DNA from: a bacterium
Lineage (GTDB): Bacteria > RBG-13-61-14 > DATKZS01
Assembly: GCA_963674965.2 (NCBI GenBank)
Contig: CAXXFL010000001.1
Coordinates: 1,376,001 to 1,440,000, forward strand
Direction: 5' to 3'
DNA: 64,000 nucleotides
Part shown: positions 1 through 64,000 of the stretch, one piece after another
How the letters are laid out: each line of letters opens with the position of its first letter
How positions within the stretch are numbered: the first letter of the stretch is position 1
Made by a program: the position numbers and the translations under genes
The notes under the pieces: model-generated
What the model saw: only the letters and a program-made list of their open reading frames with translations
Told to the model about the DNA's origin: nothing
Databases searched by the model: none

Positions 1-327
1 CGGCGTCTTCCCCTTCCCGAGATCGACTCGAGGAACGCCATGGTCAGGGCGGCGGCGGAAAGGGAGGCCATCAACGCCCCGCTTCAGGGCTCGGCGGCGG
101 ACATAATCAAGCTGGCCATGATCGACGTGGACCGGGCCATGCTCGAGGACGGCTATAAGTCCAAGATGATCATGCAGGTCCACGACGAGCTCGTCTTCGA
201 GGTTGTTCCCTCCGAGCTTGACGCTTTGCGGGAGATGGTAATCGAGAAGATGGAGAAGGCGGTCGAGCTGAAGGTCGCCCTGAAAGTCGACGTGGCCCAC
301 GGCGGGTCATGGGCGGAGGCCCATTAA
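1..327 (+). CDS. polA: DNA polymerase I, C-terminal fragment (5' end outside window)
   Basis: Frame open from base 1; family A motifs AERxAINAPLQGSAADIIKLAM and MQVHDELVFE, ending SWAEAH. Confidence 0.95.
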   Translation, partial: RRLPLPEIDSRNAMVRAAAEREAINAPLQGSAADIIKLAMIDVDRAMLEDGYKSKMIMQVHDELVFEVVPSELDALREMVIEKMEKAVELKVALKVDVAHGGSWAEAH

Positions 328-328
328 C

Positions 329-1309
329 ATGGACGTGAAAAGGGTGGCGGCCATCGACGTGGGGGCCACGCACGCGTCGGCCGGCGTCGTGGACTCGCGG
401 GGAGGGATCGAGCTTAGACGCGAGGTCCCCAGCAAGGGGGAAGGACCGCCTTTAAAGGAAAGGATTTTCCGACTGGCGGCCGAGCTTATCGAGGAGTCCG
501 GGTCAACCCTCGAGGGGATAGCGGTGGGAGCGCCCGGCATCGTGGACTCGGAAAAGGGCGTCCTGGTAGCGGCGGGCAACCTGCCCGAGCTTTTCGGCTG
601 TCCCCTCGGCCCCGAGATGGAAAGCGAGTTCGGGCTGCCGGTCACGGTCGAGAACGACGTGAACGCCCAAGCCATGGCCGAGATGCTTTTCGGCGTGGCG
701 CGCGGCGTCAAGACCTTCGTCATGTTTTCCATCGGCACCGACCTGGGAGGCGGCATAGTCATCGACGGAAGACTGCATCGCGGGGCCCACCACGTGGCGG
801 CCGAGTTCGGACACCTGACCCTCGAGCTGGACGGTCCTCCCTGCGTGTGCGGCGGCCAGGGCTGCGCCAGGAGGTACGTCTCCGGCGCCGGGATCGCGGA
901 GGAGGCAAAACGGGTCTTGCCTGGGGACTCCCTGGCGGTGATGAAGGCCGAGGGCGGCCGCGAGGGGCTGACCGGCAAGGACGTTTTCGAGGCGGCCAGG
1001 AGGGGCGACGGGCCCGCGTCCGCGCTGGTAACCGAGTTCGCCCGCCGCTTCGGCGCGGTGGTGGCGGACGTGATGAAGGTCATAGACCCGGAACTCATCG
1101 TGATGGCGGGCCAGATATGCCGGCGCGAGCCCGAGATAATCTCCGAGGTGGTGAAGTGGACCCGCCATTATTACTTCCCCATGCCGGGGCTGCCCGACTT
1201 CAGGATTTCCGAGCTGACCAAGGAAACGGCCGCGCTGGGACCGGCCGCCGTGTTTTTCAGCGAGAGAGGAATCCAGGCGGGCCCGCCCAAAGCCCTCCGA
1301 AAGGATTGA
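329..1309 (+). CDS. ROK family sugar kinase (glucokinase/N-acetylhexosamine kinase)
   Basis: AIDVGAT, ENDVNA, IGTDLGGG and EFGH...CVCGGQGC zinc motif; no N-terminal HTH; starts 1 nt after the polA stop. Confidence 0.9.
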   Translation: MDVKRVAAIDVGATHASAGVVDSRGGIELRREVPSKGEGPPLKERIFRLAAELIEESGSTLEGIAVGAPGIVDSEKGVLVAAGNLPELFGCPLGPEMESEFGLPVTVENDVNAQAMAEMLFGVARGVKTFVMFSIGTDLGGGIVIDGRLHRGAHHVAAEFGHLTLELDGPPCVCGGQGCARRYVSGAGIAEEAKRVLPGDSLAVMKAEGGREGLTGKDVFEAARRGDGPASALVTEFARRFGAVVADVMKVIDPELIVMAGQICRREPEIISEVVKWTRHYYFPMPGLPDFRISELTKETAALGPAAVFFSERGIQAGPPKALRKD

Positions 1310-1312
1310 GTC

Positions 1313-2443
1313 TTGTCGAGAATCCATATAGCCGGATGCCGCCTGGTCCTGCCCGACCGCGTCGAGCGGGAATCGTCCATTACCATTCGGGGAGACCTAA
1401 TCGAGTCCATTGGCGGTAAAGCGCCCGCGGACGCCGAGCTGATCGAGGCAAAAAACAAGTACGTCCTTCCCGGCTTGATCGACGTTCACGGCCACGGCCG
1501 GCTGGCCCTGCCCAACCCGGAAACGGCCGCTCGGGACCTTGAAAAGGACCGGCTGGAAATGATCGCCTCGGGCGTGACCCGGTTCCTGGTGACCTTCGCC
1601 TCGGCGCCACTCGAGAACTGGATGAGGACCATCGAGGTCCTCGAGCCGCTGATCGGCTCGGCAAGCTCCGGCGCCCGGCCCATGGGGTTCCATTTAGAGG
1701 GAGTTTTTCTTAACCCCGCGGCCGCTGGGGCACAGCCGCCGGGATGGATCAAGCCCTTTGACGTCCGTGACCCGGAGCAGGAAAAGCTGTTTCGAGACTA
1801 CGCCGGACGCGTCAGGATACAGACCCTGGCGCCCGAGGTCCCGGGCAACGAGAAACTGGCCGAGCTTTGCCTCGAAAAGGGCATAGTCCCATCGCTGGGC
1901 CACTCGGCCGCGTCTCCCTCCCAGGTTAAGCGCTTCGCGGACATGGGGGTCATCCACGCCACCCACCTGTTTAACGGCATGAAGGTAATGGACCACCGCG
2001 ACCCGGGCCCGGCCATCGGGGCCTTGATGGACGACCGGATGAGCGTGGACTTCATCTGCGACGGCTTCCACGTGCATCCCGAGGTCATTCCTCTTATCCA
2101 CAAGATGAAGGCCCCGGACAAGCGGATACTGATCACCGACTCGGTTACCATCCAACTGCCGGGGGCCCAGGCCGGAGGGCCGGACGAGCCCAACCGGCTC
2201 CCAGACGGACGGCTGGCGGGTTCGAGGCTCAGGCTTCATTCCGCCATCGGAAAATATAAGGCGTTCACCGGGTGTTCCCTCCCCGAGGCAACGGCCATGG
2301 CCAGCCTGAATCCGGCGCGTCTTTTAGGCATGGATATGGAACTCGGCAGTCTCGAGCCGGGAAAAACGGCCGACTTCTGGATTTCCGGCGAGGACCTCGA
2401 GCCCGAGGCCGTGTATATCGCGGGAGAACGGCAGCCTTTATAA
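1313..2443 (+). CDS. nagA: N-acetylglucosamine-6-phosphate deacetylase
   Basis: PGLIDVHGHG, HLEG, TLAPE, GHS, THLFNGM, DGFHVHP, ITDS, LAGS, NPARLLG motifs; TTG start. Confidence 0.88.
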   Translation: MSRIHIAGCRLVLPDRVERESSITIRGDLIESIGGKAPADAELIEAKNKYVLPGLIDVHGHGRLALPNPETAARDLEKDRLEMIASGVTRFLVTFASAPLENWMRTIEVLEPLIGSASSGARPMGFHLEGVFLNPAAAGAQPPGWIKPFDVRDPEQEKLFRDYAGRVRIQTLAPEVPGNEKLAELCLEKGIVPSLGHSAASPSQVKRFADMGVIHATHLFNGMKVMDHRDPGPAIGALMDDRMSVDFICDGFHVHPEVIPLIHKMKAPDKRILITDSVTIQLPGAQAGGPDEPNRLPDGRLAGSRLRLHSAIGKYKAFTGCSLPEATAMASLNPARLLGMDMELGSLEPGKTADFWISGEDLEPEAVYIAGERQPL

Positions 2444-2476
2444 AAAAAAGAGGGGCCTATATGGCCCCTCGATTTT
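2441..2476. terminator. Probable intrinsic terminator between convergent genes
   Basis: GAGGGGCC-TATAT-GGCCCCTC hairpin (2450-2470) with an A-run on the left and a short T-run on the right. Confidence 0.7.
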
Positions 2477-2490
2477 CACCTCGAAAAAAA

Positions 2491-4764
2491 TCAGGGATCG
2501 TCCGCGATGATGGTAACCAGCGGCGTCTTGGCAATCCCGGGAGAATAACGGCCGTTGGTCCCCGTCCCGCATCCCGGCAGGGCCGCGTTGACCTTGATGG
2601 TCCCGGCCGCCGTCACCTTGAGAACGACCGTCGACCGGCCTCCCGCGGCGATGGACCCCGAGACGTCGTATCGGCCGCTGGACCCTCCGTTCCCTTCGCC
2701 GCCCATGATGATGGCGCTTCCCGACGAGCCCGCCCCGTCTATCTCGAAGATCACGCCCTGGCTCGAGGTGTAATTGGGGTGATTGTTTTTCACCCCCACC
2801 GTTATACGGCAGGTCGAGCCGACTTCGGCCGCCGGGGTCAGGGACCCCAATACCTCGAGGTCCGTGGGAATGCTGGGGTTGGACGCGGTGTTGGAGAGGC
2901 CGACCATCTGCTTTAAGACGCTCACGTCAAGGGGAGAGATTATCTCGTCCATGTCCATTTCCTGGGAATCGCCGTTTGGCGGCAACACTCCAGTATATGA
3001 GGCCGACTTCAGGCTCACCCTGGTCTGAAGCGCGGAGAGGTCGAGAGGAGAGACAAGACCGTCCGCCGATACGGTGTTGCCCGAGTCGGCCCAACTGTAG
3101 CAACCGGTCCCGCCCGCGAGGTCGGTGGCCCATATGTCGCCGCCGTTCCAGTACTCGTGGGTGTTGGGGTTACCGTCCCCGTCGAAGTCGGCCAGCAGGC
3201 CGTCGTCCGCGTCCATGGGATCGAGGTTGCTGGTATGGCCAGTCGAGTTGTCCTGCTCGAAGCCGTCCGGAAGCCCGTCGCCGTCGCTGTCCCAGTCGAG
3301 GGGGTCGGTACCCAGGTCGTTATACTCCTCCCCGTCGTTAAGTCCGTCGTCGTCCGAGTCGGGGTCGGTGGGGCTGGTGCCGATCGAGTTCTCGACCGAG
3401 TCGTAAAGCCCGTCGCCGTCGGTGTCGGTCCCCACGCTGACGATGGCGCGGATGGCTATGTCGCCCCAGTCGTACTGGCCGGCGTCGAGGGCGTACCAGT
3501 ACCCGTCGGTACCACTATTGTTGAAAAAGGACTTGTTCGTTTCGTGCGGCGCGTCGTCGTCATAAGTGATGGTGTAGGAGTAACCGGGACAGTCGAACTC
3601 GACCACGATGGCGATGGTGTCGCCGTCGCTGACGGGTATGGGGGAATCGAGCTCGACGGCCCGGTAGCCGGCCCGGGGCATGCTTCCGGTTTGAGTGGTA
3701 TTGAGCTGGCCCGAGGGGTATCCGTCGTTCCAGTCGCTGAAAATTTTTATCGAGTAGGAGGTGGACGCGTTCCTGGTGTGCAGTCCCACGTGGGTGAGGT
3801 CGCCGTCGACGGTGACTGAATAAAGGACCGCCGCCCAGTCATGGTCGTCGTATCCCATGTAGGATAAGGGGTAGTAATCCTCGTATGTCAAAACGCGCGT
3901 CTCGCCGGCGGGGGTGAAATAATCGGAGTAAACCGAGGCCCTTGTTCCCATGGCGTAGGTGCCGTATGCCACGTAGAAATAGCCGTCATCTCCCCACCAG
4001 TCGCCCCAACTGTTTTTGACTATCCAGGCGCCGGTCCCACCCGCGTGGGCCATGTCGTCGTCGTAGCCCACGATGAGGACCGCGTGATTGGTGCTGGTAT
4101 AATTGGTGGCGTCGTAAAGGACCGTGTTGCCGGCGTAGACGTTGAACCCTGGCGCCGAGGCCCACATGCTGCAAATGACCGGGCCTATGTTGTACACGGC
4201 GTCCTTGATGGCGGCCTCGTCGGGGGTGTTTCCGTTGACGATCTGGAACTCTCCCAGGTACTTCTCGCCGTCGCAGTCCAGGCAGCTTCCCGAGGTGCAG
4301 GCCCCGTAGGGGTTGCAGGTCTCGAGGGCGGCGCCGAACTGGGAGTAGTGGAAGGCGGCGTTATACGCGTTTCCGCCGCTGTTGCAGTCCTTGCCCGAGG
4401 TGTTGCAATGGACGAGTTCCATCTCGGAGAAGTCCCAAATCCCCTCGCCGCCGATGCGGACGTTGGACTCGAGACTCCCGGTGGCGGCGAAGGCCCAGCA
4501 GCAACCATAAGGGCCCTGGCTCTTGACGGGGGTCACCCCATGGTGGTCGCGCCAGTCCCAGGCCGAGGGAGGCGTGTCCCTCGAGATCGGGCCCGTGACC
4601 AGGTCGCTGAAGTCCCGGGGAACGGGCAAATCGCCGAACTCGGACGGTATCATGGGGATATCCAGTTTCTCTATCCGGCCCGGCTCCTGGCCCATGGCGG
4701 AATGGGGAAGGCAAAAAAGCGCCGCCAAGGCGAGAAAGATAGCGCCAATCAAAAATCCTTTCAT
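2491..4764 (-). CDS. Secreted papain-family (C1A) cysteine protease with lectin-like domain, DxDxDG Ca-binding repeats and dockerin-like/Ig-like C-terminus
   Basis: Signal peptide MKGFLIGAIFLALAALF with GGAGGA RBS upstream; catalytic QGPYGCCWAF, NHAVLIVGY and KNSWG; DTDGDGL/DSDDDGL repeats. Confidence 0.88.
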   Translation of the reverse strand: MKGFLIGAIFLALAALFCLPHSAMGQEPGRIEKLDIPMIPSEFGDLPVPRDFSDLVTGPISRDTPPSAWDWRDHHGVTPVKSQGPYGCCWAFAATGSLESNVRIGGEGIWDFSEMELVHCNTSGKDCNSGGNAYNAAFHYSQFGAALETCNPYGACTSGSCLDCDGEKYLGEFQIVNGNTPDEAAIKDAVYNIGPVICSMWASAPGFNVYAGNTVLYDATNYTSTNHAVLIVGYDDDMAHAGGTGAWIVKNSWGDWWGDDGYFYVAYGTYAMGTRASVYSDYFTPAGETRVLTYEDYYPLSYMGYDDHDWAAVLYSVTVDGDLTHVGLHTRNASTSYSIKIFSDWNDGYPSGQLNTTQTGSMPRAGYRAVELDSPIPVSDGDTIAIVVEFDCPGYSYTITYDDDAPHETNKSFFNNSGTDGYWYALDAGQYDWGDIAIRAIVSVGTDTDGDGLYDSVENSIGTSPTDPDSDDDGLNDGEEYNDLGTDPLDWDSDGDGLPDGFEQDNSTGHTSNLDPMDADDGLLADFDGDGNPNTHEYWNGGDIWATDLAGGTGCYSWADSGNTVSADGLVSPLDLSALQTRVSLKSASYTGVLPPNGDSQEMDMDEIISPLDVSVLKQMVGLSNTASNPSIPTDLEVLGSLTPAAEVGSTCRITVGVKNNHPNYTSSQGVIFEIDGAGSSGSAIIMGGEGNGGSSGRYDVSGSIAAGGRSTVVLKVTAAGTIKVNAALPGCGTGTNGRYSPGIAKTPLVTIIADDP

Positions 4765-5230
4765 CGGTTGTCCTCCAGTTTTGACCCGTCCGGGGCCCCA
4801 GGCCCCAACTTCAGAATCAGCCGCTCGGCGGGAAACAACAAGCGACTCGCCGCTTAAACGCGTTATAATTCCCTGAGAAGAGTACCATACCAAGATAGAC
4901 AACCGGCACGAAATATTCAAGACTTTTTTCGCGGCGGCTTCAGCCGGGCTCCTATCCCCGGTTTCGGCCCGCTCAAGCGGTGAACCATCAAGGCAAAGAC
5001 CATGAAGGATGATGAAAATAACAAACCCAAGAGCTTCGTGCAATATTCCTTTCCTTGGCGGCATAGCCGCTTTGGATTGCGGTCGATCGAGAGCGCTTTC
5101 GATGGCATTGGCTTGATAATGCCTAATAATACGACGGCTAGCCTCGCGTCAAGCCGCTCGGAAAAAAAGCGGCCTCGAGCCGCCGCGCTCCAAATCGGGA
5201 CTTTTACAAGAGGCCCCAAACCAGATAAAT

Positions 5231-6418
5231 TTACGGGCCATATAAAGGGACGCTGACGAAGCGGGGCCGGTAGATGGAGGAGTCATGGGCGAGCTTGACG
5301 AAATCGTTACTGTTCACGATGTAGCTCACAAGCAGCTCGCCTGGAGAAGACAGGGAAGGGTGGGCCTTGGCCGCGTAGGTGAAGTAACTCTCGTCCCTTG
5401 CTATTTCCTCGACTTTATAAATGGGCCTTGCTTTTGACCACGGGCCCTCGGGAGCGGCGGACTCACGAAGGAAGATATGAGACCCCAGGGCCGGCTCGCT
5501 GTAGACCATTATATAACTGGCCCCGCCCGACCCCCGAGCGACGGCGTCAACGCTCATCTCGCTGGCCACGTTTTCGACTATGACCTCGAGGTCTTCTCCC
5601 TCGGTTGACCAGCCGTCCCCATCCCAGAATTCCCATTGCCCGAAATCATCCAACTCGTAAGGCGAGGTCCTGGCCAGCAAAAGGTCCCTTACGTTCCCTT
5701 TTACCGCGGTAGCGTAAATGAAAACATGGTCCGACGTCCCTGGCTCGTAAAGCGCCGCGGCCCCCCAGTCGATCTCACGGCCGCCAATCTCGCGTGGAAG
5801 CTCGATGACCCGAGCGCGCCAGGATGGGGCCGGTCCCTCGAGGTTGTCGATCATGGCAACCGCGCCGCCCGCGCACTTGAAGCCCCAGACCGTGTCGTCG
5901 CCCTCCACCTTCTCGAGCCGTATCAGGAAAAGGGCCAACCCGTAACCGCCCGGCCCGGGCAAAACCGCGGCGCCGCCGGTGGGCCAGTACCAGGTTTTCC
6001 CGCCCGCGGCGGCGTGGCCGTTATCCGGCTCGATCCAGGCGGTCGGATTTCCTTCTTCGTCGGCGGGCCCCCACAAAAAGGTCACCTCCCCGGGGGAAGG
6101 AGGAACGCCCGGATGACGCGCATTATAAGGATGCACGGCGATCGAGTTGTTGACCATGCGGGCGTTCGTTCTCGCCCCGTCCTTGACCTCGCCAATAAAT
6201 GTATCGCCGAAAACCCAGAGGACCCGGTCGCCGGGGATGAGGAAGCTCGAGGCCACGTCCGCCCCGATCCAGCCGGATTCGTTAGCGAAAACCCGGTCCC
6301 ACCCCCGCGCCGGCCTCACTTGCTCCGGGGCCTGAAGCGAACTTCCTGAGATACCCGTACACGAGACCGAGACGAGAGTAAGAATAAACAAGAGAAGCGG
6401 TTGTCGGATGTATTTCAT
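5231..6418 (-). CDS. Exported beta-propeller-like protein (DUF4185/DUF5005-like), probable lipoprotein
   Basis: GWIGADV, LWVFGDTF, PEGPWS, YAAKAHP, YRPRFV motifs; hydrophobic N-terminus followed by Cys (VSVSC). Confidence 0.65.
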   Translation of the reverse strand: MKYIRQPLLLFILTLVSVSCTGISGSSLQAPEQVRPARGWDRVFANESGWIGADVASSFLIPGDRVLWVFGDTFIGEVKDGARTNARMVNNSIAVHPYNARHPGVPPSPGEVTFLWGPADEEGNPTAWIEPDNGHAAAGGKTWYWPTGGAAVLPGPGGYGLALFLIRLEKVEGDDTVWGFKCAGGAVAMIDNLEGPAPSWRARVIELPREIGGREIDWGAAALYEPGTSDHVFIYATAVKGNVRDLLLARTSPYELDDFGQWEFWDGDGWSTEGEDLEVIVENVASEMSVDAVARGSGGASYIMVYSEPALGSHIFLRESAAPEGPWSKARPIYKVEEIARDESYFTYAAKAHPSLSSPGELLVSYIVNSNDFVKLAHDSSIYRPRFVSVPLYGP

Positions 6419-6469
6419 GGGAAAAATTTTCTCCCGCCACTTGTAGTTATTCGTTCCTTTTTTTACCAA

Positions 6470-6859
6470 TCATTTCACGTTAAGGATCATTTCAAATTCT
6501 TTTTGATCGGGGATAAAAATTTTATAAGGGGAAGTAACTTCTGAGGCGGTAGTAGGAGAAATATATAACCTGCCGCATCTTTCACATTGATAGATTTCAA
6601 GACAACAACTCCTACAAGCTCTTGTTATAATATCCGACACGATTGAGTCATCACTTAGATCTAGATTCTCCCCTCTATAATATTCCGTGATCCATTCTTT
6701 ACGCTTTCCCTCTTTAGCAACCCTTATAAAGTCCGCGACTTGATCGGAAATCCATCCGTGGAATGCTTCCCAATGTTTATCTCTGATTATCATTCCTTTG
6801 TAAGGGAGGTTATCCGTTTGGTCGACGATAATGTGGCCACATCTGCATTTTATCTTCAT
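6470..6859 (-). CDS. Hypothetical Cys-rich protein
   Basis: 129-aa ORF with CxC (N-term) and CxxC (C-term) motifs; markedly AT-rich compared with neighbours. Confidence 0.65.
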   Translation of the reverse strand: MKIKCRCGHIIVDQTDNLPYKGMIIRDKHWEAFHGWISDQVADFIRVAKEGKRKEWITEYYRGENLDLSDDSIVSDIITRACRSCCLEIYQCERCGRLYISPTTASEVTSPYKIFIPDQKEFEMILNVK

Positions 6860-7115
6860 GGCAGTTTCCTTTTTTCAGTCAATGCCGCGCCATTAGTCCC
6901 GAATACTATTTATCTAATTGACAAATAATATTGAGGATTTTTCCGACTATATTACCGCGGCGGATGCATTGTCAAGTAAGGCTCACGCGGAATTTTGCCT
7001 TAACCCCTCGAATTTGAGCAAAAAAGAAGCGCGACATGCGTAAAAACCCCATGGCCGTCCCCATGTTTTTTATTGCCATATCTAAGAAAAAACCGAAAAG
7101 TCGGTTGACAAACGG

Positions 7116-7165
7116 CGTCAATGGTCTGACGAAAGCATCCGCCCCGGCCCGCCATTTATGTGACG
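7116..7165 (+). promoter_or_regulatory. Pair of candidate enhancer (sigma54 activator) boxes
   Basis: CGTCA-N6-TGACG (7116-7131) and CGCCA-N6-TGACG (7150-7165), upstream of a sigma54 promoter; resemble the FleQ box GTCA-N6-TGAC. Confidence 0.55.
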
Positions 7166-7212
7166 CGGGAAGTTTCATACTAATTATCCGGTATTTACAA
7201 TCACGATCCTTT

Positions 7213-7228
7213 TGGCATATGCCTTGCT
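7213..7228 (+). promoter_or_regulatory. sigma54 (-24/-12) promoter of motA operon
   Basis: TGGCATATGCCTTGCT, GG-N10-GC, 50 nt upstream of motA. Confidence 0.8.
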
Positions 7229-7277
7229 CGGTAACTGATCGACAAGATTTTAATTTGAAACGGAGAGACGAGCCGAC

Positions 7278-8045
7278 ATGGACATTGCGACGATAGTAGG
7301 AATAATTGGGTGTTTCGCCATGGTGATCGTGGTCATCGTGATGGGCGGGTCGCCTCAGTCGTTCGTAAACGTACAGTCGATATTGATCGTGCTTGGGGGG
7401 ACCGTGGGCGCGACCTTGATCAACTTTCCTTTAAAGGAAGTGGTAAGCGTGTTCGCCGTGGTGAAAAACGCATTTTTATCGAGGGCCTCTGACCGCATCG
7501 AGATGATGGATACCATGGTCACGCTGGCTCGCCAGGCCAGGAAAGAGGGCATACTTTCCCTCGAGAACGACATCCAGAACGTGGGCGACAAATTCCTCGA
7601 GCGCGGCATTATGCTGGCCATAGACGGCCAGGAGCCGGAAACGGTCGAGCGCATCATGAGCCGGGAGATATCCAAGACCGAGCAGCGCCACGAGCTTGGG
7701 GCCGAGATATTCTCGGTCATGGGGGCCTTCGCTCCGGCCATGGGCATGATCGGCACCCTGATCGGTCTGGTCCAGATGCTCCGCACCATGGAAGACCCCT
7801 CCACCATCGGACCGGCCATGGCCATCGCTCTTTTAACCACGCTGTACGGCTCGATCATGGCCAACATGGTGTTTCTGCCCATCTCGGGAAAGCTTAAAAA
7901 CAGGTCCTCCGACGAGATTCTGGTCAAGCAGATGGTGCTCGAGGGAGTGCTCGCCATCCAGGTGGGCGACAACCCCATGATAGTAAGGGACAGGCTGATG
8001 CCATTCATATCGCCCAAGCTGCGCGAGAAGGACGAGGGTGAATGA
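7278..8045 (+). CDS. motA: Flagellar stator MotA/PomA
   Basis: MDIATIVG start, ARKEGILSLE, APAMGMIGTLIGLVQML, ALLTTLYG. Confidence 0.95.
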   Translation: MDIATIVGIIGCFAMVIVVIVMGGSPQSFVNVQSILIVLGGTVGATLINFPLKEVVSVFAVVKNAFLSRASDRIEMMDTMVTLARQARKEGILSLENDIQNVGDKFLERGIMLAIDGQEPETVERIMSREISKTEQRHELGAEIFSVMGAFAPAMGMIGTLIGLVQMLRTMEDPSTIGPAMAIALLTTLYGSIMANMVFLPISGKLKNRSSDEILVKQMVLEGVLAIQVGDNPMIVRDRLMPFISPKLREKDEGE

Positions 8046-8938
8046 TCATGAGCGAGCAGAGAATCCCGAAAAGCAAGCTTAAAGACCCCAATAACACGGC
8101 CCCCAACTGGATGACCACGTTCAGCGACCTGATGAGCCTTTTGCTCACCTTTTTCGTTCTCCTTTTATCCATGGCCTCCCTGGACCAGCAGCGGGTCAAG
8201 GAAGCCCTCGGGTCTTTGCGGGGCGCCCTGGGAGTGCTCGAGCAGGGCACCAAGACCGAGGAGGGAAAAAAGGAAATCCTTCCGTCCCTCGAGTTCATCG
8301 AGACCGACGAGCCCAGCGCCCGGTCCCTGGTGCATCGCCTCAACACGGTGATGGGAAAGAAGCTCGAGGAAATGTCGGAGGGCACGGAAACGGCCAGGGG
8401 CGGCGAAGGCTCGGAGACGGAATCGGAGGCGCCGGGGACCCTCGAGGAGGCTGGCATCAAGGTGGGCCGGGAGGAGAGGGGCGTGGTGATCCGTCTGGAG
8501 GAATCCTTTTTCTTCGACTCGGGCAGCGCCGACGTCAAGGAGAAGTCCTATCCGATTCTGGACGAGATAGCCAAGGTATTGAAGGATTACGACAACACCA
8601 TCATGGTGGAAGGCCACACGGACAACGTTCCCATCCGGAGCCGGTATTTCTCCTCCAACTGGGAGCTGTCAACCGCCCGCGCCCTGTCGGTACTTAAGTT
8701 CATGTCTAAAAGGGGACAAGTCGATCCGCAGCTTCTTTGCGCCGTCGGATACGGCGAGTATCGGCCCATCTTGCCCAACGACTCCCCCGAAAACAAAAAG
8801 AAAAACAGAAGGGTCGAGATAGTCGTTCTCACCGGCCGCGACAATGAAACTCGAAGCGGGACCCAAAACGCCCCCCCCAGCGCCGGCGCGGAAGACGGAC
8901 CCATCCCCGACTTCGAGGAATTTTTAAAGGAGGAATGA
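8042..8938 (+). CDS. motB: Flagellar stator MotB/PomB
   Basis: WMTTFSDLMSLLLTFFVLL TM with conserved Asp; OmpA-like domain (EGHTDN, SNWELSTARA, NRRVEI). Confidence 0.95.
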   Translation: MIMSEQRIPKSKLKDPNNTAPNWMTTFSDLMSLLLTFFVLLLSMASLDQQRVKEALGSLRGALGVLEQGTKTEEGKKEILPSLEFIETDEPSARSLVHRLNTVMGKKLEEMSEGTETARGGEGSETESEAPGTLEEAGIKVGREERGVVIRLEESFFFDSGSADVKEKSYPILDEIAKVLKDYDNTIMVEGHTDNVPIRSRYFSSNWELSTARALSVLKFMSKRGQVDPQLLCAVGYGEYRPILPNDSPENKKKNRRVEIVVLTGRDNETRSGTQNAPPSAGAEDGPIPDFEEFLKEE

Positions 8939-8940
8939 AA

Positions 8941-9444
8941 ATGGCTGAGGAAGCGGCGGCAACGGCCGAAGTCCAGGCCGGAAGCAATAACAAGATGATG
9001 TTGATGCTCTTCGCGGTCAACATGGTCCTGGTGGTCCTTTTTGGCGCGGCCATGCTCTATTTCCTTGTCTTGAAAGGAGACGAGCCGGCCAAGGCGGAGG
9101 AGACGGCGGAGGACGGCGTCGAGACCCCCGTAATGGAGCAGGGCATATTCCTTCCCATCGACACCTTCATCACCAACCTCTACGTGCGCAAGGGCCAAGT
9201 CCATTACCTCAAGGTGAGCATCACCCTCGAGTGCGAGAACAAGGACGCCGTCGAGGAAATCAAGGAAAGGCTGCCCCAAATAAGGAACAGCATTATCCTT
9301 CTGCTGGCCAGCAAGACGGTCAAGGAAATAAGCGGCTCCGACGGCATGGCCGCCCTCCAGGAAGAGATACGGGGACACCTGAACAAGTTCCTTAGTAAAG
9401 GAAAGGTCATCAGGGTCTGCTTTACGGAATTCGTGGTGCAGTGA
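8941..9444 (+). CDS. fliL: Flagellar basal body protein FliL
   Basis: N-terminal TM, FITNL, HYLKV, PQIRNSII, C-terminal FTEFVVQ; position after motB. Confidence 0.9.
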   Translation: MAEEAAATAEVQAGSNNKMMLMLFAVNMVLVVLFGAAMLYFLVLKGDEPAKAEETAEDGVETPVMEQGIFLPIDTFITNLYVRKGQVHYLKVSITLECENKDAVEEIKERLPQIRNSIILLLASKTVKEISGSDGMAALQEEIRGHLNKFLSKGKVIRVCFTEFVVQ

Positions 9445-9451
9445 GAAAAAC

Positions 9452-10411
9452 ATGAACCAGGTCCTTACCAACGACGAACTCGGCGCGCTGCTCGACTCCA
9501 AAAAAGTCGAGGAGGGCCGCTCCACCAAAAAGGAGCGCGAGACGTCCATTTGGCCCTTCAAGCTGGGCAAGGTCAAGGAGGAAGAGGCCAGGTCCTATCC
9601 CTGCCTCGAGGAGGCCCTGACCGAGATGAGCTACGAGATCGGGGCGGTAATGGCCCAGTACTCGGGCCGCGAGGTGTCCTGCCAGTTCATGGAGATCGAG
9701 ACCTTCAAGGTCACGGAAGTGGCCGAGCGCTCGCCCAATTGGGCCATGGCCGCCCGGCTCGGCTTGGAAGGACGCAAGGAACCTGGTTTTATCGCCATAG
9801 ACAAAAAGTTTTTTTATTGCATTTTCGAGGCCAGGATGGGAGGAGACGGCTCGGGAGAACCTGGCCCCGAAAAGCAGCTCACGCCCATCGAGGAAAAAGC
9901 GGCGAACGAGATAGCCGAGCCCATCTCGGCCGCGCACTCGGCCATATGGAAAAAGCTTCTGAACGTAAAAATCACGAGCGCCGGCGTGGAACAGTCTCCA
10001 CGATGGGGCGTGGGAGTGGACGAGGACCTCGAGATAGCCCGCGCCAGGTTCAGGCTCAACATGGCGAATATCGAGGGCGACCTGTCAATATTCCTTCCTC
10101 GAGCGCTGCTTGACGGGCTGCCCCATCGGCAGAAAAAGAAAAAGGAAGACCCGAAAAAAATCGAAAAGCCGGCCAGCCCTAAAATGTTCGAGAACCTGGC
10201 GGACGTTTCCGTAACCGTGTCCGCGGATTTCGGTAGCGCCGAGATCACCGTAAGAAAACTGCTCGAGCTGAAGGCCGGCGACACCCTGATGCTTGCCTCC
10301 GGCAAGGACCAGAAAATCGAGATCAGCGCCGAGGGCCGCGTCCTGTTCAATGGCCAGTGCGGCGTGTCCAACCACAAGAAGGCAGTGAAAATAATCGGCC
10401 TTCCAAAATAA
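9452..10411 (+). CDS. fliM: Flagellar motor switch protein FliM
   Basis: N-terminal VLTNDELGALL (CheY-binding-like), LTPIE, C-terminal SpoA domain; synteny. Confidence 0.85.
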   Translation: MNQVLTNDELGALLDSKKVEEGRSTKKERETSIWPFKLGKVKEEEARSYPCLEEALTEMSYEIGAVMAQYSGREVSCQFMEIETFKVTEVAERSPNWAMAARLGLEGRKEPGFIAIDKKFFYCIFEARMGGDGSGEPGPEKQLTPIEEKAANEIAEPISAAHSAIWKKLLNVKITSAGVEQSPRWGVGVDEDLEIARARFRLNMANIEGDLSIFLPRALLDGLPHRQKKKKEDPKKIEKPASPKMFENLADVSVTVSADFGSAEITVRKLLELKAGDTLMLASGKDQKIEISAEGRVLFNGQCGVSNHKKAVKIIGLPK

Positions 10412-10432
10412 AAGGAAAAAGAGGCTAATAAA

Positions 10433-10798
10433 ATGGCGGAAACAAGCGACAACGTGAAGACGGCAACGGACGCTAAAAAGGCCCCGGCGCCGCAAGTCCC
10501 GAGGCAGTCAGGCGCGGACGGGCAGCCGGTCATGCGGCTGCTCATGGACATTCCCCTGACCCTGCGCGTGGAACTGGGCAGCACCAGGATTCCGGTACGG
10601 GACCTCCTCCGTTACCAGGAGGGGGAAGTCATCGAGCTGGACCAGGACGAGAACGACGCCCTGGACGTTTACGTCAACGACAAGCTCATCGCCAGGGGCG
10701 AGCCGGTGGTGGTGGACGGCAAGGTCGGCCTCAGACTGACCGAGGTCGTGAGCGCGGCCGAGCGCCTCGAGAACATCAACGAGGGCGGCCCGAAATGA
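10433..10798 (+). CDS. fliN: Flagellar motor switch protein FliN
   Basis: MDIPLTLRVELG...IARGEPVVVDGKVGLRLTE SpoA domain. Confidence 0.93.
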   Translation: MAETSDNVKTATDAKKAPAPQVPRQSGADGQPVMRLLMDIPLTLRVELGSTRIPVRDLLRYQEGEVIELDQDENDALDVYVNDKLIARGEPVVVDGKVGLRLTEVVSAAERLENINEGGPK

Positions 10799-11526
10799 AA
10801 TTCCTCGTCCACAATTCGGTCGGGACCGCGGGCGTAAAAATTTGGCCCATCGCCGCCCTGGTCATCGCCGCCCTTACCATGCCCTTATTAGGCCGAGCGG
10901 CGGATTTTTCCCTCGCCTCTCCCGATGAAGAGGCGAGCGAACGCGTCGCGAACCCAAGTGACGCCGCGCCCGGCGAGGGAGAAAGCGGCGTGAAGGAATT
11001 GCTTCTGGACGGGCGCGAGGCCGGCCGCGGCCCCATGATTTCCGGGCTTGGCAAGGACGCCCCGTCCGCGGCCTCGGGCGGCGGCAAGGCGGCGGCCTTT
11101 ATATTTATCTTCAGTCTCGCCGCCATGGGGACCATGTTCTATTACCGGAAAAAAGCCGCGAACGGCGAGGTCCCGGCCCAGAAGATCAAGGTCGTCTCCT
11201 GCGCCAGCATCGGGAAGGGACAAAGAATTATCGTCATCGACGTGAACGGCTCGAGGCTTTTAATCGGCGCCACCGACCGGAGCGTCAACCTGCTCCAGAA
11301 GCTGGAGAACGACGCGAAGGCGCCCGCGCTCCCGTCCGCGGTCCCGGCCACCGCCTCATCGAGCCGGGACGCGGCGACGGCGACCGGAAAATCCCCCGCC
11401 AACGCCTTTGAAAAGATGCTCGGCTCATACGCGGCGGCGGCCGGGAGGGCCGGGGAAAAAACGGCCCGGCCGCGGGCGCCGGGGCTGGCCGCCAGGCTCG
11501 AGAAAGTAAAAAGGATAGCGAGCTGA
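10795..11526 (+). CDS. fliO: Flagellar biosynthesis protein FliO/FliZ
   Basis: TM followed by IKVVS...IGKGQRIIVIDV..RLLIGAT..VNLL; lies between fliN and fliP. Confidence 0.8.
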   Translation: MKFLVHNSVGTAGVKIWPIAALVIAALTMPLLGRAADFSLASPDEEASERVANPSDAAPGEGESGVKELLLDGREAGRGPMISGLGKDAPSAASGGGKAAAFIFIFSLAAMGTMFYYRKKAANGEVPAQKIKVVSCASIGKGQRIIVIDVNGSRLLIGATDRSVNLLQKLENDAKAPALPSAVPATASSSRDAATATGKSPANAFEKMLGSYAAAAGRAGEKTARPRAPGLAARLEKVKRIAS

Positions 11527-12281
11527 TGAAGAATAAAAAGAAATGGCTGAGGCTACTCGTCCTGGTCCTGGCGATCGGGGGGACCGCCCTGTTCGCGTCG
11601 CCCGCCCGCGGCGGAGACGGCATCCAGCTCTCGATCAAGGGAGACGAGGCCGTCGAGTTCTCGAGCGCCGTCAAGCTCATGCTCCTTATTACCGCGCTCA
11701 CTTTCGCCCCCGCCGTGCTCTTGACCATGACCTCCTTCGTTCGCCTTATCGTGGTCTTCAGCTTCCTGAGACAGGCCATGGGTCTGCAGCAGACCCCTCC
11801 CACCCAGGTCCTGGTCGGACTCTCGGTGATACTGACGTTCTTTATCATGAAGCCCACCTGGGACCAGCTCAGCGAGCGCGCCGTGGTCCCATATCGAAAC
11901 GGAAACATGACCGAGCGGGAGGCCATGGCCGCGGCGTCCGTGCCCCTCAAGGAGTTCATGGCCAGGAACACTCGGGAAAAGGACCTGATGCTCTTCATGG
12001 AAGTGGCCCATACCCCCGCGGTCAACGACGTGCAGGAAGTGCCCATGACCGTGCTGGTCCCGGCCTTCATGATCAGCGAGCTCAAGACCGCCTTCCAGAT
12101 AGGCTTCATGATCTACATACCATTCCTGGTCATAGACATCGTCGTGGCCTCGGTGCTGCTCTCGATGGGAATGCTGGTGCTGCCGCCGGTGGTTATATCT
12201 CTTCCCTTCAAGTTGATGATATTCGTGCTGGTGGACGGCTGGAACCTGATCGTTGCCTCCATGATCCAGAGCTTCGGATAA
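11526..12281 (+). CDS. fliP: Flagellar export gate FliP
   Basis: MTSFVR, LRQAMGLQQTPP, PAFMISELKTAFQIGF, FVLVDGW. Confidence 0.97.
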   Translation: MKNKKKWLRLLVLVLAIGGTALFASPARGGDGIQLSIKGDEAVEFSSAVKLMLLITALTFAPAVLLTMTSFVRLIVVFSFLRQAMGLQQTPPTQVLVGLSVILTFFIMKPTWDQLSERAVVPYRNGNMTEREAMAAASVPLKEFMARNTREKDLMLFMEVAHTPAVNDVQEVPMTVLVPAFMISELKTAFQIGFMIYIPFLVIDIVVASVLLSMGMLVLPPVVISLPFKLMIFVLVDGWNLIVASMIQSFG

Positions 12282-12295
12282 GGGAGCGGGAGAAA

Positions 12296-12565
12296 ATGAC
12301 GGAAGAATTCATAAATACTATCGCCCAGGACGCCTTTATGGTTTCTCTTCTGGTGGGGGCCCCCGCCCTGGTGGCCGGGCTTGCCATCGGCCTTAGCATA
12401 AGCCTTGTCCAGGCCCTGACCCAGATTAACGAGATGACCCTGGTTTTCATACCCAAGATTCTGGGCATATTCATCGCCCTCATGATCTTCGGGCCCTGGA
12501 TGCTTAGGACCATGCTCGATTTCACCCAGCGCATGTTCGCCCAGGCCTCGATGGTGGGGTTCTGA
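12296..12565 (+). CDS. fliQ: Flagellar export gate FliQ
   Basis: 89 aa; ISLVQALTQINEMTLVFIPKI, GPWML (internal ATG of the track ORF 11543-12565). Confidence 0.95.
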   Translation: MTEEFINTIAQDAFMVSLLVGAPALVAGLAIGLSISLVQALTQINEMTLVFIPKILGIFIALMIFGPWMLRTMLDFTQRMFAQASMVGF

Positions 12566-13344
12566 TGATCCACGTCCCGCCCATGACGACCATCCTGGCC
12601 TTCGTACTTATCATGGGCCGGGTGGCCGCCATCATCTCCACCGTTCCCATGCTGGGGGCCGGTTTCCTGCCCAAGAAGGTCATCGTGCTCATGAGCGCCG
12701 CCCTTTCCCTGGCGCTGCTGGACGTCGGGGGGGCCGCGCCGGTCCCCGGGATGGACGCCATCGGACTGGCCTCGGCCATGGCCGGCGAGGTGGGACTGGG
12801 ACTATTGATCGGGATCATGGTGAAGATTTTCATGGGCGCCCTCAGCATGGGCGGACAGGCCTCGGGCATCCAGATGGGGATCGGCATAGCCAACGTCATG
12901 AATCCCCAGACCCACTCGTCCATCTCCCTGGTGGCCAACTTCCAGTATTATCTGGCCCTGCTCGTCTTCCTGGCCCTGGACTTCCATCACGTCATCATCA
13001 GGAGCCTGGCCATGAGCCTCGAGCTGGCGCCGGCCGGAAGCGTCCGGTTCGACTTCGCCGTTCTGGCCGACCTCGTCTTCGGCTTTTCGTCGTTCATGGT
13101 CATAGCCATCAGGCTGGCCGCGCCCATCATCGCCACCATCTTTTTCTGCCACGTGGTCCTGGCCATCATCGCCAAGGCCGCGCCCCAATTGAACGCGTAC
13201 TTTTCCGTCGGGCTCACCTCGAACGTGGTGGTCGGCCTGACGGCGGTCGTAATGTCCATGCCGCTCTGGATTCGGGAGACGGCCCTTGGCGCCGACGGGC
13301 TGGGCCAAATCATCGAGTCCATCGCCATGAGCGTGTGGAGATAG
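12565..13344 (+). CDS. fliR: Flagellar export gate FliR
   Basis: Hydrophobic; QMGIG..NVMNP, FLALDFHH, KAAPQLN. Confidence 0.92.
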   Translation: MIHVPPMTTILAFVLIMGRVAAIISTVPMLGAGFLPKKVIVLMSAALSLALLDVGGAAPVPGMDAIGLASAMAGEVGLGLLIGIMVKIFMGALSMGGQASGIQMGIGIANVMNPQTHSSISLVANFQYYLALLVFLALDFHHVIIRSLAMSLELAPAGSVRFDFAVLADLVFGFSSFMVIAIRLAAPIIATIFFCHVVLAIIAKAAPQLNAYFSVGLTSNVVVGLTAVVMSMPLWIRETALGADGLGQIIESIAMSVWR

Positions 13345-13348
13345 AAAA

Positions 13349-14401
13349 ATGTCGGAGAGCTTCGAGGAAAAAACCGAACAACCTACCCAAAAGAAGCTCG
13401 AGAGGGCTCGGGAAAAAGGGCAGGTGGCGCAGAGCAAGGAAGTGGGGGCCATCATTACCCTGGCCGCCCTGCTTCTTTACTTCGCCGTTTCGGGGGACGC
13501 TCTCTGGTCGGGACTCGAGTCGGTCGCGAGACGTTCCTTTATCGTCGCCGGCGACGCGAAGACTCAGATACCTCCGGGCTTCATCGAGTCGCTGATAAGG
13601 CATACCTTCTCGATCATGATTCCGCCCTTCGCCCTGGTCTTCGCCTTCGGGCTCGGCAACGGGCTTCTCCAGACGGGCGTGGCCTTCTCGACTCACCCGC
13701 TCGAGCCCGACCTGAACAAGATCAACCCCATCTCGGGCCTGAAAAAGATATTCGGGTGGAGGGGAATCTTCGAGGTCGTAAAGTCCGCTTTCAAAATGGG
13801 CGGCATCGTGGCCATAGCCTGGTTCGCCGTCGAGAAGATTCTGTCCGTCCTCATGAACGCCCACGGCGCGTCCCTCGAGTCCTTGTTCTCGCTGGCCTCG
13901 TGGTCCGTGCTCAGCCTGGCCTTCAAGTTCACGCTCTTTCTCGGGACCCTGGCCGCCATCGACTACGGTTTCCAGAAATGGCAGTTCGAGCGCGACCAGC
14001 GCATGACCAAGCAGGAGGTCCGGGAGGAGTACAAGGAGGACGAGGGAGACCCACAGATCAAGGCCCGGCGCAGGAGACTCCAGCGCGAGATGAGCATGAA
14101 CCGCATGCTTACCATGGTCCCCCGCGCCGACGTGGTCGTCACCAACCCCACCCATTACGCCGTGGCCCTGAAATACGACAAGGCCAAGAACCGGGCCCCC
14201 GTGGTCGTGGCCAAGGGCGCGGGCGAGATAGCGAAAAAGATTCGCGAGATAGCTTACAAGCACGGCATACCCCGGGTGGAAAAACCCGAGGTGGCCAGGA
14301 TGCTTTACCGCAAGGTGGACGTGGGCAAGGAAATTCCCGAGGCCCTTTACAAGGCCGTGGCGGAGATACTCGCCTACGTGTACAAGCTGAGGAGAGGATA
14401 G
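13349..14401 (+). CDS. flhB: Flagellar export protein FlhB
   Basis: EKTEQPTQKKLERAREKGQV; NPTH autocleavage motif. Confidence 0.97.
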   Translation: MSESFEEKTEQPTQKKLERAREKGQVAQSKEVGAIITLAALLLYFAVSGDALWSGLESVARRSFIVAGDAKTQIPPGFIESLIRHTFSIMIPPFALVFAFGLGNGLLQTGVAFSTHPLEPDLNKINPISGLKKIFGWRGIFEVVKSAFKMGGIVAIAWFAVEKILSVLMNAHGASLESLFSLASWSVLSLAFKFTLFLGTLAAIDYGFQKWQFERDQRMTKQEVREEYKEDEGDPQIKARRRRLQREMSMNRMLTMVPRADVVVTNPTHYAVALKYDKAKNRAPVVVAKGAGEIAKKIREIAYKHGIPRVEKPEVARMLYRKVDVGKEIPEALYKAVAEILAYVYKLRRG

Positions 14402-14404
14402 GCC

Positions 14405-16480
14405 ATGGCCGCCTCGAGCGCATTTTCCGCGAGACTGGCCTGGGTGGCCAAAAACTCGGACCTCATGGTCGGGCTCGGGCTGGTGGGCGTTTTGGGCATT
14501 ATGATCGTGCCCCTTCCCCCGGTCATTCTCGACTCCCTTCTGGCGGTCAACATCACCCTCAGCCTGCTGGTCATCATGGTCGCCATTTACCTGACCCGCA
14601 TTCTCGAGTTCTCCGCCTTCCCTTCCCTCCTGCTTATCGCCACGCTGTTTCGGCTTTCCCTGAACGTGGCCTCGACCAGGCTCATCCTGCTCCACGGGCA
14701 CGAGGGACCGACGGCGGCCGGCCAAGTGATCAAAAGCTTCGGCGGCTTCGTGGTGGGCGGGAACTACGTGATCGGCATCATCATCTTCCTGATCCTGGTG
14801 CTGGTCAACTTCATCGTCATCACCAAGGGCGCCGGGCGCGTGGCCGAGGTCGCGGCCCGGTTCACTTTGGACGCCATGCCGGGCAAGCAGATGGCCATCG
14901 ACGCGGACCTCAACGCGGGACTCATCAACGAGACCTCGGCGCGGGAGAGGAGGCGGGTGGTCGAGATGGAGGCCGACTTCTACGGGGCCATGGACGGCGC
15001 CAGCAAGTTCGTCCGAGGCGACGCCATCGCCGGCATACTTATCACCGCCATCAACATCATCGGCGGGCTGCTCATCGGCATCCTTCAAAGGAACATGGCC
15101 CTGGGCGACGCGCTGCAAAACTACACCATGCTGACGGTGGGCGACGGACTGGTCTCCCAGATTCCGGCCCTGATCGTCTCGACCGCCGCCGGCGTCATAG
15201 TCACCCGCGTGGCCCAGGAGTCGAACCTGGGCGAGGACCTGAGCGGACAGCTCTTTCCCAACCCCCGGGCGGTGGCCCTGGCTTCCTTCATCCTTTTCGG
15301 CATGGCCATCATGCCCGGCCTTCCCTTTTTGCCCTTCTTCCTGATGGGGTCCCTGACCGGGGGCATGGCCTACTTCATGCCCAAAAAGGAAGAGACCGAG
15401 GTAAAACAGGCGGAGCGGGAAATGACGCCCGCCGAGCGGGAGGGGGCGGCCCTCGAGCAGATGCTGGCGCTGGACGCCCTCGAGCTCGAGGTCGGCTACG
15501 GACTGATTTCCCTGGTGGACGCCAAGCAGGACGGCGAGCTTCTCGAGCGCATCAAGATGATCCGCAAGCAGTTCGCCAAGGACAAGGGCATCATCATTCC
15601 CCAAATACACATCCGGGACAACCTCCAGCTTAAGCAGAGTTCCTACCGCATCGTGCTCAAGGGCATACCCATCGGGGAAGGCGAACTCATGCTCAAGCAC
15701 TGGCTGGCCATGAAGCCAACGGCCGGAGGGGGCGAGATAGACGGCATGCCCGCCAACGAGCCCATCTTCGGCCTGCCCGCCGTCTGGATAAGCGACAAGG
15801 ACAAGGACAAGGCCATAAGACTTGGCTACACGGTGGTCAACAACGCCACCATCGTTGCCACTCATTTATCGGAGACCATCAAGCAGAACGCCCACGAGCT
15901 TCTGGGCCGGACCGAGCTTCAGGAGCTTCTTGACTTCGTTCGGCGCGACTGCCCGAGGCTGGTGGAGGAGCTTATACCCGACCCGCTTCCGCTGGGAGTC
16001 GCTCTCCGGGTGCTTCGCAACCTCCTCAAGGAGGGCCTTTCCATCCGCAATCTCCAGGGCATCCTCGAGGTCCTCTCCGAGAACGCCTACAAGACCAAGG
16101 ACCCGGACGTTCTTTCCGAGACCGTTCGCGTTGCCATGTCCAAGGGCCTAATCCAGGGTCTTCGCGGGCCCGACGGCGCGGTCCGGGTGATGATGCTCGA
16201 GCCGGCCATGGAGGAGGAACTTTTAAGGAGCGTGCAGTCAACCGATACGGGCCTTTCACTCGCGCCCGCTCCTCAAACGGCCAAGCGTCTGGTGGCTTCC
16301 CTCGAGAGGGAGGGCCAGAAAATGATCGACCAAAGCTACACGCCCATCCTGGTCTGCTCGCCCAGGATAAGGCTTCCCTTGAAGCGGGCCGTGGAGAAGA
16401 TGATGCCCATGCTGGTCGTCGTCTCCCACGCGGAACTCGACGCGTCGGTTCCGGTAATAACGACAAGCGTGGTGGGATGA
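14405..16480 (+). CDS. flhA: Flagellar export protein FlhA
   Basis: RVAEVAARFTLDAMPGKQMAIDADL, FYGAMDGASKFVRGDA. Confidence 0.98.
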   Translation: MAASSAFSARLAWVAKNSDLMVGLGLVGVLGIMIVPLPPVILDSLLAVNITLSLLVIMVAIYLTRILEFSAFPSLLLIATLFRLSLNVASTRLILLHGHEGPTAAGQVIKSFGGFVVGGNYVIGIIIFLILVLVNFIVITKGAGRVAEVAARFTLDAMPGKQMAIDADLNAGLINETSARERRRVVEMEADFYGAMDGASKFVRGDAIAGILITAINIIGGLLIGILQRNMALGDALQNYTMLTVGDGLVSQIPALIVSTAAGVIVTRVAQESNLGEDLSGQLFPNPRAVALASFILFGMAIMPGLPFLPFFLMGSLTGGMAYFMPKKEETEVKQAEREMTPAEREGAALEQMLALDALELEVGYGLISLVDAKQDGELLERIKMIRKQFAKDKGIIIPQIHIRDNLQLKQSSYRIVLKGIPIGEGELMLKHWLAMKPTAGGGEIDGMPANEPIFGLPAVWISDKDKDKAIRLGYTVVNNATIVATHLSETIKQNAHELLGRTELQELLDFVRRDCPRLVEELIPDPLPLGVALRVLRNLLKEGLSIRNLQGILEVLSENAYKTKDPDVLSETVRVAMSKGLIQGLRGPDGAVRVMMLEPAMEEELLRSVQSTDTGLSLAPAPQTAKRLVASLEREGQKMIDQSYTPILVCSPRIRLPLKRAVEKMMPMLVVVSHAELDASVPVITTSVVG

Positions 16481-16484
16481 AGTC

Positions 16485-17717
16485 ATGAGAATGAAAACGT
16501 ACGCGGCGGACACGATGGAGGAGGCCCTGGGCCTCATCAAGAGGGAGATGGGCCCCGAGGCCGTCATTCTTAACGCCCGGCACCTCGAGGAGCCCGGCCC
16601 CCTCGGCATGTACACGAGAAAACGGGTCGAGGTCACGGCCGCCATCGACAGGGGCGAGACGGCGAGAACGGTTGCCCCGAGCGCCCTCGACGAGGCGGTG
16701 CGCGGGGCCATAGGCACATACGCCTCCACCGGCCGGCCAAGCGGGAGGGAAGTGGCCAGAGACCGCTCTATTAAAATTAACGGCGCGGGCGAGACCGTTT
16801 CCGGACCTTCCCGCGTCTCCATTGCCAACGACGACGTGGCCAGGGAAATCAAGGCCATCCGGGCGGGCATGGAGGAACTCAAAAAGAGCCTTTCCAACGA
16901 GGGCGGCGCCGGCAGGAACGGCGGCCTTCTGGATTTTCTCACCGGCTCGGGAGTGTCCGGCGAGCTGGCCTCCCGCGTGTGCGGGTTCCTGGAGGGAGAG
17001 TCGGCCAAAATAGGAGACCCCACCATCGACCCGGCCAGGCTTAAAAACAAAATGGCCCGCATAATCAAGACGGCCGGACCCATAGCGCCCGGCGCCGGAG
17101 AGACCAGGTGGATCGCCCTGGTCGGGCCCACCGGCGTGGGCAAGACCACCACGGCGGCCAAGCTGGCCGCCGGCCTGGCCTTGGCCGAGGGCGCCAGGGT
17201 GGCCCTGGCCACTACCGATACCTACAGGATCGGGGCGGTCGACCAGCTCCAGATTTTCGCCGACATCATGGACGTACCCCTCCACGTGCTGCGCGGGCCC
17301 GAGGACGTGATGAGGACGAGAAGGGAGCTGGCCGAGTACAAGTTCGTTCTGGTCGACACCTCGGGGCGGTCGCCGCTTGACGTCAACGCCACCTCCGAAA
17401 TCAAGTGGCTAAGGCACGCCAACCCCGCGGCCGAGGCCCACCTGGTGCTCAGCGCCGCCTCCAGCCGGGAGGCGCAAAACGCCGCCATCGACGCCTTCAA
17501 GGCGGCGGGAGCGGCCAAGCTGATCTTTACCAAGCTCGACGAGACCACCAAAAGGGGCGGCATACTCGACGCCTACTGGCGGGCCAAGAGACCCATCAGC
17601 TACGTGTGTCACGGCCAGAGGGTGCCCGACGACCTTACCGCCGCGACCTCCGCCCTGGTGCTCGACTGGATTTTCCCCGCGAAAAACAAAATTACCCTCG
17701 CGGCTAACGCTATTTAA
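16485..17717 (+). CDS. flhF: SRP-type GTPase FlhF
   Basis: GPTGVGKTTTAAKLA, DTYRIGA, DTSGR, TKLDE, GQRVPDD. Confidence 0.95.
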   Translation: MRMKTYAADTMEEALGLIKREMGPEAVILNARHLEEPGPLGMYTRKRVEVTAAIDRGETARTVAPSALDEAVRGAIGTYASTGRPSGREVARDRSIKINGAGETVSGPSRVSIANDDVAREIKAIRAGMEELKKSLSNEGGAGRNGGLLDFLTGSGVSGELASRVCGFLEGESAKIGDPTIDPARLKNKMARIIKTAGPIAPGAGETRWIALVGPTGVGKTTTAAKLAAGLALAEGARVALATTDTYRIGAVDQLQIFADIMDVPLHVLRGPEDVMRTRRELAEYKFVLVDTSGRSPLDVNATSEIKWLRHANPAAEAHLVLSAASSREAQNAAIDAFKAAGAAKLIFTKLDETTKRGGILDAYWRAKRPISYVCHGQRVPDDLTAATSALVLDWIFPAKNKITLAANAI

Positions 17718-17722
17718 GGAGA

Positions 17723-18619
17723 ATGAAGATGGACCAAGCCGACGGATTGAGAGAAATGGCGACCCTGATGCAGACCAAGTTCAACCAGGTCATGAACTCG
17801 AGGGGAGAACTGCCCAGGGTTATGGCCGTGACCAGCGGCAAAGGCGGAGTGGGTAAAACCAACGTTACCGTCAACCTGGCCGTGGCCATGGGAAAACTGG
17901 GAAAACGCGTCCTCATCCTCGACGCCGACCTCAGCCTGGGCAACGTGGACGTGCTGCTCGGCCTTACCCCCAAGTACACGCTGGACGACGTCATTAACGG
18001 CGACCGACGAGTATCGGAGGTCATGGTCGAGGGACCGGACGGGGTCATGATATTGCCGGCGGCCAACGGCATCCGCGAGCTGACAACGTTGGGGGCCACT
18101 CAGCGGACGGCCCTGCTCGAGAGACTCGATCCCCTTTCCAGGGACTTCGACGTGGTCCTCCTCGATACGGCGCCCGGCATCTCGAGCAACGTTATATTCT
18201 TCGCCCTGCTCGCCGAGGAGATAACCGTGATCATTTCTCCCGAGCCTTACTCCCTTACCGACAGCTACGCCCTTATAAAGGTCCTCAGCCGGGACCACGC
18301 TCACCGCCGGTTCAGGGTCCTGGTTAACATGGCCAAATCGGCCAACGAGGGTCTTACGGTTTTCCGCAAGCTGGCGCGGGTCACGGACCAGTACCTGGAC
18401 GTCAGTATGGACTATCTTGGCTGCGTACCCCACGACGAGATGCTTACCGAGGCGGTCCTCAAGCAGGCGGCCGTGGTTGACGCCTTCCCCAGGGCGAGGT
18501 CGAGCCGCGTCTTTTCCGAGGTGGCCAGGCGCATGATCAACCATCCCTTTGGGGAGCCGCTGCTGGGCAAACTCGAGCTTTTCAGGGGGGCCGGCAACGG
18601 GGCCGTCTCGGCCGTTTGA
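17723..18619 (+). CDS. flhG: MinD-like ATPase FlhG/FleN
   Basis: MDQADGLR N-terminus, SGKGGVGKT deviant Walker A; follows flhF. Confidence 0.93.
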   Translation: MKMDQADGLREMATLMQTKFNQVMNSRGELPRVMAVTSGKGGVGKTNVTVNLAVAMGKLGKRVLILDADLSLGNVDVLLGLTPKYTLDDVINGDRRVSEVMVEGPDGVMILPAANGIRELTTLGATQRTALLERLDPLSRDFDVVLLDTAPGISSNVIFFALLAEEITVIISPEPYSLTDSYALIKVLSRDHAHRRFRVLVNMAKSANEGLTVFRKLARVTDQYLDVSMDYLGCVPHDEMLTEAVLKQAAVVDAFPRARSSRVFSEVARRMINHPFGEPLLGKLELFRGAGNGAVSAV

Positions 18620-18644
18620 GGAATCGATCTACAAGGAACGCGTG

Positions 18645-19397
18645 ATGATCATGAGAAACATATCGAGCGTTTACGGAGAGGCGGCCGACTCTTGCGCTGC
18701 CTCCGAGCGCGACCGGCTTATCGTTGACCACCTTTACCTTGTGAAGTTCGTGGCCCGCCGGGTCATGGACCGTCATTATCCGCCGGTGGAGCTTGACGAT
18801 TTAATCAGCGCCGGGACGTTGGGTCTTCTCGACGCGGTGGAAAAGTTCTGCCCCGAGAATGGGGTCCAGTTCTCGACCTACGCCGAGCACCGGATTCGGG
18901 GCTCGATCCTGGACTTCATCCGCAAGTGGAGCTGGGCGCCGAGAAAGGTATACAAGAAGGCCAAAGATTTCGAGAAGGCCGTCCTCGAGCTCGAGGGCGA
19001 GCTGGGCCGGGCGCCCGACGACGGCGAGATAGCCGACAAGCTGGGCATCTCCCTCGAGGAATACCACGAGGCGGTCGGCCAGTTCGCCGGCATCAAGGTG
19101 GTGCCCCTCGAGGAAACCATCGCCCCCGATCTCGGGCCGACGGCCGAATTGAATGGCGTCCCCTCACCCGACGCCCTCGAGATGATCGAGGACAAGGAAC
19201 TGAAAAGAAAACTCGCCCTGTCCATAGCGGACCTGCCCGAGAAGGAAAAAATGGTCGTGGCCCTTTATTACCAGGAAGAACTGACCTTTCGGGAAATAGC
19301 CGAGGTGCTCGAGGTCACCGAGTCCCGCGTCTGTCAGATACATTCCCAGGCGGTCATCCGGCTGCGCTCGAAAATGAGACCGTTCATCGAGTCATAG
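18645..19397 (+). CDS. fliA: RNA polymerase sigma-28 factor FliA
   Basis: DDLISAG..GLLDAVEKF, YAEHRIRGSILD, LYYQEELT..EIAEVLEVTESRVCQIH. Confidence 0.95.
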   Translation: MIMRNISSVYGEAADSCAASERDRLIVDHLYLVKFVARRVMDRHYPPVELDDLISAGTLGLLDAVEKFCPENGVQFSTYAEHRIRGSILDFIRKWSWAPRKVYKKAKDFEKAVLELEGELGRAPDDGEIADKLGISLEEYHEAVGQFAGIKVVPLEETIAPDLGPTAELNGVPSPDALEMIEDKELKRKLALSIADLPEKEKMVVALYYQEELTFREIAEVLEVTESRVCQIHSQAVIRLRSKMRPFIES

Positions 19398-19408
19398 GGG
19401 AGAAGAAA

Positions 19409-19903
19409 ATGAACTTTGCGCTCATGCTTTTGCTTTTCACCAACCTGGCCTGGACCTTCGCGCTTACCCTCAAGTACTTGCTCGATCAGAAAAAGGGCGT
19501 GGCCGCCCTGGACGAGAAGGCCCGTGAGCTCGAGGCCCTTTCCGCTACGGTGTGCGATCTTCTCGAGGAGTCGGAGGCGGCGGCTCAGCGGCTGTCGGCC
19601 ATGCTGGACTCGAGGATGAAGGACGCCTCGAAGGCCTGCGCCGTTTTGGTCGAGGTCAATAAAAAGGCCGCGAGGAAGGCCATCCAGATCAAGACCGAGA
19701 TCGAGGAGAAGACCGAGGCCAGAAAGAAGGGCCGCTTCGCCCGGGCCCTGGACCTTGCCCGGGGCGGTAAGGACCCGGACTCGATCTCGAGCGCTTCTTG
19801 TATCACCAGGGGCGAGGCCTCGCTTATCGTTAACCTGGCCGAATACAAAAAGAGGATGGGAGATAATTGCCCCTTCGTGCAAAAGGTTCCCACCCCGGAA
19901 TGA
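19409..19903 (+). CDS. Flagellar-operon membrane protein with coiled coil and C-terminal HTH-like region (DUF2802/DUF6115-like)
   Basis: N-terminal TM, coiled coil, ALDLARGG...ITRGEASLIVNL; directly after fliA. Confidence 0.6.
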   Translation: MNFALMLLLFTNLAWTFALTLKYLLDQKKGVAALDEKARELEALSATVCDLLEESEAAAQRLSAMLDSRMKDASKACAVLVEVNKKAARKAIQIKTEIEEKTEARKKGRFARALDLARGGKDPDSISSASCITRGEASLIVNLAEYKKRMGDNCPFVQKVPTPE

Positions 19904-19986
19904 GCGGGTGAGGTTGGACACTTTCTTTTATCGTCACATAAGGCTGAAAACTTTAGGAAAAATATTTTCGATTAAAAAGACCCTCC

Positions 19987-20002
19987 CGGCACGCGGGTTG
20001 CT
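19987..20002 (+). promoter_or_regulatory. sigma54 promoter of flgF operon
   Basis: CGGCACGCGGGTTGCT, GG-N10-GC, with an AT-rich tract upstream. Confidence 0.8.
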
Positions 20003-20027
20003 TTTAAAAAAGACGAGGTAATAAGAA

Positions 20028-20753
20028 ATGGACAAATCGATATATGGAGCATTATCCGGGGCCATGGCGCAAGAGAAAAGGTTGTACGTGATTACCAACA
20101 ACCTTTCCAACCAGGACACGCCGGGCTTCAAGGCCGAGCGTCCCTGCTTTTCCTCTGTCCTTACCGATGAGGTGGTTGGATCGAGCGCCCGGACTCCCGA
20201 CGAGGACTTGGTTTTCGGGGCCATCTCGGCCACGAAGACGGACTTCTCGCAAGGGTCTGCCAAGTATACAGGAAGGAGGACCGACATTTGCCTTAACGGC
20301 CCTGGGTTCCTCGTGGTGGACGCTCCGGACGGAGAGCGCTACACCCGTGCGGGTAACTTAAGGCTCGACGCCTCGGGAACGCTGGTCACGCCCGACGGTT
20401 ATAACGTCAAGGGAGAGTCCGGCGAGATAAGGCTTTTCGAGGGCCCCTTCAATATCGCCCCCGACGGGACGGTCAGCCAGGGCGGCGCGGTTGTGGACAC
20501 GATCAAGATGGTCGAGTTCGAGGACAATGACAAGTTGAAAAAGGAAGGCAAAAACCTTTTCAACGGTGACGAGGCGGGCCTGAAGGACGCCGAGAACACC
20601 TATATCATGCAGGAATACGTCGAGTCATCCAACGTGGACCCGGTCAGGTCCCTGGTCGAGATGATAAGCGCCAACCGCGGTTTCCAGGTTATACAGAAGG
20701 GGATCAAGGACTCTTACGAGGTCTCCCGCAAGGTGGCCAACTTTGGCATATAA
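20028..20753 (+). CDS. flgF: Flagellar basal-body rod protein FlgF
   Basis: NNLSNQDTPGFK, YTRAGN, ESSNVDPV; precedes flgG. Confidence 0.88.
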   Translation: MDKSIYGALSGAMAQEKRLYVITNNLSNQDTPGFKAERPCFSSVLTDEVVGSSARTPDEDLVFGAISATKTDFSQGSAKYTGRRTDICLNGPGFLVVDAPDGERYTRAGNLRLDASGTLVTPDGYNVKGESGEIRLFEGPFNIAPDGTVSQGGAVVDTIKMVEFEDNDKLKKEGKNLFNGDEAGLKDAENTYIMQEYVESSNVDPVRSLVEMISANRGFQVIQKGIKDSYEVSRKVANFGI

Positions 20754-20781
20754 AATAAATCAGGTCATCATGGAGGATTGA

Positions 20782-21567
20782 ATGATACCGGCTCTATACA
20801 TAGCGGCAAGCGGAATGAACGCCCAACAGATCAAGATCGACAACGTGGCCAACAACCTGGCCAACGTCAGCACCACGGGCTTCAAGAAATCCAGGTCCAC
20901 CTTCGAGGACCTAATGTACCATCAGGTCCGGGCGCCGGGCGCCAGCTCGTCCTCGGAAACCACCGTGCCCACGGGAGTGCAAATCGGACACGGAGTCAAA
21001 ACCGCCGCGGTGGACAAGATTTTCTCGCAAGGCGACCTGCAGCAGACCGGGAACATGCTCGACCTGTCCATCGAGGGCGACGGCTTCTTCCAGGTGCTCC
21101 GGCCCACCGGGGAGGTGGCATATACCCGCGCCGGGTCCTTCCGGCTCGACCGGGACGGACGAGTGGTCAACGTGGATGGCATGTCCCTCCAGCCCGAGAT
21201 CACCATCCCGCCCGATACGGTCTCCATGACCATCGGCGAGGACGGAACGGTCACGGTTCTGCAGGCGGGCCAGACCAACGCCACTCAGGTGGGCCAGATC
21301 GAGCTGGTAAATTTCATCAATCCCTCAGGACTCCTGGCGGTGGGCCAAAACCTCTTTTTGCCCACCGACGCCTCGGGAGACCCCGTGACGGGCACGGCGG
21401 GAGAGAACGGTCTGGGCAGGGTCCTTCAGGGTTTCCTCGAGAACTCGAACGTGGACGTGGCCGAAGAACTGATCAATATGATCATGGCCCAGCGCGCATA
21501 CGAGGTCAACTCGAGAGCCATTCAGGCCGCCGACGACATGCTTCAAACCGTGAGCCAAATGGTTTAA
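20782..21567 (+). CDS. flgG: Flagellar distal rod protein FlgG
   Basis: ANNLANVSTTGFKKSR..FEDLMY, QIGHGV, AQRAYEVNS. Confidence 0.97.
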   Translation: MIPALYIAASGMNAQQIKIDNVANNLANVSTTGFKKSRSTFEDLMYHQVRAPGASSSSETTVPTGVQIGHGVKTAAVDKIFSQGDLQQTGNMLDLSIEGDGFFQVLRPTGEVAYTRAGSFRLDRDGRVVNVDGMSLQPEITIPPDTVSMTIGEDGTVTVLQAGQTNATQVGQIELVNFINPSGLLAVGQNLFLPTDASGDPVTGTAGENGLGRVLQGFLENSNVDVAEELINMIMAQRAYEVNSRAIQAADDMLQTVSQMV

Positions 21568-21577
21568 GGTGTTAAAA

Positions 21578-22327
21578 ATGAAGGGATTAAATTGCATTAT
21601 TAAAAAAGCCGCCGCCGGGGCTATCCCGCTCGTCGCCCTGGCCGTCCTAGCGGGAGCGCCGGGAAAGCTCGGGGCGGGCCAGTGCGCAAGTTATATAAGC
21701 GCCGGGCAGATAGTCCAGTTCGCCCGCCAGGCGGTGTTGGAGGAAATCTCCCGGAACGCCCGGGGCACGGCGGGCTGGAACGTGCAGTCTTCCTACCGGG
21801 GAGACCTTTGCCTTCCCCAGGCTAACCTTACTTATAACGCGGCCTGCCCGGCGGGCGTCAAGCTGCCCGGAAGCATGACGGTGAGAGTGGACATTTACTC
21901 CAATCATGTTCTGGTCAAGTCGATATGGGTACCCATGTCGGTGACCATGACGGCCTCGGCTCCCGTGGCCACGCGCAACATGAGCAGGGGAGACATAATT
22001 AACGGTGGAGACGTTACTTTTCAAAATAGGGGCTTTACGAGCGCTTCCGATATGTCCTTCCCCAGCCGGGTCGATGGGATGAGGCTGAAAAGGAGCGTCA
22101 GGGCGGGACAGGTAATCACCGCCTCCATGCTCGAAAAAGCGTCCGTGGTCGAGAGAAACAAGAGCGTCACCCTGGTGGCCAACGGCCCGGGCATAAGCGT
22201 TTCCTGCCCCGGCAAAGCCTTGCAAGACGGAGCACCGGGCGACCGGATCAGGGTAAAAAACGAGTCGTCGGGCCGGATCGTGGACGGCATAGTCAACGAG
22301 AACGGCGAGGTCGAGGTCGATTTTTAA
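21578..22327 (+). CDS. flgA: P-ring formation chaperone FlgA
   Basis: Signal peptide, SAF domain, GKALQDGAPGDRIRVKN.SS. Confidence 0.88.
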   Translation: MKGLNCIIKKAAAGAIPLVALAVLAGAPGKLGAGQCASYISAGQIVQFARQAVLEEISRNARGTAGWNVQSSYRGDLCLPQANLTYNAACPAGVKLPGSMTVRVDIYSNHVLVKSIWVPMSVTMTASAPVATRNMSRGDIINGGDVTFQNRGFTSASDMSFPSRVDGMRLKRSVRAGQVITASMLEKASVVERNKSVTLVANGPGISVSCPGKALQDGAPGDRIRVKNESSGRIVDGIVNENGEVEVDF

Positions 22328-22339
22328 TGGAGATTTAAA

Positions 22340-23044
22340 ATGATGTATTTCGGTTCTTTAGCTAAAAATTCCATTCCCGCTATCTTTATATTTTTCCTTT
22401 ACTCGTGCGCGGCCATGGGACCAAAGGAGACGCAGAAAAGATACGCGCCCATAACGCCGCCCAAGGAGCCGGTCGTAAGTGAAAAAGGATCGCTCTGGGA
22501 CGACGGGGCTCCCGGCAGGCCGCTTATCCTTTCGAACCGGGCCCGGGGCAGGGGAGACCTGGTCACGGTCGTCGTAAGCGAAAACGCCAGCGCCTTTAAC
22601 GAGGCCAGCACCGAGGTCGAGAGGGACGGAGATTACGACGCGAACGTGAAGGCCCTGCTCGGGTTCGGACGGGAAATCGTGGCCCATAACCCCAACTTCA
22701 GCCAGGAAACCACCATCGACGCCGCCAGCTCGAGCAGCTATAAAGGCGGCGGCAAGACCACGCGTCAAAACAAGCTGACCGCCAAGGTTACGGCCACCAT
22801 CGTCGAGGTGTCCCCCGAGGGCAACTTCTATATCGAGGGAAAACACGAGGTCGTGGTCAACGGCGAGAAACAGACGGTCCAGATCAGCGGCATCATCAGG
22901 CCCGAGGATATAAAGGCCGACAATTCGGTCATGTCATCGGACGTGGCCGAGGCCAAGGTGGTCTACAACGGCAAAGGCCTGGTGGCGGAAAAACAAAACC
23001 AGGGCTGGCTGGCCAGGATTCTGGACGTCGTGTGGCCCATGTAA
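22340..23044 (+). CDS. flgH: Flagellar L-ring lipoprotein FlgH
   Basis: Lipobox-like FLYSC, GSLW, RA..GDLVTV, GIIRPEDI, QGWLARILD. Confidence 0.93.
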   Translation: MMYFGSLAKNSIPAIFIFFLYSCAAMGPKETQKRYAPITPPKEPVVSEKGSLWDDGAPGRPLILSNRARGRGDLVTVVVSENASAFNEASTEVERDGDYDANVKALLGFGREIVAHNPNFSQETTIDAASSSSYKGGGKTTRQNKLTAKVTATIVEVSPEGNFYIEGKHEVVVNGEKQTVQISGIIRPEDIKADNSVMSSDVAEAKVVYNGKGLVAEKQNQGWLARILDVVWPM

Positions 23045-23111
23045 CTTTCGGGACCGAAAAAAAAGGAACGGAAAAATGCGAGGGAAACGCCATAACCAGA
23101 CCGGACGGACC

Positions 23112-24221
23112 ATGAGAGCCCGACCGAAAGTCTTTTTCCTTTTCGCTCTAGGGGCGGTCTGGATAATTTTGGCCGGTCCGGCCTCCGGGGCCCGGATCAA
23201 GGACATAGCCTCTTTCCAGGGGGTACGGAGTAACCCTATTATAGGTTACGGTTTGGTAGTTGGCCTTGAGGGTACCGGAGATTCACCGCAATCGGTGTTC
23301 ACCAACCATTCCATCGCCGCCGTACTCGATAAACTCGGAGTCGGAGTCGAGCAGTCCGTCAGGTCAAGAAACGTGGCCGCCGTCATGGTTACCTCGGAAC
23401 TACCCGAATTTCCCAGGCAGGGACAGCGCTTCGACGTGACCGTTTCATCCATGGGCGACGCCAAGAGCCTGCAGGGAGGGACCCTCGTGCTCACGCCGCT
23501 TCGGGCGGTAAACGGCGAGATTTACGCCCTGGCCCAGGGTCCCGTCTCGATCGGCGGATTCAGCGCCGGCGCCAGCGGGTCCAAGGTGGCCAAGAACCAT
23601 CAGACGGTGGGACGAGTGGTTAGAGGGGCCGTAGTCGAGAAAGAGATAAACTACGAGTTCGAGTCCTCGGAGGAGTTGGTACTCATTCTGGACGATCCGG
23701 ATTTTACCACGGCCCTGTCCATCGAGCGCGAGATCAACCGGACCCTGGGCAGGGGCACGGCCCACGCCGCCGACCCGGGCACGGTACGGATCGAGGTCGG
23801 CAACAAGATGCGCTCGAAGCTGGTCCGTTACGTGGCGGCCATCGAGAACCTGGACGTTCCGGTGGACGGCAAGGCCCGGGTAATCCTGAACGAGAGAACG
23901 GGCACGGTGGTAATCGGGGCCGACGTCAAAATTCTGCCGGTTGCCATATCACACGGCGGGCTTAAAATCCAAATCAAGCAGACCAACCAGATCAGTCAGC
24001 CCCTTCCATTTTCTCCTCGCGGCCAGACGGTGGTGGTACCGGAGGCCGAGGTATCGGTGGAGGAGGAAACGAGGAACCTGGTGGTACTTGAACAAAATGC
24101 CACGGTAGATCAGTTGGTTAGCGCGCTAAATGCGCTTGGCGTTTCACCTCGGGACCTGGTTGCCATCTTCCAGGCCCTTAAGGCCGCGGGCGCTCTCCAG
24201 GCGGAGATACAGATTATCTAG
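23112..24221 (+). CDS. flgI: Flagellar P-ring protein FlgI
   Basis: ARIKDIA..GVRSNPIIGYGLVVGLEGTGD, AKSLQGGTL, NERTGTVV, LKAAGAL. Confidence 0.97.
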   Translation: MRARPKVFFLFALGAVWIILAGPASGARIKDIASFQGVRSNPIIGYGLVVGLEGTGDSPQSVFTNHSIAAVLDKLGVGVEQSVRSRNVAAVMVTSELPEFPRQGQRFDVTVSSMGDAKSLQGGTLVLTPLRAVNGEIYALAQGPVSIGGFSAGASGSKVAKNHQTVGRVVRGAVVEKEINYEFESSEELVLILDDPDFTTALSIEREINRTLGRGTAHAADPGTVRIEVGNKMRSKLVRYVAAIENLDVPVDGKARVILNERTGTVVIGADVKILPVAISHGGLKIQIKQTNQISQPLPFSPRGQTVVVPEAEVSVEEETRNLVVLEQNATVDQLVSALNALGVSPRDLVAIFQALKAAGALQAEIQII

Positions 24222-24246
24222 ACAAAAGGGAAAGCTTTTTAATACG

Positions 24247-24262
24247 AGGCATGAAGATTGCT
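24247..24262 (+). promoter_or_regulatory. sigma54 promoter upstream of flgJ-like gene
   Basis: AGGCATGAAGATTGCT, GG-N10-GC, in the flgI-flgJ spacer. Confidence 0.65.
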
Positions 24263-24294
24263 CGAAGATTATTGAGGATAGGAGAGGTAATAAG

Positions 24295-25140
24295 ATGAAC
24301 GGCATATTTGTCAATCCTTACGAGAAGAACATAGACATAGAGGAAATCCGTCGGGCCGGCCAGATTGGAGACTCGGCCAAGCTGGAGAAGGCTTCCAAAT
24401 CCTTTGAGGCCGTCATGCTCTCGACCATGCTTGAGGAAATGCGAAAGACCATCCCCAAAATGGACCTTGACGAATCCAACCCCGGCATGGACTTGTACCA
24501 GGCCATGCTCTACCAGATGATCGCCGAAAAATGGGCCGGGTCCTCGGACCTCGGCATTGCCGATCTGGTCGAGAAACAAAACGGAAAATCCAACGATGAA
24601 GCCAAGTTAAGCGTGGCTTCTCTTACGAGCGAGACGGGTGGTTCACCCAATATTGAAAGGCTGAAAGATCTTTCGGAAAGATATCATAAATCCAATCCAG
24701 GAGCCGCTTCGGCCACGAGCCTGGCCTCGAACGGAGTGTACCAGGCCCCGGCCAAGGAGGAGGAACTAAAGGATTTGCCCGAGCGTGTCGATAAGAGGTT
24801 CATGACGAACAAGGAGTACATGCATTCGGTATTCGTTGACTTGACCGCCGGCATATGGGTCAATAAACTGCCCGAGCCGCCCGAGTTCCACAACGCTCCT
24901 TCCGACCTGGCGGAGCAAATGGACAGCATCTCGGCGGAAAATCCCATGACCGCCGCGGGTGATTTCGAGTTCAACGGATTCGATGAATATGAAAAATACT
25001 CCAAGGTGCCGGGAATATTTTCCAAGGACGAGGAAAAATTCTCCTTGAAATCTCTTTTCAAGGGACAGGATAAAGACAATGAAATCTTTGGGGAAGCGCA
25101 AAAATATTCTAAAGTTCCCGGAATTTGGTCCGATAAGTAA
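24295..25140 (+). CDS. flgJ: FlgJ-like rod-binding protein with long non-muramidase C-terminal extension
   Basis: KLEKASKSFEAVMLSTMLEEMRKTIP...LGIADLV rod-binding motif; position between flgI and flgM. Confidence 0.75.
   Translation: MNGIFVNPYEKNIDIEEIRRAGQIGDSAKLEKASKSFEAVMLSTMLEEMRKTIPKMDLDESNPGMDLYQAMLYQMIAEKWAGSSDLGIADLVEKQNGKSNDEAKLSVASLTSETGGSPNIERLKDLSERYHKSNPGAASATSLASNGVYQAPAKEEELKDLPERVDKRFMTNKEYMHSVFVDLTAGIWVNKLPEPPEFHNAPSDLAEQMDSISAENPMTAAGDFEFNGFDEYEKYSKVPGIFSKDEEKFSLKSLFKGQDKDNEIFGEAQKYSKVPGIWSDK
25110..25136 (+). promoter_or_regulatory. sigma28 promoter for flgM operon, embedded in the flgJ 3' end
   Basis: TAAA-N15-TCCGATAA versus consensus TAAA-N15-GCCGATAA. Confidence 0.8.
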
Positions 25141-25170
25141 GATGACGCGACAATCCGAAAGGAGTTAGTC

Positions 25171-25479
25171 ATGAAAGTAAATGGAAAAATATTCACTGAA
25201 AACGATCCTTTAAGAAGCTTGCAAAGCGCCAAGGAAAAGGCCGCTAAAAGCGATAAGACCGGACAGGGCTCGGTCGTGGGCGGTGGCGACAAAATCGCCA
25301 TCTCCAGTTCGGTCCGTCAGGTTGACGATTTGGCGGCGGCCGCGGCCAATACCCCGGAGATCAGGCAGGCCAAAGTGGCCGAGGTCAAGGAAAAGATAGC
25401 GAGCGGCAATTTCAAGATCGATTACGATCTGTTGGCTGAGCGGATGCTGGGCGTGATCAAGGAAATGGGCGGCGAGTAA
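25171..25479 (+). CDS. flgM: Anti-sigma28 factor FlgM
   Basis: DKIAISS, PEIRQAKVAEVKEKIASGNFKID...LAERM. Confidence 0.9.
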   Translation: MKVNGKIFTENDPLRSLQSAKEKAAKSDKTGQGSVVGGGDKIAISSSVRQVDDLAAAAANTPEIRQAKVAEVKEKIASGNFKIDYDLLAERMLGVIKEMGGE

Positions 25480-25491
25480 GCGGAGCATACT

Positions 25492-25998
25492 TTGAACGAA
25501 GCGGCTTTACATACGGACGCTCTACGCTCGGAGCTAAACGAGGAAGTGGAGGCACTCAAGGAATTAACGTTAGTCCTTCAGGCCGAGCAGACCGCTTTGG
25601 TCGAGCTTGACCTGGAGGCGATCGAAGGGCTTGCAACCAAGAAGGAGGAGCTTGTCGGGCGTCTCGCGGCGCTCACCCTTGCCCGCAAAAACGTGATGGA
25701 TCAATTAAAGGCCACTCATCCGGCGCTTTCATCCATGGCGGCCGATCCATCACCGGGCGAACTGGCGCGCGCCCTTGGCGAGGATGACCTTACCGACTCC
25801 CTTCGCAAAATCAAATCTCTGGCCGTCTCGATCGGCGAGTTGAACTCGATTAACCGGTCTCTCGTATCCGGGTCTCTTGTCCACTTGAGGCAGGCCATGA
25901 GCATATTGGGAATTTCCTCGTCCCCCGGCCTGTACAACATGCGCGGTGGAATTGACGAGTCGGGCGGGACGGGCGTTATGGTCAGGGAAACTATTTAG
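25492..25998 (+). CDS. flgN: Flagellar export chaperone FlgN
   Basis: Helical protein, ELNSINRSLV, C-terminal LY; between flgM and flgK; TTG start. Confidence 0.8.
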   Translation: MNEAALHTDALRSELNEEVEALKELTLVLQAEQTALVELDLEAIEGLATKKEELVGRLAALTLARKNVMDQLKATHPALSSMAADPSPGELARALGEDDLTDSLRKIKSLAVSIGELNSINRSLVSGSLVHLRQAMSILGISSSPGLYNMRGGIDESGGTGVMVRETI

Positions 25999-26009
25999 GA
26001 GAGGTTGCC

Positions 26010-27407
26010 ATGTCCGGTATTTTCGAGGTCCTGCACATAGCCCATACCGGGCTTTCGGCCCAGCAGCTTGGACTGCAGGTCACGGGCAACAATATAGCCA
26101 ACGTGAACACGCCCGGCTACGCCCGGCAGCGGGTCATTCTTTCTCCCGCTCCCATCGCGGGGAACGAGGAGGGGTCCCACGGCACGGGCGTCAGGATCGA
26201 CGGAGTCGAGCGCTTTTACAGCCGCTACCTGGACATTCAAGTGGTCCAGCAAAAACAGGCCATGGGAGAGATGGACGCCAGGAACGAGATCATGGGCCAG
26301 ATCGAGCCGCTTTTCACGGACCTGGACGACGGCGGCCTGGCCAACGACGTCTCGGCCCTTTTCAACTCTTTCCGCGAGTTGGCGGCCCATCCCACCGGGA
26401 CGGCCGAGCGCCAGGCGGTGATCGGGGCGGCCGAGTCGGTGGCTGAGAACTTCAACTCGATCGTGGCCACGGCCCAGGACATCCGGGAGACCATGAAGAA
26501 CCAGATCAAGGACATGGTTTCCGAGATCAATTCCCTTGGCGCCCAGTTGGCCGAGATCAACAAGGCCATGGCCATCCAGGAGGCCCAGGGCGGCAACGTT
26601 CTTTCTTTAATGGACCAGAGGCAGTCAACCCTCGAGGAACTCTCCGAGCTGGTCGAGATCAATCCACTCGACATCAGCGGCGACACCTCGAAGATACTCA
26701 TCGCGGGCGAGCACCCGCTGGTTGACGGGGGAAACTTCTATCCGATTTCGTGGAGCATCGACTCGACGGACCCGGAGAATATAATCATCCGTGACTCGAC
26801 GGGGGCCGACGTTTCCGCCGAGATAGACTCGGGCCGGATGGGCGGTACCCTGGACATTTACCAGAACTACCTGCCCTCTTACATGGCCGACCTCGATCAG
26901 CTGGCCTATACCCTGACCACGGAGATCAACGCCGTGCATCGCGCCGGTTACGGACTGGACGGCGGGACCGGTCGGGGCCTCTTCGTCGAGCCGGTGACCG
27001 TGGACGGGGCCGCGGGCATGATGGCGATTGACCCGGCCGTTTCGGGGAATACCGACGCCATCGCCGCCGCTATTGACGCCGCCGACCTGCCGGGAGGAAA
27101 CGGCAACGCCGCTCTTTTAGCCGAGGTTCAGAACAACCGCTACTTCGCGGGTGGGACCCTGACCATCGAGGACTACTACACGGACATAACCTCGAGGGTC
27201 GGCATCGACGCCAGGTCGGCCGAGCTGGGAGTCGACCGCCAGGAGAGGATGCTCGAGGAAAGCATCAATTTCAGGGAGCAGGCCTCGGGCGTGTCCATCG
27301 ACGAGGAAGCCATCAACCTCATGCGATATCAGAGGGCTTACGAGGCCTCGGCCAGGGTGGTCTCGGCCGCCGACGAGCTTCTCCAGGCCCTCCTCAACAT
27401 GGTCTAA
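26010..27407 (+). CDS. flgK: Hook-associated protein FlgK
   Basis: GNNIANVNTPGYARQ, SGVSIDEE..NLMRYQRAYEASAR. Confidence 0.95.
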   Translation: MSGIFEVLHIAHTGLSAQQLGLQVTGNNIANVNTPGYARQRVILSPAPIAGNEEGSHGTGVRIDGVERFYSRYLDIQVVQQKQAMGEMDARNEIMGQIEPLFTDLDDGGLANDVSALFNSFRELAAHPTGTAERQAVIGAAESVAENFNSIVATAQDIRETMKNQIKDMVSEINSLGAQLAEINKAMAIQEAQGGNVLSLMDQRQSTLEELSELVEINPLDISGDTSKILIAGEHPLVDGGNFYPISWSIDSTDPENIIIRDSTGADVSAEIDSGRMGGTLDIYQNYLPSYMADLDQLAYTLTTEINAVHRAGYGLDGGTGRGLFVEPVTVDGAAGMMAIDPAVSGNTDAIAAAIDAADLPGGNGNAALLAEVQNNRYFAGGTLTIEDYYTDITSRVGIDARSAELGVDRQERMLEESINFREQASGVSIDEEAINLMRYQRAYEASARVVSAADELLQALLNMV

Positions 27408-27420
27408 AAGGAGTCAAAAA

Positions 27421-28311
27421 ATGTCCTCCCGGGTTACGACAAGGGCCGCCTATAACCTGGCCATGCGCGAGATGACGATTGCCAGGGGCCAGTGGTACGA
27501 CACCCAGGAAAAGCTGATTACCGGAAGAAAAATCAACCGGCCCAGCGACGACCCCGCGGGCAACGCCCAGGCGGTCAGACTGCGTTCGTCCATCGACAAG
27601 AACGAGACTTATCAGAACAACGCCTCACGGGGCAAGAACTGGCTGCTTCAGGCAGACACGGCGCTTCAAAGCATGTCCAGCATCGTGGCCAGGGGAAGGG
27701 AAATTGCCGTCCAGATGGCCAACGGCACCAGGAACGCCGAGGAAAGACAGTACGTGGCCAACGAGGTTGACGGGCTTCTCGAGTTCGCGGTCCAGCTTGC
27801 CAACTCCAAGGTTGACGACGAGTATATCTTTGGAGGAAACCAGACCATCATAGCGCCATTCGACGCGGCCGGAAATTACACGGGCGATAACGCGATACGT
27901 CTGGTCGAGACGGGGGACGGGGTCCAGACGCCCATCGCCATCCGGGGCGGAGACGCCTTTGCCGGGACCAGCGGCGGCGAGAACGTTTTCCAGATACTGA
28001 CCGATTTGGCGACGGCGCTTCGCGCCAACGACGAGACGGGCATAAGGGACGCCGCGGGCGACCTGGGAGACATGCACGATCAACTCGGCCTTTACATCGT
28101 GGACACGGGCGCCAAGTTGTCGAGGGTCGAGAAAGCGGCCACCCATCTCGAGGAACTCTACGAGCGCTTTATGACCAACCTCTCCGACGTGGAGGACGCC
28201 GACATGTTCGAGACGGCCAGTAACCTGACCCTCCAGGAAGCCATGATCGAGAAGCTGGCCTCGGCCACCGCCAGAATACTCACGCCTTCGGTAATGGATT
28301 ACATGAGATAA
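27421..28311 (+). CDS. flgL: Hook-associated protein FlgL
   Basis: TGRKINRPSDDP, LANS..DDEYIFGG, LSDVEDAD, SVMDYMR. Confidence 0.93.
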   Translation: MSSRVTTRAAYNLAMREMTIARGQWYDTQEKLITGRKINRPSDDPAGNAQAVRLRSSIDKNETYQNNASRGKNWLLQADTALQSMSSIVARGREIAVQMANGTRNAEERQYVANEVDGLLEFAVQLANSKVDDEYIFGGNQTIIAPFDAAGNYTGDNAIRLVETGDGVQTPIAIRGGDAFAGTSGGENVFQILTDLATALRANDETGIRDAAGDLGDMHDQLGLYIVDTGAKLSRVEKAATHLEELYERFMTNLSDVEDADMFETASNLTLQEAMIEKLASATARILTPSVMDYMR

Positions 28312-28380
28312 GACTCGTCGAAAAACCTCTCTTTTTCGTTTCATCCTTATAAAATCAAAGCGTTTACGCTAAAGATTTTT

Positions 28381-29529
28381 CTATCGATAAAGGCCCCTGA
28401 CCGGAAACGTGGTGACCCATAGATCGGAAAGCCGCTCGGAGCCAAGGCCCTTTCCAGCGGTGTGAGCCAAAAGTACGCGCTCTTCGCCGCCAATAGTAAC
28501 GAAAGCCATGGCCGCATAGCAGTACCACAAGTCCATATCGTCATAGATGATCCTGGAAGGCCCCCAGGTTTTTCCATCGTCTCTCGAAACCGCCGCGGTA
28601 AAGGGAGAACGTCTCAGCCTTTTCCATCCTCTCCACCGCGAGTCGTTGTCGTTCCAGACAAGGAGAAGGTCTCCCGTCGAGGGTATCCTTTTAATGGAGG
28701 CGGGGGAGAGTGGGGAAGCGATATTCGATGGGACCGGCGTGGACCAGGTGAGGCCATGGTCCTCCGAGTACGACAGGTATTGCGCTCTTCGCTTGGTCCG
28801 CATGAGCATCATCACCCGGCCGTCCTCGAGCTCGATCACGCCGGGCTCGGCCAGTTGGCGAAGTGGGCCATGCAGCCTTAAAGAGCCAGCGCTTCTTTGG
28901 AAAGTCCGTCCGTCGTCGTCCGAAAAGCAGCATAGGCTTTGGCCCCGGCCCGTGAGAGGAAGAAGTATACGTCCCGTTGACAACTGAACGGCCCGGTCGT
29001 TATTGGCGCCCAGGTATGGCTCGTCGCTCGCGACCGTAATGGGCCTGGTCCAGCTTTGGCCCTCGTCCTTGGAAAACCTCGCCACCGGATAGACCCGGGG
29101 TCCGCTCTTCAGCCCTCCTTGCCTGCGGAGGTCGTGGAGGTAGAACAAGGCTATCTCGCCGTTTTGGAGCCTTAAAAAAGATACGCACTTCGAGCTTACG
29201 TCCTCATCGGCAAGAAGATACTTTTCCTTAGACCAGCAAAGTCCGCCGTCTCGCGAGGAGCGGAAGGCCAGACGGGAAAAACCCCAGTCGTCGCTGGTAT
29301 CCGTAAAGTGTCCGTAGGCCAGTATAATCGTTCCATCGGCGAGCCGAATAAAGTCTCCTTCTCCGTTCCTGGGGTTATGGGGAGAAGCTCCAATATTAAG
29401 GGTACTTTGAACGCCAGACAGACGGTCGCCGCTAAGTATGGCTTGCCTCGCTCCATAAGACGCGTCAGGTAATATCATGGAGGAGGCGATAGTCGCCGAA
29501 AGCCTTAAATATTCTCTTCTGTTGAACAT
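28381..29529 (-). CDS. Tat-exported BNR/Asp-box sialidase-family protein
   Basis: NRREYL Tat motif; five Asp boxes (SRDGGLCW, SKDEGQSW, SDDDGRTF, SEDHGLTW, SRDDGKTW). Confidence 0.85.
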   Translation of the reverse strand: MFNRREYLRLSATIASSMILPDASYGARQAILSGDRLSGVQSTLNIGASPHNPRNGEGDFIRLADGTIILAYGHFTDTSDDWGFSRLAFRSSRDGGLCWSKEKYLLADEDVSSKCVSFLRLQNGEIALFYLHDLRRQGGLKSGPRVYPVARFSKDEGQSWTRPITVASDEPYLGANNDRAVQLSTGRILLPLTGRGQSLCCFSDDDGRTFQRSAGSLRLHGPLRQLAEPGVIELEDGRVMMLMRTKRRAQYLSYSEDHGLTWSTPVPSNIASPLSPASIKRIPSTGDLLLVWNDNDSRWRGWKRLRRSPFTAAVSRDDGKTWGPSRIIYDDMDLWYCYAAMAFVTIGGEERVLLAHTAGKGLGSERLSDLWVTTFPVRGLYR

Positions 29530-29641
29530 GACCGAGAAAAGTCGATCTTCCAGTTCGTTTTTTAAAACAACGCAAGTAACGTTGATTTATAATCGACATT
29601 TCCAAAGAGATCAACGCGCCGCGGCCAAAACATTTCCGCCG

Positions 29642-30430
29642 CTACTCGCATTTCGGCCAGGAATCTTTCGAGTCCTGGAGAAGTTTTTCCATGATTCGCA
29701 AAATAACGTCCAAGTCGGTCCCCAGTTCCTTTGCCTCCTCGTATTTTTCAAGCTCTTCATCATAGTCGGCCAGCTTTTTTTCGAGGTCGGATATCTTGGC
29801 GCTTAGGCGATCAAAATCCTTGGAGTAAGGATAGAGCCAGGGCCGCTCGACCGAAGGCCTCGGGTTGTCCGACTTCCGTCGCTTCTCGCCTTTAGGTATA
29901 AAATATATCTTGCCCGTTAACGTAAGAAGGTCATTATTCGTGCCCGAGAATTCCTCCTTTGTCCAGACGGCCAGCCTCTCGATCGAGCAGTTTTTAAGGC
30001 GGTTGAACTCCTTTAAATTGGCCTCGGTACCGTTCAAGGCCATGGAAATATTTACCTCGTGAAGATCGAAGTCTTTCTCAGCCGGCCAGTCCAAGACCTC
30101 TACTTTATCGCCAACCAGCTCCAACTCGAGCTTTCCCGCCAGCGCCTTGATCTGGCCGGAAAACTCCTCGATTGCCTTTTTCTCGGGAATTCTTCTTCTC
30201 GCTTTTTCCATCATCTCCCGTTTTTCCTCCAGCAAGGCCAGGAGTTTTTCTCTTTGGTTTCGGATTTCTTGAAATTTGTAGGCATCTCTCTCGAGAAATG
30301 CCACGTGACGCTCGAGCTTCATAAGGTTATAGGAGGACTTGCCACTCTGCTGGATTATCAGAATAATTCCGCATACTGTCAGCGCCGCGATCATTATTAT
30401 AGGAAGCCGATATTTTTTAGGCGCGCTCAT
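29642..30430 (-). CDS. PilO/GspM-like membrane protein with extra C-terminal coiled coil
   Basis: TM, coiled coil, RIPEKKAIEEF...EVNISMALNGT..NL..F pattern reminiscent of PilO. Confidence 0.45.
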   Translation of the reverse strand: MSAPKKYRLPIIMIAALTVCGIILIIQQSGKSSYNLMKLERHVAFLERDAYKFQEIRNQREKLLALLEEKREMMEKARRRIPEKKAIEEFSGQIKALAGKLELELVGDKVEVLDWPAEKDFDLHEVNISMALNGTEANLKEFNRLKNCSIERLAVWTKEEFSGTNNDLLTLTGKIYFIPKGEKRRKSDNPRPSVERPWLYPYSKDFDRLSAKISDLEKKLADYDEELEKYEEAKELGTDLDVILRIMEKLLQDSKDSWPKCE

Positions 30431-30658
30431 GATATTTTCCTCCTCTCGCGGGCTGATACGTTTTCTCAAGGACGGACCATCATTAAGAACGCATATTAAC
30501 ACATGGAGACGGCGCATACCAAAGTGGTTTTCGATCTTCGTTAGATAGTCTCGCTTTCAGCGCGGATCATTCCTTGACATAATAATCCTCGTTGCATAGA
30601 ATATTCTGGATAGCGTCAAAATTTAATCGACTTGCGCCGAGTCTGAGGAGACCTCATC

Positions 30659-32065
30659 ATGCACGGGAAAAGGACCTCTTATTTGAAATGGGGCGGGGCC
30701 TTCGTGGCCCTTCTAATCCTTCTTTACCTTCTCATCTTCGAGCTTCCTTCCCGCCGAGGAGGCTGGCTGAGCGAGGATGAATGTCGCCGCGGCAAGGCGA
30801 TCCCCAATAACGCGTTGTTATACGGCACGGTTTTCAACAAGTCGGGCATGGCTGACCCGTTCTGTTTTATGACTATGGAACTCTTCGCTGATACCTGCGC
30901 GGACCCCATTGTCCGGACTACCGCTTTCTCCGATTCCTGCGGCAATTACTATTTCGAGGTCCCGGAAAAGGACCTAATTTACATCGGGGATAAATTGAAA
31001 AATCTAAGAGCCGTTATCGAGCTTCATCATAAATTGACCTTTGAAATAAGCCAGGTTATCAACGTTGGTCTCAAACAGGAAAGAACGAAATATGACCTGA
31101 TTTATGGGGAGACGGTCGAGTCCTCCCATATTCTTTTCGGCTTCCTGCTGCTTCCGGCTTGTATCGGGCTTTTTTGGGGCCTTATAAATCTCATCTGCGC
31201 CTGGCATTCCATTAACGGTCAAAGTCAGGACGGAGTATCCTCCTATTCGACCTGCAGCGCCATTTATTTGCTTCTAAGCGCCCTGTCATGGATCGTCACC
31301 ATAAGCGTGTTTCTCAAGTTCTATCTTAACTATGGAATCAAGATCATTTCCTTTCCCATGCTTGAGGTCCCGGTCCAGATAAATCGCATGGAGGGACTCG
31401 ACCTTCCAATTTACATCCCCATCGCGTCCTTTTTAGGGATCGTGACCTATAGCCTATTCAGCCTGGCCGTTGATCGGAAAGTGCTTTTCACGGAAAGCAC
31501 CGGAAAGGAGCAGATAAACGACGCCATCAGCGCCCTGGCTGGACGTATAGTTATCGCGCCATATATTGCCACTATCGTCTATTTTTTATTTTTCAAAAAG
31601 GGAGAATTCGAGGCCCTCTCCATCTTCATCGCCTTTTTTACGGGTCTTTGGATCAAGGTTGTCCTCGATATGTTCAATAACCTGGGTCTTAAGGTTCTCT
31701 CTCAAAAGGCGGGGCAGATATCCGAAATGTCAAAGGAGGAAATCGAAAAAAAGTTCCGCGAAGAACTACTGTCAGCTAAAAAGGAAGACTATAAGAAACT
31801 CCAAAAGATCGAGGAATTCATCGAGAAAAACGAGGAAGAGCTGACCAGCTACACCAACGTCAAGCGGGTCGAGCCCGGCTATAAGGAAACCATGGGCATG
31901 AACACGGGCATTCCCAGCCTCGTTTTCTACGTCTCGAAAAAGGCCATTACCGATGCTCAGCGAGACGGGATCCAAAAGGAAATCCCCGACCAGATTAAGT
32001 ACAAGACGGAAGGCGGCGATGAAATCATGATACCCGTCGACGTGAAGGAAGAAAGAGACGAATAA
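30659..32065 (+). CDS. Hypothetical multi-pass membrane protein with Nal1-prodomain-like C-terminus
   Basis: 468-aa ORF: N-terminal TM, beta-rich periplasmic segment, about 5 further TMs, soluble C-terminal domain. Confidence 0.65.
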   Translation: MHGKRTSYLKWGGAFVALLILLYLLIFELPSRRGGWLSEDECRRGKAIPNNALLYGTVFNKSGMADPFCFMTMELFADTCADPIVRTTAFSDSCGNYYFEVPEKDLIYIGDKLKNLRAVIELHHKLTFEISQVINVGLKQERTKYDLIYGETVESSHILFGFLLLPACIGLFWGLINLICAWHSINGQSQDGVSSYSTCSAIYLLLSALSWIVTISVFLKFYLNYGIKIISFPMLEVPVQINRMEGLDLPIYIPIASFLGIVTYSLFSLAVDRKVLFTESTGKEQINDAISALAGRIVIAPYIATIVYFLFFKKGEFEALSIFIAFFTGLWIKVVLDMFNNLGLKVLSQKAGQISEMSKEEIEKKFREELLSAKKEDYKKLQKIEEFIEKNEEELTSYTNVKRVEPGYKETMGMNTGIPSLVFYVSKKAITDAQRDGIQKEIPDQIKYKTEGGDEIMIPVDVKEERDE

Positions 32066-32199
32066 TATCGACCTTTCTAACTTTAGCCTTTTCGAGACCC
32101 AAATACTTTCCATCCTCCCAGTAAGATACTTCAGGCCGTTTTCCTTACTACAATCTCATCAGCTATAATGTAGGCGCGTTGCCTCTGGCGGGATAAAAT

Positions 32200-32931
32200 A
32201 TGGACTATGATAAAAATACTCTTACCGCGCTTGTCTTCGGGGCCACGGGTTTCACCGGCCGGGAAGTGGCTCGAATAGCGGCGGAGAATGGACTTCGGAC
32301 GGTTGCTCACGTTCGTCCCGACTCTCCCTCCCTCGAGTCCTGGAGGGCGCGGCTCGAGGCCTCGGGTTGCGAGGTGGACGCCACCCCATGGGAGACGGAC
32401 GCCCTGGCCGAGACCATGTCGCGGCTTAGGCCGTCCATTGTCTTTTCCCTGCTGGGTACCACCAGGGCCCGGGCAAAGTCAGCCGCCAGGGCCGGAAAAG
32501 ACCCGAAGGCCGAAAGCTACGAAGCCGTGGACTTTGGACTTCCGGCCATGCTGCTCGAGGCGGCGAAAAAAGCCGGGACCAGTCCGCGCTTCGTTTTCCT
32601 TTCCGCCGCCGGCGCCGGAGGGGAAGGCTTATCTCCTTATTGTAAATGGAAACATAAGGCGGAGATGGCACATATCTCGAGCGGACTTCCCTATACCATC
32701 GCCAGGCCGTCATTCATAGCCGGGCCCGGCCGCGACGATAAAAGGCCCGCCGAGTTGATAGGAGCCAAAATCATCGACGCAGCCCTTTCCCTGGCCGGGG
32801 CCGCGGGCTTTAAAAAGCTAAACGCTCGATACCGCTCGAACACCAACGTTATTCTCGCCGAGGCGCTGGTCAGATTGGCCCTTTCAAAAGAGGCTGAGAA
32901 TAAAATCTTCGAGTCGGAAGATTTAAGATAG
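32200..32931 (+). CDS. NAD(P)H-binding oxidoreductase (atypical SDR)
   Basis: GATGFTG, LGTT, YEAVD, YCKWK, ARPS. Confidence 0.85.
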   Translation: MDYDKNTLTALVFGATGFTGREVARIAAENGLRTVAHVRPDSPSLESWRARLEASGCEVDATPWETDALAETMSRLRPSIVFSLLGTTRARAKSAARAGKDPKAESYEAVDFGLPAMLLEAAKKAGTSPRFVFLSAAGAGGEGLSPYCKWKHKAEMAHISSGLPYTIARPSFIAGPGRDDKRPAELIGAKIIDAALSLAGAAGFKKLNARYRSNTNVILAEALVRLALSKEAENKIFESEDLR

Positions 32932-32940
32932 GAGGATGAA

Positions 32941-34890
32941 ATGAAGTCGGGAAAGACCATCAAATCGATGAAGCTTATGGCGGCCCTTTTTCTGGTCAGT
33001 TTCTCCGCTCAGGCCAAGCCGGTAATATTCCAGGAACCACTCAGCCCGCGTATCGCCAATTACGATATCGAGGTCAAGCTCGATCCGGCCGAGCGTCTTA
33101 TACGGGGAAGAGAGGTCCTGACCTGGCACAACAAGACCGATCAGGCGACGGACGAGATGTATTTTCATCTTTACCTTAACGCTTTCCGGAACGACCAGTC
33201 CACCTTTATGAAAGAATCCAATCGATCGGGCTCGAAAAAACTCGATAAAAAGGACGGGTGGGGATACATCGAGCTGGAAAGGGTATCCATCCAGGGCGGC
33301 CCGGACCTGACGGATGAAGTACGTTTCGCCTGGCCTGACGACGGCAACACGGCCGACAAGACCGTGGCCATGATCTCGCTTCCCCAAGCGGTCGAGCCGG
33401 GAGGGTCGGTTATTGTCGAGATCGACTTCGCTTCTCGTCTTCCCTCACCACCCATCGCCAGGAACGGCAGCAAGAAGGAATATCATTTCGCTTCTCAGTG
33501 GTTTCCCAAGGTGGGCGTGTTCGAGGATGGCAAGTGGAATTGTCATCAGTACCACGCCCATTCCGAGTTTTACGCCGACTTCGGAGTATACGACGTTTTC
33601 ATCACCGTGCCCGAGGAGAATATAGTCGGGGCCACCGGTATCGAGGTGGAGGTTTCAAACAACGGCGACGGCACGGCCACCCATTACTATCACGCGGAGG
33701 ACGTACATGATTTTACCTGGACTACCTCGCCCAACTTCGTGGTTTTCATGGAAAGGGTCCAGGACGTTGACGTTCGTCTCCTCATGCAGAAGAACCATAA
33801 GGGCCAGGCAAAGCGGCATCTGGAAGCGGCGCGGATCGGTATCGGGCGTTTCCAGGAATGGTTCGGCAATTATCCATATCCTAACCTTACCATAGTGGAC
33901 CCTCGCGACGGGGCCTTTGCCACGGGCGGCATGGAGTATCCTACTTTAATCACGGCGGGGACCTTTCCCGGACTTCCCGGCGGGGTACGCATCGTCGAGA
34001 TGGTGGTGATTCACGAATTTGGCCATAATTTCTGGTATGGCATGGTTGCCAGTAACGAGTTCGAGGAAGCCTGGCTTGACGAGGGCATCAACACCTACTC
34101 GGAGATTCAAATAATGCACGACGCTTATCCGTCTCAAAGCAGCATTGTCGACTTTTTGGGATTCAAGTTTGACGACCTGCAGATGAGGCGATATTCCTAC
34201 GTCCGCTCTCCGGATTACGATCCGGTTGTGAGAAAGTCGTGGGAGTACTTTTCAGGCGGCAGTTACTCGGCCATGGCCTATTCCAAGCCGGCGCTTGCCC
34301 TGGTTACGCTCGAGAATTATCTGGGCCGGGAAACCATGCGCGAGATTATGCGGGCCTATTTCGAGAGGTATAAATTCAAACATCCAAAAACTCAGGATTT
34401 TATTGACGTGGCCAATGAGGTATCCGGCCAGGACCTTTCCTGGTTTTTCGATCAGATGCTCTACACTAACGCGGTCCTTGATTACGCCGTATGGTCGGTA
34501 AAGAGCGAGAAGGTGAAGCCGGGGATTGGTATAGACTATACCGACTCCATTGGCGGCGATAAAATATCATTCTCTGGAGAGACCGAGACGATGTTCGAGA
34601 CGGTTGTTAAGGTAAGGCGCCTTGGAGACTTTAAGTTCCCAGTCGAAATCGAGCTTGTCTTTCAAAACGGGGAGACGAATCATGAAACCTGGGATGGGAA
34701 AGATTTATGGAAAGAATATAGATATTTAAAACCAACTCGACTCGCGAGCGCCGCGGTTGACCCAGAAAAGAAAGTAGTCTTGGATATTGACTGGAAAAAC
34801 AATCTTATGAAAGCGGGAAGAAAAGCAAAATCCAGGAGCGCCGGACATGGATACCTGGACATGATGAAATTTATGATGAATCCTGACTAA
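32941..34890 (+). CDS. Secreted M1 family zinc aminopeptidase
   Basis: Signal peptide; GGMEYP; HEFGH-x18-E (WLDEG). Confidence 0.92.
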   Translation: MKSGKTIKSMKLMAALFLVSFSAQAKPVIFQEPLSPRIANYDIEVKLDPAERLIRGREVLTWHNKTDQATDEMYFHLYLNAFRNDQSTFMKESNRSGSKKLDKKDGWGYIELERVSIQGGPDLTDEVRFAWPDDGNTADKTVAMISLPQAVEPGGSVIVEIDFASRLPSPPIARNGSKKEYHFASQWFPKVGVFEDGKWNCHQYHAHSEFYADFGVYDVFITVPEENIVGATGIEVEVSNNGDGTATHYYHAEDVHDFTWTTSPNFVVFMERVQDVDVRLLMQKNHKGQAKRHLEAARIGIGRFQEWFGNYPYPNLTIVDPRDGAFATGGMEYPTLITAGTFPGLPGGVRIVEMVVIHEFGHNFWYGMVASNEFEEAWLDEGINTYSEIQIMHDAYPSQSSIVDFLGFKFDDLQMRRYSYVRSPDYDPVVRKSWEYFSGGSYSAMAYSKPALALVTLENYLGRETMREIMRAYFERYKFKHPKTQDFIDVANEVSGQDLSWFFDQMLYTNAVLDYAVWSVKSEKVKPGIGIDYTDSIGGDKISFSGETETMFETVVKVRRLGDFKFPVEIELVFQNGETNHETWDGKDLWKEYRYLKPTRLASAAVDPEKKVVLDIDWKNNLMKAGRKAKSRSAGHGYLDMMKFMMNPD

Positions 34891-34934
34891 CTAATTACAG
34901 ATTGCCTTGTCTTATTCCAAGATAAACGGGAGAT

Positions 34935-35804
34935 ATGTTCATGAAAAAGATTTCGGCTATTGTTGTATTTTTACTAACAATCAGTATTATTTCGATATTG
35001 TCCAACGAGACGTGGGCTGATGGAGACGCTTTAACACCGTCCCAGGCGGGGAGTTTCAGCTTTCTTACCTATAACGTCGCCGGACTTCCCGATATTATTT
35101 CGGGGTCTCACCCCGCCAGGTTTAATAAGCTTATCAGTCCTCTTCTTAACGACTTCGACATTGTTGTGGTACAGGAGGACTTCTATTACCATGACGATCT
35201 GAAAAGTCTGGCCAATCATCCCTATATCGGCGCGCCCGACAAGGACGGAACTCTTGGCGACGGACTGGGCCGTTTCTCAAACTACCCCTTTAGCGACCCT
35301 ATTCATATAAACTGGAGTAAATGTTACGGAACGCTTGGTTACGCAAATGATTGTTTGACAAAAAAAGGCTACAGCCACGCCGTTCATACAATTGCTTCCG
35401 GCGTCATTATTGACGTGTATAACCTTCATTTCGACGCGGGAATCTCTAAAGGAGACCGGGACGCGCGGGAGGCGGGCATGACCCAGTTGATTCGGACCAT
35501 TGCCGAGGAATCCAAAGGAAAAGCGGTTATTGTGGCGGGCGATTTTAACATGGGAGATAAATCCGATAGGGACCTGGAAAATTATCAGCGTCTGCTCGAT
35601 GAAGAGGGTTTTTTCGATTCCTGCCGCGTTCTCGATTGCGGGGAGGAGAGGATCGATAAAATCGTTTACCGGGGTAGCGAAAAGATAGAATTAAAGGCGG
35701 TCGATTATAAAGTCGAGCGGGAAAAATTCAGATACAGGGACGGGATACAATTGTCCGATCACAAGGCGGTCTCGGCGGTTTTCGAGTGGAAAACCATAGA
35801 TTAA
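34935..35804 (+). CDS. Secreted endonuclease/exonuclease/phosphatase (sphingomyelinase-like)
   Basis: TYNVAGLP, QEDF, NLH, GDFN, IDKI, LSDH. Confidence 0.85.
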   Translation: MFMKKISAIVVFLLTISIISILSNETWADGDALTPSQAGSFSFLTYNVAGLPDIISGSHPARFNKLISPLLNDFDIVVVQEDFYYHDDLKSLANHPYIGAPDKDGTLGDGLGRFSNYPFSDPIHINWSKCYGTLGYANDCLTKKGYSHAVHTIASGVIIDVYNLHFDAGISKGDRDAREAGMTQLIRTIAEESKGKAVIVAGDFNMGDKSDRDLENYQRLLDEEGFFDSCRVLDCGEERIDKIVYRGSEKIELKAVDYKVEREKFRYRDGIQLSDHKAVSAVFEWKTID

Positions 35805-35840
35805 TATTAATCTCCGTCTCCTATTCAAATATGGCCATTC

Positions 35841-38117
35841 ATGATTAAAGAAAAAAAGAAAAAACTCGGATCCGGAAAAAAATCCGGATTTGCCTTACTA
35901 TTCATAGTCATAGCTTTTCTTCTTTCTGAATTGATTCTGCGTCTTAGCGGCCTTTTTCCCCCCCTTGGACCATTCACTGAATTCGAAGGACCGTACGGCC
36001 AGAAGATGGTTCGCTTCAATTTAAACCACCTCAAGCCGGAGTTTACCGCTGATAAACCTCCCGGCGCTTATCGCATAATGATTGCGGGTGGTTCCTCCGC
36101 GGTCGGTTTTCCCTATCATCCGCGCTCCACGTTCGGGCTTAGGCTCGAGTCCATCCTTGAGGCTGAAATTCCCGGTCTTGACGTCGAGGTCATACATATC
36201 GGTAAAATGAGCATGTACTCGACCGAAGTGCGGGAGGTTGTCGATGAAGCCGTCAATTATTCTCCCGATCTGATGATAATTTATTCCGGGCATAATGAAT
36301 TTATCGCGTTAAACCGCAAACTTTCGCCCGGATCCAGGGCGGCCCTGAAAGTTGCCATGAAAAGCAAGGTTGTTCTTGCAACTGGAGCGCTTCTTCACGC
36401 CGCCCTTGGCGCCGGCAAGACTACCTTCATGCAGGCCTGGGAGGAAAACGAAGAGGGCGGACTTGCCCTTCCACGCCCTCCTCTCATCAGCCAGGACCAG
36501 TATGATGAAGTTGTGACGGAGTACGAAGACAATCTTCGAGCCATGGCCGACGCCTGCAATAATCGGAAAGTAAAACTTGTTTTATGCGCGCCGGCTTCCA
36601 ATCTTAACGGATGGCCTCCGGAGTATGTCTTTCCCGCCTCGTTTGGAGAAAAATCTCGGCTAGAGGCCGGCTTAGCTTATGATCGCGCCGAGAAATTTTA
36701 TAAAAGCGGCGCATTTTTTAAGGCATACTCGGGTCTGGAAGAGTGGATGTCATCACCGGTGGGTTACGCCCCTTTGGCCTTTATCTCCGGCCGTTCCAAG
36801 TCCGCCGATCTAAAAAGCCTCGACCCTTCATCCGATAAATTTAAGTCTCTGAAAATTAGCGCAATAAAAGACCTTGAGACGGCCGTTTCCTGGGAGTCTA
36901 AATGCGTCTATTCCCATCGCGCGCCGCCTGAATTCCGCGACATTGTAAAAAAGGTGGCCTCGGAAAAATCGGTAGTATTCCTGGACGCACAGGCCGCGAT
37001 CAATGAAGCGGCCGATTTTACGCCCGGCTTCGATTTATTCGAGGACCATTGTCATCCGAATCTAAAGGCGCAGCAGGTTCTGGCCGAAGCTCTGCGTAAT
37101 ACTATGAAAGAAAATGATATTCCCGTCGAGTCCTCGCAATATGGCCCCACCTTCAAGTGGAATGAAAATGCCTTTCGAGATAAGAATGAAATTGACGACC
37201 AATTTCTGAAACATGTTTATCAGACTATGGCCATCTGGACGGGTCTTAAAAAACATTTGCCCGACAATTCGGCTTTTATCAGTGAGCGTCTTCGTCAATG
37301 TTCGGTATTTTCTACCATTGACCCCTTGCCCTTGATTCTTGAAAGCGTTTACGCCATGACCTATGGCGACTCGACCGGGCCGCTTAAAAGGCTTTCACAA
37401 TTTTATTATGAACAACCCGACTTGATCCATAAATCCCTCGAGCGCTATTTTACATCCAGGGTGGATATTCGTCAGGACGTATTCATGGCCAGGCTCAACT
37501 TTGATCGAGACACGCCGCCGCTTATAAACATAATGAAGAGCGGCCTGTTCAAAGAAGAGGAAGGAGGGGCCCATGTTTACCAGAACGGTAATCCTCTCGA
37601 TTATTTCGATGCCTTTATTGATCTGGCCGACCAGGGACGGAGCTTAACAAAAGAAATCGAAAAAGGACTGGAAAAACATAAAGCCCACGCCAAATCAGAG
37701 GATCCAATCATCCTGGCCGATCCGGCCAAGGCCATCGTCATGCCGGAAGGACTCGAATCGAAACTTATTAAAGTATCGGACGTCATCGAGTATGAAATGA
37801 AAACTTCCTTCTCGTATATAACCAGTGGACCCGTCAATATCGATCCGACTTCATTCTCCGCGCTCGAATTTCGCGCTCGGACAAAAAATGAAAATCATCT
37901 TGTCACGCTTTACTGGCTTGGCGCCGATTCATCCGGCCAAGCCGTAAACGGATTTATGGATTTGGATGTGTCGGGACCGGACGGACAAACAATAAACCTG
38001 GACGCGCAACCCCGATGGGTCCTCGCCTCGAGCCTTCAGGAGATACGGGTTTACCCTCGAATGGCCGGTGATTTTATTCTCGAATATCTGGCCATTTTGC
38101 CCGAGATGAATAATTGA
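35841..38117 (+). CDS. Membrane-anchored SGNH/GDSL-hydrolase-like protein
   Basis: GGSSAVG, YSGHNE, EDHCHPN blocks; N-terminal TM; helical insert. Confidence 0.7.
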   Translation: MIKEKKKKLGSGKKSGFALLFIVIAFLLSELILRLSGLFPPLGPFTEFEGPYGQKMVRFNLNHLKPEFTADKPPGAYRIMIAGGSSAVGFPYHPRSTFGLRLESILEAEIPGLDVEVIHIGKMSMYSTEVREVVDEAVNYSPDLMIIYSGHNEFIALNRKLSPGSRAALKVAMKSKVVLATGALLHAALGAGKTTFMQAWEENEEGGLALPRPPLISQDQYDEVVTEYEDNLRAMADACNNRKVKLVLCAPASNLNGWPPEYVFPASFGEKSRLEAGLAYDRAEKFYKSGAFFKAYSGLEEWMSSPVGYAPLAFISGRSKSADLKSLDPSSDKFKSLKISAIKDLETAVSWESKCVYSHRAPPEFRDIVKKVASEKSVVFLDAQAAINEAADFTPGFDLFEDHCHPNLKAQQVLAEALRNTMKENDIPVESSQYGPTFKWNENAFRDKNEIDDQFLKHVYQTMAIWTGLKKHLPDNSAFISERLRQCSVFSTIDPLPLILESVYAMTYGDSTGPLKRLSQFYYEQPDLIHKSLERYFTSRVDIRQDVFMARLNFDRDTPPLINIMKSGLFKEEEGGAHVYQNGNPLDYFDAFIDLADQGRSLTKEIEKGLEKHKAHAKSEDPIILADPAKAIVMPEGLESKLIKVSDVIEYEMKTSFSYITSGPVNIDPTSFSALEFRARTKNENHLVTLYWLGADSSGQAVNGFMDLDVSGPDGQTINLDAQPRWVLASSLQEIRVYPRMAGDFILEYLAILPEMNN

Positions 38118-38173
38118 CGGATGCGGGTAAAAGCCGTCTCGGCCAATGTTGTCATCAAGCCGGCTTCAAATTT

Positions 38174-39238
38174 CTATAACAGGTCCGCCCGGATTTGGCG
38201 GGTGACGGCTATTCGTTGCTTTTTGGCCTCGAGGTGAAATAAAAACCATTTCAGATCGCCCTTGGCCTTGTAGCTCAGGGTCTCGAAATCCTCGGCCGAC
38301 TGGAAATGATCCCAGTCATAGCGGTCGCCGTCAAGGGCATCCATTCTCCAAGCGCGAGGGCTGTAATAAAAGGAAACATCGGGGAAGGCGTTTGCCCACC
38401 TTTTGAATTTCTCTTTCACCGAGTCGGTGGGAAGGCAAAGGCAATCCTTCACGTCATTCACGTAGGTCTTCCAGCAAGGCTGGGTATCGCTCGCGAGACA
38501 AAGAACGTTGTAAATAGTACCGGCGGCTTCCAAAAATTTTTCGGAGTTTTCACTGGTAACGTTTATTCCGCTGGCGTCGTGCTCGTAGCGCCAGGCGAGG
38601 TGGGATTGGTCGGGCATGTTCATGGCTTCGGCGTGTCCGATACTGGGGCTTAAGTCGTAGAGTATCCTCTCTATCAATCCGAGTTCCTTCCACTGGCCGC
38701 CGTCCAATATCCGCAAGCGCTCGATATCGTTATCAGCCGCGCTCCATCGGCCCGAGAAGCGGTCATGGCTCCAGGAATCCGCGTAGGAGTGAAGGGCAAT
38801 GCCCAGCTTGATCAGGGCCCCGAGCCTAGCGTCATCTCCCTCACTCCGTGCATTTTTATAACCCAGGACGGCTTCGGACATGATCGATTTAACGAGGGGC
38901 GAGTCGGCCTTGACCCGGTAATCGTAAAGCCCCGCGCCCGCGGCGTCATAAGGTTCCCGGGGAATAAAGTGGAAGGGGACATATACCTTAAGCTGCACGT
39001 CCTTTTTGAGCCCGCTTATATACTGGATGCCGCTATGCGCCGTACAGACCGGCTCGAACCTGCCTTTCATTACAAGGTCCTTGGCCGCGTCGGGGACGCC
39101 CTCTATCTGGATGCCCTTGTGCTCGGTGGCGTCGTCAACGTATTGCGAGGCGTAAGCTATCACCTGCGCCTCGTCCTCGGGAAAGCCCGCGACCCTCGAA
39201 AGGCATTTGATACAACAGTAATGAAAATCCTTCTGCAT
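38174..39238 (-). CDS. Hypothetical protein (DUF6765-like; possible Zn-binding phospholipase C/P1-like fold)
   Basis: DFHY, IAYASQYVDD, PFHFIP, LGIALHSYADSWSH..FSG, IGHAEA..PD. Confidence 0.65.
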   Translation of the reverse strand: MQKDFHYCCIKCLSRVAGFPEDEAQVIAYASQYVDDATEHKGIQIEGVPDAAKDLVMKGRFEPVCTAHSGIQYISGLKKDVQLKVYVPFHFIPREPYDAAGAGLYDYRVKADSPLVKSIMSEAVLGYKNARSEGDDARLGALIKLGIALHSYADSWSHDRFSGRWSAADNDIERLRILDGGQWKELGLIERILYDLSPSIGHAEAMNMPDQSHLAWRYEHDASGINVTSENSEKFLEAAGTIYNVLCLASDTQPCWKTYVNDVKDCLCLPTDSVKEKFKRWANAFPDVSFYYSPRAWRMDALDGDRYDWDHFQSAEDFETLSYKAKGDLKWFLFHLEAKKQRIAVTRQIRADLL

Positions 39239-39408
39239 GGTATTGGTCCTCCTAAGATGAGCGTTTGGTTTACTGTATAATATACAAATTATGAATTCAA
39301 TAGTATGAGCCGGAGGCGCAAAACGGATGGTCGGTCAGTCAAATCCTTGCGGTTTGGAACTGGCGGATATTAGGAAAAGAGAATTTATGGGTATTTCAAT
39401 CCAATAGA

Positions 39409-39485
39409 TGGTGCCCTCGACAGGACTCGAACCTGTGGCCTACGGATTAGGAATCCGTCGCTCTATCCAACTGAGCTACGAGGGC
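39409..39485 (-). tRNA. tRNA-Arg(CCT)
   Basis: GCCCTCG/CGAGGGC acceptor stem, AGCTCAGTTGGATAGAGC D-arm, ACGGA-TT-CCT-AA-TCCGT anticodon arm, GGTTCGAGTCC, encoded CCA. Confidence 0.97.
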
Positions 39486-39584
39486 CAAATGAACTCAACC
39501 GCGTCCGGTTAAAGGCGCGGCTGAGTAATGATGTTAACATATCCGGCCGGTTTTCGCAAAAGCCGGCCGGGGCGGACGGCCCGG

Positions 39585-41384
39585 TTATTTATCGCTTTCT
39601 TCTTCACTATCCTCGGCTTTGGCGATGATTTCATTGAAACTCTGATGGGGGTAGGGAACGAAGAAATACGTTCCCCCACCTTCCTCGCCGCCGCCGCCCT
39701 CGAGGCCTCCTCGTCCCCTGACCTGGGCCATGGTGATCTCTCGGGTGTCGTAGTTCCTCCAGGCGTAGCAAAGCAGGTCCACTTCCTCTTTACTCATGTC
39801 GGTCTCGACGAACTCGAGGCCCTGCTTGACGGCCATGCTAAGAAGACCCTTTTTGGCCGCCGCCGTGGTCCCTTCCGCGTCGCGGTACTCGTTGAAAAGC
39901 CGAAGATACTCGCCGGCCGCGTAGCGAAGGAACATCTGCTGCCGCTCGATGCGCCTGAAGTCGCCGCGATTAAAGGAACGCTTTCTAAGGTGCCAGAACA
40001 TCTCCGCTTCCGAGAACCCGTTGTAATCGAGCCCGAGGTTTTTAAACAAGGAGATGCATTTTTTGGCGCTGTACCAGTCGGCGACCACGGTGCGGTGTAT
40101 CTCGATATCGAGGAACTCCTCGACCATCTTCTTGGCAAGATTCTCCCGGCCGTAGGCGTAGGCGGAGTTGGCTTTGCCGCGCCTACGCCGGCCCGGGATG
40201 TTGACCTTGGTATCGCGGGGAATCGAGACCATCCGTACCTGGCGGTCGATAAAGTCGAGCTGTACCACCATGATCACGTCCGAGTTGGCCGGCTTTTTTC
40301 TGAGCTTGTCCAGGGGAATCTCCGCCCCCGTGGCAAGAATACCCCTGCGGTCTCGACGGTCCAATCCCAAAAGAAGGATATTGAATCGAGACGGAAACTT
40401 GGGAAGATTGGACGCGGCCTTTTCCATCAGGTCCTCGGCCGACTCGGGCCATTCAACCTTGGGCTCGGGAAGGCATCCAGCCAGGCTGGCCACTTCTTCC
40501 GCCCCAAGGGAATCGCCGACTTCACATCCCGCGAGGAATTCATTGACTTCCAGATCGTCCACTTCATCCTTTGCGACCGATTTGTCTGGGACCTCGGAAA
40601 TGGGGACCAAGTTATCGGGGAGTAAATCTTCAGGCGACTGGTTATTTTTTGTCTCCGAGCTTAGATCGACCAGGGCGAAAACCTCGTCCGGATCGAAGTC
40701 GTCCTTTTCTTTCTCGGCGGGCGCCGGCTCGTTTTTCGCGGGCTCGGAGTCTTCCCTGTTTTTCTTCAGCCAGTCTGAAAAGGGATTATTATCCGGAAGG
40801 AGGTTCAGGTTGTGATTGGCCGGAGCGCTGGGGCTGAGTTCATCTTTTCCCCGGTAGGCTACCTTAATGTCGCCCGAAAGCCTGAACTCGGGGTCGGATG
40901 AATCCGTATCCTCACTCGATCCCCCGGAGGTTTCGATTTTTATCGGGGCCTCGGGTTCGGGCGCGGCGTCCCGTTTGGGCGGGTCTTTTTTCTCCGGAGC
41001 GGGGGCCTTGGATTCTTCCGCTTGCTCCGGTACGGGCGCGGGCGCCTTTTTTTCGATGACGGGCGCGGGTTTTGGAGGGGACCCCCCAAAAGGCTGCAAG
41101 GAAACGTTGGCAAAGGCGGAGCCGGAGTAGACCTCGACCCTCCTTGTCACTTCCTTGTATCCAGACAGGCTAAGCTTTAGTTCGTGGACCCCTGGATTCA
41201 CGGTGAGCCTTACGGGCGTCTTGACGTCGATTTGTTTTCCGTCAAGAAACACGGCGGCCCCGGAGGGAGTACTTTGAACGGTCAGCTTCGCTAGGTCGTC
41301 ACTTTTTGCCCTTGCCGGCGTGAGCATAGAGAGCGTGAGTAGTGCAAGGACACCCCATTCCAACAGGCGGCGGAACATCTTCAT
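39585..41384 (-). CDS. PEGA-domain plus LytR-CpsA-Psr (LCP) protein
   Basis: Signal peptide; STPSGAAVFLDG..KTP (PEGA); Pro/acidic linker; NILLLGLD, SDVIM, SIPRDT, AYAYG, GDFRRIERQ. Confidence 0.8.
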   Translation of the reverse strand: MKMFRRLLEWGVLALLTLSMLTPARAKSDDLAKLTVQSTPSGAAVFLDGKQIDVKTPVRLTVNPGVHELKLSLSGYKEVTRRVEVYSGSAFANVSLQPFGGSPPKPAPVIEKKAPAPVPEQAEESKAPAPEKKDPPKRDAAPEPEAPIKIETSGGSSEDTDSSDPEFRLSGDIKVAYRGKDELSPSAPANHNLNLLPDNNPFSDWLKKNREDSEPAKNEPAPAEKEKDDFDPDEVFALVDLSSETKNNQSPEDLLPDNLVPISEVPDKSVAKDEVDDLEVNEFLAGCEVGDSLGAEEVASLAGCLPEPKVEWPESAEDLMEKAASNLPKFPSRFNILLLGLDRRDRRGILATGAEIPLDKLRKKPANSDVIMVVQLDFIDRQVRMVSIPRDTKVNIPGRRRRGKANSAYAYGRENLAKKMVEEFLDIEIHRTVVADWYSAKKCISLFKNLGLDYNGFSEAEMFWHLRKRSFNRGDFRRIERQQMFLRYAAGEYLRLFNEYRDAEGTTAAAKKGLLSMAVKQGLEFVETDMSKEEVDLLCYAWRNYDTREITMAQVRGRGGLEGGGGEEGGGTYFFVPYPHQSFNEIIAKAEDSEEESDK

Positions 41385-41492
41385 GAGGTCTCCCTAGGAA
41401 AAAATTTTCAGACCGGAATAGCATACTCAATTTCCGTTTAATTGTCAAGCAATTGAAGATGTTTTCCACAGGCGGCCCCGGAATATGGTTTT

Positions 41493-42983
41493 TCAGGGAG
41501 AGCAGGCCTCCGGCCCTTTTTTTCTGTCGGGCGACTCTTTTTTGACTTTTTGCTTTTCTTTGGAAAGTTCCTTTTTATTGGCCTCATAGGCGACTTGAAG
41601 ACTGGTCATGAATTCCTTGGCCCATATCCTGGCCGTGTTGCCCTGGATGAACTGCATCATGGAATCGTATCTTTCCTTCCTTTCCGCCAGGGACATGGTA
41701 AGGGCCCTCTCCAGGCCCACGGCCACGCTGTCCAAAAGATAGGGATTGACCAGCACGGCCTCATGCAGATATTCGGCCACGCCCGTAAATTTGGACAGGA
41801 CCAGAACGCCGGGAATCTCGGGTCTTTGGGCGGCCACGTATTCCATGGCCACCAGGTTCATGCCGTCTCGCCGGGGCGTGACCAGACAGATATCCGCGTC
41901 TCTATAGAACCTTGCCAGGTCCTTTTGTCCGTAAGTGCGGAAAAGGTAGCGGATGGGCGTCCAGTCGTGGTCGCCGTATTCCCCGTTGATCCGGCCCACC
42001 AGCGAATCGACGCTCTCTTTTTGTCTTTTATAGTCGCCCACTCTCGTGCGGGATGGAGAACAGACCTGTATATAGGATACCTTTTTTTGCCAGTCCGGCG
42101 ACTTCTTCAGGAAATACTCGAAGGACTCGACGCGCTCGGGAATGCTCTTGGTGTAGTCGAGCCTGTCCACGCCCAGGACTATCTTGGCCCCGGAGATCAG
42201 AGTGCGAAGGCCCTTCCTGCGAGTTCCCCTGCCGCCGGACTCGAGGGACGGGTCGTATATCTCCGGCTCGATGCCAATGGGGCAGGTGACGATCCTCTGT
42301 CTACGGTTTCCAGCGAAGACCTTATAGCCTTCCCGCACGCCCAGCATGAGGCGCTCGATGGCGTCGAAGTAGTTTTCCACGTACCTTTCCGTGTGAAAGC
42401 CCACCAGGTCGTAATGGAGCCAGGCGTCCATGAAGCCCATGGGATCGCTCATAAGCTCGATCATCTCGAGGGGAGGGAAAGGGATATGGAGGAAAAAGCC
42501 GAGAGGACCTTTAAACCCGGCCCTTCTAAGGTATCCGCCAAGGGGCGCCATGTGGTAGTCGTGGACCCACACCGTGTCCTCGGGATCGAGGAAATCCATC
42601 AGCACGCGGGAAAACTTCTCGTTCACCTTGAAATAAGCGTTCTGCTCCTCGTCGCTGACCCGGACGCGGCTTTGAAAGCAATGGAACATGGGCCACAGGG
42701 TGGAGTTGCAAAAGCCGTTGTAATAGGCGTTTACCTCGCGGTCCGTCAGGTCCATCGACACCAGGCTGACGACCTCGAGGTCCGTTTTCTTGACCTCCGG
42801 TTTCCTCGAGCCCTTTACTCCCTTGCCGCTCCAGCCCAGCCATATGCCCCGACGCGTGGATTCCATCACCGGAAGAAGAGCGCTTACCAGCCCGCCGGCC
42901 GAGGGCTTTTTGCCTTTCTTCCAGTCTTCCTCCGTCTTAAGAGAAGGAAGACGATTGGACACCACAACCAGTTTGCCTTTCAT
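41493..42983 (-). CDS. otsA: Trehalose-6-phosphate synthase (GT20)
   Basis: VVVSNRLP, SAGGL, WVHDYH, FFLHIPFP, VDRLDYTK, DGMNLVAME. Confidence 0.95.
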   Translation of the reverse strand: MKGKLVVVSNRLPSLKTEEDWKKGKKPSAGGLVSALLPVMESTRRGIWLGWSGKGVKGSRKPEVKKTDLEVVSLVSMDLTDREVNAYYNGFCNSTLWPMFHCFQSRVRVSDEEQNAYFKVNEKFSRVLMDFLDPEDTVWVHDYHMAPLGGYLRRAGFKGPLGFFLHIPFPPLEMIELMSDPMGFMDAWLHYDLVGFHTERYVENYFDAIERLMLGVREGYKVFAGNRRQRIVTCPIGIEPEIYDPSLESGGRGTRRKGLRTLISGAKIVLGVDRLDYTKSIPERVESFEYFLKKSPDWQKKVSYIQVCSPSRTRVGDYKRQKESVDSLVGRINGEYGDHDWTPIRYLFRTYGQKDLARFYRDADICLVTPRRDGMNLVAMEYVAAQRPEIPGVLVLSKFTGVAEYLHEAVLVNPYLLDSVAVGLERALTMSLAERKERYDSMMQFIQGNTARIWAKEFMTSLQVAYEANKKELSKEKQKVKKESPDRKKGPEACSP

Positions 42984-42998
42984 TAGAATTTCCTCCTC

Positions 42999-43802
42999 TT
43001 ATTCAGAGCCGGCGCGGACATGTTTGTTCCACTCCTTGAGCAGCTCCTGGACCGCGCCGCAGTCCCTTACGCCATACTCGGCGGCCGCGCGCGGGTCCTC
43101 ACCGACCTTTATCCCGATCCCCTTAACTGGAAGCGCCAAAAAGGCGTCTTCATCCGTTTGGTCGTCGCCAACGTAAACCATAACGCCCGCCTCCGGCCAC
43201 AGGCCCAATAACTCGGCTATAGCCGTGCCCTTGTGTTTTCCAAGGGCACGAAGCTCGAGCCCGCCGTCGAACCTTTGCGCCTCGAGGCCGTCGGCGACCA
43301 GCCCCTGCCAGATGTTTTCCACCGAGTCGATCCAATTATCACCGGCCTCTTTCTCCAGTCCCCTTTCGTGGACCGCCACGCTGGCCGACTTGCGCTCGAT
43401 CCTCTTCTCCGATTCTTCCGGCCCGAGCAGACCAGCGCCGATTCTTTTCGCCTCGGCGGCGGCCTGGTCCAGGACTTCCTCGATCCTGCCGCCGGGTCCT
43501 CCTCTTCTCGTCTCCAGGCCAGGACCTTTTATCTCCCACCCGTGAGACCCGATCATGACCACGCGCTTGGAAAAGCCTCCCAAAAGATAGTACAGCTCAT
43601 TGATCGGCCTGCCCGAGACTATGGCCACGCGGGTCGATCCCTCGGCCATGATGGACAGAATAATCTCCCTGGTCCCGGGCAGGGGCCGGGCCGCCATCCG
43701 GTCGGCCTGGAAGGGCGCCAGGGTCCCGTCGTAATCCAGGGCCAGCACGCGGAGGGGGGCCTCCTCGATCCTTTTCCAGAAATTGCGGTCAATTTTCTTC
43801 AT
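42999..43802 (-). CDS. otsB: Trehalose-6-phosphate phosphatase (HAD)
   Basis: LDYDGTLAP, VSGR, GSHG.E, KG.A, GDDQTDEDAF. Confidence 0.92.
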   Translation of the reverse strand: MKKIDRNFWKRIEEAPLRVLALDYDGTLAPFQADRMAARPLPGTREIILSIMAEGSTRVAIVSGRPINELYYLLGGFSKRVVMIGSHGWEIKGPGLETRRGGPGGRIEEVLDQAAAEAKRIGAGLLGPEESEKRIERKSASVAVHERGLEKEAGDNWIDSVENIWQGLVADGLEAQRFDGGLELRALGKHKGTAIAELLGLWPEAGVMVYVGDDQTDEDAFLALPVKGIGIKVGEDPRAAAEYGVRDCGAVQELLKEWNKHVRAGSE

Positions 43803-43828
43803 GAGCGTGGACCCGGCCTCCGGCCCGG

Positions 43829-45070
43829 TCAGCCAAGGTATATCCTCTCGCCGTCGCCATGTATCAAGGAAACCATTAAAGTCAGGTACTCGCGCAGATG
43901 CCGAGTCAAAAGAAAGTTCTCCAGCACGAACCGCCTGGCCTTGACTCCCATCCTCACCATCTGGTCGGGATGGTTGAGAAGATACCTTATTCGAAGGGCC
44001 GCGCCCTCGACGGAATGCACCAGGAACCCCGTGTGATAGTTGGCCACCTGAAGCGTGATGCCTCCCGCGTGCCCGCCTATTACGGGCTTGCCCTTCCACA
44101 TGGCCTCGGTAACGGTCAGGCCGAAGCCCTCCTTGGTGGACTTCTGAAGAACAACGGTGGCAGCCCTTTGCAGGGCGTTGATGGCCCGGTTGGCGTCGGG
44201 CGGAAGAAGAAGAACGTGCACGTCACGGTCGCCCTTGGCCGCGTCCTCCACCTCAGCCAGCACCTCGGCCCCCTCCGGGTCGTCCGTGGCCGTGCCACCG
44301 GCCAGGACCAGTTGCACCGGAACGTGATGGGACACCAGCTTGTAGGCCTCGATCACTCCAACCGGGTCCTTGAAGCGGTCGAAGCGGGAAACCTGGACCA
44401 GAAGCGGGCGGTCCGGATCGACGTCGAACTCGTCGAAGATCATGTTGATCTCCTCGGAGGGAAGATCGATGTTCTTGTCCGTCAGCGGGTCGATGCTGGG
44501 CGGAATCAAGTACTGGGGGTGGGGAAGCTGCTGGGCGAAGGCCGCCAGGCTGAAGATGCTGGCGTCGTACTTCTTAACCACGTCCCTTAAGTATTTCCAT
44601 ACGGGCCGGTAGGGCTTGCTGGCGTCGATATGGCAACGCCATACCCACTTGCCCTTTCGGTCGGCGACCTCGTTGATCAGCCACGCCGGCTGCGGGTCAT
44701 GGATGATGACCACGTCGGCGTCGGCCAAAGAGTCACCTAAGTTCCGGGCGTTCCTGTGGTTGGTGTCTTCATAGGAATCGAGCATTCGCCTCGAGAGGTT
44801 GACCTTGAATCCCTGAAGGGCGTTGTGAAAGGACTTGGTGACCTGATAGAAGTCCTGGGCGCCCTCGATCACCTCCCAGCTCGTCTCGATGCCAAGCTCG
44901 TTCATGAGGGGGACCAGCCGGTCCAATATCTCGGCCACGCCGCCGCCCACCCGGGTCGAGTTGACGTGGACAACCCGCTTGCCCTCGAGCCGGGCCGCCA
45001 GCTGGCGCAGATGCTCGATAACGTCGGCGCCTACTATTTCCGCGTATTCCTCCAGTTTGGGAGCGCCCAT
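43829..45070 (-). CDS. treT: Trehalose glycosyltransferring synthase TreT (GT4)
   Basis: HVNSTRVGGGVAEIL, HDPQP, WRCHID, VSRFDRFKDP, EGFGLTVTEAMWK. Confidence 0.9.
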   Translation of the reverse strand: MGAPKLEEYAEIVGADVIEHLRQLAARLEGKRVVHVNSTRVGGGVAEILDRLVPLMNELGIETSWEVIEGAQDFYQVTKSFHNALQGFKVNLSRRMLDSYEDTNHRNARNLGDSLADADVVIIHDPQPAWLINEVADRKGKWVWRCHIDASKPYRPVWKYLRDVVKKYDASIFSLAAFAQQLPHPQYLIPPSIDPLTDKNIDLPSEEINMIFDEFDVDPDRPLLVQVSRFDRFKDPVGVIEAYKLVSHHVPVQLVLAGGTATDDPEGAEVLAEVEDAAKGDRDVHVLLLPPDANRAINALQRAATVVLQKSTKEGFGLTVTEAMWKGKPVIGGHAGGITLQVANYHTGFLVHSVEGAALRIRYLLNHPDQMVRMGVKARRFVLENFLLTRHLREYLTLMVSLIHGDGERIYLG

Positions 45071-45744
45071 TATGCCTCTCCTCCATTCACGTGCTCGCCG
45101 AAAATCCTGGATAAATGGTCCCGAAGCTCGTACAAGGTCCACACGTAATAGTCCACCTCGCTCAGGCGGTCCCGCAGGAATTTCGTCTTTCCTCCCCACT
45201 GCGAAAGCCAGGAGCTGAAGTCGTCCTCCCCCACCGGGTCTCGGCGGCGGGCGTCAATAAAATGGTAATAGATCGAGCCCGTGCTCAGGTCGTTTATCGA
45301 GCCCAACAGGCTCGCCGGGTCCTCGAAGCGGCGGCCGGTGTCGAAGACGACAACGTTCGAGCGCAGGAAATGGAACTCCCGGTCGGGCTTGGCCCAGGGC
45401 ACGTAGTCGCGCTCGTAAAGGTGGTCCTCGATGACGTCCAGCAGACGCTGGCGCAGGTCGTCCAGGTCGCAGCACATGAGCGGATCGATCATGCCCAGCT
45501 TCTCGGCCAGCTTGGTGTCGTGAAGGCCGCGCTTGGACCAGAGGGCGAAGTCGTTTCGAAACTCGGGGTCGTCGAAGCTCGGCCGCATGATGTTCTCGAA
45601 GAAGTGGTAGTAAAGGCTCGACTCCTCGATCTCGGCCACCCTGTCGCGAAGCTCGCGAAGGTTCATGGCCCGCTTCCCCGTGGCCAGCGTAATAAGGGCG
45701 CAGTCCATCAGCTTGAAGGGTATTACGCTTATTTCGTTTTCCAA
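45070..45744 (-). CDS. DUF5752-like protein associated with treT
   Basis: Internally duplicated SLYYHF...NDF / SIYYHF...DDF motifs; directly upstream of and overlapping treT; TTG start. Confidence 0.75.
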   Translation of the reverse strand: MENEISVIPFKLMDCALITLATGKRAMNLRELRDRVAEIEESSLYYHFFENIMRPSFDDPEFRNDFALWSKRGLHDTKLAEKLGMIDPLMCCDLDDLRQRLLDVIEDHLYERDYVPWAKPDREFHFLRSNVVVFDTGRRFEDPASLLGSINDLSTGSIYYHFIDARRRDPVGEDDFSSWLSQWGGKTKFLRDRLSEVDYYVWTLYELRDHLSRIFGEHVNGGEA

Positions 45745-46097
45745 TGTTCTCTCCTTGGCTGAGGGTTGAAACGGAAGCTCTAAAGTACAAGATAACAAGC
45801 GAGAATGGTTCAGTCAAAGGGATGGAGGAGGATGGAGGAGGAGGAGCCGCCGCAGTTCCTTCCTTGACCGGCCCAGTCAACCTGGGCTAAAACCTTGAAA
45901 AGGACCGGGACCGGCGCGGAAGGGCCATGCAAGTATAATTGGAACGTCCCCTAGAGGACGGAAATAAAATCCCGATAAAGATTGGCTATAACTCAAAACT
46001 CAAAAATCCATCATTCAACAAGACGAGTTGAACGATGCCGACTTCGTAAGACGTTCGGCAAACCCAGGGCTTCCAGCCGGCGCCGATGGGCCCGCGT

Positions 46098-47522
46098 CTA
46101 ATCCCCGCTTTCAATGGCCTCTATTGTAACGTTCCCACCGCTTGCGTCCGGCTGGACCGCCATGACCCTGGACCCCTCGTTATAGGACCAGGCGGCTCCG
46201 GTTACCGTAACCTCACCTTTGCCCAGGTCAGGGGGAAGATAGATCAAGGTGGGACTTTGAATGGCATGATCCGGCTCGTAGCTGTAAGAAAAGGAACCCT
46301 CTTCCCTCGAGTATTTGAGTTGGAGTGGGATACCGGCGGTCCGTCTCGGGTAGGGCCGGCAAAGGGGCATGGCGTTTTTCCTCACTTCTCCGGAGGGTGT
46401 GAATATGGAGGTATCTTCATGGTTCCACGTCTCCCCGGAGATGGACGCCTCCCAGAATGTTCCCGAGATGAACTCGTCGTCGAAGATCGAGTATAGCTCG
46501 TCAATGTAAATGGGGGCCTCCATAAAGCCGGGCGAGACGCCGTACTCGGTGAAAATAACGGGAACGTTCCAGTGGCGGGCCAGCTTGAGATGACGTCCGA
46601 TCCCGGCCCTCATGACGGGCATGTCCCCTCCTTTCGAGAGGGACCGGCCGAAAGTGCCCAGATCATAATAATGAGGAGCCAGGACCAGGTTGTTTATTTT
46701 CGGTCTCGGCCTTCCCGCGTTTATCGTGCCCGTGTTCTCGATGGCGCAGATATCGGCGAAAACGAGATATCCCGCGTCAACGCCCTGGACGGCGGCGGCC
46801 ACCCGCTCGTAGTACTCGTAAAGGTCGCGGTGGAAACCTCGATAATCGAGGTATCCTTTCCAGCCGGGCATGGGCTCGTTGAAAGGCTCGAACCCGATGA
46901 CGGCGGGCTCGTCGCGATACCGTTCGGCCAGGTATCTATAGAACTCGACGTGGCCGTCCCGGATGTTATCCTTATTCGACCAGAAGCGCTGCAGGGAAAC
47001 GAGCACGGGCCGGGTGAAATAGCCCACGTTCCAGACCTTGCGGTCGTGGGTTTGCTCGCGGCCCCGATACTTCTCGGGCAAGGTCCAGTCCGGGAAACCG
47101 TCGCCGTGAAAGCGGCGACTGTAAAGGTCCTGGTGGCCGTCGATCACCACGAGGATTCCCCGCCCGGCGAAAGCCCGGACCATGAGGTCGTACCTGTCCA
47201 GGTAGGCCTGGTCGTACTCGCCGCGAACGGGCTCGGCCGCCTCGTAAATGATCAGGAGGCGGACAACGTTAAAGCCCATGTCCGCTACGGCGTCGGCGTA
47301 AACCTCGAGGGCGGCCTCGAAGTCGTCGCCCGGGTCGAAGGGGAAAAAAGGCGGGAATTTGCTCCGCCCTCCCGCGTTCACGCCGCGAAGCATCACGACC
47401 CTTCCCGCTTCATCGACCATAATATCGGACTTAACTTTAATCGTCCTCGCCTTTCCTCCAGTCGGCGCGAGCGCGGCAAGAAGGAAAATCGAGGCGAGAT
47501 ATAATACCAGTTTGGTTTTCAT
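46098..47522 (-). CDS. Secreted GH5 glycoside hydrolase, endoglycoceramidase-like
   Basis: LRGVN, FNVVRL, DGHQDLYSR..GDGFP.W, NEP, TEYG, RPYP..TAG. Confidence 0.85.
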   Translation of the reverse strand: MKTKLVLYLASIFLLAALAPTGGKARTIKVKSDIMVDEAGRVVMLRGVNAGGRSKFPPFFPFDPGDDFEAALEVYADAVADMGFNVVRLLIIYEAAEPVRGEYDQAYLDRYDLMVRAFAGRGILVVIDGHQDLYSRRFHGDGFPDWTLPEKYRGREQTHDRKVWNVGYFTRPVLVSLQRFWSNKDNIRDGHVEFYRYLAERYRDEPAVIGFEPFNEPMPGWKGYLDYRGFHRDLYEYYERVAAAVQGVDAGYLVFADICAIENTGTINAGRPRPKINNLVLAPHYYDLGTFGRSLSKGGDMPVMRAGIGRHLKLARHWNVPVIFTEYGVSPGFMEAPIYIDELYSIFDDEFISGTFWEASISGETWNHEDTSIFTPSGEVRKNAMPLCRPYPRRTAGIPLQLKYSREEGSFSYSYEPDHAIQSPTLIYLPPDLGKGEVTVTGAAWSYNEGSRVMAVQPDASGGNVTIEAIESGD

Positions 47523-47606
47523 CGTCTTTATCCCTTGTTCGATCCTTAATTTCGCGAGCGTGAATAATCTCTAAAAGATTGCCGGTCCCCGGCCGACGAT
47601 GATATC

Positions 47607-48803
47607 ATGATCGGCGAGAAAGGAGGAAACAAAACGCGTCGTCGGGAATTTATAGCAAGCATGGCGGCGGCCGGCATAGCCGCCGTCCCGGCGCCGTCGC
47701 CCGCGGGAAGATATCGGATAGCAGACCCGGGACCGGACGTATCCTTTCAAGTCGAGCGCCTCCTTGACGCCCCGATTATTCAGCCGGGCATGGACGCGCG
47801 CCTGGAGGAGGAAGAGCGAGAGCACGGCTACGCCAACGTCAACGGTCCTTCCCTGATAGCGGCGCCTCCCTGGATCGAGAAGCCCCTTGGCAAGTATTAC
47901 CTTTACTTCGCTCATCACAAGGGCGAGTACATCCGCCTGGCTTACTCGGACGACTTGAGGGGCCCGTGGAAGACTTACGTTCCGGGCGCCCTTGATTTGC
48001 GGGATTCTCATTTCGCCACCCGGGCGTCCCCCGCCTCGGGCGTTTTATCCGCCCTTGGAAGCACGTGGCGGAATTATCCTCCCTCCGCGGCCTGGGCCAT
48101 GACTCGAGTGGGGATCGCGGCCCTGACGGCCGTCTCGAAACGCGGCCGGGAAGGGAGCAAGGGGGCCTCCGAGAACAAGCCTCACATCGCCAGCCCCGAC
48201 GTCATAGTTGACCATGGCCGGCGCGAGGTTCGCATGTATTACCACGGCATGATGGAGGACGGCAACCAGATGACCCGCGTGGCCCTCTCGAGCGAAGGCT
48301 TGTCCTTCGAGGCGCGGCCCGAGCTTCTTACCAGTCCCTATTTGAGAGTGTTTCCCTACCGTGGCATATATTACGGGATGTCCATGCCCGGACTCCTGGT
48401 CCGGTCGAGAGACGGGCTGAAGGATTTCGAGACCAGGCCCGGCTTGACCTTCGGGGTTAACATGAGGCACTGCGCCTTGCTTCGCCGCGGCGAGAGGCTG
48501 CTCGTGTTCTTCTCCCGGGTTGGAGACGCGCCCGAGCGCGTTCTGTGCTCGGTAATGGACATAAGCCACGAGGACTGGCGGCGCTGGAAGCCTTCCGCTC
48601 CCGTTGAGGTCTTGCGCGCCGAGCGCCCGTGGGAGGGCGCCTCGCTTCCCGTTTCTCCTTCCATAAGGGGTGAGGTCACGCGGCCGGAAAACCAGCTTCG
48701 GGACCCGGCCGTGTTCGAGGAGGACGGCAAGCCGTATCTTTTATATTCCGTCGCCGGGGAAAGCGGCATTGGGATAGCGAGCCTGACCATAAAGGGAATT
48801 TGA
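47607..48803 (+). CDS. Tat-exported beta-propeller hydrolase-like protein
   Basis: TRRREF Tat motif; NGPSLI, YYLYFAHHKG, HIASPDV, LRDPAVF. Confidence 0.65.
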   Translation: MIGEKGGNKTRRREFIASMAAAGIAAVPAPSPAGRYRIADPGPDVSFQVERLLDAPIIQPGMDARLEEEEREHGYANVNGPSLIAAPPWIEKPLGKYYLYFAHHKGEYIRLAYSDDLRGPWKTYVPGALDLRDSHFATRASPASGVLSALGSTWRNYPPSAAWAMTRVGIAALTAVSKRGREGSKGASENKPHIASPDVIVDHGRREVRMYYHGMMEDGNQMTRVALSSEGLSFEARPELLTSPYLRVFPYRGIYYGMSMPGLLVRSRDGLKDFETRPGLTFGVNMRHCALLRRGERLLVFFSRVGDAPERVLCSVMDISHEDWRRWKPSAPVEVLRAERPWEGASLPVSPSIRGEVTRPENQLRDPAVFEEDGKPYLLYSVAGESGIGIASLTIKGI

Positions 48804-48833
48804 TCTTGCCCGGCCTCGAGAAGTATTCGAGGC

Positions 48834-51653
48834 TTAGTTTTTACCCTTCGTCTTCCCGTTTATATCTATAGGCTTGACCAGGTTTTTCCAGAACTTCTTT
48901 CTTTTATCTTTTTTGGATTCCTCGGTTTTGGCCGGCTTCGGTTCCGGGGCGGCCGGTGGTTCCTTGGCTTTGGGCGGGGCCGAGTCCGTTTTACTGGCCG
49001 GCTCGGTCTCCGTTTTATTGGCGGCTTCTTTGGCGCCGCGTTTTTTCCTCGAGGTCTTCTTGGGCTTATTCTTTTCCTTCGGATCGGCCGTCAGCCACGG
49101 GTCGACAATCTCGACGTACTCGACGATGATTTCGTCGTCTCCGGCCTGGGCCGGTTCTTGATCGTTGTCGCTTTCGTCTCCATCGCCGGCCTTGGCCACG
49201 GCCTCGAGCACGGCCTTGTCCTCATCGTCGGTCTGGTCTTCGCCGTCTTTGTCCTTTTCCTCGTCGGCCTTGTCTTTATCCTCGTCCTTGACGTCTTCTT
49301 CCTCGGGCTTGGCGAAACCCCTGTATCGATAAGGCCGAGTGCCCTTGAGGAAACATTCCGTCACGCGGTATTGCACGACCGTCTCGCTGACTTTTTCCTT
49401 GCCGTCGTCTCCCTCGCTGGTAACCGTCCTCGAGGCCGCGCCCACCACCACGTTGGCCATATAAACGTCGTCGGGGGCCTCGAACCAGGTCTCGGGCTTG
49501 TCCTTTAAAGCCTCCTCCATGAAGTCAACCCAGATGGGAAGGGCCGCCCGGCCGCCGGTGGCCCCGCCCGAGATGGGCGAGAAGTCGTCCCTCCCGACCC
49601 AGACTCCCGTGACCAGCTCGGGAGTATAGCCTACGTACCAGGCGTCGCGGTAATCGCTGGTGGTGCCGGTCTTGCCCGCGCTTTTTCGCCCGATGCCTTG
49701 GGCGCGCCTGCCCGTCCCGTCGGACACGACGTAGGAAAGGGCGTGCGTCATCTGAAAGGCCTCGCCGGTGGAGATAACCCGCCGGGCCATGCCGCCGGGC
49801 CTTCCGTACACGACTTTTCCGTTTCGGTCCACGATGTGGGTTATTAAGAGGGGTTCCTGATAAATCCCGCCGGAGGCGAAGACCGAATAGGCGTTGGTCA
49901 GCTCGAGGAGGCTGACGCCGTAGCATCCCAGCGAGATGGACAGGACCTCGGGGAAATCCTCGTTCAGCCCGAACAGATGGGCCCGGTCGATAACTCTCTC
50001 GATGCCTATCTTGTAGGCCAGCCGGGCGGTGACCACGTTCCTCGAGTGCGTCAGGGCGTCGTGCAGGCTGGTGGCCCCGTAATGCCTCCTCGAATAGTTC
50101 TTGGGCCGCCAGTTGATCCCGTCCTTTTTGGCGAAGGCCGCGCCCGTGTCGAAGATGACGCTGGTGGGGTTCCATTTTCTCGTCGAGTAGGCGGCCGAGT
50201 AGACGAGGGGCTTCATGGCCGAGCCGGGCGGCCGCCTGCTTTGCGTGGCCCGGTTGAACTGGCTGCGGAAAAAGTCGTGGCCCCCAACCAGCGCCTTTAC
50301 CTGCCTGGTGGTGGGATCGACGCAGACGAGGGCGCCCTCCAGCTCGGGCGAGTGAACGGGCTCGAGCTCGAGGTAGTCGCCATTGGATATGACCCTGGCC
50401 TTAACCGCGGAGCCGATCGGTATTTCGCTCGACGACCTCCTCCTTCTAGACTTGCGCCAGGGCGTGTTCCTGACCTTCATTATGGCGTCACGCTCTCCGA
50501 CCTTCAGAAGAATTTTTCGTCTCGAGTAATCCGTTACAAGCGCGGTCACCTCGTCACCGGGCTCGAGGACTTTCTCGCCTATTTCGGATTCCATCCTGGC
50601 CAGGAAGACTTCCCGCTGGTCCTCGCCGATCTCCTCGAGGGCAACCTTCCAGCCCTGAAGGCCCCGGTCGTATCTCTCGATCCCTCTTTTCACGGAAAGC
50701 TCGGCCATCCTCTGGAGGTCCCGGTCGAGGCTGGTGTAAACGGTATAGCCGCCGCGCTTCATTTCATCCTCGCCGAGTATGTCGATCAGCCGCCGACGCA
50801 CCTCCTCGACGTAGTAAGGAGCGACGATCTCATTGCCAAAGGAAGAATGATTTATTACGATCTTTTCCTTCAGCGCCTCCTTGGCCTCGTCGGTGGTGAC
50901 GAAGCCGTGCTCCATCATCTGGCCCAAGACCCAACGCTGGCGGCTCTTGGCCCCCTCGAGGTTGTGGCGCGGAGAGAGACGAGAGGGACCCTGCACCAGG
51001 CCCGCCAGCATGGCCCCTTGCGCGAGAGATAAATCGCGAGCGGGTACGCCAAAGTAGGTATGGGCCGCCTCCTCGACGCCGTAGGCGCCCGAGCCAAGAT
51101 AGATGACGTTAAGATACTTGCATAGCACGGCGTCCTTGCTCATCTTGGACTCGAGATCGAGGGCGAGAAGGGCCTCGCGAATCTTGCGCTCGAAAGTCCG
51201 GTCCTGGCTGAGCATGACGTAGCGGACAAGCTGCTGGGTGATGGTCGAGCCGCCCTGCCTGATGCGGCCCTCCATGGCGTTGGCGTAGGCCGCGCGGGCG
51301 ATCCCCGGGAAGTCCAGACCCCCGTGTTTATAATACTCGGCGTCCTCCGCGGCGAGAAAGGCGTCAATCACGTGTTGGGGGATATCCTTCAAGTTGACGA
51401 TGCGGCGTCTTTCAGCGTAATACTCCGCTACAACTTCTCCATCCGCGTCGAGAATCTTCGTGGCGATGGCGGGATCGTATTTCTGAACCGCCGAAACGTC
51501 GGGCAGCTCGTCCATGATTTTCAACAGGGAGTTGCCGCCGGCCTCGACGGCCAGAATGGAAAGAAGCGCCGTAATGGAGAAAAATTGCCAGATTCTGGCC
51601 CTGCGTTTTCCCGTTTTCCGGGTGGGGCCATCGTTTACAACGACCGTCGTCAT
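48834..51653 (-). CDS. mrcA: Class A penicillin-binding protein 1A
   Basis: GT51 motifs AED, QGGSTITQQL, RKIRE; transpeptidase SAMK, SRN, KTG. Confidence 0.92.
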   Translation of the reverse strand: MTTVVVNDGPTRKTGKRRARIWQFFSITALLSILAVEAGGNSLLKIMDELPDVSAVQKYDPAIATKILDADGEVVAEYYAERRRIVNLKDIPQHVIDAFLAAEDAEYYKHGGLDFPGIARAAYANAMEGRIRQGGSTITQQLVRYVMLSQDRTFERKIREALLALDLESKMSKDAVLCKYLNVIYLGSGAYGVEEAAHTYFGVPARDLSLAQGAMLAGLVQGPSRLSPRHNLEGAKSRQRWVLGQMMEHGFVTTDEAKEALKEKIVINHSSFGNEIVAPYYVEEVRRRLIDILGEDEMKRGGYTVYTSLDRDLQRMAELSVKRGIERYDRGLQGWKVALEEIGEDQREVFLARMESEIGEKVLEPGDEVTALVTDYSRRKILLKVGERDAIMKVRNTPWRKSRRRRSSSEIPIGSAVKARVISNGDYLELEPVHSPELEGALVCVDPTTRQVKALVGGHDFFRSQFNRATQSRRPPGSAMKPLVYSAAYSTRKWNPTSVIFDTGAAFAKKDGINWRPKNYSRRHYGATSLHDALTHSRNVVTARLAYKIGIERVIDRAHLFGLNEDFPEVLSISLGCYGVSLLELTNAYSVFASGGIYQEPLLITHIVDRNGKVVYGRPGGMARRVISTGEAFQMTHALSYVVSDGTGRRAQGIGRKSAGKTGTTSDYRDAWYVGYTPELVTGVWVGRDDFSPISGGATGGRAALPIWVDFMEEALKDKPETWFEAPDDVYMANVVVGAASRTVTSEGDDGKEKVSETVVQYRVTECFLKGTRPYRYRGFAKPEEEDVKDEDKDKADEEKDKDGEDQTDDEDKAVLEAVAKAGDGDESDNDQEPAQAGDDEIIVEYVEIVDPWLTADPKEKNKPKKTSRKKRGAKEAANKTETEPASKTDSAPPKAKEPPAAPEPKPAKTEESKKDKRKKFWKNLVKPIDINGKTKGKN

Positions 51654-52233
51654 TTCATTTCCCTTGCCAAAAGTACCGTAAGTACTTAATAATAAACGCT
51701 CTCGCCTTATCGCGCGGGCGCTAGCCTTGCAAGATTCATCCGGAACTCGACGCGACCAACGAAGTATTCCGGACTATCGCGCCGATCGGCGAAAATATAG
51801 CCGCTCGGCGCCACCCTGTCAAGAAGCCAAATATTACACGTTTGAATACGGAGCGTTAGGAGTATTCTCCCGAGCGCCGCTCAACGTGTCCCTTTTTGCC
51901 GCCATGGCGGACCAAAAGGATTAAACCATTACTCTGAGTATTTTAGGAATGTGATAACGATCAAGAGCCGGCCGCGTGGGCAAATATGAGAGCCAGGAGC
52001 AAGCTGATAAGGGCAATGAGATTCGGCTTAATACTCAGTTACCCGTAATTTAATAAATTTTTTTCGGATTATCAAGAGCGAATCGTAAAATTAACTTCTT
52101 TTTGAAATTTTATTGGATTATCTTTACCAACTGCTTTACAATAGATGGAGCGGATTATTCAACTTTGCACATATCCGTATAATTCGCTCCGCTGGAAGCA
52201 GTACATCCAATTTAGCCAAGGAGTTTCAGGGCA

Positions 52234-53889
52234 ATGACCGATGGTAAGTATCCGGACTTTTTCGACGGTTGCGTGCGCTCCCATGAGGACGCGTTAAAAT
52301 TAATCGTAAAGAGTCACTCGAGCGTGGCCTCGGGCTTCGCTACCTCCGAGCCTCATTCATTTTACCACGCCCTCTGGGACCACATCGTAAAAGAAGACGT
52401 CGTAGATTTTTCCGTTGCCCAGGGGCTTTACATGGGTCCTCATAAAGTCTGCGTGGGAGACGCCCTCGCCGCCAGGGGAAAACTCAAAGGCTGGGACAAG
52501 AAGCTGTCCTTTTTTCCTCCCCTCGCGTCCGTTGCCAAGTCCATAAATCAGACCACCCAAAAGCTCGACGGGCTGGCTCGGCTCATCGGCCATTACGAGG
52601 AGATGAAGAAAAGAAGGATCAGGATGGTGAGCGGCTTTATGGGAGCGGCCACCAACATGGTAATCCCCGACAATCTCATCACGCGATTCAAGTATCCGGA
52701 CTACGCGGGCAGGAACACCTCGAGGTCCGGAATAACTGACATGCACTCGGTGCATTTTCCCGACGCGGTCTACTCTCTTGGTTTCGACGTTGACAAGGGG
52801 GCCAAAGTTGACGCCTTCGTGACGGTCATGACCCCTCCCGACGAAAAGGGCGACATGAGCCTGGGTCCGGCCAACGGGGCCAACTCGGACTTGATGGACC
52901 GACTTTTAAAGGACGACCGGATGAAGCTCCTGCTTTATCTCAATCCGAAGTATCCCTTTACGCGGGGACACCGGACCGCTCGGAACACCTTTAACGTTAA
53001 AGACTTCAAGGGCCTGGCCGATAGCGGCCGGCTGGTGGTGGTCGAGGACGAGGGCAAGGTCCCATCTTTGCCGGCGGGAAACTTCGACAATCCCAAACCC
53101 TCGGAACTGGCCATCGCCGAAAATCTCGTCAACCACATCGAGATGAACCTGGAGGTAATGAAGGGCCGGGCCATCCAGGTGGGCTTCGGTCAGACGGGAG
53201 TATTGGCCATCAGGAGGCTCAAGGACTCGAGTTGGACGGGTCGGGAATACTCGGAGATGCTCGAGCCTTTCACCTACGCTCTTTTCGAGGCGGGCAAGAT
53301 AGAGGGATCTCATTTTATTGAGGACGACGGAACGCGCACCCGGCTTGACGGAAAACTGGTGGGCACCTTCACTATCTGCGAGGAGGGCAGCGACTTTTAT
53401 AAAAAGATCGACCAAAACGACGACATCATCGTCGCGCCGTCCTCCCGCGTGGTAATCCCCGAGGGCTTCTACGGCGGCCTGGGAATCAACAACATCCTGG
53501 GTATCGACTTCCAGGGCCACGTCAACTCGGGAGGCCGTTATCAGAACCACCACTCGGGCATGGGCGGCGCGGCCATGATCAACCGGGGCCTGGCCAAGGG
53601 AGGCGTGGCTTACCTTTGCCTCAAGTCCACTCACGCCACGGTGGAAGGAAAGCGCCGGTCCTCGATCTTTCCCTTCATGCCCCTGGGGACCCCCGTTTCC
53701 CTGGTGGGTCCGGACGTGTGGGGCGGACGCGACGCCTCCCGCATGTACCTGGTCACGGAGCATGGCGTGGCGCGACTATCCGGCAAGTCCCAGTCCGATT
53801 ACATCAAGTCCATCATCTCGGTGGCCCATCCCGATTTCAGGGACTTTCTCAAAAAGAAGGCCTACAAGCTGTTCCGGGCCGCGATATGA
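52234..53889 (+). CDS. Acetyl-CoA hydrolase/transferase family protein (divergent)
   Basis: IQVGFG, YSEM, INN..IDFQG, HSGMGG, LVTEHGVARLSGKS, VAHPDFR. Confidence 0.75.
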   Translation: MTDGKYPDFFDGCVRSHEDALKLIVKSHSSVASGFATSEPHSFYHALWDHIVKEDVVDFSVAQGLYMGPHKVCVGDALAARGKLKGWDKKLSFFPPLASVAKSINQTTQKLDGLARLIGHYEEMKKRRIRMVSGFMGAATNMVIPDNLITRFKYPDYAGRNTSRSGITDMHSVHFPDAVYSLGFDVDKGAKVDAFVTVMTPPDEKGDMSLGPANGANSDLMDRLLKDDRMKLLLYLNPKYPFTRGHRTARNTFNVKDFKGLADSGRLVVVEDEGKVPSLPAGNFDNPKPSELAIAENLVNHIEMNLEVMKGRAIQVGFGQTGVLAIRRLKDSSWTGREYSEMLEPFTYALFEAGKIEGSHFIEDDGTRTRLDGKLVGTFTICEEGSDFYKKIDQNDDIIVAPSSRVVIPEGFYGGLGINNILGIDFQGHVNSGGRYQNHHSGMGGAAMINRGLAKGGVAYLCLKSTHATVEGKRRSSIFPFMPLGTPVSLVGPDVWGGRDASRMYLVTEHGVARLSGKSQSDYIKSIISVAHPDFRDFLKKKAYKLFRAAI

Positions 53890-53916
53890 TACTCCCCGCC
53901 CCCGGACGGCCCGCTT

Positions 53917-54981
53917 TTATTCCGTCTCTCCAAAGGGCTCGACAAGGACCTTGATCGAGTTGCCGGCGCCGGCCACCAGCATGAACCCTTTGCCCGCCTC
54001 CTCCAGGGGAAGGCAGTGGGTGATCATGTCCGCGACGGGCAAGCGCTTATACTGGATCAGCTCGATGGCCCGTTCAATATCGGTGGGAGCGCAGGCGTAA
54101 GAAGGCATAAGGGTGATGCCGTTACGCCAGAATTCCTGCACCGGAACGGGCAGGTGTACTCCCGGATCGGTGGGCGCGAAGAACATTACCGTTCCTCCCC
54201 GGTCGACCGACTTCAGGGCCTGCTCGAAGGCCGGGTAGGCGCCGGTGCAGATAATTACCAGGTCGGCCGGGCGGCCGCATATCTCGACCAGCCTGGCGGG
54301 CACGTCCTCATCCGCCTTGATCGTGGCCTCGGCCCCGAAACGCCTGGCCGCCTCGAGACGGTAGTCGTTCATGTCGGTGGCGACGATCATGCCCGCGCCC
54401 AACGCCTTGGCCAGGGCCACGTGAAGAAGACCCGACAGGCCGGCGCCCAAGACGAGAACGCTTATGCCGGGCCGAGTCTTCGCCAGCCTCTGGCCCCGAT
54501 ACACGCAGGCCAAGGGCTCGATGAACACGCCTTCCCGGTAGGTCATCGAGTCGGGAATCACGAACGTGCCCCGGTCAACGTTGATCTCGGGCACGCGAAG
54601 ATACTCGGCGAAGCCCCCCGGAAAAAAGTTGGTGGTATGAAGGGTCTCGCAAACCGTGTGGTGGCCGTTGACGCAGTAGTGGCAGGAGTTGCAGGGAACG
54701 TGATGGGACACGAACACGCGCTGGCCCACTTGATACTTATCCACCTTCGCGCCCGCGGCGACTATCTCCCCGGCGATCTCGTGGCCCAGCACCAGGGGAG
54801 CGCGTTTTATCCTGTACCATTCCATCACGTCGGAGCCGCAGATGCCGCTGGCCATGACCTTGACCAGCATCTCGTGCGGTCCGATCTCCGGCACGGGCAT
54901 GGTCTCGGTCCGCACGTCGGCGTTCCTGTAGTACATGGCCACTCGCATGTCCGATCCTGGCGCGGGAGCGGGACTGGTCAT
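53917..54981 (-). CDS. Zinc-dependent alcohol/sugar-alcohol dehydrogenase (MDR)
   Basis: GICGSD, LGHE, CNSCHYC..C, GAGLSG; AGGAGA RBS 7 nt upstream. Confidence 0.9.
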   Translation of the reverse strand: MTSPAPAPGSDMRVAMYYRNADVRTETMPVPEIGPHEMLVKVMASGICGSDVMEWYRIKRAPLVLGHEIAGEIVAAGAKVDKYQVGQRVFVSHHVPCNSCHYCVNGHHTVCETLHTTNFFPGGFAEYLRVPEINVDRGTFVIPDSMTYREGVFIEPLACVYRGQRLAKTRPGISVLVLGAGLSGLLHVALAKALGAGMIVATDMNDYRLEAARRFGAEATIKADEDVPARLVEICGRPADLVIICTGAYPAFEQALKSVDRGGTVMFFAPTDPGVHLPVPVQEFWRNGITLMPSYACAPTDIERAIELIQYKRLPVADMITHCLPLEEAGKGFMLVAGAGNSIKVLVEPFGETE

Positions 54982-55044
54982 AATAGTCTCTCCTATGATG
55001 GTTGTCTACCCAACCTTTTAAATTAGCTGAATTATTTTACAAAC

Positions 55045-56061
55045 TCAGCCTTTCGCTATTACTCCGTTCGGGAAGTCCTCCCAAATCAAGTTTTCCTGTA
55101 AAGTGATGTAAATGATCTTCAAAAATTTGCGAGCCAGCGCGATGATGGCCTTGCCCGCGCCGCGCCTGGCCTTGATACGCTCGTAGAAGCTCGACAAATA
55201 AGGGCTGTAACGCTTGGCGATGAGGGCGCATTGGACCAGGGTAGTGCGGCCGAGTTTGTTGCCCCGCTTCGTGATCCGGCCCGAGCGGCTGGTCTCGTTC
55301 GAGTTGCTAACCCGGGGGACGATGCCGAAGTAGGAGGCCAGCTTGCCCTCGTCGGGGAAGTCCTTGACGTCAACGATCACCGACAAAAGTATGGCCGAGC
55401 CAAGGTCCCCGATACCCTTTATGCTCTTCAAATTCTTGTGACCGGGAAGCTGATTGCCCGAGTCCTTGATGGCGGCCTCAAGCTCCTTGACCCCGGCGTT
55501 CAAGCCCCGAATCTGCTCCACCAGGACGCGGACCTCGGTCTTGACCATGGGGTCGAAAGGTATCTCCTGCACCGTCTCAAGGCCCTTCTCGCTGGAAAGA
55601 TATTCCTTCTTCAGGTTGATGCCGTGGGCCGAGCAGATGTTGTTGATCTTGTTCTTCAAGGCCGTGCGAAGCTTCACCAGCTTGTCCCGGCTTTGAGTGA
55701 GGCTTTTAACCTGAGCGTGTTCCTTGTTCGGCATCCTCACCTCCGGCAAAAGGCCCTTGGACAAAAACAGGGCAAGGCGTCTGGCGTCGTTGCCGTCCGT
55801 TTTGTTGACCGACTCGCTGATGACCTTGAACTGGCGAGGGTTGACAACCACGACGCGGGAAACGAGGCCGCGAACGGCGTCGTAAAAAAGGCGGACGTTG
55901 CCCGTGACCTCAACCGCGATCTCGTCGGACTCGCGAAGCGTCGAGCAAAACTTCTCCAAATCCTCGAGACGCCAGTCCTTGAGATAGTTCCGTCCGTTCT
56001 CGGCCAGGACGCAAGAGGTGAAACAATTCCTGTGCAGATCGATTCCAATGTACCTTCCCAT
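55045..56061 (-). CDS. IS110-family DEDD recombinase/transposase
   Basis: YIGIDLH, AVEVTG, KTDGNDA (DEDD); SIKGIG, FGIVPRVSNS catalytic-Ser region, RITKRGNK, KAIIALARK. Confidence 0.95.
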   Translation of the reverse strand: MGRYIGIDLHRNCFTSCVLAENGRNYLKDWRLEDLEKFCSTLRESDEIAVEVTGNVRLFYDAVRGLVSRVVVVNPRQFKVISESVNKTDGNDARRLALFLSKGLLPEVRMPNKEHAQVKSLTQSRDKLVKLRTALKNKINNICSAHGINLKKEYLSSEKGLETVQEIPFDPMVKTEVRVLVEQIRGLNAGVKELEAAIKDSGNQLPGHKNLKSIKGIGDLGSAILLSVIVDVKDFPDEGKLASYFGIVPRVSNSNETSRSGRITKRGNKLGRTTLVQCALIAKRYSPYLSSFYERIKARRGAGKAIIALARKFLKIIYITLQENLIWEDFPNGVIAKG

Positions 56062-56089
56062 TTCCTTACTCCTCCCTAGAAATAAATTT

Positions 56090-56250
56090 GATCTAAGGTC
56101 GGAGTAGACACGCTTTGAGGGGCCGCCAAACTCCTATACAAGGTCTAGCCTTACGGTGGCGCTCCAGTCGCGGGGCTGACTAATCTCCTTTACGAGGTCA
56201 TAAGCCTCACGAAAACGATCCAGCCCACGACCCGCCTACTCCAATAGATC
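56090..56250 (-). ncRNA. Putative IS110 bridge RNA
   Basis: Closing stem plus two hairpins with internal loops; G-U wobbles work only on the minus strand; loops contain AAAGGAGA (target match) and ATAGGAG (donor match). Confidence 0.75.
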
Positions 56251-56321
56251 ATTCCTAACCTAGTTGAAGTATTTACCACCTCAAAACTCTTCATTCATAC
56301 CATCTCCTTTTTATGCATAAT

Positions 56322-56345
56322 AAGGGGCGCCATCCCGCGCCCCTT
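56322..56345 (-). terminator. Stem-loop downstream of lsrF-like gene
   Basis: AAGGGGCGC-N6-GCGCCCCTT perfect 9-bp stem with a weak U tract. Confidence 0.55.
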
Positions 56346-56355
56346 GTCCGGTAGG

Positions 56356-57168
56356 TTATTTCGCCTTCTTTTCCTTCTTTTTATCGTTCTTGGCTTTAAG
56401 GTCCTTGAACATCTCGAGGGCCTCCTTTGGCGGCGTGTTCTTGTGCACCACCGAGCGGACGGCCTGGATCATGGCCACCGGGTCGGTCGATTGGAAAATG
56501 TTGCGTCCCATGTCGACTCCCACCGCGCCCTGCTGCACCGCGCTGTAGGCCATCTCGAGGGCTTCCTTTTCAGGTATCTTTTTGCCGCCCGCGATCACGA
56601 TGGGCACGGGGCAGGTATTGACCACCTTCTCGAACTCCTCGCAGTGATAGGTCTTGACGATGTGCGCGCCCAGCTCGGCCGCGATGCGGGAGGCCAGGGC
56701 AAGGTAGCGGGCGTCGCGGCCCATCTGTTTTCCCACCGCGGTCACGGCCACCACGGGTATGCCGTTTTCCTCGGCCTCGTTGATCAGGTTGGAAAGGCCA
56801 AGGAGGGTCTGCTTCTCGTTCTCAGCGCCCACGAAGATGCTAAGCGCCACGCCCGAGACGTTAAGCCGGATGGCCTCGCGCATGCTGGTGGTGATGCCCT
56901 CGTCGCTAAGCTCGCCCAGGACGCTCGAGCCCCCCGAGACCCTGAGCACGATGGGTATGTTGGTCTTGGCGTCCACCGAGGTTCGCAGCATGCCCCGGTT
57001 GAGCATGAGAGTGTCGGCGTAGGGCAAAAGCGGCTTGATGTTCTCTCCCAGCTTTTCGAGCCCGGTCGTCGGGCCAAGGAAGTAGCCGTGGTCGACGGCC
57101 AGCATTACGGTACGGTTAGTCTTCGGATTAATAATACTGTACAGACGGTTTTCCAGTCCCCAATCCAT
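56356..57168 (-). CDS. lsrF: LsrF-like class I aldolase/thiolase (DhnA family)
   Basis: MDWG start, [52 protein letters not shown]. Confidence 0.88.
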
Positions 57169-57195
57169 CTCCACTCCTCCTGTTTTTTCCCCGGA

Positions 57196-57423
57196 TTAAT
57201 CTTTGGGTCGGACGATAAGATAGCCTTTTTCGATCAGCCAGTAATGAAAATCGTGAGTCGTGAAACGACAGTCGTCCTTGCAGATTTTGCGGACGTCTTC
57301 GTAGGAGTCCGAGCCGGGCTCCTCTTTATCCAGGTCCAACTGGACCGGGCATTTAACGTCCTTGCAAAACTCGCGGCGCTGATAGTCGACGTAACCGCTG
57401 ATCGACCCAGGTTTCTGTGTCAT
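57196..57423 (-). CDS. Small Cys/His-rich hypothetical protein
   Basis: C-x3-C...C-x3-C...H; co-oriented 27 nt upstream of lsrF. Confidence 0.75.
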   Translation of the reverse strand: MTQKPGSISGYVDYQRREFCKDVKCPVQLDLDKEEPGSDSYEDVRKICKDDCRFTTHDFHYWLIEKGYLIVRPKD

Positions 57424-57710
57424 ACCCCTTTTCCCCCAATGAAAGTCGAGTTCAGCCTATGTTATTCGCCGCCGTTTGTCAAGCGTTAAACGCGCGGCGG
57501 AAAATTCGAGAAAGACGGCGAAATCGCCGTTTGAACGGCCGTTACAATTTCCGCCCCTAACCCTCGAAAACTTACCGGCTTTTTCCAAAATAACCAACCT
57601 TTCATTTTCCGCTGGCCAAGAAAAACATATTTGATATACTTACGCTATCGCGGTCTTTGAATTGTCCTTTACTACCAGGCCGCGAAAATCCAAGCCAGAG
57701 GAGGCGATAA

Positions 57711-58844
57711 ATGAAGATCGTAGAAATCGAGGCGTGGCTTTGCCATCATCCGTTGCCGGCCACATTCAATCCCACCTGGATACCCGGTTACCCCCAGACC
57801 CGCAATTCCTGCCTGATCCTGATTTTCAAAACCGACGAGGGCATCGAGGGATACAGCGCCGGCGTGGGCTTTCTGGATGAGGCCAAAGGCCTTGCGTCCC
57901 TGATCCGTCCCTTTATGATGAACCGCGACCCCTTTCAGGTGGAGGACTTCATCCGCGTTTTAAGGAGCGCGTCCTCGATCGGCTACCGGGGCTTCTTCGC
58001 GGAGATAGCCCTGTGGGACATAATCGGCAAGGCGGCCGGCCTGCCCATTTACAAGATGTGGGGCGGCGTTCGCGACCGCATCCCCGCCTACTGCAGCACG
58101 GGCGAGCTTCACGACCCGGAGAGGCGAGTCGAGGAAGTACTGAAGATCAAGGAGATGGGCTTCAAGGCGGTCAAGCTTCGGGTCAAGTCGGACAATATCA
58201 ACGACGACGTCGAGATAGTCGAGGCGGTCAGAGACGCGGTGGGCGACGAGATGGACATAATGGTAGACGCCAACCAGGGATGGCCCATACACGGTTTCGG
58301 GTCTTACCCGGTCTGGACGGTGAAGCGAGCGATCGACACGGCCCACGCCTACGAGGGCCTTCTCGTGCGCTGGCTCGAGGAGCCCCTTTACCGTTTTGAT
58401 TACGAGGGCTACTCGAGGCTTAGGGAGGCCACCACCGTGCCCATCGCGGGCGGGGAGTTCAACGTTGACCTGCACGAGTTCCGCGACATTATCGACCGGG
58501 GATGCCTGGACATCCTGCAGCCGGACGCGACCATATCCACCGGTCTTTGGAACTGCCGCAAGGTGGCGGCCATGGCCGAGGCCAACAACCTCGAGTTCTC
58601 GCCCCATACCTGGACCAACGGCCTGGGCTTCGCGGCCAACCTCCAGGTCATGGCCTCGGTGAGCAATTGCCCCTATTGCGAGTTCCCCTACGAGCCGCCG
58701 GGATGGGTCCCCTCGGCCAGGGACTTCATGCTCACCGAAACCATAGATATTGACGAGGAAGGCTTCATCAAAGTGCCGGACAAGCCCGGACTGGGAGTCG
58801 AGCTGGACATGGAAAAAATCAAGGCCTGCGGAGAGTTGGTTTAA
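57711..58844 (+). CDS. Mandelate racemase/muconate lactonizing enzyme family protein
   Basis: EIALWDI.GKA, KAVKLR, VDANQ, WLEEP, GGE, ILQPD, PH, PDKPGLG. Confidence 0.92.
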   Translation: MKIVEIEAWLCHHPLPATFNPTWIPGYPQTRNSCLILIFKTDEGIEGYSAGVGFLDEAKGLASLIRPFMMNRDPFQVEDFIRVLRSASSIGYRGFFAEIALWDIIGKAAGLPIYKMWGGVRDRIPAYCSTGELHDPERRVEEVLKIKEMGFKAVKLRVKSDNINDDVEIVEAVRDAVGDEMDIMVDANQGWPIHGFGSYPVWTVKRAIDTAHAYEGLLVRWLEEPLYRFDYEGYSRLREATTVPIAGGEFNVDLHEFRDIIDRGCLDILQPDATISTGLWNCRKVAAMAEANNLEFSPHTWTNGLGFAANLQVMASVSNCPYCEFPYEPPGWVPSARDFMLTETIDIDEEGFIKVPDKPGLGVELDMEKIKACGELV

Positions 58845-58930
58845 GATAATAACCAATATGGGCAGCGGGAGCGGGAGACTCATCGGAAGTTCCTCGCTCC
58901 CTCGCTTTAAGATAAGGAATCGAAGGACCG

Positions 58931-59794
58931 GTGTCTGACAGGACTCGTAAAATCATCGTCTTCTTTTTGTTTGGAGCGGGGTTATTTCCGCTTGTACTCA
59001 ATCTTCTCGGCTTGTTTATCCCACCCCGTTCCGAAGATTTGTACCATGAGAAGACAAACCTGTTTAAAAATGACCTTACCCTGCGAGCCGATGATTTTTT
59101 TTCCGGGATGGAACGCCGCGCGGGCGAGAGCGAAAAGGATTACGCGAGGCGAATGACGCTTCTGGTCAATCAAGGCATTGCCCATCAGTGGGAGAAATCC
59201 AACGCTTTCAAATACAGGATGACGGTCCCGCCATGGGAGAACTATTTCCTCTTTGCCAAAAGTATCATCAGTCCTAAAAGATACAAGCGTTACGAGTACG
59301 CGGATTATAAAAAGGCGGCCGAGCGAGGCGTGGGGCTTTGTTCCCAGCACGTGGTCGTGCTCGAGTCGGTCCTCGCTCGGGAAGGCATGGAGGCCAACGT
59401 GGTGGTGCTGGGAGGTCACGTGGTGGCCAGGGTGGAAGCCGACGGGGCCTGGATTATGGCCGACCCGGATTACGGCGTGATCGTGCCCGAAGATATTACC
59501 GAGATCGAGAAGGACCCCAAGCTTGTCCTCCCATATTATCGGGGGATCGAAAAACAATACGCCGACCCTTCCCGCAAGGGCGCCTTGACCGCCGAAGACA
59601 TGGTCCGTATCTATGGCCACGAGGGTAATTTCGTGCTGCGCGGCGCCGAGGATTACCTCGGTACCGAGGCCGTTTACTTCGAGCGCTATTCCTATATCGC
59701 CAAGTGGGCGCTTCCCGTTCTTCTCGTCCTGCCTTTCATCTCCTGGCTTTGGAAGCGAGCTTGCACAAGGGAGGACATGCCCGGCGGGGAATAG
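58931..59794 (+). CDS. Membrane-anchored transglutaminase-like protein
   Basis: Two terminal TMs; GLCSQ / GHVV / W..ADPDYG putative Cys-His-Asp triad. Confidence 0.6.
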   Translation: MSDRTRKIIVFFLFGAGLFPLVLNLLGLFIPPRSEDLYHEKTNLFKNDLTLRADDFFSGMERRAGESEKDYARRMTLLVNQGIAHQWEKSNAFKYRMTVPPWENYFLFAKSIISPKRYKRYEYADYKKAAERGVGLCSQHVVVLESVLAREGMEANVVVLGGHVVARVEADGAWIMADPDYGVIVPEDITEIEKDPKLVLPYYRGIEKQYADPSRKGALTAEDMVRIYGHEGNFVLRGAEDYLGTEAVYFERYSYIAKWALPVLLVLPFISWLWKRACTREDMPGGE

Positions 59795-60002
59795 ACTCCG
59801 GGGTAATCCGCAATGGAAACGCTTTCGGCCTCTGGGTCAGTACCGCGAACCCATAAGCCACGCGGCGTTAGCCGTTGGATTGAAAATGTGCAAGCGGGGA
59901 AGTCTTTTATCTTCTGTCCCGCGCCTTTCGTTGGATAACTATTGCATTTGACTCAAGGAGACTCTATTCTTTTCGTGGATTTTTAACCATGGAGGTAAGG
60001 TC

Positions 60003-60470
60003 ATGGATGTTCGGATCGTCGAGGTACCGACTCTAAAAGTGCTTGGCGCGGCGGGGAGGGGCAAGTACCAGATCATCCCCGAGCTTTTGGGGCGGGTTTT
60101 CCACTACGCCATGTCAAGGGGCGTCCAGTTTGGCGGACCGCCGCTTTTCGTCTGCCACGAAAAGTCGGTCGAGGAAGTGATGAAGGCCAACGAGGAGGGT
60201 ACGGCCGAGGTGGAAGTCGCCATACCGGTGGTGGGGGACGTGGAGGGAAGCGCCGACGTCAAGGCCTACGAGCTGCCCGGAGGCAAGATGGCCAGAATCG
60301 TCCATAAAGGCCCCTACGATAAGATCGAGCCCACCTATAACGAGCTTTGGGACTGGCTTGGCAAGAACGGCAAGAAGCTTAACGGCAACGTACGGGAAGT
60401 CTATCTTAACGACCCGAACACGACCCCGCCCGAGGAGCTTCTGACCGAGATATACGCGCCCATCGAGTGA
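60003..60470 (+). CDS. GyrI-like small-molecule-binding protein
   Basis: LPGGKMA..HKGPYD...Y..L..W, REVYLNDP...LTEIYAP. Confidence 0.88.
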   Translation: MDVRIVEVPTLKVLGAAGRGKYQIIPELLGRVFHYAMSRGVQFGGPPLFVCHEKSVEEVMKANEEGTAEVEVAIPVVGDVEGSADVKAYELPGGKMARIVHKGPYDKIEPTYNELWDWLGKNGKKLNGNVREVYLNDPNTTPPEELLTEIYAPIE

Positions 60471-60644
60471 AGGTGAATCCGTCCAGCGATTGATTATTGG
60501 TGGTCCGGATAGCCTGCCCTCTGGACGCCGCCGAGCGACGGGAGGGCGTTTTGCCGTAAAATTTCGGTTCGGCGGCATTATTCCAAGACAACATCGTTAT
60601 CCAGGGCTATTTAGTAAAAGGCCCTTGACATTGGGGAGAGCGGT

Positions 60645-61511
60645 ATGGATCAAAACTCGATGAAAATGACCCCGAGCGAAATGGCGGCGGAGGCGGACAA
60701 TTATATCCTGGGCCAGACCGCTGACAAGTTGGCGGTGGGCGTCTTCGCCTGCGCCGTTTTCATCGTTTCGGTGACGCTTTCGGCCATGGAGGCGCGCGGT
60801 CCCGGCGCGGTCATCGGCCCGGCCCTCTGGAGCGCGGCGTATCTGATCATAGCCGCGCGAGTGGCGTTGCGCCCGCGCAAGGAATTGCTCGATTACGTCT
60901 TTATCTTGGTTTGCGTCTCCTCGCTCCCGATCTATTACGTCCGCGCCATCGTGATCTGGTACGCGCCTCACGAGTGGTCTATCATTGGCTTCATCGTCGG
61001 CGAGACCGTAGCCGCGGCTTTTGCCATCGCCTATTTCGCCTGGAGCTTCCGCCTGTCCTATCCCCCGGCGACTAAAACCGACGACGGAATTCTGATCCTC
61101 ATCGTTATCCTGATGAGCGCCGTGCTGGGCCTGGTTTTCTTTTGCCAACTGGCTGCGGCTTTGGCCAATAATCTCGACCTTATCAAAAACCTGCCGCCGA
61201 GACTGGTTTACACCCCATACGGCGCCATGTTTTATCTTAACTCTCTCATCATTATCTCGGGAGCGATAATGAAAACCATTAAAACCCAGCGCCTGGAGGA
61301 CGCGGCCCAAATTCTAACCCAGTTCCTTTCGATCGTCTCCATTCTCCTTTACAAAATCCCCACCTTCTGGTTTGGCCCTCTGATTCATGGACAATGGGGT
61401 TACGTGGCGCTCCACGCGCTCCCGAAAGAAATTTTGCCGCTGGCTTTCGCGGTGGCCTTTTTCGCCGCGCCAATTCCATCCGCTCCTGAAGGAAACCGGG
61501 GCCTGGGGTAA
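60645..61511 (+). CDS. Hypothetical polytopic membrane protein
   Basis: About 8 hydrophobic segments; GGAG RBS; TTGACA upstream. Confidence 0.6.
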   Translation: MDQNSMKMTPSEMAAEADNYILGQTADKLAVGVFACAVFIVSVTLSAMEARGPGAVIGPALWSAAYLIIAARVALRPRKELLDYVFILVCVSSLPIYYVRAIVIWYAPHEWSIIGFIVGETVAAAFAIAYFAWSFRLSYPPATKTDDGILILIVILMSAVLGLVFFCQLAAALANNLDLIKNLPPRLVYTPYGAMFYLNSLIIISGAIMKTIKTQRLEDAAQILTQFLSIVSILLYKIPTFWFGPLIHGQWGYVALHALPKEILPLAFAVAFFAAPIPSAPEGNRGLG

Positions 61512-61645
61512 CCATGACGGCCTATCAGGGCGCCGACCGGCTCTGGTAGTTAAGGCGGGAGGCTTACAAACGCGTACGTTTTCAATCACGCGGCTCACGC
61601 CGCGCCGAACATCGTCTATCGCCGTCACTCACGGCGAGATAAAAG

Positions 61646-61666
61646 AAGGCCCTCGGGGAGGGCCTT
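61646..61666 (-). terminator. Probable terminator after ferredoxin
   Basis: AAGGCCCTC-GGG-GAGGGCCTT hairpin followed by CTTTT on the minus strand. Confidence 0.6.
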
Positions 61667-61690
61667 GAAAGGGATGTAGATTTATTTTCA

Positions 61691-61864
61691 CTAGGCCGGG
61701 GCTATGCACTCCTGTGGGCATATCTCGGCGCAGGACCCGCAATCCGAGCAAAGGTCCGGGTCGATAACGTAGCAGTCCTTTCCTTCCTGTATGGCTTCCT
61801 CCGGGCACTCGGTGGCGCAGGCGCCGCAAAGGATACACTCGTCGCAGTTTATCTTGTGAGCCAT
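61691..61864 (-). CDS. 2[4Fe-4S] ferredoxin, 57 aa (not in ORF track)
   Basis: MAHKINCDECILCGACATECP...CSDCGSCAEICP; GGAGG RBS. Confidence 0.93.
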   Translation of the reverse strand: MAHKINCDECILCGACATECPEEAIQEGKDCYVIDPDLCSDCGSCAEICPQECIAPA

Positions 61865-61898
61865 AAATACCTCCAGCTCGAGTAAACCGCTCGCCGAG

Positions 61899-62144
61899 TC
61901 AGGTGGCGCAGGAACCGCCGGTCGGAAGGGCCACCACCTCGGTCACCTGGGGAAGCTTTTCCTTGAGCACCCGCTCGACGCCCAGCTTGAGGGTCATTTG
62001 AGCGCCCGGGCAGCCGGCGCAGGCGCCCTGCAGTCTTACCAGCACCTGTCCGTTTTCCTTTACGTCCACCAGTTCTATATCCCCTCCGTCCCTTTGGAGC
62101 ATGGGCCGGATTTCATTTATTACTTCCTGTACCTGTTCTTTCAT
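61899..62144 (-). CDS. NifU/NfuA C-terminal-domain Fe-S carrier
   Basis: [30 protein letters not shown]. Confidence 0.93.
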
Positions 62145-62277
62145 TTCATTCTCCTTTCAAAACGAGTCGGCCTTTCCGCTCGGGCCGCGCTATTATTTAC
62201 TACTATTATGATCGCCTGACTCGGTTTAGGTTACAACCAAACCCCAAGAAAAAGCAAACCGCCAAAATGCAAAAGCG

Positions 62278-62646
62278 CTAAATGTTGTGCTTGTTCGCCT
62301 CGTACCACTTGTTCCATTCCTCGACGGTTTTAAACTTCTGGCCCGTGATCTTCTGCATGCAGGAAATGGAAAGCTCCTCCGTTTCTCCTCCCTCCCTCAT
62401 GGCCTTCATCAGTTGAGGGGCCGCGAAGTCGCCGTACTCGAGGATGGAGTTGATCGCCTTTTGCTTTGCCTCGGCGTCCGGACTGGAAAACTCATCGATG
62501 GATTTGGCTATCATCTTCTCGAGCTTGGTGGGAAACATTCCGAGTTTGAAAATGTCGTCGGCCGCCGCCACGCCCAGTATAAGCGTGTATATGAGCAACA
62601 CGGCCAACGCGATGTTCGCCTTGTTTTTTTCCCAGAACTCTTTCAA
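62278..62646 (-). CDS. Hypothetical membrane-anchored HEAT-repeat-like protein
   Basis: N-terminal TM, helical repeats, ITGQKF...W.KWY ending. Confidence 0.6.
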   Translation of the reverse strand: MKEFWEKNKANIALAVLLIYTLILGVAAADDIFKLGMFPTKLEKMIAKSIDEFSSPDAEAKQKAINSILEYGDFAAPQLMKAMREGGETEELSISCMQKITGQKFKTVEEWNKWYEANKHNI

Positions 62647-62742
62647 GGATTTCCTCCCGTACTTGGGTTTTATTTTATCCGGATTCCGAAATTATGACAA
62701 GATAAGATTATACCGGTTCCCGCCGCCGAGTAAAACCCGGCT

Positions 62743-63159
62743 TCATGGAACGGCGCTCTCCGGCGACTCGCTGGCGATGATGAGCTTTTTCGCCCCCGCC
62801 TTCTTGCACCTCTCCATGGCCGAGATCGCGCCCTGCAGCGCCACCTTGCGGTCGGCCTTGACCACCACCGCCCGGTCGGGAGACGCGGCCAGGGCCATGC
62901 CCACCTGACGCTCGAGTTCGTCCAGACCGACGGGAACGCCGGCCAGGGTCACCGCCCCCGCGGCGTCGATCACAACCACTATCTCGTCGCTCTCCTGCAG
63001 GGTACCCGACTCGGCCTCGGGAAGGTTTACGTCCACGCCCTCGGGCTGAACGAAAAAAGCCGTAAGTAAAAAGAAAATCAAAAGCTGGAACACGATGTCA
63101 ACGAGAGGAGTTATATTGACCGAGACCTCCCCCCCGCGGGAGCGCTGAATGTCGATCAT
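62743..63159 (-). CDS. exbD: ExbD/TolR family protein
   Basis: NITPLVDIVFQLLIFF, VNLP.A, VVVKAD. Confidence 0.9.
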   Translation of the reverse strand: MIDIQRSRGGEVSVNITPLVDIVFQLLIFFLLTAFFVQPEGVDVNLPEAESGTLQESDEIVVVIDAAGAVTLAGVPVGLDELERQVGMALAASPDRAVVVKADRKVALQGAISAMERCKKAGAKKLIIASESPESAVP

Positions 63160-63161
63160 GG

Positions 63162-63854
63162 TCAGTCCTCCCCCTGGCCGCCCCGGTCATCGGAGCAAAC
63201 CCCGCCCGTTATCGCCTCCTCCGCCGCGTCGATGAAACTCACCGCCTGAGCCTGGATGTCGGCCGCCAGGCGGTTGACGCGACTCGAGAGATAATTATGG
63301 GCCACCACCACCGGGATGGCCACGGCCAGTCCCAGAAGCGTGGTAAGAAGGGCCTCCCAGATGCCCCCCGCCAGCACCGAGGCGTTGACCTTGCCCTGTA
63401 AGGCCTCGATCTTCATGAAGGCCCGGATCATGCCCAGCACCGTGCCGGCCAGACCCAAAAGAGGCGAGATATTGCCGATGGTGGCCAGGGTGGACAGGTA
63501 CCTCTCGAGGCCCCGTACCTCGAGGGTGCCGTAATGCCCGGCCAGCTTCTCCAAGGTGCGCCGTCTAAACGGTCCGTTCGGGTCCACCTTTTCCAGAAGC
63601 GGCAACAGAACGCGCGAGGAAGGATGGGCCACCTTGGCCAATGAGGCCTCGGCCGCCTCGAAGTTACCCTCCGCGACCAGGGTAAGGAAACGGTCGAACC
63701 AGTCGCCGCTGCCACCCACCCTCCAGTAGGTCCAGACCCGCTCGATGATGATGGTCAGGGCGATAAGGGAGCAAAGAAGTATCGGGTACCCGATCTCGCC
63801 GGACTTCTCGAAGAACTTCCACGCGGCAATGGCCGTTTGTCTGGCGGTTTCCAT
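63162..63854 (-). CDS. exbB: ExbB/TolQ proton-channel family protein
   Basis: SPLLGLAGTVLGMIRAF, LAGGIWEALLTT..GLAVAIP. Confidence 0.9.
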   Translation of the reverse strand: METARQTAIAAWKFFEKSGEIGYPILLCSLIALTIIIERVWTYWRVGGSGDWFDRFLTLVAEGNFEAAEASLAKVAHPSSRVLLPLLEKVDPNGPFRRRTLEKLAGHYGTLEVRGLERYLSTLATIGNISPLLGLAGTVLGMIRAFMKIEALQGKVNASVLAGGIWEALLTTLLGLAVAIPVVVAHNYLSSRVNRLAADIQAQAVSFIDAAEEAITGGVCSDDRGGQGED

Positions 63855-64000
63855 TATCCTGGCCGCCCGGTTAATACGAAATAGCGGATCATGTCACAAG
63901 ATTCTAATACCAATCGCCCCGCTTCTCAAGAATCAAGAAAAAGCAGGGGCGAAAAAATGGACGTGTCCGATCGAAAATGCCTCATTAATATGCCGATTCC

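Follow-up and report, generated by a model that had tools for sequence, protein, structure and literature searches.

The window analysed here is a 64,000-nt stretch of a bacterial genome. Within it, an insertion sequence separates an aldolase gene from a zinc-type alcohol dehydrogenase gene, all three being read from the minus strand. The features of the locus are as follows.

53917..54981, minus strand: downstream host gene, zinc-type alcohol dehydrogenase (open reading frame and Pfam domains)
54990..56303, minus strand: complete insertion sequence (1314 bp), with the common AGGAG counted once, at the right end
54990..55044, minus strand: right end of the element, finishing TAGACAACCATCATAGGAG and supplying the replacement AGGAG (identical in all 10 copies)
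55045..56061, minus strand: transposase/recombinase gene, 338 aa (Pfam and NCBIfam)
56062..56303, minus strand: left non-coding end, predicted to encode a bridge-type RNA (conserved structure; mini-ORFs only)
56304..56310, minus strand: left target half AAAGGAG, a host Shine-Dalgarno (SD) motif with the putative crossover core at its 3' end (junctions and 16S complementarity)
56356..57174, minus strand: upstream host gene, DeoC/LacD-family aldolase (Pfam)

The dehydrogenase gene encodes a protein of 354 aa with ADH_N and ADH_zinc_N domains, and orthologues are present in all four family relatives. In three of these four the aldolase gene is directly upstream of it and co-oriented with it, with no insertion sequence between the two; in these relatives, too diverged for an exact empty site, the aldolase-dehydrogenase adjacency alone is readable. 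Judging from this gene order, the aldolase and dehydrogenase genes were formerly neighbours in an apparent operon. The apparent operons inside which the element sits comprise this pair and the genes for ATP synthase subunits a and c.

The predicted recombinase carries the Pfam domains PF01548 (residues 5-141, E-value 2.5e-15) and PF02371 (residues 209-294, E-value 1.6e-21), and scores 221.5 bits against the NCBIfam model NF033542, 'IS110 family RNA-guided transposase', for which the cut-off is 140. Residues D8, E51, D89, D92 and S254 are invariant among 30 relatives, and the first four align with D, E, D and D of the IS621 chain 8wt6_A, presumably the catalytic positions of IS621. The domain matches and the ten genomic copies described below establish that positions 54990-56303 are an IS110-family element with a 1314-bp unit, as an earlier note on this DNA had claimed. 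The lack of terminal inverted repeats and of a target-site duplication, junctions that are common only at the core, and site- and orientation-specific insertion are all traits of that family found here. An antisense ORF of 282 aa also exists, but the host SD does not feed it.

A total of ten full copies with 99.70-100% identity, plus one 48-nt fragment, were found in the genome, and exactly the 1314-bp stretch 54990..56303 is common to the ten. A tandem pair on contig C7 has a period of 1314 bp. Repeated copies and a tandem could in principle be assembly artefacts of a single element, and short-read contigs do break at the element. Against this, nine distinct flank pairs occur within an assembly of seven contigs, the depth of the element contig is about 7-11 times that of its flanks in two runs (159-178 versus 16-26), and loose contig ends at both element borders match the flanks of other copies, for example that of the copy at C3:182343. 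An artefact is thus very unlikely. Among the contigs listed for the public runs, which as assemblies can reveal presence but not absence, none skipped the element.

DNA in which the right end abuts the left is represented by the C7 tandem and by a single 445-nt contig from run X3, where position 56302 is joined to 54989; with this evidence a circle is indistinguishable from a tandem. Inspection by eye across the abutted ends showed TAGACA-17-TATGAA with a TG upstream; a sigma-70 consensus scan returned 0 promoters spanning them. The sense strand of the right end (54990..55044) contains no terminator-like site, and no conserved inverted repeat was seen by eye at the element ends.

Both junctions have the hexamer TCTCCT, which reads AGGAGA on the minus strand, at 54989-54994 and 56303-56308 and with a spacing of 1314 bp, just as first reported. 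With junctions marked by a slash, the minus strand of the window copy reads AAAAAGGAG/ATGGTATGAATG on the left and CCATCATAGGAG/AGACTATT-ATG on the right, the ATG occupying 54981-54979, and the layout of every copy can be written as ...AAAGGAG/ATGGTATG...CATCATAGGAG/N(3-8)-start codon. The motif AAAGGAG, complementary to the 3' end of the 16S rRNA of this genome (...CACCTCCTTTCT), forms the left junction in 9 of the 10 copies; the tenth left junction is that of the second copy of the tandem pair, which abuts the CATAGGAG of the first, and this joint contains one AGGAG only. All ten copies finish in CATAGGAG. The repeat common to all of them is the 5-nt AGGAG, while a sixth base, A, is common in only some copies, including the one in the window. 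Orientation relative to the motif is single at every locus. After insertion the host AAAGGAG faces only mini-ORFs of 2-14 codons, and the dehydrogenase start codon is located 8 nt past the rebuilt AGGAG. The claim that the gene keeps an SD after insertion was therefore correct, since the right end supplies AGGAG and the spacing is unchanged.

The same junctions are carried by 80 metagenome relatives with 64-85% protein identity. Left junctions with flanks of 8 nt or more are available for 67 of the 80 loci, 63 of them ending in AGGAG and 60 in AAGGAG, and the right end finishes in CATAGGAG at 61 of 63 loci regardless of the target. Conservation of this terminus, and of ATGGTATGAAT at the start of the left end, extends to relatives with as little as 50% protein identity. 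In all copies of this genome, and at all metagenome loci having both junctions, the transposase gene and the downstream gene point the same way. Other sites are also used, namely the C7 tandem, a nested site (L031), TAAGAG in L055 and ACAGGAG in L063.

A more distant relative, an IS110-family element with 49.8% protein identity to the window recombinase, is located on plasmid pHSL4 of Tardibacter chloracetimidivorans (NZ_CP018225.1). It resembles the window element in its left junction, GAAGGAG/CTGGCATGAATG, in a loop, GUGAAGGAGCUU, that matches its own flank, and in its right end, CATCATAGGAG/ACAACCG-ATG; it differs in that its terminal CATAGGAG already includes the stop codon, TAG, leaving the right end almost absent. 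The annotation of this element reads 'IS110 family transposase' only. No close relative was found in 12 other genomes of the phylum, the best having 29% identity (G002), and a search of the genome contigs with a single protein gave one match only, at 29% identity.

The window copy has the same 5-6 bases on either side, and taken alone this could reflect duplication of the target site by a cut-and-paste transposase, with AGGAG not being intrinsic to the element. The protein, however, is a DEDD/IS110 recombinase, the right end is constant, and the tandem junction contains a single AGGAG. Moreover, loci L057, L055 and L031 have left junctions without AGGAG but right ends with it. L057 has CACAGAG at its left junction and CATAGGAG at its right end, with only (G)AG in common, and AGGAG is therefore no target duplication. 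The duplication reading has almost no chance of being right and was rejected.

The left end (56062..56303) contains no ORF beyond mini-ORFs, and a two-loop RNA core was recognised at about 56102-56241. The structure comprises 6 helices and 39 pairs, with 98.5% of cells paired, against 29-45% in slid controls. Compensatory change on both sides was found at 13 pairs, in 141 cells, and none of 500 shuffles reached the observed values. An Rfam E-value scan of positions 54800-56500 gave no match. The following guide segments were assigned within the two loops.

56184..56191, minus strand: target (first) loop, 3' arm, AAAGGAG followed by A, reading in the sense of the left target half (flank covariation)
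56153..56156, minus strand: 5' arm of the second (donor) loop, CCGU, complementary to the first four left-end bases, ATGG (pairing counts)
56131..56137, minus strand: 3' arm of the donor loop, AUAGGAG, same sense as the terminus CATAGGAG (invariance)

The target loop had been described as reading an SD consensus, and the left non-coding end does contain AAAGGAGA, at 56191-56184 of the minus strand. The variable base of this loop changes together with the flank: the loop base matches the flank at position -7 at 56 of 64 loci, where 33.2 matches are expected, and none of 10,000 shuffles attained this. Loops other than AAA match the flank triplet exactly in 14 of 19 cases; a mismatch with the flank is seen for 5 of these 19 reprogrammed loops and for 6 of the 45 AAA loops. 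In L057 the loop CACAGAG is identical to the flank CACAGAG. The covariation of loop and flank, taken together with the junctions and the two-loop structure, shows that SD targeting and SD rebuilding are real and specified by RNA.

In the donor loop, ATAGGAG is invariant across 68 aligned left ends and matches CATAGGAG; both being invariant, no covariation signal is possible. The donor 5' arm forms Watson-Crick or G-U pairs with positions 1-4 of the left end at 67, 64, 67 and 62 of 67 loci, respectively, with CCGU and UCAU arms pairing with ATGG and ATGA ends. At position 4 a change of C to U accompanies a change of G to A, to a degree reached by none of 5000 shuffles, the variants clustering by lineage. 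The 7-nt sense guides are thus on the 3' arms, and the donor loop carries a 4-nt complement of the top strand on its 5' arm.

The 5' arm of the target loop was compared with the right flank in three tests that disagree: fixed-register complementarity gave p = 0.03-0.25, position matches with shifts of up to 2 nt in either direction gave p = 0.004-0.013, and the longest common word was 3.75 both as observed and after shuffling (p = 0.51). Element-specific pairing of this arm to the right flank is not shown by them. The arm is generically complementary to A-rich spacers, its reverse complement being 49% A and containing ATG in 27 of 67 elements.

Nine independent right flanks are available in this genome, and 7 of them begin an ORF of at least 60 codons within 3-8 nt; in 5 of these 7 ORFs a Pfam domain starts within the first 34 residues. 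The two other sites are not gene starts, with an ORF of only 9 codons at C3:21906 and no start codon at C2:65267. Among the relatives, a start codon and ORF follow in 40 of 52 distinct right flanks, the other 12 metagenome flanks failing the start test. The earlier note had proposed that the landing sites are SDs and that the flanks of other copies should coincide with ribosome-binding sites, and both expectations hold: in this genome and throughout a large clade, the motifs used lie 3-8 nt before a start codon.

The guide by itself would not give this distribution. Throughout the genome, with the element's own junctions set aside, only 536 of 2039 AAAGGAG sites (26%) precede a start codon and an ORF of at least 60 codons, and AAGGAG sites do so in 24% of cases; against the 26% background, 7 of 9 corresponds to a binomial tail of 0.0019. 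Since 74% of AAAGGAG sites are away from gene starts, the guide cannot account for the bias on its own. The proposal that SD targeting spares coding sequence is therefore not upheld: coding DNA is not spared by the guide alone, and the gene-start excess needs post-insertion selection or an undetected preference, one of which must add to the bias.

These figures raise the alternative that the guide is just an abundant 7-mer, that the concentration at gene starts arose from selection after insertion, with in-gene insertions lost, and that the rebuilt SD is a by-product of the AGGAG core with no adaptation involved. This explanation is judged to be less likely than not. It agrees with the low share of guide motifs that precede genes, with the failure to find a specific right-flank guide, and with insertions at non-gene sites, in other copies and at near-matches. 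On the other hand, 7 of 9 sites are gene starts although the ten copies are 99.7-100% identical, which leaves little time for purging; the terminal CATAGGAG and left-end ATGGTATGAAT have been kept across wide protein divergence, and the A-rich, ATG-containing reverse complement of the target-loop 5' arm resembles a spacer and start codon.

The earlier note had also set the element apart from known family members, and here the novelty was overstated. IS900 and IS901 of Mycobacterium avium, which also belong to the IS110 family and target translation initiation signals, are already described as inserting between the SD and the start codon (Doran 1997 and Inglis 2003, as cited in PMC2942039). The likeness was assessed from motif and description: the IS900 motif given in PMC8141618, CATGNNNNNNTCTCCTT, is the reverse complement of AAGGAGA-N6-CATG, and the window element, too, targets an SD motif with only a few bases between it and a start codon. 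Since the IS900 motif is given as read along IS900 itself, the IS900 transposase runs opposite to the targeted gene, whereas that of the window element is co-oriented with it. In addition, host signals are said to serve the antisense ORF hed of IS900, while the host SD at the window element faces the short ORFs noted above.

With IS621/ISEc21, as presented in the text of PMC11208160 and PMC11187229, the window element shares a recombinase with DEDD and Tnp domains, a non-coding bridge RNA (seekRNA) upstream of the gene, a first loop for the target and a second for the donor, guides that overlap a short core, and natural reprogramming. The protein is a distant relative (E-value 6.6e-13 to PDB 8wt6, best stretch query residues 185-325). 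According to the same text, the 5' arm in IS621 bears the long guide, for the bottom strand, and the 3' arm the short one, for the top strand, unlike the arm order of the window element; its donor and target share a 2-nt core, against five bases (AGGAG) here, and the window element differs further in that no clear right-target guide was found. The guide order is that of the IS1111-type seekRNAs (ISEc11, ISPa11, ISKpn4), in which, according to PMC11187229, the complement of the bottom strand follows that of the top strand in the 5' to 3' direction; in those elements, as described there, the RNA region is downstream of the transposase gene and subterminal inverted repeats are present, whereas the RNA of the window element is upstream.

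In the literature searched, no paper contained both 'bridge RNA' and 'IS900', and bridge RNA or seekRNA was not linked to SD targeting, although the supplementary natural target motifs of PMC11208160 or the target logos of PMC11187229 may list such targets. The window element is a variant of the known behaviour of IS900, and what is new is its co-orientation with the downstream gene, a donor core identical to the SD, and guide arms in the reverse of the IS621 order. The earlier interpretation as a whole is thus partly supported.

Taken together, these data make it highly probable that this is an active IS110-family element of the DEDD, bridge-RNA type, whose RNA guide is the SD and which leaves a replacement SD after insertion. 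In the proposed mechanism, the left end would encode a two-loop RNA, presumably made by the element and bound by the recombinase, with the 7-nt guide NAAGGAG (AAAGGAG in this genome) in the target loop. The AUAGGAG and CCGU segments of the donor loop would match the abutted ends, CATAGGAG/ATGG, of an excised form that is probably circular. Crossover would take place at the AG, or at most the GAG, closing the AGGAG common to donor and target, although the exact cut positions are deduced from the junctions. Because the guide is strand-specific, the element would always enter co-oriented with the gene served by the targeted SD. The host AAAGGAG would end up before the element, and the element's terminal AGGAG would come to lie at the original distance from the start codon; the downstream gene would therefore keep a ribosome-binding site and be translatable from read-through transcripts, and such genes are likely to be still expressed.

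A broader model is offered with considerable doubt. It supposes a widespread bridge-RNA clade that uses the whole translation-initiation region as a landing pad, one target-loop arm being the SD, the other a degenerate complement of the A-rich spacer and start codon, and the donor core again the SD. Insertion would then be translationally silent, with the host gene coupled to transcription of the element; the guide-arm order would be one undescribed for elements with an upstream RNA, and register slips between the two AGs of AGGAG would write GAG-repeat footprints into host ribosome-binding sites.

The findings indicate that an RNA-guided mobile element can choose a target found before most genes without destroying those genes, the ribosome-binding site surviving at both junctions because the crossover lies within a motif that the element itself carries. 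For the engineering of bridge recombinases, the clade is a natural source of systems with a 7-nt left guide, with guide arms reversed, and with few if any demands on the right side. The IS900 observation of 1997 also gains a plausible explanation at the RNA level, one not stated in the literature searched.

The hexamer TCTCCT is present at both ends of the element exactly where an earlier note had placed it, with a period of 1314 bp. On the minus strand of the window the left junction reads ...GCATAAAAAGGAG|ATGGTATGAATG... (56310-56292) and the right junction reads ...GGGTAGACAACCATCATAGGAG|AGACTATT-ATG (55011-54979). The transposase encoded between the two AGGAG copies matches the model NF033542, 'IS110 family RNA-guided transposase', with 221.5 bits (cut-off 140).

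Features of the window copy
56061-55045, minus: transposase ORF between the two AGGAG copies, 338 aa, both IS110 domains
ATG at 54981, minus: downstream host ORF, 354 aa, zinc-dehydrogenase domains
56191-56184, minus: 3' arm of the first (target) loop of the predicted RNA, GU-N-AAGGAG-AUU; AAAGGAGA in the window
56156-56153, minus: 5' arm of the second (donor) loop, 4 nt, CCGU
56137-56131, minus: 3' arm of the donor loop, G-N-AUAGGAG

A 282-aa ORF (55231-56079, plus) runs antisense to the transposase gene and resembles in this respect the hed ORF of IS900, although the host Shine-Dalgarno (SD) motif does not feed it; at a G+C content of 58%, antisense ORFs of such length are frequent. A G+C-rich hairpin, GGGGCGC...GCGCCCC (56313-56345, minus), lacking a clear T run, lies between the stop codon of an aldolase gene and the SD of the dehydrogenase gene.

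A search of the genome (6.5 Mb, 7 contigs) revealed 10 full copies of the element with 99.70-100% identity and one 48-nt left-end fragment. Sequencing depth in two runs from one sample, 159-178 for the element contig versus 16-26 for its flanks, is consistent with about ten copies. The left junction is AAAGGAG followed by ATGGTATGAATG in nine of the ten; the exception is on contig 7, where two units stand in tandem and the second follows the CATAGGAG of the first. All ten right ends are CCATCATAGGAG. AGGAG is what the two junctions share in all copies; the sixth shared base (A) of the window copy is an accident of its flank. Given ten copies, the pattern at the window junctions is more than chance.

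The 16S rRNA of this genome ends in ...GGATCACCTCCTTTCT, so that AAAGGAG(G) represents its full SD. At 7 of the 9 independent insertion sites a start codon lies 3-8 nt past AGGAG and opens an ORF of 93-354 codons; the site at C3:21906 (contig 3) is followed by an ORF of only 9 codons, and that at C2:65267 (contig 2) by no start codon. Five of the seven downstream ORFs have Pfam domains starting no later than residue 34 (alcohol dehydrogenase, ATP synthase subunit c, zinc-ribbon/DUF4190, cytidylate-kinase-like and nitronate monooxygenase). When the same start-codon and ORF test was applied to motif sites genome-wide, 536 of 2039 AAAGGAG sites (26%), 1620 of 6659 AAGGAG sites (24%) and 904 of 6669 sites of the reverse-strand control CTCCTT (13.6%) passed; the binomial tail for 7/9 at the 26% rate is 0.0019. 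Insertion sites are thus real gene starts at about three times the rate expected from the motif alone. Sparing of coding sequence does not follow from the guide motif; the excess needs an additional cause, which may be post-insertion selection or some preference for sequence context.

Because the crossover falls inside AGGAG, the downstream gene retains this motif at its original distance, rebuilt as the earlier note had described; the sole alteration is in the preceding three bases, which go from AAA to ATA. At the left junction, the SD of the host now faces ATG-GTA-TGA and, 5 nt further along, ATG-AAT with a stop soon after (56303-56280, minus). Among aligned left ends the first mini-ORF has 2 codons in 67/68 and the second 2-14 codons in 67/68; GTATGAAT (or GATGAAT) is almost invariant. 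The right end has no terminator-like site on its sense strand, which makes read-through into the host gene plausible as judged from sequence. In three of four family relatives the aldolase gene lies directly upstream of the dehydrogenase gene, co-oriented and with no element between them. Another copy (in the region 275724-280056 of contig 6) separates an ATP-synt_A ORF from the ATP-synt_C, ATP-synt_B and alpha/beta genes. This ATP-synt_A ORF is only 108 aa long, aligns with positions 114-216 of the 217-position profile and has a phosphoglucomutase gene immediately next to it, so the subunit-a gene looks truncated; a second subunit-c gene is present in the genome.

The left junction still carries an intact guide match after insertion, which would explain three observations. 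The contig 7 tandem (6724-9359) comprises two head-to-tail copies separated by a single AGGAG. The corresponding joint of right end to left end (56302->54989) also occurs in one 445-nt contig (depth 4.3) of X3, a public run from a second sample, and could there represent a tandem or, equally, a circle. In the metagenomic locus L031 a partial left end gives way, within its 5' hairpin at GGAAGAAG, to a second left end. The solo 48-nt fragment (contig 6, 1074153-1074200) is preceded by CCCAAAGGAG, and its upstream flank is a paralogue of that of the tandem.

No close relatives were found in 12 other genomes of the same phylum. Metagenomic protein relatives are many (67-85% identity), mostly on contigs of 1.1-2.5 kb, and searching JGI metagenomes with an alignment of 30 sequences yielded 80 loci with 64-85% identity. 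The left junction has at least 8 nt of flank in 67 of the 80 loci, and ends in AG in 66 of these, AGGAG in 63, AAGGAG in 60 and AAAGGAG in 42; right ends finish in CATAGGAG in 61 of 63, and the 55 elements with both ends found measure 1307-1622 bp. Among distinct right flanks of at least 40 nt, 40 of 52 contain a gene start, defined as a start codon 3-13 nt downstream that opens an ORF of at least 60 codons or one reaching the contig end without a stop; in several of the 12 that fail (L057, L078, L059, L041), extra repeats separate AGGAG from ATG. In L041 and L059 the terminal 16-19 bases of the right end are tandemly repeated. Right flanks start with GAG in 9 of 49 loci (L042, L056, L057, L063, L070, L071, L078, L080, L089), three reading GAGGAGGAG; such starts could have been left behind if successive insertions and excisions slipped in register from one AG dinucleotide of AGGAG to the other. 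The cultured Tardibacter chloracetimidivorans carries on its plasmid pHSL4 (NZ_CP018225.1) a 49.8%-identical element of the same anatomy; at 1925-1950 its transposase stop TAG falls inside the terminal CATAGGAG, and 7 nt further along a start codon begins the next ORF, a layout that would allow translational coupling.

The 241-nt left end was aligned with 67 non-identical relatives and analysed with RNAalifold and our own pair count. The predicted RNA comprises a 5' hairpin and a long-range stem, GAGUAGAC/GUCUACUC, enclosing two stem/internal-loop/stem-loop modules; Rfam has no family matching this region. The structure has 39 pairs; 98.5% of cells are paired, and changes on both sides are seen in 13 pairs (141 cells), while slid controls pair 29-45%; none of 500 shuffles, which do not model kinship among the sequences, reached the observed value on any measure.

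In the target loop the base before AAGGAG equals flank base -7 in 56 of 64 loci (shuffle mean 33.2; 0 of 10,000 shuffles reach 56), whereas agreement at -8 and -9 is at chance level. The target guide therefore comprises 7 nt in the same sense as the left target half, and would pair with the bottom strand. Non-AAA loop triplets match the flank triplet exactly in 14 of 19 loci, as in TGA/TGA (L034), AGA/AGA (L088) and CAC/CAC (L057), the exceptions being L031, L056, L086, L089 and L092; AAA loops differ from their flank in 6 of 45. In L057 loop and flank both read CACAGAG, and this left junction has only (G)AG in common with the right end CATAGGAG, which bounds the crossover. By analogy with the 2-nt core described for IS621 (PMC11208160), the crossover core is probably AG. 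The left end opens with ATGG or ATGA, and these four bases pair with the donor-loop 5' arm (CCGU, CCAU or UCAU) in 62-67 of 67 loci, depending on the position; the C-to-U/G-to-A covariation was reached by none of 5000 shuffles, the variants clustering by lineage.

The 5' arm of the target loop is variable, U/G-rich and 11-13 nt long. Element-specific pairing of this arm with the right flank was not demonstrable, one test giving p = 0.004-0.013 and two others p = 0.1-0.5. Its reverse complement is 49% A, with ATG in 27 of 67 elements, and the mean longest word common with right flanks is 3.75 for the reverse complement, 3.40 for the sense and 2.88 for the reversed arm; the first base of the right flank is a purine at 42 of 49 loci (A 28, G 14). 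Generic complementarity of this arm to right flanks is a lead only, and the window's own arm does not show it.

The site specificity and RNA guidance of IS110 elements are established in the published texts (PMC11208160, PMC11187229). IS900 and IS901, both of this family, are reported to insert between an SD and its start codon (Doran 1997 and Inglis 2003, as cited in PMC2942039). The motif given for IS900 in a 2021 genome study (PMC8141618), CATGNNNNNNTCTCCTT, reads AAGGAGA-N6-CATG when reverse-complemented, in essence the motif of the present element. Compared by published motif and description, the orientation differs, the transposase here being co-oriented with the targeted gene, and the host SD here feeds no long antisense ORF. 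As described for IS621/ISEc21, the arm order is the reverse of that seen here, where sense guides occupy the 3' arms and the top-strand complement the 5' arm; it equals the order in the text description of IS1111-type seekRNAs, although the RNA region precedes the gene, which is the IS110-type position, a comparison resting on published text with 'top' taken as the transposase-sense strand. Searches of the literature, covering main texts, found nothing linking bridge RNA or IS110 with SD, ribosome binding site or IS900.

The AGGAGA junctions and SD landing that prompted this analysis are confirmed, and the mechanistic reading attached to them was largely right; its novelty is moderate, as IS900 provides a target precedent. 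The element belongs to a known kind, of which it is a new and widespread variant. What it adds to the known picture is an RNA-level explanation, clade-wide evidence, natural reprogramming and a different guide layout.

Follow-up and report, generated by a model that had tools for sequence, protein, structure and literature searches.

Upstream of an IS110-family recombinase gene, the window (the whole stretch of bacterial DNA that was analysed, 64,000 nucleotides) contains a non-coding region that can be folded on the minus strand, and this raised the question of whether the region encodes a guide RNA and which DNA sequences such an RNA would read. The first-pass annotation had proposed a bispecific guide RNA of the IS110 type, in which two hairpins within one closing stem carry matches to the target and to the circular junction of the element, respectively. 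A new class of programmable recombinases is built on such bridge or seek RNAs, and from natural variants it can be learned which of their features are fixed and which are free. The present element offers several assets, namely its compact size, 10 identical copies in one genome, 160 loci of relatives and a data set of natural targets.

The element and its integration sites

The limits of the element were set by a comparison of the flanks of its genomic copies, which placed it at 56303-54990 on the minus strand (1314 bp). A genome search yielded 10 full copies with 100% identity and one additional fragment of 48 nt in the host genome, and the insertion sequence is to all appearance intact and recently active. 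Relative to the recombinase strand, a non-coding left end (LE) of 245 nt lies upstream of the gene (56062-56303, minus strand). It begins with ATGGTATGAAT, was delimited by the comparison of the 10 copies, and can be aligned with 112 other distinct left ends. It is followed by the recombinase gene (55045-56061, minus strand), which encodes 338 aa, and by a right end (RE) of 55 nt (54990-55044, minus strand), the limits of which were derived from the copies and from a tandem pair. The neighbouring genes have the same orientation and encode a DeoC/LacD-type aldolase upstream and a zinc alcohol dehydrogenase downstream. The empty site of this locus was not recovered; relatives from other genera keep the aldolase-dehydrogenase gene pair, with a spacer that is too diverged to be aligned.

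At nine of nine independent sites in this genome the left flank ended with AAAGGAG, directly followed by ATGGTATGAAT. Every right end in this genome read CATCATAGGAG, or in a fuller form GGTAGACAACCATCATAGGAG, and was followed by variable DNA. A core was thus present at both junctions of all nine sites, i.e. AAAGGAG before LE and ATAGGAG as the end of RE before the variable base, which is a site-specific insertion of the IS110 type. Terminal inverted repeats of the DDE type were absent, in agreement with this family. Target and circle junction had both been reconstructed in the first-pass annotation, and both turned out to be real, the target at the nine left flanks and the junction in a head-to-tail tandem pair on contig 7, where the transition from CATCATAGGAG to ATGGTATG is directly visible. 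The crossover position was located inside GGAG or at its end, and nothing else was duplicated. The base after the core was A, T or G at the right junction and A without exception at the left junction, indicating that this A is the element's own. In the junction sequence, a subterminal inverted repeat of the element comprises only 6 bp (ACCATC/GATGGT) and overlaps the core. Among 72 distinct end pairs, most had longest repeats of 4-7 bp, while five pairs, which belong to one clade, reached 9-10 bp. Tandem copies and duplicated right-end tips occur also among the relatives of the element. By eye, TAGACA of RE stands 17 nt before TATGAA of LE at the junction, a promoter-like spacing; a promoter scan across the RE-LE tandem junction gave no sites by the rule of the tool.

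The protein matched the RuvC-like DEDD domain PF01548 at its N-terminus (2.5e-15, residues 5-141) and, behind it, the Tnp domain PF02371 (1.6e-21, residues 209-294), both beyond the curated cut-offs, and D8, E51, D89, D92 and S254 were invariant in an alignment with 16 relatives. S254 was aligned to the serine of ESG in the IS621 transposase (8wt6), a distant match (E 6.6e-13) that covered mostly the Tnp domain. This serine was taken as S241, the nucleophile in IS621, from passages of PMC11208158. By these features the gene downstream of the non-coding region is that of an IS110-family DEDD/Tnp recombinase. Plasmid records contained 3408 matches, nearly all of which were labelled only "IS110 family transposase" and did not help to choose between the IS110 and the IS1111 group.

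Relatives of the protein were collected from 8000 scored candidates, of which 4599 had E values of at most 1e-20; the best 120 relatives were 67-100% identical and were situated mostly on contigs of 1-3 kb. With the alignment of 16 relatives as query, two sets of loci were assembled, i.e. 80 of 383 confirmed stretches from species genomes, which were mostly Acidobacteriota MAGs with some from other phyla, and 80 of 291 confirmed stretches from metagenomes. By sequence pattern, the left junction was found in 133 of these 160 loci, the right junction in 138, and both in 118, while 27 loci without a recognisable left junction and 22 without a right junction were left out. The alignment of 112 distinct left ends and the LE of the window (113 sequences, 363 columns) covered elements with 61-85% protein identity.

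A logo of 118 independent sites gave the counts A85 A109 A117 G116 G117 A118 G117, with a purine past the junction at 99 sites. An ATG was located 3-11 nt past GGAG at 85 of the 118 sites, most often at 6 nt. At the locus in the window, the left target half (LT; 56304-56310, minus strand) is the host Shine-Dalgarno (SD) sequence AAAGGAG, which includes the crossover core and recurs in all nine left flanks and in the logo. The right target half (RT; 54979-54989, minus strand) was read from the sequence as AGACTATT together with the ATG of the downstream alcohol dehydrogenase ORF. As deduced from these sites, the target comprises an SD sequence and the start codon that belongs to it, both invariably in the orientation of the recombinase gene. 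The host SD sequence ends up before LE, and RE brings ATAGGAG, which is as far from the host start codon as the original SD sequence was. Past the left junction, the conserved LE sequence ATGAAT opens a mini-ORF of 2-11 codons. Targeting of ribosome-binding sites combined with restoration of the SD sequence may explain a wide spread of these elements at a low cost for their hosts.

The mycobacterial elements IS900, IS901 and IS902, which also belong to the IS110 family, choose the gap that separates the start codon of a host gene from its ribosome-binding site, and they insert there in one orientation. In the IS900 group the transposase gene faces away from the targeted gene, whereas it points the same way here. 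The literature search retrieved no paper confirming that the IS900 group targets ribosome-binding sites. It also retrieved none on an SD-directed bridge RNA or an SD-targeting IS110 element, although figures or supplements of surveys may show the layout (e.g. Extended Data Fig. 10c in PMC11208160, or Fig. S12 in 10.64898/2026.10.21.760802).

The predicted fold of the putative left-end RNA and its conservation

Folding of the minus strand had been suggested as a check in the first-pass annotation, and the minimum free energy (MFE) was indeed well below that of shuffled sequences: for 56062-56320 (minus strand) it was -94.6 kcal/mol versus -72.7 +/- 4.9 kcal/mol (z -4.46), and 1 of 200 shuffles was as good. 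RNAalifold predicted 37 pairs for the 113-sequence alignment, 16 of them with compensatory changes. This consensus missed the inner hairpin of the target module and the helix P1, and three of its pairs would bury the donor guide; it was therefore replaced by hand-drawn helices. In the hand-drawn structure, 92.0% of the cells of the 113 left ends were paired, compared with 33.2-41.5% after the partners had been slid by 1-3 columns. Double changes were found at 23 pairs versus 15.3 after shuffling, and in 336 cells versus 105.5 +/- 8.0; in both cases none of 500 shuffles, which disregard the kinship among the sequences, was as high. G-U pairs were frequent (e.g. U-G in 113 of 113 sequences at columns 203/236), indicating that only the recombinase-sense strand can be the RNA strand. 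A search of Rfam did not reveal a match to a bridge-RNA family, and yielded only two chance-level matches on the other strand, namely csRNA (20.6 bits, gathering threshold 57) and FMR1-AS1_1 (14.5 bits, gathering threshold 40). Among the listed sequencing runs, three runs of one study contain this DNA, and none of the runs is registered as RNA.

The structure is composed of two modules, each with a stem, an internal loop and a hairpin, within a conserved closing helix, which is the layout of a bridge RNA. The closing stem P2 is formed by GAGTAGG (56235-56241, minus strand) and UCUACUC (56102-56108, minus strand). Its core (GGAGTAG/CTACTCC) was paired in 99.2% of the cells of the 113 sequences, with one U-A pair replaced by C-G in six sequences, and the earlier proposal that both modules lie inside one closing stem was thus borne out. 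The longer version of this stem that had been proposed was retained in part: GGAGTAGGC (56242-56234) and GTCTACTCC (56109-56101) are present, but the outer GATCT/AGATC extension is specific for this copy, and in the homologues the respective bases belong to a 5' hairpin. This hairpin region (56242-56275, minus strand) forms 5 bp in the homologues, with 95.4% of the cells paired and compensatory changes at four of the five pairs. The helix P1 is formed by GAGGTGG (56276-56282, minus strand), seen in the homologue alignment and in the MFE fold, and CCCCUCA (56116-56122, minus strand), seen in the homologue alignment. It had double changes at six of eight pairs, and just 69% of its cells were paired in the 113 left ends, in a region that is badly aligned. 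P1 crosses P2, so that the two helices would form a pseudoknot or else belong to alternative folds; the MFE fold of the window's copy has P1 and lacks the closing stem.

The outer stem of the target module is formed by TCGTGGGCTG (56221-56230, minus strand) and its partner strand (56168-56178, minus strand), the latter defined by the homologue alignment. It corresponds to the first hairpin of the first-pass annotation (GTCGTGGGCTG / CAGCCCCGCGAC) and was paired in 98.9% of the cells of the 113 left ends, with compensatory changes at four of ten pairs. The inner hairpin of this module (UGAGG...CCUCG, 56193-56209, minus strand) was paired in 95.4% of the cells, and GAGG/CCUC was replaced by GGGG/CCCC in 28 sequences. 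The second hairpin, described as CGCCA (56161-56157) with TGGCG (56128-56124), was recovered as the outer stem P5 of the donor module (CGCCA, 56157-56161, with UGGCG, 56124-56128, minus strand). Each of its five pairs was present in 96-100% of the sequences, and its changes were one-sided only, with no compensatory double changes. A shifted register of this stem (columns 197-202 with 267-272) was paired in 87.6% of the cells and had 66 C-A cells at one pair, and it was set aside in favour of CGCCA/UGGCG. The inner hairpin of the donor module (AAGG...CCUU, 56139-56152, minus strand) was paired in 97.7% of the cells and had compensatory changes at six of eight pairs.

The loops and their probable DNA partners

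On its 3' side, the target loop has the sequence U-AAAGGAG-AUUAGU, the seven central bases of which equal the left flank. This left-target guide-like segment (LTG; 56185-56191, minus strand) is identical in sequence to the LT top strand and would thus be able to pair with the bottom strand. All strings quoted in the first-pass annotation were recovered at the positions given there, including those of the two loops, AAAGGAGA at 56191-56184 and ATAGGAG at 56137-56131 (minus strand); by simple arithmetic, 245 nt would contain any particular 7-mer about 0.015 times. Covariation between the loops and their DNA sites had been named as a further check, and for the target guide it was found. For 96 distinct guide/flank pairs, the identity between RNA column 164 and flank position -7 was 0.80 versus 0.44 after shuffling and included 15 G-G, six T-T and three C-C combinations. 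For RNA column 165 and flank position -6 it was 0.93 versus 0.76, and in both cases 0 of 2000 shuffles reached the observed value; like the other shuffle controls, these disregard the kinship among the sequences. An association between RNA column 163 and flank position -8 was absent in the same set. In several lineages, LTG and flank have changed in concert. Because the flank is host DNA, shared descent of the elements does not account for this covariation, and no other single finding speaks as strongly for a guide role.

The 5' side of the target loop contains a right-target guide-like segment (RTG; GAUCGUUUUCG, 56210-56220, minus strand), the bases of which complement those of the top strand over the core and on into the right flank. 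With a length of 10-11 nt and a U-rich part beside the inner hairpin, it is the most variable part of the RNA. For the comparison with the right flanks, 22 of 142 sites with less than 12 nt of right flank were dropped, leaving 120. A column-wise test in a fixed register gave no clear diagonal signal between the 5' loop and the right flank, and a signal emerged only when the register was movable by 1-3 nt. With a register free by one base, the antiparallel complementarity was 5.28 versus 4.87 +/- 0.10 (z 4.1; 0 of 1000), and parallel and identity controls of this test were null (z -0.9, 0.0 and 1.1). Runs of at least seven pairs were found at 16 of the 120 sites versus 4.0 +/- 1.9 expected, and at 25 sites versus 9.4 +/- 2.9 with offsets of -3 to +1 (0 of 1000). 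When one site was counted for each of the 79 distinct loops, the number of such runs was 9.9 versus 2.1.

Several single sites illustrate the range of these matches. By script count, the loop of locus L063 forms 10 of 10 pairs with AAAACGAATG, including the start codon, and in a hand alignment the loop of L023 forms 10 of 10 pairs with AGACAACGTG, including the last two bases of GGAG (core AG). At site L006 of the present genome, where GGAG is followed by GAAGCGAT, nine contiguous pairs with AUCGUUUUC are possible. In one genome, three of five sites have AAAAC in common, opposite to GUUUU in the loop. Most natural sites, including that of the window with 8 of 11 pairs, match the RTG-like loop partially, in line with the earlier remark that the opposite loop halves match only with wobbles or mismatches. 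The SD half of the target would seem to be the constant determinant and the right half to be loosely read, and the overlap of the two guides suggests that the core is AG or G.

The second loop has the sequence (G/A/U)AUAGGAG on its 3' side. It contains a left-donor guide-like segment (LDG; AUAGGAG, 56131-56137, minus strand), which is identical with the last seven bases of RE. LDG and right end agreed as ATAGGAG in all 62 distinct combinations with the usual end; the right-junction pattern demanded AT[AGT][GA]GA[GA], so that part of the conservation seen at the right-end tip follows from the search itself, which is not the case for an A/G covariation. Such a covariation was found in the clade L083-L091, where the RNA reads AUGGGAG and the right end ATGGGAG. 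The identity at the variable position was 0.99, and the covariation stems from this one clade, i.e. one evolutionary event, which makes the support for the donor guides weak. On the 5' side, the right-donor guide-like segment (RDG; CCGU, 56153-56156, minus strand) is complementary to positions +1 to +4 of LE (ATGG) with one G-T wobble, again as remarked earlier. It has a length of about 4 nt and reads UCAU or UCGU in another subfamily. Column 200 and position +4 of the right donor half (RD) were complementary in 96% of the cases (C with G, U with A), a value that stems from a short segment and is confounded by phylogeny. As the RNA and the donor ends are parts of one element, descent confounds covariation of the donor guides in general. 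A column-wise analysis of mutual information for the donor positions was dominated by subfamily descent and was not used beyond three positions. The donor module probably functions as a guide as well.

An element on a Tardibacter plasmid, the recombinase of which has 50% amino acid identity, was used as an outgroup and has the same layout. Its flank GAAGGAG equals its guide GAAGGAG, and its right end ATAGGAG equals its guide AUAGGAG. The LTG of the window is followed by a conserved AUUAGU (56179-56184, minus strand), the leading AU of which equals the first two bases of LE. In Tardibacter the base after the LTG is C and LE starts with C, while both are A in the window's family. This single comparison suggests an extension of 2 nt that matches the recombined left junction, akin to the handshake guides of IS621.

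Taken together, its anatomy and the comparative evidence make it very likely that the 245-nt left end encodes the bridge (seek) RNA of this IS110 element. The bispecific reading of the first-pass annotation gains support, because one 7-nt segment tracks the host flank and another one the right end of the element. From these comparisons we infer that the RNA is transcribed and bound by the protein, where exactly cleavage takes place and that the donor module is used; we also infer that the system is complete and programmable. In the mechanism that we propose, AAAGGAG on the 3' strand of the target loop would pair with the host SD site's bottom strand, and the U-rich 5' strand of 10-11 nt would pair with the top strand, from the last one or two bases of GGAG across the spacer in the direction of the start codon. 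Within the donor module, AUAGGAG would match the tip of the right end and CCGU would pair with the first bases of the left end. The recombinase and the RNA would thereby align the circular RE-LE junction, in which ATAGGAG is followed by ATGG, with the host AAAGGAG and its variable next base, and strands would be exchanged inside GGAG or at its end. The left junction would retain the host SD sequence, and the right end would donate a new one (ATAGGAG) at an unchanged distance to the host start codon.

A more restricted function is conceivable, in which only the target module guides, as a seekRNA of 70-100 nt, and AUAGGAG in the second hairpin resembles RE merely via the shared AGGAG and does not bind donor DNA. 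According to passages of PMC11187229, a short RNA with target matches alone sufficed for the movement of ISEc11 and ISEc21, and the single event behind the LDG-RE covariation as well as an RDG of about 4 nt, which can be drawn into an alternative stem register, would agree with such a role. However, the identity with RE spans 7 nt, two of which (A and U) are outside of the shared AGGAG, and the A-to-G change in L083-L091 affected the RNA and the right end alike. In addition, the donor module has the stem, loop and hairpin layout of the target module and is conserved equally well, and the Tardibacter outgroup keeps AUAGGAG in both places. We therefore consider it unlikely that the target module guides alone.

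The left end might also be a structured leader that controls the translation of the recombinase, or it might bind the protein as DNA, with the GGAG motifs acting as SD and anti-SD sequences instead of guides. In the MFE fold, the 3' strand of the closing stem (CUACUCC) can indeed pair with the SD sequence GGAGGAG of the recombinase gene, and an SD-like GGAG is present in both guides. Yet neither GGAG has a start codon at a usable distance, and a leader would give no reason for loop bases to vary with positions -7 and -6 of the host flank or to be complementary to the right flank, so that this explanation is very improbable. Hardly any weight can be given to the idea that the internal AAAGGAG and ATAGGAG have no present function and date from former insertions, nested or in tandem, the traces of which were fixed within the left end. 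Relatives with tandem copies and with duplicated right-end tips would provide a source of such traces, but the motifs occupy fixed places in the loops, they are flanked by stems with compensatory changes in elements of 61-85% protein identity, and the LTG covaries with the flank in several lineages. The preferred reading thus remains a bridge RNA with target and donor guides.

Comparison with known guide RNAs

The RNA shares several features with IS621 as described in passages of Durrant et al. 2024 (PMC11208160) and Hiraizumi et al. 2024 (PMC11208158). As in IS621 and IS622 (ISCro4), the left end carries its gene, which precedes that of a DEDD/Tnp recombinase and is located on the same strand. 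Like the IS621 RNA, it has a 5' hairpin, a target module and a donor module, each module in the order stem, guide, hairpin, guide. One guide equals the top strand and is thus a partner for the bottom strand, the second one is the complement of the top strand, and at the core the two guides overlap. At natural sites, the guide for the right side is short or matches loosely, as in IS621, for which a wild-type RTG of 4 bp is given (PMC11208160).

The earlier proposal of an architecture unlike that of IS621 was confirmed, and the difference goes beyond it, because also the order of the guides is reversed. In the target loop of IS621, the stem is followed by the LTG (A50-U58), the hairpin, the RTG (G77-G80) and a handshake guide of 2 nt (PMC11208158). 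In IS621 both LTG and LDG are on the 5' sides of the loops, whereas here AAAGGAG and AUAGGAG, which match the left flank and the right end, are on the 3' sides. Unlike the CT core of IS621, the core here lies inside GGAG and is probably AG, and target and donor share the five nucleotides AGGAG. The target is an SD site instead of a REP sequence. A conserved enclosing helix and a crossing helix are present here, and neither is mentioned in the text passages on IS621, figures aside. The long guide, the short guide and the possible handshake extension of 2 nt have the same places in both RNAs, but they read opposite strands and sides of the DNA, indicating a mirrored arrangement of the RNA gene and the recombinase gene with respect to the crossover site. 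If the DNA is turned round, the layout becomes that of IS621, with the long guide 5' and the 7-nt guide and its 2-nt extension 3'.

The order of the guides resembles that of the IS1111 seekRNAs of ISEc11, ISPa11 and ISKpn4 in passages of PMC11187229, in which the complement of the top strand is located 5' of the match to the bottom strand, provided that the targets are drawn in the sense of the transposase. Also the protein length of 338 aa falls within the range of 330-350 aa given there for IS1111 transposases. In contrast, IS1111 elements have their non-coding region downstream, with few exceptions such as ISMtsp17, and their subterminal inverted repeats comprise 11-13 bp instead of 6 bp (PMC11187229). 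With the seekRNA of ISEc21, which is of the IS110 type, the RNA shares the upstream non-coding region and guides to both strands that overlap at the insertion point, but the match to the top strand is located 3' of the match to the bottom strand in ISEc21 and 5' of it here (PMC11187229). A reversal of the guide order between the IS1111 type with its downstream region and ISEc21 with its upstream region has been described by Siddiquee et al. 2024 (PMC11187229). By sequence, the window's family combines the upstream region with an IS1111-like guide order.

Very large surveys of such RNAs have been published. In one of them, 85.7% of the IS110 elements and 93.0% of the IS1111 elements were predicted to have bridge RNAs, with "diverse structures", and a 2026 preprint lists 32,190 bridge RNAs under 86 covariance models; according to its text, many of these "visibly deviate" from IS621. 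It is tempting, though rather doubtful, to regard the present RNA as a third layout of IS110 guide RNAs that the literature has not set apart so far, with an RNA encoded upstream, a mirror-image reading, an IS1111-like order, a closing and a crossing helix, and tuning to the whole translation-initiation region. If this were true, a guide of 7 nt for the SD sequence would be combined with a guide of up to 10 nt that covers the spacer and the start codon, and due to this tuning the element could land before almost any gene of any bacterium that uses SD sequences, and would bring a replacement SD sequence along. With respect to features that are fixed or free, the present data show that an inverted order of the guides in the loops is compatible with an RNA that remains in the left end, that the core need not be CT, and that one guide may stay constant on a universal motif, the SD sequence, while the other drifts. 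Very probably, however, the RNA is of the bridge-RNA kind that is already known, with its guide segments in mirror order compared with the textbook example.

Left-end mini-ORF and alternative RNA pairings

After insertion of the element, the captured host Shine-Dalgarno (SD) sequence is followed 5 nt further on by a conserved ATGAAT, which forms the start of a mini-ORF (window positions 56298-56281, minus strand). In this copy the mini-ORF reads MNEEF*, and in relatives it comprises 2-11 codons. The conserved sequence could represent a translated leader, could belong to a -10-like element (TATGAAT), or could be an arm of a subterminal repeat.

The predicted minimum free energy fold of this copy does not contain the stem that encloses both modules of the putative bridge RNA. 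Instead, the 3′ strand of this closing stem (CUACUCC, 56109-56101, minus strand) is paired with the SD sequence of the recombinase gene, GGGAGGAG (56075-56066, minus strand). As judged from the modeled fold, translation of the recombinase could thus be coupled to RNA folding. Compensatory changes were found for a further helix, P1, which is formed by 56282-56276 and 56122-56116 (minus strand). P1 crosses the closing stem, so that the two helices either form a pseudoknot or exclude each other.

Insertion sites and the adjoining gene

At 7 of the 118 insertion sites (e.g., L014, L139, and L146) the right flank opens with GAGGAGGAG, a run of SD-like repeats that takes the place of the spacer and the ATG. 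The start region of the alcohol dehydrogenase ORF that adjoins the element (54981-54949, minus strand) was compared with three relatives from other genera, those for which a start could be located. The ORF begins 11 codons upstream of their MRVAMYY start, and therefore the SD sequence struck by the element may, on this sequence comparison, serve a start other than the ancestral one.

Tandem copies, a fragment and right ends of relatives

Two copies of the element (L008 and L009) form a head-to-tail pair on contig 7 of the same genome (6724-9359), with only a common ATAGGAG between them. The right flank of the pair, ATGATATGAATACC, is similar to the start of a left end, and from its sequence the pair looks as if it lay inside an older, decayed copy. 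A solo fragment (L011; contig 6, about 1074153-1074200) consists of AAAGGAG and nucleotides 1-41 of the left end, beyond which the DNA is unrelated. The left flanks of this fragment and of the tandem are paralogues.

L049, L069, and L127 carry a tandem duplication of the right-end tip, ACAAACATCATAGGAG, which may have arisen by recombination between donor-like sites. Many relatives (L012-L053 and others) have right ends of 200-400 nt, with conserved GC-rich blocks downstream of the recombinase gene, compared to only 55 nt in the element of the window.
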